From: a virus
Taxonomy: Duplodnaviria > Caudoviricetes
IMG/VR virus record: IMGVR_UViG_3300015203_000022
Span: 1-32,553 of that record
Reading direction: 5' to 3' (one strand)
DNA length: 32,553 bases
Shown: piece by piece, positions 1 through 32,553 of the stretch
Layout: every line of letters begins with the position of its first letter
Position numbering within the stretch: the first letter of the stretch is position 1
Program-made: the position numbers and the translations under genes
The notes under the pieces: generated by a model
What the model was told of the DNA's origin: nothing
Seen by the model: the letters and a program-made list of their open reading frames with translations, nothing else
The model's database searches: none

Positions 1-1593
<1,593 letters not shown>

Positions 1594-1597
1594 AGCG

Positions 1598-2146
1598 TCA
1601 ACTCCGCACGCATGGAACCGTCAACGATACGCCGGACATGGTGGCGTCAGGCCCGGCAGGCTCGGTGGCGAACACCACATTGCCCGGCACCAGCGTCACC
1701 GCACCGCCCGCTGTGATGGTCGGGAAAGCGCCCGCCGAGGTCCACGACAACGTGCCGTAGTTGCTGATCGAGCCGGCGTTCAAGTAGGAGAGGACGTAGC
1801 CGAGCGTACCAGTCGAGTTGACCGCGCTGTAGCCTTTGATGCCGGTGCCTGACATGGGCAGGGTGATGGTTTCGGTGATCGAGATTTGCCCGACGCGCGA
1901 GCCGACCAGGGCGCCGGGGAAATTGAAGGCCAGGGCGAGCGAGGGCTTGGCGCCTGTTGGACCTGTCGAGCCGGTGACGCCGGGGCCTGTCGCACCTGTC
2001 GATCCGGTCGGGCCGGTGGTTCCCGTGGCGCCGCGTGTGCCTTGAATGCCGCCGTCTTCAAGGATGCCGTCAGTCGTCCAGACCGCGATGTGGCCAGGGG
2101 TCACACGACCGTTCTGGATGGTGGGAGGGCCGGGGCCGTTGGCCAT
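1598..2146 (-). CDS. Short collagen-like fibre protein with C-terminal globular domain
   Basis: [16 protein letters not shown] tract. N-terminal VTPGHIAVWTTDGILEDGG is shared with the 1..931 protein. Confidence 0.75.
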   Translation of the reverse strand: MANGPGPPTIQNGRVTPGHIAVWTTDGILEDGGIQGTRGATGTTGPTGSTGATGPGVTGSTGPTGAKPSLALAFNFPGALVGSRVGQISITETITLPMSGTGIKGYSAVNSTGTLGYVLSYLNAGSISNYGTLSWTSAGAFPTITAGGAVTLVPGNVVFATEPAGPDATMSGVSLTVPCVRS

Positions 2147-3075
2147 CAGTAGCGTCCGTACGGGTTGGTCATACGCCCTGGCCTCGCGTACTGCCCATAG
2201 CGCGACACCCGTTGATCGAACAGTTCAAGGTGCATCCGCGCCGAGTTCGCGTTCTGCAACTCAAGGAAGGCCAGATGGGCCGCGAAATACGGCACGGCAT
2301 CCACCCATGGATCGGGCAGGGCCTCGACACTCTGATTGTCGATCAGGTCTTGCGGCAGGCAGAAACTATCCCACTCCATCTGATAATTCGTTGAGGCGAT
2401 GGGGTACAGATAGAAGCTGCCGTTGGTCCCCTGGCCGAACTGCGCGCCAATCGTCGGCACATACTGATACTGAAACGGATACTGGCGCACCCGTGCCTGA
2501 TAGGTGCTGAAATCATACACCGCCAAGCTGTAACGATAGTTGGCGTAGATGATCGACACCGAGCGCACCATGAAGATCGCGCCGACGCCAGGGAACGGGG
2601 CGAGATCGACCCCGGAGAACGGGTACACCTCCTGCCCGCCTTCCAGGGTGTTGAACATCGACAGGTTCGCCGTGGCCGTGGCGCCTGTTCCGGTCGGGTC
2701 GCTGATCTGCACCTGCGGCTGGAAGTATCCGTTGCCGCCGAAATTCACCGCGATTGAACTGATCGCGCCTCCGGTCACAGTCGGCGTTACAACCGCCTGC
2801 GAACCGTTGGGAAATGGCAACCTTCCATTTGGAAAATCCGGGGGCGTGATGGTGACTACAGGGTTCGCCGAGTATCCGCTGCCGCCGTTGGTCACACTGA
2901 CAGTAGTGATAGCCCCGGAGATCGGCGTGAGGATGCGCAGGCACTTGGCGCGCATCGCCACCTCGCGCCGCGCCGTGTTGATGTAGGTCATCAGGTCGGC
3001 GGGATCGACAAGCTCCATCTTCTGATCGTGGATGAACCGCTGCACCTGCTGCATGTATTCGTTCAACGTGGCCAT
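2146..3075 (-). CDS. Head-tail adaptor/tail tubular-like protein with inserted GGSGY beta-rich domain
   Basis: Likely start MATLNEY at 3075 (TGATG coupling). Paralog of 3075..3800 (YINTARREVA vs WINRARLQLA; EALPDPWVDAVPYFAA vs EAIPKPWTDAVCYYTA). Position downstream of capsid. Confidence 0.55.
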   Translation of the reverse strand: MATLNEYMQQVQRFIHDQKMELVDPADLMTYINTARREVAMRAKCLRILTPISGAITTVSVTNGGSGYSANPVVTITPPDFPNGRLPFPNGSQAVVTPTVTGGAISSIAVNFGGNGYFQPQVQISDPTGTGATATANLSMFNTLEGGQEVYPFSGVDLAPFPGVGAIFMVRSVSIIYANYRYSLAVYDFSTYQARVRQYPFQYQYVPTIGAQFGQGTNGSFYLYPIASTNYQMEWDSFCLPQDLIDNQSVEALPDPWVDAVPYFAAHLAFLELQNANSARMHLELFDQRVSRYGQYARPGRMTNPYGRY

Positions 3076-3800
3076 CAGCCACCACCCGTGCGTGCCGGCT
3101 GCAAGCCAAGCTGGTTCATGCGTGTGGGGTTCGGCGCCTGCGCATACTGGCCGGGCAGCACGGTCGGGTTGCTGAAGCGGCGGGCGCGATTCATGAACTC
3201 GCTGTACATGTCGAACATGCGCTGGGCATCCGCCTGCCGGGCCGGGGACTGTGCCGACAAGTAGGCCAGATAGGCCGTGTAGTAGCACACTGCGTCCGTC
3301 CAGGGCTTCGGGATCGCCTCGACCGTGCTGTCGTTCACGAGGTCGATTGGATAGCCCACAACGTCAGCAGGGCAGGTGTACGCGATGTCGGGGATGGGTG
3401 CCATGAAGATGCTGCCCGTGGTGCCCTGCCCGAACTGCGTCCAGGCCAGGGGGGCACCGGAGTCAGGCACCGGGTTGTTCAGTTCGTAGAGGCTGAACCA
3501 CTCGAAAGAGCGCGGCCTGATCCATTTCTGGCCGCTGCCGACATTGTACCAAAGCGTGCGGATGTTGAAGATGCCGGCCACGCCCGGCGCCCCGCCCAGG
3601 TTGACTAGGCTGAACGGATACTGCCGGGCGGTCGCCGTGAGGGGGATCGTCGCGTAGATGCGGATGCTCTCGCTGTCGCCAGCGAGTTGCAGCCGAGCGC
3701 GGTTGATCCACGAGGTCAGGTCGGCGTCGGAGTACAGGCTGGTCGGAGCGGCCGGAGACTGCAAAATCTGCTTGGTCTGCGTCAAATATGTCGTCAGCAT
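3075..3800 (-). CDS. Head-tail adaptor/tail tubular-like protein
   Basis: ATG at 3800 (MLTTYLTQ). Helical N- and C-terminal pattern typical of adaptors; paralog of the downstream gene. Confidence 0.55.
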   Translation of the reverse strand: MLTTYLTQTKQILQSPAAPTSLYSDADLTSWINRARLQLAGDSESIRIYATIPLTATARQYPFSLVNLGGAPGVAGIFNIRTLWYNVGSGQKWIRPRSFEWFSLYELNNPVPDSGAPLAWTQFGQGTTGSIFMAPIPDIAYTCPADVVGYPIDLVNDSTVEAIPKPWTDAVCYYTAYLAYLSAQSPARQADAQRMFDMYSEFMNRARRFSNPTVLPGQYAQAPNPTRMNQLGLQPARTGGG

Positions 3801-3852
3801 GACCAAGCCTCGCTCGTCCTAGCCGCTTCGGCCCTCCACTGTATCGCCGAGA

Positions 3853-4980
3853 TCAGACCGACTGCAACGCGATGGTATCGACCACCGACCCCAGGGTGAC
3901 GGTGATGCTCGCCGCCGTGGTCGGGATGACGCCCGCCAGGGCACCAACCGTCACCAGCGGCACGCCGGCAAACAGGCCGGTGTCGTACACCGCCGCCAGG
4001 GTGGTCAGGGCGCCAGCAGTGTTCGCGATCAGGACCGAAGCCTTGCGCGGCCGGTAGCTGGTCATGTCGTAGGCCGGGTTGCTGATCGCGGCCACGCTGC
4101 CCGCCGGGAGCGGCACGCCGCCGACCGTCGAAAGCTCGGCCCCGCCTGTGAAGCCGGCGCCTGCCGCGACCGCCGACATACCGCTGATGGCCGACATCAC
4201 GACCGGGGTGATGGTCGCCCCGGTGCCAGCACCACCGGCCGCCGTCAGGGTCAGCGCGGACTGGCTGGCCAAGGGGGCGCCGTTGTTGGTGATGAGGGCG
4301 GCGGTGATCTTGGCCGCATTGGCCGCGTTCAGCACCAGCGTCACGGTCGCCTGGGTGATCGCCCCGAAATTCGGGTCGGTCGGGTTCGGCACGATGACCG
4401 CCGTGGGTGCGCCGATGTAGCCTGCACCCTCGTTGGTGAGGGTGACGCCCGACACCGTGCCGCTCGCGATGGTGGCGTACGCCAACGCCGGCAGGCCGGG
4501 GTTGCCCGGCGCGGGGATCAGCACCAGCGGGGCCATCGTGTAGCCGGCGCCGGCCACGTTGACGGTCGAAACCGACAGCGAGCCGCCGACCACGGGCAGC
4601 CATGTCGAGCCGCCCACGTTCGCCGTGATGGTGGCGGTGGACTGCGCGAAGCCCGAACCGCCGTTGGCGATCACGGCGGCCACGGGGCAGAGGGTAGGGT
4701 TGAAGACGCGCCGGGTGAAGCCGTCCGACAAGACCTGCTGCGGCTGGCCGCGCTGGGCGTCCTGCACGCGCCAGCAGCCCGAGGTCGGATCGAGGAACTG
4801 CAACACACTGACCATGCCGGTGTCCACGTACCAGCGCCCGGCCGGAACGGGCAGGGCGTCGCCGGGCGACAGGTTGATGAAGTTCGTCCCGACATCGACG
4901 GGGGCGCCGTTGAGTTGGGTCGGGTAGAGGGACTGATTGGCCGGAAGACCCTGGCCGGGGCCGCTGATGATGGTGGTCAT
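3853..4980 (-). CDS. Virion structural protein (decoration/spike-like; Ala/Gly/Thr-rich)
   Basis: Directly after the capsid gene with an AGGAG RBS. Repeated GG/A-S/A-G-Y/F..P.V beta motifs. Confidence 0.6.
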   Translation of the reverse strand: MTTIISGPGQGLPANQSLYPTQLNGAPVDVGTNFINLSPGDALPVPAGRWYVDTGMVSVLQFLDPTSGCWRVQDAQRGQPQQVLSDGFTRRVFNPTLCPVAAVIANGGSGFAQSTATITANVGGSTWLPVVGGSLSVSTVNVAGAGYTMAPLVLIPAPGNPGLPALAYATIASGTVSGVTLTNEGAGYIGAPTAVIVPNPTDPNFGAITQATVTLVLNAANAAKITAALITNNGAPLASQSALTLTAAGGAGTGATITPVVMSAISGMSAVAAGAGFTGGAELSTVGGVPLPAGSVAAISNPAYDMTSYRPRKASVLIANTAGALTTLAAVYDTGLFAGVPLVTVGALAGVIPTTAASITVTLGSVVDTIALQSV

Positions 4981-5002
4981 TTCATTGCTCTCCTGTCACC
5001 GC

Positions 5003-6058
5003 TCACCAACTCCCGCCAGCAAACCCGTAAACATGGGCGCCGCTGACCGACTTGGCGCTCAGGAAGTCGTACCCGAGCACACAAATGCCCTGCTGGCCGA
5101 TCTGGCCGAGCGGCACCAGCGAGTAGAACCCGCTGAAGTCCATCGCCGCATCCTCGGAAATGTACATCGAGGAATACTTGCAGTTGCAGGCGTACATGTT
5201 GCCCTTGGGCACGAAATGGTCGGCGTACACCGGCACGCCCGACACCGTGAGGTTCGGGAAGCTCGACCGAACCGGCGTGTCCATCGTGTAGTTGTTGCCG
5301 GGGCTGATGCGGACCTGCTCGGTGCCGACGAACGAGGTGTTCAGCGTGGCGTGGTCGGCCGGGTTCATCACAATGAACGTGGGGGCCTCGCCGCCCGCGT
5401 TGTCGGTGATGTACTCGATCAGGGCGGCCATCGCCTGACGGTTCCAGCCGGTCGTCGCCGTGGTGTAGTTGGTGTTCCAGGTCGTGCCAGCGCCGGCATT
5501 GATGTACTGGCCCTGGAAATTGCTGTTCCCGGCGGCCAGCCGGTTGATGCCGCCGTACGTCGGCGCATTGGTGCCGTTGTCGAAGGCGTCCACGAAGCTG
5601 TTCGGGAACAGCGGGTTCGCCGTGTTGTTGGTGAACAGCAGCCGGGCGATGTTCTGGCGCGTGACGGCGTACGCATCGTTCATGCGCGCCTTCAGCAGCG
5701 AAATCTCGCGCTCTGTCGCTTGGAGGATGGTCTCGCCGAAGGGCAGCGGGATCGGCACGACCCAGTACGCGAGGTTGAACTGCGCGTTCTGGATGCCGGG
5801 CGTCACCACGGGCGAATTGAACCCGCCGCCATAGCCGGTGAACTGGCCCTGGACCATCGACTGCCCCTGCAAGGGGATCGTGACCTGATTGAGACCGCCG
5901 GCCGCGCGCTGCGCATTGCCCCAAAGGTAATACAATGAAGGACTTGCGAAGTACATCTGAACAAAAAGGCGAGGCACGAATGCACGCCTCGTTACGGAAG
6001 TGAGTTCATTATAAATACTTCCTGCCGGTGGAGCTACGCCAAGACCGGGGATCGGCAT
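5003..6058 (-). CDS. Major capsid protein
   Basis: 351 aa, located after the scaffold/portal. YGGINR motif, QFTGYGGGF and P-domain-like GVPVYADHFVP resemble HK97-fold capsids. Confidence 0.8.
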   Translation of the reverse strand: MPIPGLGVAPPAGSIYNELTSVTRRAFVPRLFVQMYFASPSLYYLWGNAQRAAGGLNQVTIPLQGQSMVQGQFTGYGGGFNSPVVTPGIQNAQFNLAYWVVPIPLPFGETILQATEREISLLKARMNDAYAVTRQNIARLLFTNNTANPLFPNSFVDAFDNGTNAPTYGGINRLAAGNSNFQGQYINAGAGTTWNTNYTTATTGWNRQAMAALIEYITDNAGGEAPTFIVMNPADHATLNTSFVGTEQVRISPGNNYTMDTPVRSSFPNLTVSGVPVYADHFVPKGNMYACNCKYSSMYISEDAAMDFSGFYSLVPLGQIGQQGICVLGYDFLSAKSVSGAHVYGFAGGSW

Positions 6059-6932
6059 GTATTTCGTCCTTTACTTAGACAGCAAACCGATGCAATGTGG
6101 CGTTCCCTTGGAAGGAAACCACACCGTGCCGATTCAGAAGAACTGCGAGAACTGCGGAGCCAGCTTTTCGGTCAGGCCGAGAGATGCCACGAGAAAATGC
6201 TGCACCATGGCGTGCCATCGAGCCTACGAAACGAAAAACGGCAGAATTGCTTCGCAAAAAGACCCGGTTAATTTTGTCTGCAAGGCTTGCGGCGGCCCGT
6301 TCACCATGAAACCGAGCTACCTCAAAGCCCTTCACGTGAAACACGGTAGAGACCCGCTCTACTGCTCGATCCCCTGCGCCTCTATTGGACGAAAGGCCGA
6401 CGCAGAACAGCGCGCTAAACAGAAATTTTCCTGCGCGCAATGTGGTGGGGAAATTCCCAACATACGACGCCCAAGCGGGTATATTAAACAAGGAACCCTT
6501 CTTTGCGGCAAGACGTGCAAAGACGCTCATCGACTTGCTGCGTGGCGCAAGCGTGCTGCCGGCATAGTTCCTCAACCAACCAAGGCTAGAAACGGCTACA
6601 TGAGGATGCACGTCATGGGTGATGACGGCTTGATGTCCCGCGAGGTTTTCGAGCACCGCTACGTCATGGAACAGCACCTCGGCCGGAAACTGCTTCCCAA
6701 CGAGACCGTCCACCACATCGACGGCGTTCGCCACAACAACGCCCTCAGCAACCTTGAGCTTTTCAGCAGCCGTCACGGCCCCGGCCAGCGTGTCACCGAC
6801 AAGGTTGCCTGGGCCATAGACATACTCCGGCAGTACCCGGAGTTCACCCGAGAAGCCGGCGTCGCCCTGGTGGGTGCGACCGAGTTGGAGCATTACCGAC
6901 GCGGGGCCGGGCTGTTGGTGCGGATGTCCTGA
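6057..6932 (+). CDS. HNH homing endonuclease with N-terminal CxxC zinc-finger repeats (true start may be GTG 6126)
   Basis: EHRYVMEQHLGRKLLPNETVHHIDGVRHNNALSNLEL is an HNH_3-type motif. Multiple CxxC...CS/T..C modules. GGAAGG upstream of GTG 6126. Confidence 0.85.
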   Translation: MYFVLYLDSKPMQCGVPLEGNHTVPIQKNCENCGASFSVRPRDATRKCCTMACHRAYETKNGRIASQKDPVNFVCKACGGPFTMKPSYLKALHVKHGRDPLYCSIPCASIGRKADAEQRAKQKFSCAQCGGEIPNIRRPSGYIKQGTLLCGKTCKDAHRLAAWRKRAAGIVPQPTKARNGYMRMHVMGDDGLMSREVFEHRYVMEQHLGRKLLPNETVHHIDGVRHNNALSNLELFSSRHGPGQRVTDKVAWAIDILRQYPEFTREAGVALVGATELEHYRRGAGLLVRMS

Positions 6933-7492
6933 AGCGTCCGCGAAACCTCGCCGCCGAGCACCCGCTCGTCGTCCCCACGGGTCTGCATCAGCCGCTTCAT
7001 GTACTCGCCCTGATCCTCGGCACCCGGATCGCCGAAGAAATTCCAGTCCGACCCTCCTGGCTCGGAGACGGACGGCTGCGGATTGAGCCGGTCGAAAAGG
7101 GCCTGCGCCGCGTCGAGGTCGGCGATGCCGCGCTCATGCGCGAGGTCTTCCACCTGCTTCACGTAGTCCTCGTTGTAGCCCTGCGCGCGGATGGCCTGCC
7201 GCTTGTCGTTCCACTTGGCGGCGAACGAGTCCTGGGCGGCCTGGGCGGCAGCGGCTTCCTTCTCGGCTTTCCGCTCGGCGCGGTCGGCCGCCAACTCCTG
7301 CCGAAGCGTGGCCATGTCGGACATGATCGGCTCGGCGGCGTCGAGTTCGGGAATGGAAGCGTTGGGGTCGGCGAGCTTGCGGGCCTGAAGCACCAACTTG
7401 CGCGCCGCCGGGTTCTTCATCATCCCGTTCACCGCCGACACCACGTTCTGTGCGGCGATGTACTCCGACTCGTCAACCTCACGTACGGCCAT
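6893..7492 (-). CDS. Putative capsid scaffolding protein
   Basis: Charged coiled-coil (LRQELAADRAERKAEKEAAAA); upstream of the capsid gene. Confidence 0.6.
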   Translation of the reverse strand: MAVREVDESEYIAAQNVVSAVNGMMKNPAARKLVLQARKLADPNASIPELDAAEPIMSDMATLRQELAADRAERKAEKEAAAAQAAQDSFAAKWNDKRQAIRAQGYNEDYVKQVEDLAHERGIADLDAAQALFDRLNPQPSVSEPGGSDWNFFGDPGAEDQGEYMKRLMQTRGDDERVLGGEVSRTLQDIRTNSPAPRR

Positions 7493-7493
7493 G

Positions 7494-7532
7494 TCAGGCG
7501 GCTCCCTGGCGCGGTTTGCGGCTCTTGCGCAT
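7494..7532 (-). CDS. Possible 12-aa basic micro-peptide MRKSRKPRQGAA
   Basis: ATG overlaps the upstream TGA (TGATG). Stop lies 1 nt before the scaffold ATG, so it fills the gap exactly. Confidence 0.3.
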   Translation of the reverse strand: MRKSRKPRQGAA

Positions 7533-7702
7533 CACGGGCCGTCCGCGTTCGGGACGTGCTTGATGGCCATGTCGGTATTCACTTCCCTTTTCGGCATGTG
7601 CGACTTGCGCCCGCCGATGTCCATTTGCTCCATGTCCACCCGCACGATCTTCGGGTCCGATGTCGGGATGGACTTGGTGCCGTTCTGGAAAATATTTACC
7701 AT
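7532..7702 (-). CDS. Small hypothetical head-operon protein (56 aa, MVNIFQNGTKSIPTSDPKIVRV...)
   Basis: Manual translation; AGGAG RBS at 7712-7716; fills the gap in the operon. Confidence 0.75.
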   Translation of the reverse strand: MVNIFQNGTKSIPTSDPKIVRVDMEQMDIGGRKSHMPKREVNTDMAIKHVPNADGP

Positions 7703-7717
7703 CGAAACAATCTCCTG

Positions 7718-8149
7718 TTACGCGGCTTCTGCGCCGGGCGGCGGGCCGCCTGGGGGCGGTGGAGCGATGGCGGGCTGCGAGCTGGGCGCTTGGCCCTGCG
7801 AGCGCATCGCGGCGAGTTGGGGTCGCATCTGCTGTTGCTTCATCATCTGCGACTGAAGCTGGTTGGTCTTGCCTTGCTCGGTGGCCGCACCGGGCGGAAT
7901 GTGCTTGCCGATATCGAGCATGGCCTTGGTCAAGGACTGCCCGAGCGGGCTGCTGGCCCCTACGAGGGGGACGATCATGGCGAGACCGTCAACAATCGCC
8001 GCCGCAGCCTGAAGCCCCTTGGCCTGCTGGCCGAGATTTTGCGTCGCCCCGGTCGCCGGGCTGGACCCCATCGGTGGGGCACCTCCCGGTGGCGGTGCGC
8101 CGGCTCCCGGAGGGGCGGGCGGGGTGGCTCCTGGCTGCGGAGGCATCAT
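7718..8149 (-). CDS. Pro/Gln-rich hypothetical head-assembly protein
   Basis: ORF track; co-oriented with neighbours between portal and scaffold. Confidence 0.65.
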   Translation of the reverse strand: MMPPQPGATPPAPPGAGAPPPGGAPPMGSSPATGATQNLGQQAKGLQAAAAIVDGLAMIVPLVGASSPLGQSLTKAMLDIGKHIPPGAATEQGKTNQLQSQMMKQQQMRPQLAAMRSQGQAPSSQPAIAPPPPGGPPPGAEAA

Positions 8150-8177
8150 TGCTGGCGGGATTCCGTCAGCACCGCGA

Positions 8178-8219
8178 TTAGCGGTGCTTGCGGCCCTTGC
8201 GCTTCATGCGGATGTCCAT
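8178..8219 (-). CDS. 13-aa basic micro-peptide MDIRMKRKGRKHR
   Basis: TAGGAG RBS 8 nt upstream of ATG 8219; TAA at 8178. Confidence 0.5.
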   Translation of the reverse strand: MDIRMKRKGRKHR

Positions 8220-8408
8220 GGTGCTGGCTCCTAATCCTGGGTTGCACGATGTCCGTCGCATCACGCGATCTCATCAAGGCCACGAATGGCGCGGGACGAA
8301 ACCCTGCTGGGACGTTTCGACCGTAGGGAGCCGTGCCTTGAAAATGGAACTAGCCAAACGGGGTTAGCCGGGGCTAAAAAGGGTCACTCCGGGACGAAAG
8401 AGGCCACT

Positions 8409-8597
8409 TTGAACGAAAATGACGTGCATCTGCCGCCGAAACAGGCCGCGACTCTGATCCACAAGAGCCTGACGTGGCTGAAGCGCATGCGGCGCACGCC
8501 AGGGCGGGCGGATGCGCCGCCTTTCTACCGGATTGGGGGTCGGGTGGTGTACCTCAAGAGCGAGGTGGTGGCGTGGTTTGATCGACAGCGAGCTTGA
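8409..8597 (+). CDS. AlpA/excisionase-like winged-HTH DNA-binding protein
   Basis: TTG start after AAAGAGG. LPPKQAATLIHKSLTWLKRMR...PPFYRIGGRVVYLKSEVVAWF follows the HTH_17 pattern. Confidence 0.8.
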   Translation: MNENDVHLPPKQAATLIHKSLTWLKRMRRTPGRADAPPFYRIGGRVVYLKSEVVAWFDRQRA

Positions 8598-8781
8598 TCT
8601 TCGCCCATCGAAGATTGTTGGCCTCGCACAGCCGGGTGGATATTCCGCCGTGCGAGTGAAAAATGTCGTGAATTAACGTGCGAGGGGAGCCTAGCACCGC
8701 GTTGGTCGGGTTGTTCCCTTTCGCGCACCACGGGCACAACGCTGCCGCGTCCGCGTCGTATTTTTGCGGATAGACCGTCAC
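8554..8781 (-). CDS. Small CxxC...H...C protein
   Basis: GTG overlaps the portal stop (GTGA); LCPWC...H...LCEANNLR. Confidence 0.55.
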   Translation of the reverse strand: MTVYPQKYDADAAALCPWCAKGNNPTNAVLGSPRTLIHDIFHSHGGISTRLCEANNLRWAKIKLAVDQTTPPPRS

Positions 8782-10511
8782 TTCTTCCCCCCGCCGTGGC
8801 CGTGCGCCATCGCCTTCGCCCATTCATCGGGGAACTGCGCCTTGAACTCTTCCATCTTCTGCGCGGACTGCGTTTCCTTGTCGGCCAGCCGGCGCTGAAG
8901 CTCGTCCTTGTTCGGCAGGTTGAGCATTTCGATGGCGCTGTGCCCGTCGATGAAGCCCGCCTTCAGCCCGAACGCGATCACCTGATTGTGGTCATCGGCG
9001 AACACAGGCGACGTGCTGTGGCTGTCAACCACGATGCGCCGATCCTCGGGCAAATCGGCCAGCAGGAACTCGGTCTCGGGAGCTTTCTTGGCGTCGGTCC
9101 AGTACGCCCGCCCATCCTTGGCCTGCATCAGCGACAGCGTGAGGTCGGCGGCGCCGGCACACTGCCGTTCGACCAGCAGCGAGCGGTCACGCAGCCGAGG
9201 GCTTGCCGCACGCATCATACTGGACGATTGCGCGCCCGACCGCACCCCCGGCTCGCCCTGGCCAGACAGCATGTTGTCGAAACCGCTGATCTTGGTGAGC
9301 ATCTGTATTTGCCACTGAAGCATCGGCATCAACTCGGCGGGAAACTTTGGCGTCAAGTCGGTAATCGTCGTGCCCGCCGAGGTGTTTATGACCCCCGCGT
9401 TGCGCATGTCGCCGTACCGTTCCTCGGGGATGTCGTCGCCGGAAATCCCGATGAGTTTGTCCACCTGAAGCCCCAACAGGCGCTTGGCATCGTCGCAGGT
9501 AGTCGAAATCCACGCCTGCACGGCCATGAGGTCGGCGATCTCGCTGCGACCCCAAATGGATTTCGCCGTCTCGTTCGGCTGAATGAGGCTGTAGGGGTGC
9601 AGGCCGCTCTTGGTGTCGCCGCCGATCAGCAGGTTTGAGTTGCGAAAGATCGGCGCGAGAAGGATGTCCGGCTCGATCAACTGGATGGTCGTGTAGTCGT
9701 CGCCGTCCTGCACCCACACCTCATGCAGCAACACCATGTCGGCCGAGGTCCGGGCCTTGACCAGCCCTGCGGCACTGCCGTCACCGTGAAGCTGCACGAT
9801 ACCGCCCGGCTGCGACTGTTGGGCGATCCCGCTGGTGTTCAGGATCGAGGTGGACATGACGCTGTGAAAATAGCTGTCGTTGTCGTCATTCGTGCCGCCG
9901 CTGGACGAATGCACCTTGATCCGGGCGAACAGTTTCTTGGCGTCGGGCAGGTGGTATATGCGCCGCCACACCTCGGGCAGCGTGAGGGAGATCGTTTCGG
10001 TCATGGCGTATTGGAGGTCGAGGTCGGTCTGATCCTCCCTCCACACGCCGAAATTCCACGGCATGACCAGCGACGAACGATACATCGGCAACTTGTCCAG
10101 GCCGTCCTGTTCGGGCCACTGCTTGAGGAAACAAGCGCCGTATTTCAGGGCCTCGAAAACCCCCAAAGCGAACCGCATGTCGGTGCCATGCTTCTGCCAC
10201 GCCCGCGTCACCTGACGGGCGGCGATCCTGCCACGGTCGAGTTCCTGCGTCGGATACTCGTTCTCATAGTCCACGAGAAAGCGCAGGTCGGTGGGGCTGA
10301 ACAGGTGCGAGGCCAGCCGGTCCACCTCGGAATGCAGCAGGTTGACCAGCGATTTGCCGTCGCCGTCCGGTCGGCCGGTCTCGATGAAAGCGCCGATTTG
10401 CCGGCAGGCCGAGCCGCGCGAGGCGGTGTTCTCCCGGCAGATCGCGATGATCTCAAGCGCCCGGTCGGTGAGCTTGGCTTTCTCGGTCGGCAGTTCGACG
10501 GGTTGTGCCAT
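8778..10511 (-). CDS. Portal protein
   Basis: 577 aa between terminase and head genes. WGRSEIADL and ISGFDNMLSGQGEPGVRSG resemble P22/T7-like portals. Confidence 0.75.
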   Translation of the reverse strand: MAQPVELPTEKAKLTDRALEIIAICRENTASRGSACRQIGAFIETGRPDGDGKSLVNLLHSEVDRLASHLFSPTDLRFLVDYENEYPTQELDRGRIAARQVTRAWQKHGTDMRFALGVFEALKYGACFLKQWPEQDGLDKLPMYRSSLVMPWNFGVWREDQTDLDLQYAMTETISLTLPEVWRRIYHLPDAKKLFARIKVHSSSGGTNDDNDSYFHSVMSTSILNTSGIAQQSQPGGIVQLHGDGSAAGLVKARTSADMVLLHEVWVQDGDDYTTIQLIEPDILLAPIFRNSNLLIGGDTKSGLHPYSLIQPNETAKSIWGRSEIADLMAVQAWISTTCDDAKRLLGLQVDKLIGISGDDIPEERYGDMRNAGVINTSAGTTITDLTPKFPAELMPMLQWQIQMLTKISGFDNMLSGQGEPGVRSGAQSSSMMRAASPRLRDRSLLVERQCAGAADLTLSLMQAKDGRAYWTDAKKAPETEFLLADLPEDRRIVVDSHSTSPVFADDHNQVIAFGLKAGFIDGHSAIEMLNLPNKDELQRRLADKETQSAQKMEEFKAQFPDEWAKAMAHGHGGGKK

Positions 10512-10555
10512 GGGCCGGGACCATAGCGGCTAGGCCCTGCGCGGCGCAACAAGGC

Positions 10556-11131
10556 TCACGCCCGGCGGCGATACCCCGGATTTTGGGTCTCCAAGCTCGG
10601 CATGTCCGATGTCGTGGCCCCGGCGTGCCCGGAACCCGCCATGTTGGCTTGATGCTGCTGCCGCAAGCCCTGCATGGCCCTGGCGCCCGCATTGCGGTGC
10701 TTTCCGGTGTGCGCCGAGGCCGCCAATTCCCCGCCGTGGGCCTGCCAGCCGGTGATCCCCGGAGTGGCCGCCATCGCTTGCGAGACCGCGTTGTTGACCT
10801 GGGGCGCGGCCACGTCGCCTTCCCGCAGGTTGTCCTTGAGGTCGGTGATCTTGAGGCTGTTGGCTTCCTGCTGATCGAGACCGTGGAACTCCATGGCCAG
10901 TTGCGCCCGGTGCTCGGCGCCAGCCTCCATCGCCCGGTAGGTCTGATCGACCACCTGCTTGTGCTGGGTGCCGAGCATCGGCGCGGTCAGGGCCGGCTCC
11001 ATCACGCCGGCCTCGCTGTCGTAGCCGCAAAACTGGCAGAAGCGCGGCAAGGGGTCGGCCTCGATGGAGGGGTGGTGATCGTACCGGAACTCCTTGGAGC
11101 ACTCGGGGCAGCGGTAGAGGCGGGCGATCAT
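10556..11131 (-). CDS. Zn-ribbon protein between terminase and portal
   Basis: YRCPECSKEF...PRFCQFCG; ATGA overlap with the terminase stop. Confidence 0.65.
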   Translation of the reverse strand: MIARLYRCPECSKEFRYDHHPSIEADPLPRFCQFCGYDSEAGVMEPALTAPMLGTQHKQVVDQTYRAMEAGAEHRAQLAMEFHGLDQQEANSLKITDLKDNLREGDVAAPQVNNAVSQAMAATPGITGWQAHGGELAASAHTGKHRNAGARAMQGLRQQHQANMAGSGHAGATTSDMPSLETQNPGYRRRA

Positions 11132-13050
11132 CGGCGGCTTCTCCATGAGGCCCGCACGGCTTCCAGGCGGTTGTGTGAACGAACCCGCGCCTTGCCGGCC
11201 AGGAAGGTTTCCAACTGGCTGCCGTTGAACATAGCATACTGATCGGTGATCGTCATGCGGCGCTTGGCTTCCTCAAAAGAACGGGTCCGCTTGGTTGCCA
11301 TCAGCTTCGTGCGGATTTTCTCATCCCAATACCGGATGCCCATGGCCATCGCCATCACACGGTCGTCCTTGTTCACACCCTGGGCCTCGATACTGTCGCC
11401 CTCGCGCGTCACCGAACGCATTTCCTCAAGCGTGTCGAGCGAACGTATCCAGAGCATGCCGTTGTGCGTGAAGTCCCGCAGACGCTCCATGATGGCCACC
11501 TTCAGGGGGCCGGAGGTTTTCCAGTGCCATGAACTGCCAGGGGTCATGCTGTCCGACCGCTGATACAGGTAGTTGCGCGCGTTCTGGAAAATGTTCTGCA
11601 AGCCTTGCTCTTTGGCCTTGATGAGATAGTTGTGCTGAAGCTGGCGCTTCAACGACAACAATTCACGCCACGTCGCATCGCCCGGCCCGTTGATTTCGAG
11701 GATCAGATACACCTCGGACTTGTCGCCGCCATACCAGCCCAGCAGCGAAGCAAGCACCCATCCGAACTGGCGGCTGTCGATCAGGGGCCACGCATACTCG
11801 GCAACCTGTTCGATGCCATCCGAGTAGCAGCGGAGCACCTGCGCGCACGATCTGTCGCTCTTCTCGCTGTGGCCAAAGGCGGGATCGGCGGCGACGATGT
11901 AAACCGAGTCCTCGACCGGCTCCTGCCACACCTTGAGTTGCACGGAACGTGCGTTGGCGGCGGGCTGGACACTGAAATCGGTGAACTCGATGCCGGGATA
12001 GTAGCAGTAGGTTTTGTAATCACCGGAAACGTGCTTGGCGATTTGCTCTTTGAGGTTTTCGGGGGCGAAGAATGTCGCTCCGGTCATTTGATACGCGTCC
12101 GAATCGGTCCAGGGTTGTTCCTGGATACCCAAAACGTCGCCTTCAAACTCGGGATCGTTGTCTCCCTCGGCCTGCGCGCTCGGGTTCATCTTGCGCCTGA
12201 TCCAAGCAAGCTGTTCAGGCGTAATATCCCAATCGTATTTCTCTTTTACCTCCCGAATACGCAACATTTCTTTTTCGGACGGCGGAACAAGACCATACCG
12301 CTCGAAATCCGCGTAGCTCCGCTCGATTTTTTGATTGTCCTTGGCCCACCACCCGATGAACACGGTCTTTTTGTGTGCGGGATCGTTCAGAGCCTCAACC
12401 CACATGTCGTGACGCTGGTTATAGCCCCGCGCAGTGCTCTCCCAAATGTATAAACGGTTCGGAAAATCCTCGGCGAGCGAGTTCAGAAAGGCGGCGATGC
12501 CTTCCGGGTTGTCGATTGAACACATTTCGCTTACGTGACAAAAATTTACGCCGCTGGAACGGCCAAGAGTGCCGCTCGACCGTCCTTGACGAACGCCGCC
12601 AGACGCGAAATTTAGCGTGGAGCCGTTCGCAAGCTCCATCATGTTCCGGTTTTCGCGGACCATGCGGGGAAAAGAGAACTTTGTCGGAAGGTTTCGGGCC
12701 ATTCCGGTGATTTCGACGCGCGCTTCGTTAAGATGCGCCTCACTATCGAGAATCGCGTAGCCCTTCATGCCTGGGTGGATGCCACACCAGAACAGTGAAA
12801 GCGCCCTGACCACGGTGCTGATACCAAGCTGTCGGCTCTTGAGGATGTCGAAGTAGTGTATCTTGTCCTGAAGGCCGCTGAAGATGGCGTCGAGCGCGAT
12901 GAACTGCGCACGATACAGGCTGTCAGCCAGTTTGCACTGGCCGAGTTCCTTGGAGTTGATGGTGATTTGCCCGCAAAACTGAATGAAGCTCTCGCGGAAG
13001 ATAGCAGCCTTCTCTTTGGACCACCCAGCACCAACAAGAACGTCGCTCAC
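11128..13050 (-). CDS. terL: Terminase large subunit
   Basis: ILKSRQLGIST (Walker A), CHVSE (Walker B), IWESTA (motif III), RNase H-like VAADPAFG...DRS and KDDRVMA. GTG 13050 is coupled to the upstream stop. Confidence 0.9.
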   Translation of the reverse strand: MSDVLVGAGWSKEKAAIFRESFIQFCGQITINSKELGQCKLADSLYRAQFIALDAIFSGLQDKIHYFDILKSRQLGISTVVRALSLFWCGIHPGMKGYAILDSEAHLNEARVEITGMARNLPTKFSFPRMVRENRNMMELANGSTLNFASGGVRQGRSSGTLGRSSGVNFCHVSEMCSIDNPEGIAAFLNSLAEDFPNRLYIWESTARGYNQRHDMWVEALNDPAHKKTVFIGWWAKDNQKIERSYADFERYGLVPPSEKEMLRIREVKEKYDWDITPEQLAWIRRKMNPSAQAEGDNDPEFEGDVLGIQEQPWTDSDAYQMTGATFFAPENLKEQIAKHVSGDYKTYCYYPGIEFTDFSVQPAANARSVQLKVWQEPVEDSVYIVAADPAFGHSEKSDRSCAQVLRCYSDGIEQVAEYAWPLIDSRQFGWVLASLLGWYGGDKSEVYLILEINGPGDATWRELLSLKRQLQHNYLIKAKEQGLQNIFQNARNYLYQRSDSMTPGSSWHWKTSGPLKVAIMERLRDFTHNGMLWIRSLDTLEEMRSVTREGDSIEAQGVNKDDRVMAMAMGIRYWDEKIRTKLMATKRTRSFEEAKRRMTITDQYAMFNGSQLETFLAGKARVRSHNRLEAVRASWRSRR

Positions 13051-13682
13051 TCTTGGCCTTCCTTCCAAATGACGCCTGTTTTTATCTGGCTAACCAAACC
13101 CTGTGACACGCCAAACCTTCTAGCAAGCGCGGAGGTTCTCTCAACACGGGATGCGCGTCGAATCTCCCCGGCCACGCCCATGTCCAACTTCGCTTGTCGG
13201 GAGTTTCTCGACTGTTGCGCCTTGGTTGCCCAGCGAACATTGCCTCGACAATAGCCCTTGGAGTTGTCGATTCGATCCAGCGAATGACTTGGCGTTGGCC
13301 TCGGACCTATGTGCTCGTAGAACGCCAAGAATGATCCAAAAAACTCATCAGACACGGAAATTCCTCGGCCGCCATAATTCTTCCACGAGTCTAGTTTCGG
13401 GTTCGTGCATCGAGCGATCATAGCACACCACGCAATATGCTCCGGTGTCCGAGACATATTGTGGATAGCCATGTCGATTGCGCGGGCACTGGACACTTCA
13501 TCCCGCATACAACCGCAGGACTTCACCTCGCCCCCGCCTATGTTGTAGTGGTCAACCTCCGTTTCCTTGCCGCACTCGCACCGGCAAAGCCAGCGGCGAC
13601 GGTATCTGTTTATGCGAGGTAATTCATCAATTACAGTCAGGCGGTTGTAGCGACTGCCGATGGCGATTTCGTACTTGCTCAT
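13047..13682 (-). CDS. Free-standing HNH-type homing endonuclease
   Basis: WLCRCECG, KSCGC, YGGRGI, SLDRIDNSKGYCRGNVRWAT and a C-terminal HTH. Confidence 0.85.
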   Translation of the reverse strand: MSKYEIAIGSRYNRLTVIDELPRINRYRRRWLCRCECGKETEVDHYNIGGGEVKSCGCMRDEVSSARAIDMAIHNMSRTPEHIAWCAMIARCTNPKLDSWKNYGGRGISVSDEFFGSFLAFYEHIGPRPTPSHSLDRIDNSKGYCRGNVRWATKAQQSRNSRQAKLDMGVAGEIRRASRVERTSALARRFGVSQGLVSQIKTGVIWKEGQE

Positions 13683-13945
13683 CGCCGGCCAAACCCGGTC
13701 TGCGTCCCTCGCTCCTTCTCAAGAATCTCAGCCACCTTAATTTCGATCTTCGTCTTGACGCTCGATAGGATCAACGCCGGGCTGGCCTCACTATCCAGCA
13801 GCAACACCTCAATCGTCTCCCCATTCGGCAAGACGATGACGGCAGCCCCCGCGAAGCCGTTGGACAGGTTCGCCACCACCTTGTCAGCCATGCGGCTGAA
13901 AGGTTGGTCCCAATCCGGCACCTTGCGCTCGACCGCCTCGCTCAT
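13679..13945 (-). CDS. Hypothetical protein
   Basis: ORF with ATGA overlaps at both ends. Confidence 0.65.
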   Translation of the reverse strand: MSEAVERKVPDWDQPFSRMADKVVANLSNGFAGAAVIVLPNGETIEVLLLDSEASPALILSSVKTKIEIKVAEILEKERGTQTGFGRR

Positions 13946-14619
13946 TCCGACAATCCGTTCATGGCCAGGAAAGCCCGGATCGTAGCGAAATCAGCGTGGG
14001 TTATCCAGTCCAGACCGTACGGCGACATCGCCTTGATATTCTGCGGCGTCAACACCTCCTGATCGTTCCTGGCACCCCGCATCGGCAGCACCCACAGGTC
14101 ATCACCCGCCAACCTCTCCACCTTCCGCTCAGGCATGTCCTCGATCACGCTGCTGCGCCAGTCGTAGCGTTCAGCGAGCCGCGTGCTGGCCAGCCAGCGG
14201 GTGTGGGCGAAGAACAGCCCAACCTCGATGAAATTGTACTGCGACACCCAAGGCGCCGCGCACATCACGCTCGCCGCCTCCATGCGTTCGATGATCGGCA
14301 GTATCGGCTTGGCCAGGAGGACATCGGCCTCGACGCACACGGCGTAGTCGTAGTCGTGCTCCACGGCGTATTCCAAGCCCTTGCAGAACGCCCGCCCCCA
14401 CCCGTCCTGACCACCGTGGTTCAAGTGCCCGATGTTGTCGGGAAAACTGAAATAGAACTGCCCCCAATCCGGCGAAAGAGGCGATGCGCTGTCGATGAGC
14501 ATGAGGTCGCAGCCGGGGTTGAGTTGCCGAAGCAACTTGCCGGACAGGTTTGCGAGATACCGTGCGTGCTGGTTTGCACAGTACGTCGGGCCGAAGATCA
14601 GGACGCGCGGATCGCTCAC
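13942..14619 (-). CDS. Putative GT-A fold glycosyltransferase
   Basis: LMLIDSAS, DNIGH..G.GRAFCKGLEYA, YDYAVCVEADVLL (DxD-like). GTG 14619 overlaps the HNH stop. Confidence 0.65.
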   Translation of the reverse strand: MSDPRVLIFGPTYCANQHARYLANLSGKLLRQLNPGCDLMLIDSASPLSPDWGQFYFSFPDNIGHLNHGGQDGWGRAFCKGLEYAVEHDYDYAVCVEADVLLAKPILPIIERMEAASVMCAAPWVSQYNFIEVGLFFAHTRWLASTRLAERYDWRSSVIEDMPERKVERLAGDDLWVLPMRGARNDQEVLTPQNIKAMSPYGLDWITHADFATIRAFLAMNGLSE

Positions 14620-15245
14620 CTCAACCCTCTCCAAGTACGTCCGCGCTGGATTGCACATACCATTGAGGCCGTCACACCAAACATTCTACCCACAGCCGGT
14701 TGAGACATCTTCCATCTTAGGTCAAGTATTTTTCTCGCATCATCTTCAGTTAATTTATTGTTTCTTCTGTTCCTGGCTTGCTGATCGTAAGTCTCCCAAC
14801 GAATGTTTCCAGGCTCATATCCACGCTCGTTATCTATTCGTCCAACAGTCATTTTTGGTCCCGGACTTGGCCCTATTTCAGCGTAAAAAACCTCAAAATT
14901 GTTGATGAATTTTTCAGAAATAGTGATACCTCTTCCGCCATAATCTATATAGCCTTTTGTGTTGGTGTTTAAGCATCTTCTTTTCATCGCTGACCACGCC
15001 ACATACTCTTTTGTTACACCAGATCGCCTGCTTCCTCCATGTTTTGTGTTTGATTTAATAGTTGCAGGAAGTATTTGGCACCCACACGATCTGGACAAAC
15101 CTCTTATTAAATTTCCTTGAAAGACTATTCCATTTTTTCCGCACGCACACTCACAGTGCCATCTTGCACTAGATGTTTTTGACGCCTTGTTGGCTACTGT
15201 CCACATGCCAAAAACATCACCTACAGACACAAGCGGTGTTTTCAT
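14616..15245 (-). CDS. Free-standing HNH-type homing endonuclease (AT-rich)
   Basis: WHCECACG, RSCGC, YGGRGI, RIDNERGYEPGNIRW. Same family as 13047..13682 and visibly more AT-rich than its flanks. Confidence 0.85.
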   Translation of the reverse strand: MKTPLVSVGDVFGMWTVANKASKTSSARWHCECACGKNGIVFQGNLIRGLSRSCGCQILPATIKSNTKHGGSRRSGVTKEYVAWSAMKRRCLNTNTKGYIDYGGRGITISEKFINNFEVFYAEIGPSPGPKMTVGRIDNERGYEPGNIRWETYDQQARNRRNNKLTEDDARKILDLRWKMSQPAVGRMFGVTASMVCAIQRGRTWRGLR

Positions 15246-15460
15246 AGATAGCGATGCTCGAATCGGCTCTTGACATTCTGCGCGAGGAAACTCCCGACGC
15301 TCCACGCATTCATCGCCTGATCGGCAATCTCCTGTGGAACCCCGGAATAGATCGAGGTCTTGCCGCTGTCCCACTCGACGTACAACTCGTGCTTGTCGGT
15401 GTCGTAAGCCACGGTGTTGACGTGGCTGCTGAATACGCTTTTCGGGCCTAGAATGGTCAT
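15242..15460 (-). CDS. KTSC-domain protein
   Basis: SSHVNTVAYD...LYVEWDSG..Y.GVP......AWSVGSFL fits the KTSC signature. Confidence 0.85.
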   Translation of the reverse strand: MTILGPKSVFSSHVNTVAYDTDKHELYVEWDSGKTSIYSGVPQEIADQAMNAWSVGSFLAQNVKSRFEHRYL

Positions 15461-15804
15461 ATTTTTTCCTTTCCGAACGCCAGTTTTCGCATATCCTCCA
15501 AGTGGGCCTGCATGGCGGTCATTTCCGCCGCGTGCGGGTTCGCACCCTTCGGACGCAAACCTCTCGACCACGCAAGGTCCATCAAGCCTTGCAGGAACCC
15601 GTCGATCTCCTTGGTGTGTGCAAAAAAAGAGCCTTTCATAAACACGATGTCGTCTATTGGAGAAGTGCCATTGTTGTTGTCGAAAGTTAGTATGCTTGGT
15701 TTAACAAGAACGCTGGTTATGTGTCGCAATGGATCAACGCTGTATATTACGAGGTTTTCTTGCGCTGAACTTAGTTCGGGATGAATTACCGCTTCCCACT
15801 TCAC
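15457..15804 (-). CDS. Hypothetical protein
   Basis: ORF coupled to both neighbours; FLQGLMDLAWSRGLRPKG...HLEDMRKL. Confidence 0.65.
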   Translation of the reverse strand: MKWEAVIHPELSSAQENLVIYSVDPLRHITSVLVKPSILTFDNNNGTSPIDDIVFMKGSFFAHTKEIDGFLQGLMDLAWSRGLRPKGANPHAAEMTAMQAHLEDMRKLAFGKEKI

Positions 15805-17207
15805 AGCACACGCTCCTGCAAAGCCTCAACGATCCTCTCCCACACCGGCCCCCACGTCATGTCCTCACCCTGCCTATACAAAACAGTTTTCTCGGCCCAC
15901 ATGGGCGTGGTGCGGGTGCGGCCACACCGATAATCCCCACCAAGATACGACAACGGCACCCAGCACTCGACGCCCGCTGCCGCCGCCAGATGGGCGACGA
16001 ACGACTCGACGGACACCACGAGGTCGAGTTCACGCATGAACCCCACGGTGTCCTTCGCGTCCCGGATATAGGGGGCCAGATCGCGGATCAACCCGGCACA
16101 ACCGGCGCTGTGCAGGTCGGCCGCGCGCTCACCGACTTGCAGGGAGTAGAGTTGCACGCCGTCCACCTGATACAGCTTCAGGAAGTCCTCGACGGCGAGC
16201 TTGCGGTGGTGGTCGATGTCGTTGAGCGGCGATCCCGCCCAGGCAATCCCGATGTGGAACTTGGCCTCGGGGTTCTTCCAGACCATCGCGGGCTTCGGGA
16301 TGTCGCCGAGGGTCAAGCCCTTGGCGTTCACGATCTCATCGGTCGTCAAGCCGAGCGCCACGGGCACCGATACGATGGGCACCCACGCATCGGCCACGGG
16401 GTATTGCGCTTCCAGCGGCAGGAACTCGATGCCCGGCAGGGCCTCGCGCAGCAGGCTAACGAGGGGCTGCTGGGCCATGCAGACCACGTAGCGGGCCTTG
16501 TCGTAGAGCGCCGGCAGGAAGCGCGCGTAGCAGAGTGAGTCGCCAGCGCCTTGTTCGGCGACGACAACGAGCGTGCCGATCACGCTGCCATCATACCTCG
16601 GGTACGGGAAATTCGCGTAGTGGGCGAGCTTGTCGCTATAGGCGAACCGCGCCTCAAAGTGCTTCAGGCCTTCGGCCATGTTGCCGGCGAACAGGTGGGC
16701 GAAAGCGAGACCCATTTCCACGATAGGGGTGGGGCTGATGTTGTAGCCGGTTTGCGCTGTCTCGATGGCGAGCGCGTCATTTCCGAACACCGACTCGATC
16801 ATGGATATGTTGGTCCATGCGAACGCCAGTTTGTCGTTCATGGTCAGCGCATTTCGGGTAAGCGTCCAGCCCTCATCCAACTCCCCGTGGTGGTAGAGGC
16901 GGTGCCCCAGGTTCACCAACGCCTTCGCCCGCAACTCCGGGTTCATGTCCCCGGATATACCACCGTCAGGCAGTGCCAGGGCCTTCCTGAAGGCCGCTAT
17001 GGACGCCGGCAGCAGCTTCAGGTCGGCCAGCGCGTTGCCCAGCATGAACCAGCCGTCCGCGAACGTGGGATCAACGGTGACGGCACTGCACAGCAGGCGG
17101 TAAGCCATCTGCTTGTCCTGGCCAACCACCGTGAGAACTTGGTTGCGGAAATTGATCGCCTGATTGCGGCGAGCCTTGGCTTCGTCAGTGAACACCGCGT
17201 CGTTCAT
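15801..17207 (-). CDS. TPR-repeat protein fused to a GT-B (family 9-like) glycosyltransferase domain
   Basis: TPR helices (WFMLGNALADL, LVNLGHRL), then AEQGAGDSL, IGIAWAGSP, YSLQVG, LDLVVSVESFVAHLAAAAG. Confidence 0.8.
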   Translation of the reverse strand: MNDAVFTDEAKARRNQAINFRNQVLTVVGQDKQMAYRLLCSAVTVDPTFADGWFMLGNALADLKLLPASIAAFRKALALPDGGISGDMNPELRAKALVNLGHRLYHHGELDEGWTLTRNALTMNDKLAFAWTNISMIESVFGNDALAIETAQTGYNISPTPIVEMGLAFAHLFAGNMAEGLKHFEARFAYSDKLAHYANFPYPRYDGSVIGTLVVVAEQGAGDSLCYARFLPALYDKARYVVCMAQQPLVSLLREALPGIEFLPLEAQYPVADAWVPIVSVPVALGLTTDEIVNAKGLTLGDIPKPAMVWKNPEAKFHIGIAWAGSPLNDIDHHRKLAVEDFLKLYQVDGVQLYSLQVGERAADLHSAGCAGLIRDLAPYIRDAKDTVGFMRELDLVVSVESFVAHLAAAAGVECWVPLSYLGGDYRCGRTRTTPMWAEKTVLYRQGEDMTWGPVWERIVEALQERVL

Positions 17208-17401
17208 GTCTCTCCCCTCGGCGCAAACCGGCTGCGCCTGAAATTGCTCGCCCAACACAACTGCTGTTGGAACCGCACACCACCGCCAGTCTCGGTGTGA
17301 ACGAACTCGCCATTATCCTCACGCACCGCCGCGAGACGACCGGCACGGCACATCGGGCAGACGAGCTTGATGATCTCGGTGAACTCGTCGGCGGTCAGCA
17401 T
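17204..17401 (-). CDS. Small CxxC...H...C protein
   Basis: VCPMC...H...LCWASNFR; overlaps both neighbours. Confidence 0.6.
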   Translation of the reverse strand: MLTADEFTEIIKLVCPMCRAGRLAAVREDNGEFVHTETGGGVRFQQQLCWASNFRRSRFAPRGET

Positions 17402-17850
17402 GGCGACAAGAGTTCGGTCTGCATTGGACCTGCGACGTAGATGCAGTGCTCAATGGCCAGGAGCATAGCCTGCGGGGCTGTCGCACCCGCTGCCAAGGCT
17501 CCGCGCGCAAATGTCTCTGCGTCGGACTCCCCGTAGCAGCAGTAAGCCCCGGCCGGGGCAGGCACGAACTCGAATGATGGCCCCCAGCACCGATACATGA
17601 AGCCGTTAGGTCTGAGTATAACAAGGCCGGACTTGTTATCGTCGCTAATTTTTGGAGTAAATTTGTGATCGAATCCCTTCAGCATCCACTTGCCAAAAGC
17701 ATAGCAATCATCCGAGTTTCCGGCGGCGGCGAAAAGCGTGCCGTCCTTCAGCCTGCCGATCTTCGGGCGGCCCACCACACTCCGAATACCGGCCGCCACC
17801 GATATGCTGTCTGCCACCATCCCGTCCTTCCACGCGATGATGAGTGTCAT
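17395..17850 (-). CDS. HslV/proteasome-beta-like Ntn-hydrolase
   Basis: Start MTLIIAW at 17850 (TGATG). N-terminal Thr, ADS, KI, AAAG and FARGALAAGATAPQAMLLA match the HslV-like pattern. Confidence 0.65.
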   Translation of the reverse strand: MTLIIAWKDGMVADSISVAAGIRSVVGRPKIGRLKDGTLFAAAGNSDDCYAFGKWMLKGFDHKFTPKISDDNKSGLVILRPNGFMYRCWGPSFEFVPAPAGAYCCYGESDAETFARGALAAGATAPQAMLLAIEHCIYVAGPMQTELLSPC

Positions 17851-18149
17851 CAGATCGCCGTGGTCTCTACAGGCGGTGGGTCGTTGGCGTCCAGCATGGC
17901 TCGGGTTTCGTCGGCGGCGCTTGACGGCCTGATACTCGTGTTGACCTTGCCTGCCTCCTGCCGCCAGCGCCGGACATCGTTGGAGTGTCCGATGGCGTTG
18001 GCGAACCAACTGATCATCAAGCCTTCGTCAATCTTGTCGCGGCCGATCTTGTCAATCGTTCGCACGAACTCCTGCGCCCACAACTGCGCGTTGTCGCCGA
18101 GGCGATTTAGGAAAGCAGCGGCGGTTTCCTCTTGCTTCGCGTCGCTCAT
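17850..18149 (-). CDS. Hypothetical protein
   Basis: GAGGA RBS; motif AQLWAQEF...MISWFANAI. Confidence 0.65.
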   Translation of the reverse strand: MSDAKQEETAAAFLNRLGDNAQLWAQEFVRTIDKIGRDKIDEGLMISWFANAIGHSNDVRRWRQEAGKVNTSIRPSSAADETRAMLDANDPPPVETTAI

Positions 18150-18160
18150 GTTCGGTCCTC

Positions 18161-18490
18161 CTAGGACATCATCGGTGAAAGGCCGGTGCTACCGGAAAGC
18201 TGCGCGCGACGCTGCATGCGGATCGCGTGATCCTGCTGGGCGGCAGCCTGCATACCGGCAACCACGGACTGATAGGCCAAGTCCTTGTCGAGATCGGCGA
18301 GGATGCAGTGCGAAATCCGCTCGCGATACGTCACCAGCAGGTGCCCGTGCTGATCCGGCAATTCGATCTTGCCGCCATCCTGGTCTATCGCGATCTCCAT
18401 CGAAGCCACCGCCGCTTTGCGGTCGGTGAACGAGAGCGTGACAGGGGTTGCGCAATCGTGCAGGAACACGTTCAACACGTACATCGTCAT
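18161..18490 (-). CDS. Hypothetical protein
   Basis: TGATG coupling with the upstream gene; AAGGA RBS. Confidence 0.6.
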   Translation of the reverse strand: MTMYVLNVFLHDCATPVTLSFTDRKAAVASMEIAIDQDGGKIELPDQHGHLLVTYRERISHCILADLDKDLAYQSVVAGMQAAAQQDHAIRMQRRAQLSGSTGLSPMMS

Positions 18491-18711
18491 CAGGTTTTTC
18501 CTTCTTGAATGTGGGCGATCCCCGCCACGACGAGCCTTCGCACCGCCTCGGAAAACGACAGCTTGTTCTGCGCGGCGGCATTCTGGATGAAATCGAACAT
18601 TTCCCGCGTGAAGGTCACAGCTATCCGAGGGCCGGCGTCCTTGGCAGACTGCGTACCACGCGCGTCCCGCGCGGCCCTATGGGTTCTCACCGTAGTACGA
18701 AGATCACCCAT
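18490..18711 (-). CDS. Ribbon-helix-helix DNA-binding protein
   Basis: RIAVTFTREMFDFIQNAAAQNKLSFSEAVRRLV; ATG 18711 overlaps the upstream stop. Confidence 0.65.
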   Translation of the reverse strand: MGDLRTTVRTHRAARDARGTQSAKDAGPRIAVTFTREMFDFIQNAAAQNKLSFSEAVRRLVVAGIAHIQEGKT

Positions 18712-18884
18712 CAGATGTAGTTCTCTTCGTCCTTGTCGGGTGGTCCCTTGGTGTTGCGGTCGAGCACCAACCTGATCCAGTCCGACAGGCTGCGCTTCAC
18801 AACCTTCGCGCGGGCCTTGTAGTCCCGCAACTGCTTGGTGGTGATCCTGATGTGCAGGAACTCGGTCTTGTCCGCAGCGGCCAA
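18711..18884 (-). CDS. Ribbon-helix-helix (CopG/Arc-like) protein, 57 aa
   Basis: Manual translation MAAADKTEFLHIRITTKQLRDYKARAKVVKRSLSDWIRLVLD...; AAGGAG RBS; TTG start. Confidence 0.7.
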   Translation of the reverse strand: MAAADKTEFLHIRITTKQLRDYKARAKVVKRSLSDWIRLVLDRNTKGPPDKDEENYI

Positions 18885-18908
18885 GGGTCACACTCCTTAT
18901 GGTGATAC

Positions 18909-18938
18909 AACGTGGAGCGATGTGTGTGAGCGTGTCAA
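18909..18938 (-). promoter_or_regulatory. sigma70-like promoter
   Basis: TTGACA-N18-CACGTT upstream of the RHH gene RBS. Confidence 0.5.
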
Positions 18939-18942
18939 GGGG

Positions 18943-19185
18943 CTATCCGGCATCCTCTACCAGCATCACGTAGATGATATGGGAGTTGTCCTCTATCGCA
19001 TGCAAAACATCCGCCACTCGGTATCTGTAAACACCTCTCTTTCCTAGAGCTACGATGTCTCCTTTGCCTGGAATCACCGCCAGCGAGTGCTCATAGGACA
19101 CGTCCCACCCCGCCACGGGAACAAGGTGATCGTGATGCTCTTGATACTCGTGGTGAACGAACCTGACACAAACTTTATGATCCAT
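18943..19185 (-). CDS. Hypothetical protein
   Basis: AGGAG RBS; ORF track. Confidence 0.6.
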   Translation of the reverse strand: MDHKVCVRFVHHEYQEHHDHLVPVAGWDVSYEHSLAVIPGKGDIVALGKRGVYRYRVADVLHAIEDNSHIIYVMLVEDAG

Positions 19186-19198
19186 CTGCCGTCTCCTA

Positions 19199-20143
19199 TC
19201 AAGTTATGTCGTGTTCGTTAAAGCCTTTGGTCCACGCTTCCTTATCTTCCACGGTCCAGCAGGGATTATCCATGATCGACTGCCTTTCCTGTCGGGCTTT
19301 CGCTCCGTAATCGTAAAGTTTTTTCAGGCGTAAGTGCTTCTCCAACGGCGTCTCCGGGGGAAACGCGTCATCATGATTGACCACCACCGCGTGCGTCACA
19401 GTTCGTAGAGGGGGCAGGCTGTTCGGATGTCTCGTCGGCGCTACTGCTGCCGGCTGTGCGCCAGCCTGCGGCCTCTTGCGGTCGCTCCCCAACTTCTCTC
19501 CGGTCAACCGCTTCTGCGTGCTCGCCAGGACGCTGAGCATGTTCATGTAGCTGGAGAACATCACCCGCCCCTGCTTCCACAAGTGGTCGAACGCTTCGTC
19601 GCGGTTGTCGAGCTTGAACCAGCGATTGCTGTACACACTCGCCGGCACCACCGGGCCGCCGGGGTCGGCCTGAACGCTGACCACCTGCCCCTTCTCGTTC
19701 ACCTCCACCGCCCAGCCCAAGTGCCCGCCCTTTGTGGACGGCATGCTGCACGCTACGCGGCCACCGGCCACGGCGGGCTGCTTCGGCTCGTTGAAGTGCC
19801 TGCGTGCGCCCCAGGCGTTGATCTGACCGTCCACGAGAGGCTTTTTCGTCTTGCCGAACATGTCCGACCAAGGCCGCCACCGCTCAAGTCGTCCGGCCAG
19901 CGCCAGACTTGTCACCAACCACGCCACGTTGTCGGCGTCACCCGCTCGGCAGATCACCGCCTCCACCCCCTCACCGCTCGGTATCAAACCGCCGCCGAAC
20001 ATCGGCTCGGTCGGATATCCCTCCAAGAACCACTGATCCTCCAAGGCATCGAGATCGCGCCACCAATCGCTGACAGGCCAGGATAATTCCCGAGCCAACT
20101 TCAACATGATGTTGATCTGTGAGTTGTTGAGGATTAAAGGCAT
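19199..20143 (-). CDS. Hypothetical protein with C-terminal Rmf/CrpP-like motif
   Basis: AAGGA RBS; C-terminus YDYGAKARQ...DNPCW...EAWTKGF. Confidence 0.6.
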   Translation of the reverse strand: MPLILNNSQINIMLKLARELSWPVSDWWRDLDALEDQWFLEGYPTEPMFGGGLIPSGEGVEAVICRAGDADNVAWLVTSLALAGRLERWRPWSDMFGKTKKPLVDGQINAWGARRHFNEPKQPAVAGGRVACSMPSTKGGHLGWAVEVNEKGQVVSVQADPGGPVVPASVYSNRWFKLDNRDEAFDHLWKQGRVMFSSYMNMLSVLASTQKRLTGEKLGSDRKRPQAGAQPAAVAPTRHPNSLPPLRTVTHAVVVNHDDAFPPETPLEKHLRLKKLYDYGAKARQERQSIMDNPCWTVEDKEAWTKGFNEHDIT

Positions 20144-20179
20144 AGGGGTAGCTATCCTTTCTTAGTTTGTATTTTTTTA

Positions 20180-20208
20180 GGCTTATTCTTACCCCGATAG
20201 AATGTCAA
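20180..20208 (-). promoter_or_regulatory. sigma70-like promoter for the leftward arm
   Basis: TTGACA-N17-TAAGCC in an AT-rich tract upstream of 20143. Confidence 0.45.
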
Positions 20209-20590
20209 GCCTAGCTGAGCCGACCCCGACAGGGGTAGGTCTGCTAAGCGTAGCTTGCCATTAACATGAAAGAACACGCCTTCGTTCAGCGTCTAACCTT
20301 CTAAGCGGGGGTGGGTCTCCGGCTGTCGCCCCACCACGCTTTGTCAGTTCTGCGGAACAGGCTTGAGGACGCCAAGGACCGAGAGAGCCACCAAGTCCGA
20401 ACCTCCGTTCCGCTCCAAGGCCCCGGCACCAACGACCTCATCGGACGATCAGGCAGCCAGCCGGGCCTATCCATCGGCTGAAAGTGTGGGCGCGCGGCCC
20501 TTCAGGCTGTGCTGGGCGGGTTTTGAGGGCTTGGAGGGGTTCGGACACCTGCCCATGGCCTTGGAGGCGTCTAGCGGGCGCACAGGCGGG

Positions 20591-20728
20591 TTGGCCAGGG
20601 AAGGAAGGGCGCTGGGCCGCGAGGACTTGACGTTGTTGTGGGCGTCAAGTCGGTTTGGACAGGGAAGGAAGGGCGCTGGGCCGCGAGGACTTGACGTTGT
20701 TGTGGGCGTCAAGTCGGTTTGGCCAGGG
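20591..20728. repeat. 64-bp tandem duplication (2 copies plus 10 bp), each with a GACTTGACG/CGTCAAGTC palindrome
   Basis: 20591-20654 and 20655-20718 differ at one base. Confidence 0.9.
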
Positions 20729-20910
20729 TTTGTGCTCTACAACATTCGACCTCGGCGTTTTCAGGTTGTGCGTGGGAACAACTTGGTGCTCGGCGGCGGT
20801 GCGTGTTGACGTGAACACAAAATGGTTTGGAATTTTTTGGGGGCCAGAAGCGATGGGTGCCCCGGTCCCCACCCCTTTCGCGACCCATCGGCTCGGCGGC
20901 TGCCCTGGCC

Positions 20911-20974
20911 GGCGTTACGTAGGGACATGCTGGCGTAGCGACGTGGCGACGTAGCGACATCACTACGTAACGCC
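20911..20974. repeat. 12-bp perfect inverted repeat enclosing three tandem 8-bp repeats
   Basis: GGCGTTACGTAG (20911-22) and CTACGTAACGCC (20963-74); inside CGTAGCGA-CGTGGCGA-CGTAGCGA. Confidence 0.85.
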
Positions 20975-21059
20975 ATAGACAACCGGCCGATTTGTCCGCC
21001 CCGGTCTGTCAGGTTTTGCAATCAGTTTGATCTAAACTATTGAAATCGTTCAATAAGCA

Positions 21060-21087
21060 TTGTCGCGTAAGAGGTAATATGGAAACA
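21060..21087 (+). other. dif-like XerC/XerD recombination site
   Basis: TTGTCGCGTAA-GAGGTA-ATATGGAAACA: 11-6-11 layout resembling the dif consensus (..TCGCATAA-N6-TTATG..AA). Confidence 0.6.
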
Positions 21088-21107
21088 GGGTGGATAATTC
21101 ACGCTAG

Positions 21108-21120
21108 AATCAAGGGTTTA
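21108..21120 (+). promoter_or_regulatory. IHF-binding consensus
   Basis: AATCAAGGGTTTA matches WATCAANNNNTTR exactly. A one-mismatch copy lies on the minus strand at 21033-21045. Confidence 0.5.
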
Positions 21121-21178
21121 GGGTGGGTTGCCCAGGGGGAGGCTTGACGGGAACGGGCTGGCGGATAGACGGTGCGGC

Positions 21179-21661
21179 ATGCCTGAGACCGCGCCGATAC
21201 CGCCCATTGCTGCCCGCCCGAAGCGGCCGTTGCGCGCGATAGATTGGGCCTTCTTTGACGCACGCGACAAGGCCCGCCGTCACGCGAAGGCTTGTCGAAA
21301 ATGGCTCTCCCCGCCACCCTACAACCTGACACACCCCCGCACCAACACAACAACACAACGTGTTGCAGACTTTTTCATGCCGTGGCGCGAATTTGAATAT
21401 CCGGGTAGACGCAAAGGCTTCACGGAATTATGCCGCGCGCGTTCGTGGCACACTGTCAGAGATTGGATTAGAGGTAGAAGCCCCATACCAGTCGCCACGG
21501 CCGAGCACCTCGCTACCCTGCTAGATGCCCGCGCCACGCTCGCCACCGCCCTAGCCGCCGAGCTTCGGGCCGAGGTGGCAGCCCGTCCCGTCAAGCCCGC
21601 TCCTGCCCGGCTGGCCAAGCTCAAGAGGATCGCCGAAGCCAATACGCCACGCCACGATTAA
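21179..21661 (+). CDS. Hypothetical basic protein with Cro-like HTH segment (start uncertain)
   Basis: FTELCRARSWHTVRDWIRGRSPIP resembles a recognition helix. Confidence 0.45.
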   Translation: MPETAPIPPIAARPKRPLRAIDWAFFDARDKARRHAKACRKWLSPPPYNLTHPRTNTTTQRVADFFMPWREFEYPGRRKGFTELCRARSWHTVRDWIRGRSPIPVATAEHLATLLDARATLATALAAELRAEVAARPVKPAPARLAKLKRIAEANTPRHD

Positions 21662-21744
21662 CCTGCCCCCGTGGCCTTCCAGCCCGAACCTGGTTTCCTG
21701 TTACATTTAGAAAAACTATGATACAAAATAGATTGAATTATCGC

Positions 21745-21773
21745 TTGACTTAGCGGATAGCCTGTCCTACGTT
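21745..21773 (+). promoter_or_regulatory. sigma70-like early promoter heading the repeat-punctuated gene array
   Basis: TTGACT-N17-TACGTT, preceded by an AT-rich UP-like tract (about 21700-21740). Confidence 0.65.
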
Positions 21774-21869
21774 GTGTTCACCGGAGACGCTCACCGGACC
21801 AAGCGACGCAAGGACGGTGCAAGCCCGGACACAGTGCCAGATTGGTAGCCATAGCAAGAGGAAGCGAGA

Positions 21870-22001
21870 ATGAAAACACGCAAAGACGATACGCTCAAAA
21901 CAGAATGGACGTTCCGTAACGTTACCTATTATTTCACGTATCCAGTCAGCCGAGAATGGGCGCGCTGGTATCTGAGAGAGCGGGAAGGTTACGAACTTTG
22001 A
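21870..22001 (+). CDS. 43-aa ORF (MKTRKDDTLKTEWTF...), possibly a truncated 58-codon gene
   Basis: GAGGA RBS. After TGA 21999 the same frame stays open to the TGA inside repeat copy 1 (22044). Confidence 0.5.
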   Translation: MKTRKDDTLKTEWTFRNVTYYFTYPVSREWARWYLREREGYEL

Positions 22002-22042
22002 CTGATAGCCTTTGCGCTTGAAAATGCCTGCAAGACGATATC

Positions 22043-22098
22043 CTGACAATCTCTTAACCCGCCAAGGCGCAAGCCTTGGCGCGTTAGGTGACTGCCAG
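22043..22098 (+). repeat. Intergenic hairpin element, copy 1
   Basis: CTGACAATCTCTTAAC-CCGCCAAGGC-GCAA-GCCTTGGCGC-GTTAGGTGACTGCCAG. Confidence 0.95.
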
Positions 22099-22119
22099 AC
22101 AACAACAGGGGAATGAACG

Positions 22120-22338
22120 ATGGCCAAACTGGACAATCACGACAAGGATACGCTCGAAGCTATGATTGACGGCGCGAGCGTGTGCGAAGTGCTCGCGGCA
22201 CTCGCCGAAATCTGCGACGGCAAGGCTGAGCATGTCCTGACCAATTGGCAAGATAAAGCCTTGGCGCGGGAATGGACCGCGACAAGCAAAGCCTTGACCA
22301 AGGCCGAACGCGCAATAGAGGCTCGGCCGTACGCCTGA
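22120..22338 (+). CDS. Small hypothetical early protein
   Basis: AGGGGA RBS; stop lies inside repeat copy 2. Confidence 0.8.
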   Translation: MAKLDNHDKDTLEAMIDGASVCEVLAALAEICDGKAEHVLTNWQDKALAREWTATSKALTKAERAIEARPYA

Positions 22339-22390
22339 CAATCGCTTAACCCGCCAAGGCGCAAGCCTTGGCGCGTTAGGTGACTGCCAG
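22335..22390 (+). repeat. Intergenic hairpin element, copy 2
   Basis: 22334-22408 matches 22042-22116 at 74 of 75 nt. Confidence 0.95.
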
Positions 22391-22410
22391 ACAACAACAG
22401 GGGAATGACA

Positions 22411-22905
22411 ATGAGCAAAAGCTATCCTGACAGCGTGCCCGTGGCCTATGCGTCGAAATACCTGTCCGACGCATACAAGAGCGGGTGGAACCATGGCCAC
22501 GGCATCGCCTGTCACAATGTGCCGACACTTGGCGAGAAACTGTTCAGCGACTCGCTTGGTCGCGTGACGGTCGATGCCGACAATATCCGCGAAGTTCATG
22601 CCGATAACTGCCATGCGGCATCGGACAATTCGCGGTCCTACTCGCCATTTGAGTTCACGGCGAAAGAGTTCAACGATCATGGCGATGGAGGTTTGTTTGT
22701 AATTGAGTATGGCGAAGCGCCTATTGGACCGTTTTACAGTGCGGAAGAGGCTCGCGCCGAGCATGGCGAGGATGCCGAGGTGGAAGAACTGCCATCGGCG
22801 GAGGAACTGTGGGAAGCCTTCAAGGCCGGCACGGCCGACGCGATATCCGCCGATCTGGCGGAATACGATGATGCCGACTATGGCATTGAAGAGGATGACG
22901 CCTGA
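22411..22905 (+). CDS. Highly acidic hypothetical early protein
   Basis: AGGGGA RBS (ATG at 22411 or 22405); D/E-rich; stop lies inside copy 3. Confidence 0.8.
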   Translation: MSKSYPDSVPVAYASKYLSDAYKSGWNHGHGIACHNVPTLGEKLFSDSLGRVTVDADNIREVHADNCHAASDNSRSYSPFEFTAKEFNDHGDGGLFVIEYGEAPIGPFYSAEEARAEHGEDAEVEELPSAEELWEAFKAGTADAISADLAEYDDADYGIEEDDA

Positions 22906-22956
22906 CACTCGTTTAATCACCTAGGCCCGTGGCCTAGGTGACTAGATGACTGCCAG
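22902..22956 (+). repeat. Intergenic hairpin element, copy 3
   Basis: CTGACACTCGTTTAA-TCACCTAGGCC-CGT-GGCCTAGGTGA-CTAGATGACTGCCAG. Confidence 0.9.
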
Positions 22957-22976
22957 ACAACACAAGGGGAAAGAAC

Positions 22977-23300
22977 ATGGTTTTGTTTAGTGTGACTTAT
23001 GAGATTGTCACGCCTGAAAGTGCCGAGGATGGTGACGCGGCAGAGCGCGGCTTTGTGGAACGCCATTGCAGCCTGCGGGATGCAATAGACGCGGTGCAAT
23101 CCACGCGTACAAGCCGAGTCGGCGGAGTGGAGTGCATTGAGTGCGACAGTTGGCCGACTGTCGATCCGCGCTGGATCACGGTTTACAACGGTATGGAATA
23201 CGAGACTGGCGCGCAAGAGTCGCGTTCTCTGCACATTCCGGCCAGCGTGACTGCATCTAGCGCGCGGCGGATTGCGCGCCTTGTAGGTGCCAGACTGTGA
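22977..23300 (+). CDS. Hypothetical early protein (VTYEIVTPESAEDGDAAERGF)
   Basis: AAGGGGA RBS; ORF track. Confidence 0.8.
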   Translation: MVLFSVTYEIVTPESAEDGDAAERGFVERHCSLRDAIDAVQSTRTSRVGGVECIECDSWPTVDPRWITVYNGMEYETGAQESRSLHIPASVTASSARRIARLVGARL

Positions 23301-23398
23301 AGCTCGTATCACTCGCGTTCGTTGCTGCCGCCCTGGCCTACGTGGTGCCGCAGATCATGGCGAGCTTTGAGACTGCAACGCGCCTGCTGGCGCATTAG
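23297..23398 (+). CDS. 33-aa hydrophobic peptide MKLVSLAFVAAALAYVVPQIMASFETATRLLAH
   Basis: GTGA overlap and AGGTG RBS; fills the gap. Confidence 0.5.
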   Translation: MKLVSLAFVAAALAYVVPQIMASFETATRLLAH

Positions 23399-23411
23399 AA
23401 GGGGAAACAAG

Positions 23412-23588
23412 ATGGACGCCAAACTAGAATCCCGGCCGTTGACGTTGGAAGAAAAGCAAACTCGCGTCACAACGGCCGAACGCGAGCTTGATAAAGCTAG
23501 CAAGCTCGGCAAGCCGCTTTGGGCGTGGCGTTCTGCATATGCTGAACTGCTGAACGCGCGGTCTAGTTTGCGCTGGCACGACGCTTGA
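23412..23588 (+). CDS. Small hypothetical early protein (58 aa)
   Basis: AAGGGGA RBS before ATG 23412; stop lies inside copy 4. Confidence 0.7.
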   Translation: MDAKLESRPLTLEEKQTRVTTAERELDKASKLGKPLWAWRSAYAELLNARSSLRWHDA

Positions 23589-23640
23589 CAATCCCTTAAC
23601 CGGCCACGCGCGACAGTGTGGCCGGATAGGTGACTGCCAG
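23585..23640 (+). repeat. Intergenic hairpin element, copy 4
   Basis: TTGACAATCCCTTAA-CCGGCCACGC-GCGACA-GTGTGGCCGG-ATAGGTGACTGCCAG. Confidence 0.95.
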
Positions 23641-23658
23641 ACAACAAGGGGAAAGCAC

Positions 23659-23925
23659 ATGACTGAGACATATCCGATTGAGACATGCTCTGCGGCCGCG
23701 TTGCCGTTATTGATAGACGCGCGGCGCTACCTCTACGCCCTGGCCGCGCCGAAAGCATCGCGACTCGAAGAGCGGATTACCGCAATCCTGGCAGATATTA
23801 TCTACTTGTCCAGTGATGTTGTGGCGTACGAGAACCGTTGGGGTGGCGACAGCGAGTTCCGCGCGCTGGCCGGCAAACTCGCCGACGCCACGGCGGAATA
23901 TGACAGGATCGGGAGGGGAGAATAA
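23659..23925 (+). CDS. Small hypothetical early protein
   Basis: AAGGGGA RBS; ORF track. Confidence 0.75.
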   Translation: MTETYPIETCSAAALPLLIDARRYLYALAAPKASRLEERITAILADIIYLSSDVVAYENRWGGDSEFRALAGKLADATAEYDRIGRGE

Positions 23926-23979
23926 CCAAGCCTTAACCTCCGCCAGCGTAGGCTTCACACGTAACCAAGGGGAATAACT

Positions 23980-24519
23980 ATGCGCGTTATCACAAGCCTC
24001 CCGCCGAAGGGCGAAAACTTCGCAGCCTATCAGCCGAAGGGCGCGACAGAACCGCTTCACTTTGATGTCACGTCCACCCTGGAAAAAGCCGCCGACAAGC
24101 CCGGGGGTCAGGACAAGTGGACGGTCACGGTCACGCAACGCGAATATGGCAACGTCGCGACGTTCGCCTATTCCACCGGGACGGGATTCCGCGCGGTGCG
24201 CGACGGCTGGGCAACCAAGCCCCTGCCGTTCCGTGCTAGCGTTTACGATTGGGAACGCTCGTTTACGGTGCGGCCGGATGCGGCCAGCGTCCTGTGCTCT
24301 CTCGGCAGTGACTATCAGTGCGCCGCTGACATGCCGCGTGGCAGTGCAGAAGCGATGGACTATCTGCAAGCCGAGTTTGGCCATGACGGTAAGGCGTCGG
24401 ACTTGCTGCGCATGGTGGAGTCCTTGCGTGAGAATGCCGACAAGACAGACCGTCTGCTGCGCAATACCGGCATCATCGGCAGTGAGTTTGCCGAATGGTG
24501 CCACGAGCTTGACGCCTGA
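23980..24519 (+). CDS. Hypothetical early protein
   Basis: AAGGGGA RBS; stop lies inside copy 5. Confidence 0.8.
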   Translation: MRVITSLPPKGENFAAYQPKGATEPLHFDVTSTLEKAADKPGGQDKWTVTVTQREYGNVATFAYSTGTGFRAVRDGWATKPLPFRASVYDWERSFTVRPDAASVLCSLGSDYQCAADMPRGSAEAMDYLQAEFGHDGKASDLLRMVESLRENADKTDRLLRNTGIIGSEFAEWCHELDA

Positions 24520-24570
24520 CAATCGCTTAACCCGGTGGCCTATACGGCCGCCGGGATAGGTGACTGCCAG
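24516..24570 (+). repeat. Intergenic hairpin element, copy 5
   Basis: CTGACAATCGCTTAA-CCCGGTGGCC-TATAC-GGCCGCCGGG-ATAGGTGACTGCCAG. Confidence 0.95.
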
Positions 24571-24592
24571 ACTATCAACAAGGGGAACAACC

Positions 24593-25003
24593 ATGACCGC
24601 CGAACAACTAGCCGAAGTAATCGCCGCGCATTTGGAGTGGCTGAAAGACGCCACGAAAGGAAGGCGGGCCGACCTGAGCGGGGCCAACCTGCGCTGGGCC
24701 AACCTGCGCGAGGCCAACCTGCGCTGGGCCAACCTGCGCGGGGCCGACCTGAGCGAGGCCTACCTGCGCGGGGCCGACCTGCGCGGGGCCAACCTGAGCG
24801 AGGCCAACCTGCGCGGGGCCAAGGCTTGTGTTGATGCTGGCCAGGACCGGCGCGGCTATCGTTTCGTCGGTATCCACCACGCGGACGGGTGGCGCATCGC
24901 GGCAGGATGCCGTTGGTTCACGCTCGCCGAAGCCCGCGCGCATTGGGCGAGCAATCCCGACGCACTGCGGCGCGTTGAATTGATCGCCGCGTCTGAGCCG
25001 TAA
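24593..25003 (+). CDS. Pentapeptide-repeat protein
   Basis: About ten A(D/N)L(R/S)x repeats (15-bp units, about 24668-24820); C-terminal [13 protein letters not shown] domain. Confidence 0.9.
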
Positions 25004-25026
25004 CACTGAAATCAAGGGGAACAACC

Positions 25027-26214
25027 ATGCTTACCATCAAAACCGCCAGCCTCCGCACCGCCCTGGCCTTGGTCAAGGGCGCAATCGAGGTGCGCAACAC
25101 CATCCCGATTCTCGCCTGCGTCAAGATCGCCACTGATGAAACCGGCGCGGTGTTCCTGACTGGCACGGATATGGAGGTCGCCTTGACCGTGCGCCTGGAC
25201 GCCCAGGCCACCGAAGCGTTCTCCGCTGTCATTCCGCACAAGCCGCTTTCCGCCCTGCTGAAAGGCAGCAAGGCCGAGGTGGTGGCGTTGGATGCGGAAG
25301 AGGTGCCGCCGCCCAAGGGCAAGGGCAAGCCCCTGGCCAAACCGACGTGGCGCGTTCACGTCAAGCTCGGTGGATCGGCGGTGACGCTGGCCGGGATGGA
25401 CGTGGCCGATTTTCCCGGATTGAAGAAAGGCGAACTGAAACACGCTTTCGACATGCCGGCGGCGGAACTCGGCGCGGCTTTCGGCGCGGTGCGTCACGCG
25501 ATTTCGACGGAACAGACGCGCTACTATTTGAACGGGATTTGCTTTGATACCTCGCGGCAGGATGGTCCCGACAGGATGGGCCGGCTTGCGTGCGTCACCA
25601 CCGACGGCCATCGACTCGGCAAGTACATGCTGGACCGGCCCGCCAGTGTCGGGCGGGATGCGCCGCGTATCGTCATCCCCGCCGGCACGGTGAAGCTGTT
25701 GCTGGCCGTGCTGAAAGGCCAGGGGCAGGTTCGCATGGAATGGTCCGACACGCGGGCGTGGTGGACGGTCGAGGGCGTCACCCTGGCCAGCAAGCTGATT
25801 GACGGGACGTTCCCGGAGTATGACCGCGCGATCCCTCACCACATTGAGAATCGGGTGGTGGTGGATGCGGTGCGGCTGGCCGAGGTCGCCGAGCGGGTGG
25901 CGTCGATTTCGCAGGATCGTTCGTCGCCGGTAAAGCTCTTTTTCAGCAAGGCGGGTGAGGTCGTGGTGTTCGCGAGCAATTCGGATGGCGCGGTGTCGGC
26001 CGAGACGTTGAACGGTGCCTGCGTCAACATGGTGTCGCCGTTCGACATGGAGATCGGCTTTCAGATGCGATACCTGAAAGACGCGCTCGAGCAATGCGGC
26101 CCGCTGGCCGTGATGATGCTGCAAGGCATGAGTGGGCCGGCGGTGTTCCATCCTGCGGACGATGATCCCGGTGAGCCGCGCGCTACGTTCGTCGTCATGC
26201 CCATGCGGATTTAG
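25027..26214 (+). CDS. dnaN: DNA polymerase III beta sliding clamp
   Basis: RNTIPILA, GTDME, AISTEQTRYYLNGI, TTDGHRL, SKLIDGTFPEY, IGFQMRYLKDAL, VVMPMRI. Confidence 0.95.
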   Translation: MLTIKTASLRTALALVKGAIEVRNTIPILACVKIATDETGAVFLTGTDMEVALTVRLDAQATEAFSAVIPHKPLSALLKGSKAEVVALDAEEVPPPKGKGKPLAKPTWRVHVKLGGSAVTLAGMDVADFPGLKKGELKHAFDMPAAELGAAFGAVRHAISTEQTRYYLNGICFDTSRQDGPDRMGRLACVTTDGHRLGKYMLDRPASVGRDAPRIVIPAGTVKLLLAVLKGQGQVRMEWSDTRAWWTVEGVTLASKLIDGTFPEYDRAIPHHIENRVVVDAVRLAEVAERVASISQDRSSPVKLFFSKAGEVVVFASNSDGAVSAETLNGACVNMVSPFDMEIGFQMRYLKDALEQCGPLAVMMLQGMSGPAVFHPADDDPGEPRATFVVMPMRI

Positions 26215-26224
26215 GAGGAAGTCA

Positions 26225-26527
26225 ATGAGTAGCAACCTACACAACGCCTTCGCCGGGGAGCATCCGATTCCCGGCTTCGGCTCCCTGCATGTGTATTATG
26301 CGGATCGCCGCCTTGTGCTTGACTGGAACAAGGCGCGTGGCATCGCGCGGGGGCACCATCTGGCCTATAGGTGCGGCTGGTATTACGTGCTCAACGGCGA
26401 GCGGAACGGCGCTCCGGTGCTGGTGGAGGGGGAGAAGAGCGGCGGCCCCTACAGCAGCAGCCGCGCCGCCTACCAAGCCGGTTACAAGGCCGCGCGGGAG
26501 GTGATGTCATGCTCGCCAGTATCTTGA
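26225..26527 (+). CDS. Hypothetical protein
   Basis: AGGAGG RBS before ATG 26225. Confidence 0.65.
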   Translation: MSSNLHNAFAGEHPIPGFGSLHVYYADRRLVLDWNKARGIARGHHLAYRCGWYYVLNGERNGAPVLVEGEKSGGPYSSSRAAYQAGYKAAREVMSCSPVS

Positions 26528-26568
26528 TCGTGCTGGGGTTCGTGTGCTTGGTGTGGAGTGAGCTATGA
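26509..26568 (+). CDS. 19-aa hydrophobic peptide MLASILIVLGFVCLVWSEL
   Basis: GGAGGTG RBS; ATGA overlap with the next gene. Confidence 0.4.
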   Translation: MLASILIVLGFVCLVWSEL

Positions 26569-26798
26569 GCAAGTGCGTGGCCACCTCGCAATGCGCCGCC
26601 TATGCCTACTCGGACCGCCACGCCTGCCATCGCTGCGGCATGGCGTGGCTGGCCCGCGATCTTCACCCAGGCTGCATGGGTGGCGAACTTGACATCCCTA
26701 CGGTCGGGCAGGTGTTGGCGCGGGCTGCGTACGAAAACCCGCATCGGCTTGTCGTGGCTGCCAAACAAGGCATTGACAGCCTGCACAACCCCGCCTAG
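26565..26798 (+). CDS. Small Cys-rich hypothetical protein
   Basis: GGAG RBS; C...CHRC...C. Confidence 0.55.
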   Translation: MSKCVATSQCAAYAYSDRHACHRCGMAWLARDLHPGCMGGELDIPTVGQVLARAAYENPHRLVVAAKQGIDSLHNPA

Positions 26799-26801
26799 CC
26801 T
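26773..26801 (+). promoter_or_regulatory. sigma70-like promoter
   Basis: TTGACA-N17-TAGCCT. Confidence 0.6.
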
Positions 26802-26833
26802 TGCCTGTCGGAACAAGTTATAGGGGATCAACC

Positions 26834-27088
26834 GTGGCCATCATTGATAAGAAAAAAGCCCTAGAGGCCGCCGGCTTCACTGTCGGCGAGCGCGATCTAA
26901 GGCTCAATCGCAAATATCCCGGCCGCTTCATGGTTGTGGAAGAGCACGACGATTCGGAACTTCCTACGGACGATGGCAGCAACGGGCCGTGGTGCATCGT
27001 CGGCGACGACATCAACGCCTTGATCTTGGAGGCGCATGAGTATTACGAGGATTTATGCGTCGGAAACGTCGCCAGAGGGGCCGCGTGA
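26834..27088 (+). CDS. Acidic hypothetical protein
   Basis: AGGGGA RBS before GTG 26834. Confidence 0.65.
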   Translation: MAIIDKKKALEAAGFTVGERDLRLNRKYPGRFMVVEEHDDSELPTDDGSNGPWCIVGDDINALILEAHEYYEDLCVGNVARGAA

Positions 27089-27089
27089 T

Positions 27090-27992
27090 ATGGCCTTCAA
27101 TCTCAAGCCTGCCGCCGAACTCGGTCTGGACAAGGCCGAAATCCTGACAACCGCCGCGACGATGGCGTATGTCGGGATTTCGGACCTGTCGGCCGCCAAG
27201 GGGGTTTGTGTCCAGGCTGCAACCCTCTACATCGAAGCCGCCCTGGCCACCGCGATATCGCGCGAGCTTCAAGGGCTGTACGATGATATCGAGATCACCA
27301 ACGGCCCGCGTGAGGACAACGGCCTGTACAGCGGCGCGGAATGGGACGATCTGCTTGATACCGAAGTGGTCGAGACCTTCGCCGAGGTCCGCGAGCGTAT
27401 CGGCTCCAAATTGTTCGCCGATATGGCTACCGGCGTCGGGCTTGGCCGGGCGGTGTCGTGTGCCGAGGTCGGCGCGGAACTCGCCCGCGTGGCCGCCAAG
27501 TTCTACCCCGGCAAGCCCGAAGACTATGGCAAGTTCCTGTCAAGCATCGGCATCGTGGCCAGCGACATCGAGACCGTCCAGAAGACCGCGAACGGCAAGA
27601 CCATCCCCCAGGCGGCAGCGGATGCCGACGCGCGAGTTGTGGAGGTCGCCGAGACCGCCCCCGCCGTGGCCGAGGGTATCTCGACATCCACTGAGCGGGC
27701 GCACATCGCGCCGCCCGAGGACGTGCCGCAGGAAGGCGCACCGCTGCGCATAGCGCCGGCTGGCGAGGGTGTCGCCGCCGTCTATCGCCTGTTCTTTGAG
27801 GCCACCGAGGTCTCGACACCTGAAATGGCGGCGCTACTCGGTATCTCGGTCGGAAGCTGGCGGAACTACACCAAGGGTTTAACCCCCGGCAAGTTGTCCG
27901 ACACGCAAGGCGTCGTGTTCTTGCAGGACATCGACCGGCGGATGGCGTTGCTGAAACAGGCGGCGGCGATCATCGCGGGCGTCAAGGCGTGA
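27090..27992 (+). CDS. Hypothetical protein with C-terminal XRE-like HTH
   Basis: STPEMAALLGISVGSWRNYTKG. Confidence 0.65.
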   Translation: MAFNLKPAAELGLDKAEILTTAATMAYVGISDLSAAKGVCVQAATLYIEAALATAISRELQGLYDDIEITNGPREDNGLYSGAEWDDLLDTEVVETFAEVRERIGSKLFADMATGVGLGRAVSCAEVGAELARVAAKFYPGKPEDYGKFLSSIGIVASDIETVQKTANGKTIPQAAADADARVVEVAETAPAVAEGISTSTERAHIAPPEDVPQEGAPLRIAPAGEGVAAVYRLFFEATEVSTPEMAALLGISVGSWRNYTKGLTPGKLSDTQGVVFLQDIDRRMALLKQAAAIIAGVKA

Positions 27993-27994
27993 GC

Positions 27995-28123
27995 ATGGAC
28001 AGCCTCGACCGGCTGACGAACCGGGCGGTTCTTAAAGCCGTGGCCGTCGCGGTGGGTTTTTTGTTTTCCTGCTTGTTGCTGGGCGGGCTACTTGGGTATC
28101 TTTTTGTGAGGATCACACAGTGA
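27995..28123 (+). CDS. 42-aa membrane peptide
   Basis: Manual translation MDSLDRLTNRAVLKAVAVAVGFLFSCLLLGGLLGYLFVRITQ; fills the gap with a GTGA overlap. Confidence 0.55.
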   Translation: MDSLDRLTNRAVLKAVAVAVGFLFSCLLLGGLLGYLFVRITQ

Positions 28124-28341
28124 GCACCGATCCCGAACGTGAACGCCAGTTGCGCTATTTCAAGCTCGCCGTCGAAAGCATGGGCGAATGCTTGACGGAC
28201 TTCGGCCGGCTGTTGCTGCAAGGCTGGCGGGAGGACAACGGCCACCTGCGCGGCAACATCGCGTTGGGGTTGGAGCGGACAGCGAGCTACCTGCGTGGCC
28301 AGCCTTTCGAGGCGAGGATTGACGGCAAGCACCTGTCCTGA
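28120..28341 (+). CDS. Hypothetical protein
   Basis: Coupled to neighbours. Confidence 0.55.
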   Translation: MSTDPERERQLRYFKLAVESMGECLTDFGRLLLQGWREDNGHLRGNIALGLERTASYLRGQPFEARIDGKHLS

Positions 28342-28841
28342 TGGTCGTGCTCGGGATCGACCCCGGCCTGTCAGGCGCGCTTGCCCTCTATACCAGCGAG
28401 TCGCGCCGGCTTGTCCAGATCGAGGCCATGCCGGTCTATCTCCGCAAGATCGGCAAGGCTGCGAAGCAACGCCATGTTGTCGATAGCGTCAAGCTGTTCG
28501 ACATGATGGAGGGCTTCGACGCCCTCGGTGTGGACCTTGTGGTGCTTGAACAGGTGGCGTCGAGGCCAGGGGACATGGGTGGCGTCACGGCCGGGTATGG
28601 CATGGGTTTGCTGGTGATGGCGTGCGTGGCCTTGAAGCTGCGCTTGGAGGTCGTCCAAGCTGCCGCGTGGAAGCGGGCGATGCGCGTGCCTGCTGACAAG
28701 AAAGAGGCCATACAACGGGCTTTGGCGTTGTTCCCGGAGCAACGTGGGATGTTCGTGCCTCCGGGTGGTCGGGTGCCGCACGATGGACGTGCGGAGGCGG
28801 GGATGCTGGCGATGTATGGTGGGGACCACCTCAAGGCATGA
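28341..28841 (+). CDS. ruvC: RuvC-like Holliday junction resolvase
   Basis: VLGIDPGLSGALA, VVLEQV, AAWKR, HDGRAEA. Confidence 0.85.
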   Translation: MVVLGIDPGLSGALALYTSESRRLVQIEAMPVYLRKIGKAAKQRHVVDSVKLFDMMEGFDALGVDLVVLEQVASRPGDMGGVTAGYGMGLLVMACVALKLRLEVVQAAAWKRAMRVPADKKEAIQRALALFPEQRGMFVPPGGRVPHDGRAEAGMLAMYGGDHLKA

Positions 28842-29029
28842 TTGACGATCCCGCCATCCGTGAAGAAAACCTTCGCGCCCTGGTGGCCTTGCCGCCAGGG
28901 TCGGTGGTCCAGTTTGAAGGGGATCGGTGGGTTCACCTGATCCATCCGGCGCGGGTGTCGGTGAGGCTCAATCTGCTGCAAGGACGTGAGGCGTTCATGT
29001 GGCAGGTAGAGGAATGGGCGACAACTTAG
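28838..29029 (+). CDS. Hypothetical protein
   Basis: ATGA overlap with the resolvase gene. Confidence 0.5.
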   Translation: MIDDPAIREENLRALVALPPGSVVQFEGDRWVHLIHPARVSVRLNLLQGREAFMWQVEEWATT

Positions 29030-29040
29030 GGGAGTGTGCT

Positions 29041-29484
29041 GTGATTGTGGTAGTGAACCAGTTAGCGACGGTGATTTTGCGTGCATTGCACACAGAGATA
29101 ACCGCGCGTCAGTCTTACCGCGCTGCGCAAGCTGTTGTCGCCCACATCCCCACCCTCGCCCGCGAGGCCCTGCTGCCGGGGTGCGCGGCGGGGTTTGGCG
29201 GGTTGACGGCAGAAGAACTTAGAAGCTGCGCTGACCAAATAGCCACTCGCCCTTGGCGCGAACACAGCGCGCCCTCAAAGCGCGGAGAGATGGACCTGCT
29301 ATGCGTCGCCCTCCGCGCCGCCGCCGACGCGCTCGACCCGCCCGCGCCACCGGAGCCGAGTGTGGAGGATTTGCGGAGTAGCGCCAAGTTTATGCGCCGC
29401 TATGCCGAGTCGAACAACGACAAAGGATACTTGGCCGTCGCCGCCTTGCTCGACCGCCTCGCCGACGAGAAGGAGCGCGGGTGA
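29041..29484 (+). CDS. Hypothetical protein
   Basis: GGGGAG RBS before GTG 29041; start uncertain. Confidence 0.5.
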   Translation: MIVVVNQLATVILRALHTEITARQSYRAAQAVVAHIPTLAREALLPGCAAGFGGLTAEELRSCADQIATRPWREHSAPSKRGEMDLLCVALRAAADALDPPAPPEPSVEDLRSSAKFMRRYAESNNDKGYLAVAALLDRLADEKERG

Positions 29485-29576
29485 TGTGGTATGTTCTCGC
29501 AGCAATAGGCGGCGGTGTCGGCGCATTGTTCCTTTTGTGGTTGGCAATTGTGACAACTCCGAGGAACTGGCCATGA
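29484..29576 (+). CDS. 30-aa membrane peptide MWYVLAAIGGGVGALFLLWLAIVTTPRNWP
   Basis: AAGGAG RBS; overlaps the stop/start of both neighbours. Confidence 0.55.
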   Translation: MWYVLAAIGGGVGALFLLWLAIVTTPRNWP

Positions 29577-29779
29577 CCACCCCCTCGCCCCAGCAGCGCG
29601 CGGAGTGGCGTGTCGTGTTCGACGCTTCCCACAACATCGGCGCATCGACGAACGAACCGTCAATCCGCGAGATAATCGTTGCTTACTACGCGGCGCATTT
29701 CCTAACGCCGCGAGCAAAGAAACTCGCCGACAAATTGATACGCGCCTCCCTGGCCGCAGCGCGGGGAGACGGGGGATGA
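29573..29779 (+). CDS. Hypothetical protein
   Basis: GAGGA RBS; ATGA overlaps. Confidence 0.55.
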   Translation: MTTPSPQQRAEWRVVFDASHNIGASTNEPSIREIIVAYYAAHFLTPRAKKLADKLIRASLAAARGDGG

Positions 29780-30003
29780 GTATCTACCAGTTTACGAAAT
29801 TCTCGCGGAGCGCAAGTGATTTCGTTCCAGTGTTCGGCGATCCATGCGGCCCTTGGATCAAGTCGTTCGCGTGGTTGCCACGCGAAACATATGATGGCGG
29901 CTTAGTGTGGTTGCGCCGCATATGGAAGCGCCGGATTTGCAAGCACCATTACCTTGATGGTGGTGCAGACTTTTGGTGGCAATGCAGGAGATTTGCACCA
30001 TGA
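29776..30003 (+). CDS. Hypothetical Trp-rich protein (FAWLP...GGLVWL)
   Basis: ATGA overlaps at both ends. Confidence 0.55.
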   Translation: MSIYQFTKFSRSASDFVPVFGDPCGPWIKSFAWLPRETYDGGLVWLRRIWKRRICKHHYLDGGADFWWQCRRFAP

Positions 30004-30419
30004 CCCAACCTAACCCCCTCACCCTCGCCGACGAGGCGCGGGATCGTGCGGAGGTGGATGCCGCAGCGGCGCTCGAACAGTTCTGCAATATTTATCTCGC
30101 GGATAATGGGTTTCCGGGCGGCGGCAAAACATGGCTATTGCGCCAGCGTCTAGGCAGATTGCGCGACGATATTGTTCGTGTCACTTCGGACGCGCACGCC
30201 ACCGCCATCACCGCCCTTGCCGCCGACCTCGCCGCGTCGCGGGCGGAAGTGGCAACGCTGCGGGCGGGATGGTTTCGCATGATGCAGTTCGACAGTGAGT
30301 GCGCGCCTGAAATTCATTTCGGAAAGCGGTGCGAAGGCAAGGACACCTGCCGGTGCGCCGAGGAGATGGACGAATGGATGGCGCCTGCAAAGTTTCCCAT
30401 ACCGGACCCCGCGCCATGA
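30000..30419 (+). CDS. Hypothetical protein
   Basis: AGGAG RBS; ATGA overlaps. Confidence 0.55.
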   Translation: MTQPNPLTLADEARDRAEVDAAAALEQFCNIYLADNGFPGGGKTWLLRQRLGRLRDDIVRVTSDAHATAITALAADLAASRAEVATLRAGWFRMMQFDSECAPEIHFGKRCEGKDTCRCAEEMDEWMAPAKFPIPDPAP

Positions 30420-30685
30420 CCCCGTTGCAGCAGGCCGAGGCGCGGTTGTGGATGTTGGTTCGCGAAGAGACGCCTTTTGTCAGAGTCGGAGACATTGAAA
30501 GCGTTCTGTCCGAACTCGCCCGCCTCTGCGCCGATGTAGCGCGGCTGCGCGTGGTGGATGACGGGATGGTGGAGCGGGCGTTGAAACGATATTATCGAGG
30601 CTGCTCCCACGACGATGGGCCGTTTACCAATGTCGAAAGACACGACATGTGCGCTGCGCTCGAAGCGGCGATGGGGAGAGGGTGA
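30416..30685 (+). CDS. Hypothetical protein
   Basis: ATGA overlap. Confidence 0.55.
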   Translation: MTPLQQAEARLWMLVREETPFVRVGDIESVLSELARLCADVARLRVVDDGMVERALKRYYRGCSHDDGPFTNVERHDMCAALEAAMGRG

Positions 30686-30996
30686 TGGCGATGCGCTGTC
30701 CGAAATGCGACGCTGATATCAGCGACACCTATGAAGGTGACGACTATTCGTGCGGGATTGTCGCAGGCTGGTCCTGTGATACCTGCGGGCTTGGGTTCGC
30801 TGAGCATGAATACCCGCGCGAGCCAATGGATGATGATGTCGGTATCCCACCTGCACCGCCGCGCGCAGACGGCAAGATCGGAACACCGTTGTCGAAACTG
30901 TCCAGCCAGCCTGGGCCGAAGGATGATCCCGGCCATCCTGATCACGCACGGTATGCGGAGTTCTGTCGTATTGCGAGTTCGTGGGGTTACGAATGA
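30685..30996 (+). CDS. Zn-ribbon hypothetical protein
   Basis: CPKC...WSCDTC. Confidence 0.6.
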   Translation: MAMRCPKCDADISDTYEGDDYSCGIVAGWSCDTCGLGFAEHEYPREPMDDDVGIPPAPPRADGKIGTPLSKLSSQPGPKDDPGHPDHARYAEFCRIASSWGYE

Positions 30997-31244
30997 CCGC
31001 CCCGCGCTGCGAACCGCCGGCCGAGCATCGGGGGAAGCGGTGGCATTGGTTGATAGGATCGGCAGAGAAACCGACTCCGTGGGAGTGGTGCAATCCATTC
31101 AGCGATGAAGGCACCGGCTGGGGATGGCGGCACGGTTACGGTATGGGCGCTCCTGATTCTATGGCGGCGTGGGGGTTCCGATATCTTGGTCCCTGCGAGC
31201 CGCCCGCGCTGCCGCCGGCAGGGGAGGGTGGCGATGCCACTTAG
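30993..31244 (+). CDS. Hypothetical Trp-rich protein
   Basis: ATGA overlap; ...WGFRYLGPCEPP. Confidence 0.55.
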   Translation: MTAPRCEPPAEHRGKRWHWLIGSAEKPTPWEWCNPFSDEGTGWGWRHGYGMGAPDSMAAWGFRYLGPCEPPALPPAGEGGDAT

Positions 31245-32553
31245 CCTCTTCCCCTATCAGGAAGCAGGCGCGCAGTTCATCGCCAGCCGTGAACGAAGCG
31301 GCCTGTTAGATGTTATGGGAATCGGTAAGTCCGCCCAAGCGATCCGCTCGGCCGATCTCCGGGGTGACAAGCGCATCATCGTCATCTGCCCCGCCCTGGC
31401 CCGCGAAATGTGGCGGCGTGAGTGGGCCAAGTTTTCCCACTGGCCACGGCGGATCGTGAAAGGCTTGACCATCCACGACTTGCTCGCGTGGCAGCGGGGT
31501 GTATTCGACATCATCACCTTGTCCTATGAAATGGCAACCAAGTTTCGCCCGCAGATTATGGACGCCTGCGAAGTGCTCGATCTTGTCATTATTGACGAAG
31601 GCCACGCGATCAAGGATGAAGATGCCAAGCGCACCAAAGCGGTGATCGGCCGGCATTCCGATGGCGTTGGTGGTATCGTCCAATGGGCGGCCAGGGCGGT
31701 GTGGATGACCGGCACGCCGGCCCCGAACGACAGCGCCGACATTTACACCTTCCTGAAATTCTGCCGCGCCACGGCCCTGACAAAGCGCCAGTTCATTGAC
31801 CGCTATTTCCACTCCCGGCAGAAAACCTATTCGGCGGCGCACACGCCCAAGGTCGATATGCTTCCCGAGCTTCACGCCATGATCGCCAACAACTCGATCC
31901 GCCGCACCCTCGATCAAGTCGGATTTCAGTTACCCCCGGTGTTCCTGACAACCGCCGTGGTGGATGGCGACACGGCTGCCATCGCTGAGTTCCTGTTCCA
32001 GTTTCCCGGCCTAGACACACGTATCCTCGACTCGCTTCGCGCCGGCAAAGGATTATCCGGCCTGGACGATGACCACATTGCCACATTGCGCCGGTTGATC
32101 GGAGAGGCCAAGGCGCTGCCCTACGCGCACATGTTGCTCGGCGAGCTTCAAGGTGGTTTGGACAAGATGGTGACGTTCGGCTTGCACAAGCGGGCGTTGA
32201 TCTCGGTGCGGGACTATCTGTGGCAGCACAGTATCAAGTGCGGCATCATCAACGGCGATACGCCTGAGAAGGATCGGCAATCCTACATCGAACAATTCCA
32301 GGCCGACGCGGATTTTCGGGTGTTGATCCTGAATATGCGCGCGGGCGGAACGGCGATCACCTTGACGGCTTCGGCGCACATAGACCTTCTTGAACAAGAT
32401 TGGTCTCCCGGAATGAATGCGCAGGCTTTGAAGCGGGTGCATCGCATCGGCCAGATGAGAAGCGTGCAAGCCCGGCTGTTCGGACTGGCGCGCTCGTTCG
32501 ATGAAACCGTGGCCGAGGTGGTGAGTGAGAAAACCGCCAGTGTGGCGATGATT
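31234..32553 (+). CDS. SNF2-family (SF2) helicase/ATPase, runs off the window at its 3' end
   Basis: Manual translation MPLSLFPYQEAG...DVMGIGKS...IIDEGH...MTGTP...GGTAITLT...WSPGMNAQALKRVHRIGQ. Confidence 0.9.
   Translation, partial: MPLSLFPYQEAGAQFIASRERSGLLDVMGIGKSAQAIRSADLRGDKRIIVICPALAREMWRREWAKFSHWPRRIVKGLTIHDLLAWQRGVFDIITLSYEMATKFRPQIMDACEVLDLVIIDEGHAIKDEDAKRTKAVIGRHSDGVGGIVQWAARAVWMTGTPAPNDSADIYTFLKFCRATALTKRQFIDRYFHSRQKTYSAAHTPKVDMLPELHAMIANNSIRRTLDQVGFQLPPVFLTTAVVDGDTAAIAEFLFQFPGLDTRILDSLRAGKGLSGLDDDHIATLRRLIGEAKALPYAHMLLGELQGGLDKMVTFGLHKRALISVRDYLWQHSIKCGIINGDTPEKDRQSYIEQFQADADFRVLILNMRAGGTAITLTASAHIDLLEQDWSPGMNAQALKRVHRIGQMRSVQARLFGLARSFDETVAEVVSEKTASVAMI

Follow-up and report, generated by a model that had tools for sequence, protein, structure and literature searches.

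Results

The window, i.e. the whole analyzed stretch of 32,553 nucleotides, derives from an uncultured soil phage in which five folded elements separate small early genes (22044-24569). The genes are located on the + strand and are preceded by a candidate sigma70-type early promoter (TTGACT-17-TACGTT, 21745..21773, + strand) recognized by eye. The first-pass annotation had placed the array behind one promoter, and this is plausible by eye, the candidate being one of 2 TTGACT-17-TACGTT-like patterns on the + strand of the window; however, it was not passed by a consensus scan. The first gene, g0 (21870..22001), is a 43-aa ORF of no known family which stops 42 nt upstream of element 1. It is followed by g1 (22120..22338, 72 aa, no annotated function), whose stop is the first triplet of element 2, by g2 (22405..22905, 166 aa, alternative start ATG at 22411) with homologues in 43 viral loci, and by g3 (22977..23300, 107 aa), a widespread phage protein with 329 homologues at E<=1e-3. 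The 33-aa hydrophobic ORF g3b (23297..23398) overlaps the g3 stop, and both its junctions are without an element. The stops of g4 (23412..23588, 58 aa) and g6 (23980..24519, 179 aa, PHROG 4273 of unknown function) are the first triplets of elements 4 and 5, respectively; between these genes, g5 (23659..23925, 88 aa) ends at a plain junction with a ribosome site. Downstream of element 5, g7 (24593..25003) encodes a pentapeptide-repeat protein (PF00805), and a DNA polymerase III beta-clamp homologue (25027..26214, + strand) follows without a preceding element. Atlas, Pfam, PHROGs, and NCBIfam provided no function for g0-g6, and an anti-host annotation was found for no cassette protein.

Each element forms one long hairpin of 53-54 nt on the + strand, starting with TGAC and ending with GCCA. 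Element 1 (22044..22097, 54 nt) carries a GCAA tetraloop, and element 2 (22336..22389) shows one difference from it in 75 nt. Element 3 (22903..22955, 53 nt) has a different upper stem, and in its lower stem a C-G pair is replaced by U-A; the upper stems of element 4 (23586..23639, 54 nt) and element 5 (24517..24569, 53 nt) contain G.U and U.G, respectively. A sixth copy with both arms was not found in the 32.5-kb window. Most of the architecture read from the sequence by the first-pass annotation was confirmed. The elements are spaced by 292, 567, 683, and 931 bp, these units holding 1, 1, 3, and 2 genes. The TGA of copies 2-5 is the stop of upstream ORFs of 72, 166, 58, and 179 codons, whose proteins end YA, DA, DA, and DA; the TGA of copy 1 is not a stop codon. 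An AGGGGA ribosome site (22107, 22399, 22965, 23647, and 24581) is located 7-11 nt 3' of every hairpin, with an A/C-rich linker between. The fold z-scores of elements 1-5 were -6.4, -7.3, -6.9, -4.5, and -6.5, with 0 of 200 shuffles folding as well, and the four different upper-stem sequences all pair, two-sided compensatory changes being present at 9 of 23 consensus pairs. Pairing is symmetric in all five copies, with 1x1 mismatches and no bulges; the central mismatch is at position 14-16. As RNA in 5/5 copies and as DNA in 4/5, the bottom strand gives a more stable fold than the top strand, because conserved A.C pairs turn into G.T. An Rfam search with the elements gave no match. On inspection, we dropped a sigma54 promoter (-12 GC absent), a tRNA-like RNase P substrate (stem too long), a selenocysteine or read-through signal (copy 2 has an in-frame stop within its right arm), and a self-cleaving ribozyme (the hairpin is simple).

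A regulatory cassette comparable to the PeSL elements of the T4-type phages RB49 and phi1 had been suggested as well. According to PMC2839356, a PeSL comprises a sigma70 promoter and a terminating stem-loop and, like the elements described here, is intergenic, is repeated, and extends from stop codon to ribosome site; it belongs to a hyperplastic early region, in which copies can recombine with one another, leading to gene shuffling and the formation of mini-circles. The YTGACA in the left arm resembles a -35 box. Furthermore, the element-free relatives L006 and G016 repeat sigma70-like promoters between early genes, and L006 carries homologues of g2 and g3. However, a -10 box is absent at 16-18 nt, promoter and terminator calls at the elements amounted to 0, and the 8 nt after each hairpin contain 0-2 T, i.e. 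no U-tract; the elements are thus without the internal promoter or terminator signature described for PeSL. Judged by these signals, they are not PeSL promoters and probably not PeSL terminators, and cassettes of this type are highly improbable; the regulatory suggestion holds in its general form.

The other suggestion was that the elements are recombination sites for anti-host gene cassettes, that is, integron-like or other site-specific sites read as single-stranded DNA. A gene with a downstream hairpin indeed looks like a cassette. In addition, as in attC sites, including those of CALINs in virulent phages (PMC5027507 and PMC9892861), an imperfect palindrome with a variable tip follows the gene, has one orientation within the array, and folds more stably on the bottom strand; PMC9892861 also reports that virulent phages do carry functional attC sites. 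The attC core, RYYYAAC...GTTRRRY with invariant AAC/GTT (PMC5027507), is not matched by the outer GCCTGAC...GCCAGAC, the ends of the elements being TGAC/GCCA. What remains of the proposed likeness is an AAC/GTT pair in copies 1-2 only, an inner pair 38 nt across, whereas copies 3-5 read CTAGAT, ATAGGT, and ATAGGT in place of the core. Extrahelical bases, of which attC has two or three on one arm, are absent from the symmetrically paired elements, as are a conserved core and the unpaired central spacer between binding boxes that the sources describe. The bottom strand has the lower energy, yet wobbles and tetraloops of the variable stem favor the top strand.

An integrase was not detected. None of 17 carrier records, of which 10 have a completeness of 90% or more, contained tyrosine recombinase PF00589, and, as noted in the first-pass annotation, it was not found in the window, which is 51% complete; the serine and HUH recombinases PF00239 and PF01797 were found in 0 of 9 carrier records. 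A host IntI acting in trans would be compatible with a missing phage PF00589. A search of 185,579 prokaryote genomes with G033-type arms yielded 34 single matches and no array. These matches score 18-30 bits, and a regular upper stem is absent in the 6 alignments shown; apparently, arms alone can reach such scores.

Signs of exchange were observed at some elements. Read depth is suggestive of a loss of the unit between copy 1 and copy 2, and some gene swaps between G034 and G038 break at an element, one breakpoint falling exactly on its first base; the second, however, falls in a leader and not in an element. The contigs assembled from the source run contained neither a joint nor a circle, but an assembly cannot reveal one where the repeats are near-identical. 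In a freshwater phage family the arms track the upstream gene, with identities of 0.88 and 0.81 at junctions that are different in the downstream gene only. Gene order in a related phage family of 32 loci varied no more at hairpins than elsewhere: 30 distinct gene adjacencies were counted in 86 hairpin junctions vs. 29 in 83 plain junctions. Both the swaps at elements and the depth hint are explained by ordinary homologous recombination between repeats, and such recombination may be a by-product of the repeats. We therefore assign very little probability to site-specific recombination; the integron-type gene-capture reading, the more surprising claim, is not supported.

According to a covariance-model search, the elements belong to a wider class used by unrelated phages. 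In total, 20 phage contigs carried 62 copies on the sense strand, and several of these contigs have no core genes in common. The window, G033, and G034/G036/G037 have in common only accessory, HNH, or RuvC-like proteins. Class members are 44-54 nt long, with about 21-25 stem positions, and consist of a base of U-A, G-C, A.C, and C-G pairs plus a central loop, positions 11-12 being unpaired in 79% and 75% of the class (contig-weighted). The A.C pair at position 3 is present in 56 of 58 elements, a number partly built in by element selection. Of 59 elements beginning with a stop triplet, 42 have an ORF of 50 or more codons that ends at this triplet, as compared to 3 and 8 for the two alternative frames; the remaining 17, copy 1 included, have no such ORF.

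The five-element array itself had no close relative in searches of viral or metagenome contigs, and no RNA sample was listed as carrying it. The exact window-type element gave 0 matches in viral and 0 in metagenome contigs; the right arm alone gave 5 matches, none with a hairpin of the window kind, and a looser window-like pattern gave 113 single matches, about the number expected by chance on a rough estimate, and 0 arrays. Capsid relatives have the virion module in common with the window but not the early genes, and none of 31 carried the element (0/12 records, best E 0.013, and 0/19 more). A convincing element was likewise absent from five regions of cultured phages with a g3 homologue. The beta-clamp used as bait revealed no close relative; therefore, no host was called.

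The non-canonical pairs bear on the strand on which the hairpin is maintained. The 8 pairs under the loop comprise 430 Watson-Crick, 17 G.U, and 5 A.C pairs in 58 distinct elements, and 72 distinct junction hairpins of the freshwater family contain 95 G.U vs. 4 A.C; a GNRA loop was found on the sense strand in 70 of these 72 hairpins and on the antisense strand in 1. This bias in G.U pairs and tetraloops therefore points to sense RNA.

It also bears on a double-stranded DNA operator, in which a dimeric regulator would bind the two arms as its half-sites; the extended SAS (ESAS) repeats of cluster K mycobacteriophages might be explained in this way. The SAS/ESAS described in PMC3203893 resemble the elements in having imperfect inverted repeats of ~17 bp with a variable center, located directly upstream of a conserved ribosome-site motif before non-structural genes. 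The ESAS spacer is mostly 4-13 bp and the repeats are linked to a 13-bp SAS, whereas the elements have a center of a covarying 9-11-bp stem plus loop and are followed by the A/C linker and AGGGGA; arm lengths are comparable. The combination of 17-bp repeats, 4-13-bp spacer, and 13-bp SAS was thus not found in the elements. A neutral spacer would be expected of an operator, but this one pairs with compensatory changes, sense-strand G.U, and GNRA bias; furthermore, the arms differ from each other at fixed positions, the same in all copies, and the carriers have no regulator in common. We regard an operator as very unlikely.

Discussion

The five-element array most likely marks where a long early message is cut or protected. 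Based on the analysis described above, we give about even chances to the elements being host RNase III-type processing or stabilizing sites like those of the T7 early message. Phage SPO1 has RNase III sites as well. The elements would act as folded RNA within an early polycistronic message, which we infer to be transcribed as one. An irregular helix of about 21-25 positions would have its start on the upstream stop codon or immediately 3' of it and would end just before the unstructured A/C-rich linker and the ribosome site. A host double-strand-specific nuclease, presumably of the RNase III type, would cut within or close to the central mismatch or loop. The 3' end of the upstream message would then be protected, and the downstream message would retain a short leader and have a ribosome site of its own; cutting may be controlled by a ribosome that pauses on the stop codon. 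As a by-product, identical copies could recombine, leading to deletion or swap of the intervening genes.

The T7 early mRNA has five RNase III sites; one of them, R1.1, separates genes 1.0 and 1.1 and consists of a 49-nt stem that contains an internal loop (PMC3867540, PMC8708148, and PMC6121014). In both systems, several intergenic hairpins of ~50 nt are located in one early polycistronic region, each containing a mismatch or internal loop and lying directly ahead of a ribosome site. Unlike the T7 sites, the window elements have arms that are near-identical between copies, use the stop codon as first pair, and have a base motif common to unrelated phages; cleavage is here predicted. RNase III accommodates about 22 bp, and its nicks at loops leave stabilizing 3' hairpins (PMC3867540). 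A T7-type signal has a sense-strand helix of about this length, of which 11 bp or more flank the cut on one side; the 44-54-nt hairpins, with their 21-25 or so stem positions and their sense-strand bias, agree with this. Positions 7 and 9 are A-U-rich, with G-C or C-G in only 7% each, and this rarity agrees with the rule that applies in E. coli to positions 2 and 4 of the proximal box (PMC1540722). In the best register, which was chosen post hoc, only 2 of 4 positions fit the E. coli proximal-box rules, the misfits being position 6 (mostly mismatch) and position 8 (mostly C-G). An RNase III gene was absent in 9/9 records and no common phage factor was detected, both of which we counted for a host factor. 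In addition to the two misfits, further observations count against RNase III: sequence conservation of the base is stricter than its sites are said to need (PMC3867540, PMC8708148); the central mismatch of the window elements is at 14-16 instead of 11-12; and the bottom strand, not the sense RNA, folds more stably.

The evidence from sense strand and stop codon serves equally for a signal that is bound and not cut, a possible though rather unlikely alternative. Here, a conserved host factor or the terminating ribosome would recognize the U-A/G-C/A.C/C-G base, with message protection, a block of Rho, or termination coupled to re-initiation at the next gene as the effect. The A.C mismatch is kept while its neighbors change compensatorily (TAAC/GCTA in L200, AGAC/GCCT in L179), which suggests recognition of shape. 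With the 5' arm blocked, the ribosome site was predicted to be more open in 4/5 copies; however, this site is located outside the hairpin, and the predicted effect was modest (0.35-0.54 to 0.66-0.88) and reversed in copy 5. Also against this reading, a candidate factor was not found, and 17 of the 59 elements, among them copy 1, lack an ORF of 50 or more codons with its end at the first triplet. A further proposal, which we consider improbable, is that the base is the specific signal for a widely conserved host factor other than plain RNase III and is melted by the ribosome at the stop codon, tying processing or protection to translation. If so, unrelated phages of different hosts would use this signal, and stop codon, RNA signal, and next ribosome site would form one unit recombining without a phage recombinase, a self-formatting slot in which incoming genes would arrive expression-ready.

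If the elements are RNase III-type processing sites, T7-style punctuation of the early message would be far more common in uncultured phages than expected from the small number of textbook cases, and the elements would constitute a recognizable RNA family not present in Rfam. As short substrates, the elements also bear on the role of ESAS-like repeats, and in phages without annotated genes the element model indicates where genes are bounded and where early accessory regions are located.

Five hairpin elements in the early gene array

Five hairpins with both arms were detected in the window and none further, the number that the first-pass annotation had claimed: elements 1 to 5 at 22044-22097, 22336-22389, 22903-22955, 23586-23639, and 24517-24569. 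Their spacing of 292, 567, 683, and 931 nt also agreed with its unit lengths. Every copy folded as a single hairpin, with z scores from -4.5 to -7.3. Elements 1 and 2 showed one difference in 75 nt; elements 3-5 have other upper stems that still pair, as had been proposed, with two-sided changes in 9 of the 23 consensus pairs. In all five copies, the lower stem runs U-A, G-C, A.C, C-G, A-U, mismatch, U-A, C-G without a bulge. The first triplet of elements 2-5, and not that of element 1, closes the upstream gene, and the ribosome-binding site AGGGGA follows 7-11 nt downstream of each hairpin, both as first described. The hairpin was absent from four other junctions between the short plus-strand genes g0 to g7 and the following phage-encoded DNA polymerase III beta-clamp gene (25027-26214), namely g3-g3b, g3b-g4, g5-g6, and g7-clamp; among the candidates scored for the clamp, no other protein reached E ≤ 1e-60. 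A single promoter at 21745 is plausible, but did not pass a consensus scan. A second sigma70-like pattern, TTGACA-17-TAGCCT, was observed further down the early arm (26773-26801). Rfam gave no match to the elements.

The elements form a wider class

Exact copies of the element were not found in viral and metagenome collections; therefore, loci were gathered by protein homology, 43 for g2 and 92 for g3. A TGAC...GCCA hairpin descriptor revealed related elements beside g2 and g3 genes, and a pattern taken from locus L259 of phage record G033 detected elements in eight viral contigs. A covariance model, as the first-pass annotation had suggested, was trained on 37 copies and identified 62 sense-strand elements in 20 contigs including the window, 30 of the 62 being training sequences; antisense echoes, duplicate loci (L212, L213, L265), and hits at E > 0.11 were removed before counting, and one hit at 0.11 was kept. 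Single early arms harbored as many as 16 (G033) and 10 (G039) copies. A sense hit at E ≤ 0.06 occurred in 14 of the 92 loci searched, so most g3 carriers lack the element.

Among 58 distinct copies, position 1 was U-A in 54 and A-U in 3, position 2 G-C in 54 and A-U in 4, position 3 A.C in 56, position 4 C-G in 57, and position 6 mostly mismatched; since TGAC/GCCA ends were the selection rule, the training set is bound to show them without variation. Compensated variants with the A.C retained, TAAC/GCTA (L200) and AGAC/GCCT (L179), were found by the model after training. The arms alone reach 18-30 bits; hence, for the weak hits L179, L211, L222, and L224 the support comes from hairpin, orientation, and ribosome site and, in all but L222, from several copies. 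Pairing amounted to 71.9% as compared to 52.5% in shuffles and 27-39% in slid registers, subject to the tool's own caveats. The elements are real. A description of this sequence-structure family was not found in Rfam or in a keyword literature search, the latter covering journals outside subscription; the architecture itself is already known from T7 sites, from the ESAS repeats of cluster K mycobacteriophages as presented in PMC3203893, and from T4-type promoter-stem-loop cassettes (PeSLs).

The elements as probable mRNA structure

The bottom strand was computed to be more stable than the top strand in five of five copies folded as RNA and four of five folded as DNA, because the conserved A.C pairs turn into G.T there. 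Of all observations, this predicted stability speaks most strongly for a single-stranded DNA site. The part that is free to vary indicates the opposite: pairs under the loop comprise 17 G.U and 5 A.C on the sense strand. Junction hairpins of a freshwater family (L007-L048; g2-carrying phage loci), similar in geometry and different in sequence, show the same bias, with 95 sense G.U against 4 A.C in 72 distinct hairpins and GNRA loops in 70 on the sense and 1 on the antisense strand. Furthermore, in 42 of the 59 elements the first triplet ended an ORF of 50 or more codons, as compared to 3 and 8 in the other two frames. From these sequence patterns, we read the elements as mRNA structure.

Most loci of the freshwater family also hold one TGACC...GGCCA copy. 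At their early junctions lie stop-codon hairpins of 50-52 nt with a GNRA loop, and genes begin downstream of a G-poor leader that lacks a Shine-Dalgarno motif.

Possible processing of the early message

Neither a -10 box nor a U-tract was found inside the elements, so they are not promoters of the PeSL type as outlined in PMC2839356 and probably not intrinsic terminators. A phage-encoded RNase III was present in none of nine records, and the search for another shared protein found none either; this suggests that the element is read by a host factor. A host RNase III-type enzyme would process the early message at the elements, a reading to which we give an even chance. RNase III is described to take about 22 bp, with target loops leading to a single cut that retains a protective 3' hairpin, and T7 early RNA to contain five signals of this kind (PMC3867540, PMC6212723). 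T7 R1.1 is given as a 49-nt stem (PMC8708148) and as cut by an alphaproteobacterial RNase III (PMC6121014). RNase III fits the geometry of most class members, which measure 46-48 nt with positions 11-12 unpaired, whereas the window copies are longer. G-C is avoided at positions 7 and 9, matching two proximal-box exclusions reported for the E. coli enzyme in PMC1540722, but the other two proximal-box positions do not fit, and the register is post hoc. RNase III sites are described as lacking a strong consensus, whereas this class keeps its base. An RNA signal that is bound and left uncut is a less likely alternative.

Comparison with integron sites

The attC likeness proposed in the first-pass annotation did not hold: none of the features by which PMC5027507 defines attC was matched, neither the AAC/GTT core nor the extrahelical bases nor the unpaired spacer. 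AAC/GTT was absent outside copies 1 and 2, where it is internal only and 38 nt across, and pairing was symmetric without extrahelical bases. Real attC sites of virulent phages have G|TTRRRY junctions according to PMC9892861, and these are absent from the elements. A tyrosine recombinase (PF00589) was indeed not visible in the window, which is half a genome, and the search beyond it gave none in 17 records with the element or freshwater hairpins. The sole match among 18 records was a tyrosine integrase in G032, a phage without the element. Serine recombinase and Y1 transposase families were absent from nine of nine records. A host integrase could act on the elements in trans.

Gene movement at the elements

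A close relative of the window's array was not found, and the question of gene order was therefore put to stand-ins, the freshwater family and the pair G034/G038. Gene order was very variable across 32 of 43 g2 loci; however, by automatic gene calls, new neighbours arose as often at plain junctions (29 distinct among 83) as at hairpin junctions (30 distinct among 86), so in this stand-in the proposed variation at element boundaries was not borne out. Where upper stems were near-identical, 37 pairs differed in the downstream gene, 3 in the upstream gene, and 11 in both; the hairpin thus tends to stay with the gene upstream of it, though not strictly. In the comparison of G034 with G038, one of the homology blocks begins exactly at an element and the following break lies in a leader. 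In G033, a short ORF of 7 codons extends from the g3 stop into the TGA of the element (L259:4304-4326) and may be what is left of a deleted gene.

The array was present in one sequencing run, a soil metagenome, which may be the source of the window record. There, depth of the contig lying between copy 1 and copy 2 (22087-22374) was 11.7 as compared to 27.5 and 20.8 in the flanks and 39.1 in the repeat. This hint fits a loss of g1 from part of the population by recombination between near-identical copies; alternatively, so short a contig flanked by two hairpins may simply have been under-sequenced. In addition, the run does not count as independent evidence. A RuvC-like resolvase gene (28341-28841) could resolve recombination between repeats. 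For PeSLs, PMC2839356 describes ordinary recombination between repeats that shuffles genes and yields circles. By this precedent, and with plain junctions changing equally often, shuffling is likely a side effect rather than a dedicated system.

Phage genome and accessory genes

The 32,553 nt of the window are the whole record, 51% complete, of a tailed-phage fragment. Its minus strand encodes terminase, portal, major capsid, and SU10-type adaptor proteins, and its plus strand bears an early/replication arm. Three HNH endonuclease genes lie in the virion module (6057-6932, 13047-13682, 14616-15374), the first of which adjoins the capsid gene and is oriented against the genes beside it. Two tandem 64-nt repeats, 91% identical (20576-20703), occupy the seemingly non-coding stretch that separates the divergent arms and possibly have a role in origin or packaging. 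Both ends of the record have collagen-like repeat-rich coding stretches in minus-strand orientation (1-900 and about 31300-31900).

For the major capsid protein, 114 relatives were found in viral contigs; 80 were kept (identity 61-80%), with complete genomes of 62-67 kb. No close cultured relative was found, the nearest reaching 35%. One capsid relative, G001, carries CRISPR-like arrays (L156:18803-19370 and L157; G001:C1, about 37800-38250 and, near the record's end, about 42000-42500) built of a 36-nt repeat and spacers of 29-30 nt; the two blocks are separated by about 3.7 kb. One spacer matches a site in its own record (L155:11068-11096, 29/29) and another matches two other capsid relatives, L162 and L168, at 93-96%, which suggests a phage-borne array directed at related phages.

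No informative protein family was found for g0-g6, leaving the earlier label 'anti-host' unsupported; g7 is a pentapeptide-repeat protein. Phages without the element have sigma70-like promoter units repeated between early genes (L006:4330-7800; G016:C1, about 58000-58700; G014:C1, about 57600-58700), and in L006 this setting includes g3 and g2 homologues.

Homologues of g2 and g3 turn up in the early regions of many phages, with varying neighbours. The element was found in none of 31 capsid relatives, and a core gene common to the window, G033, and G034/G036/G037 was absent at E ≤ 1e-6, which argues that the element follows the accessory-gene pool rather than the virion lineage.
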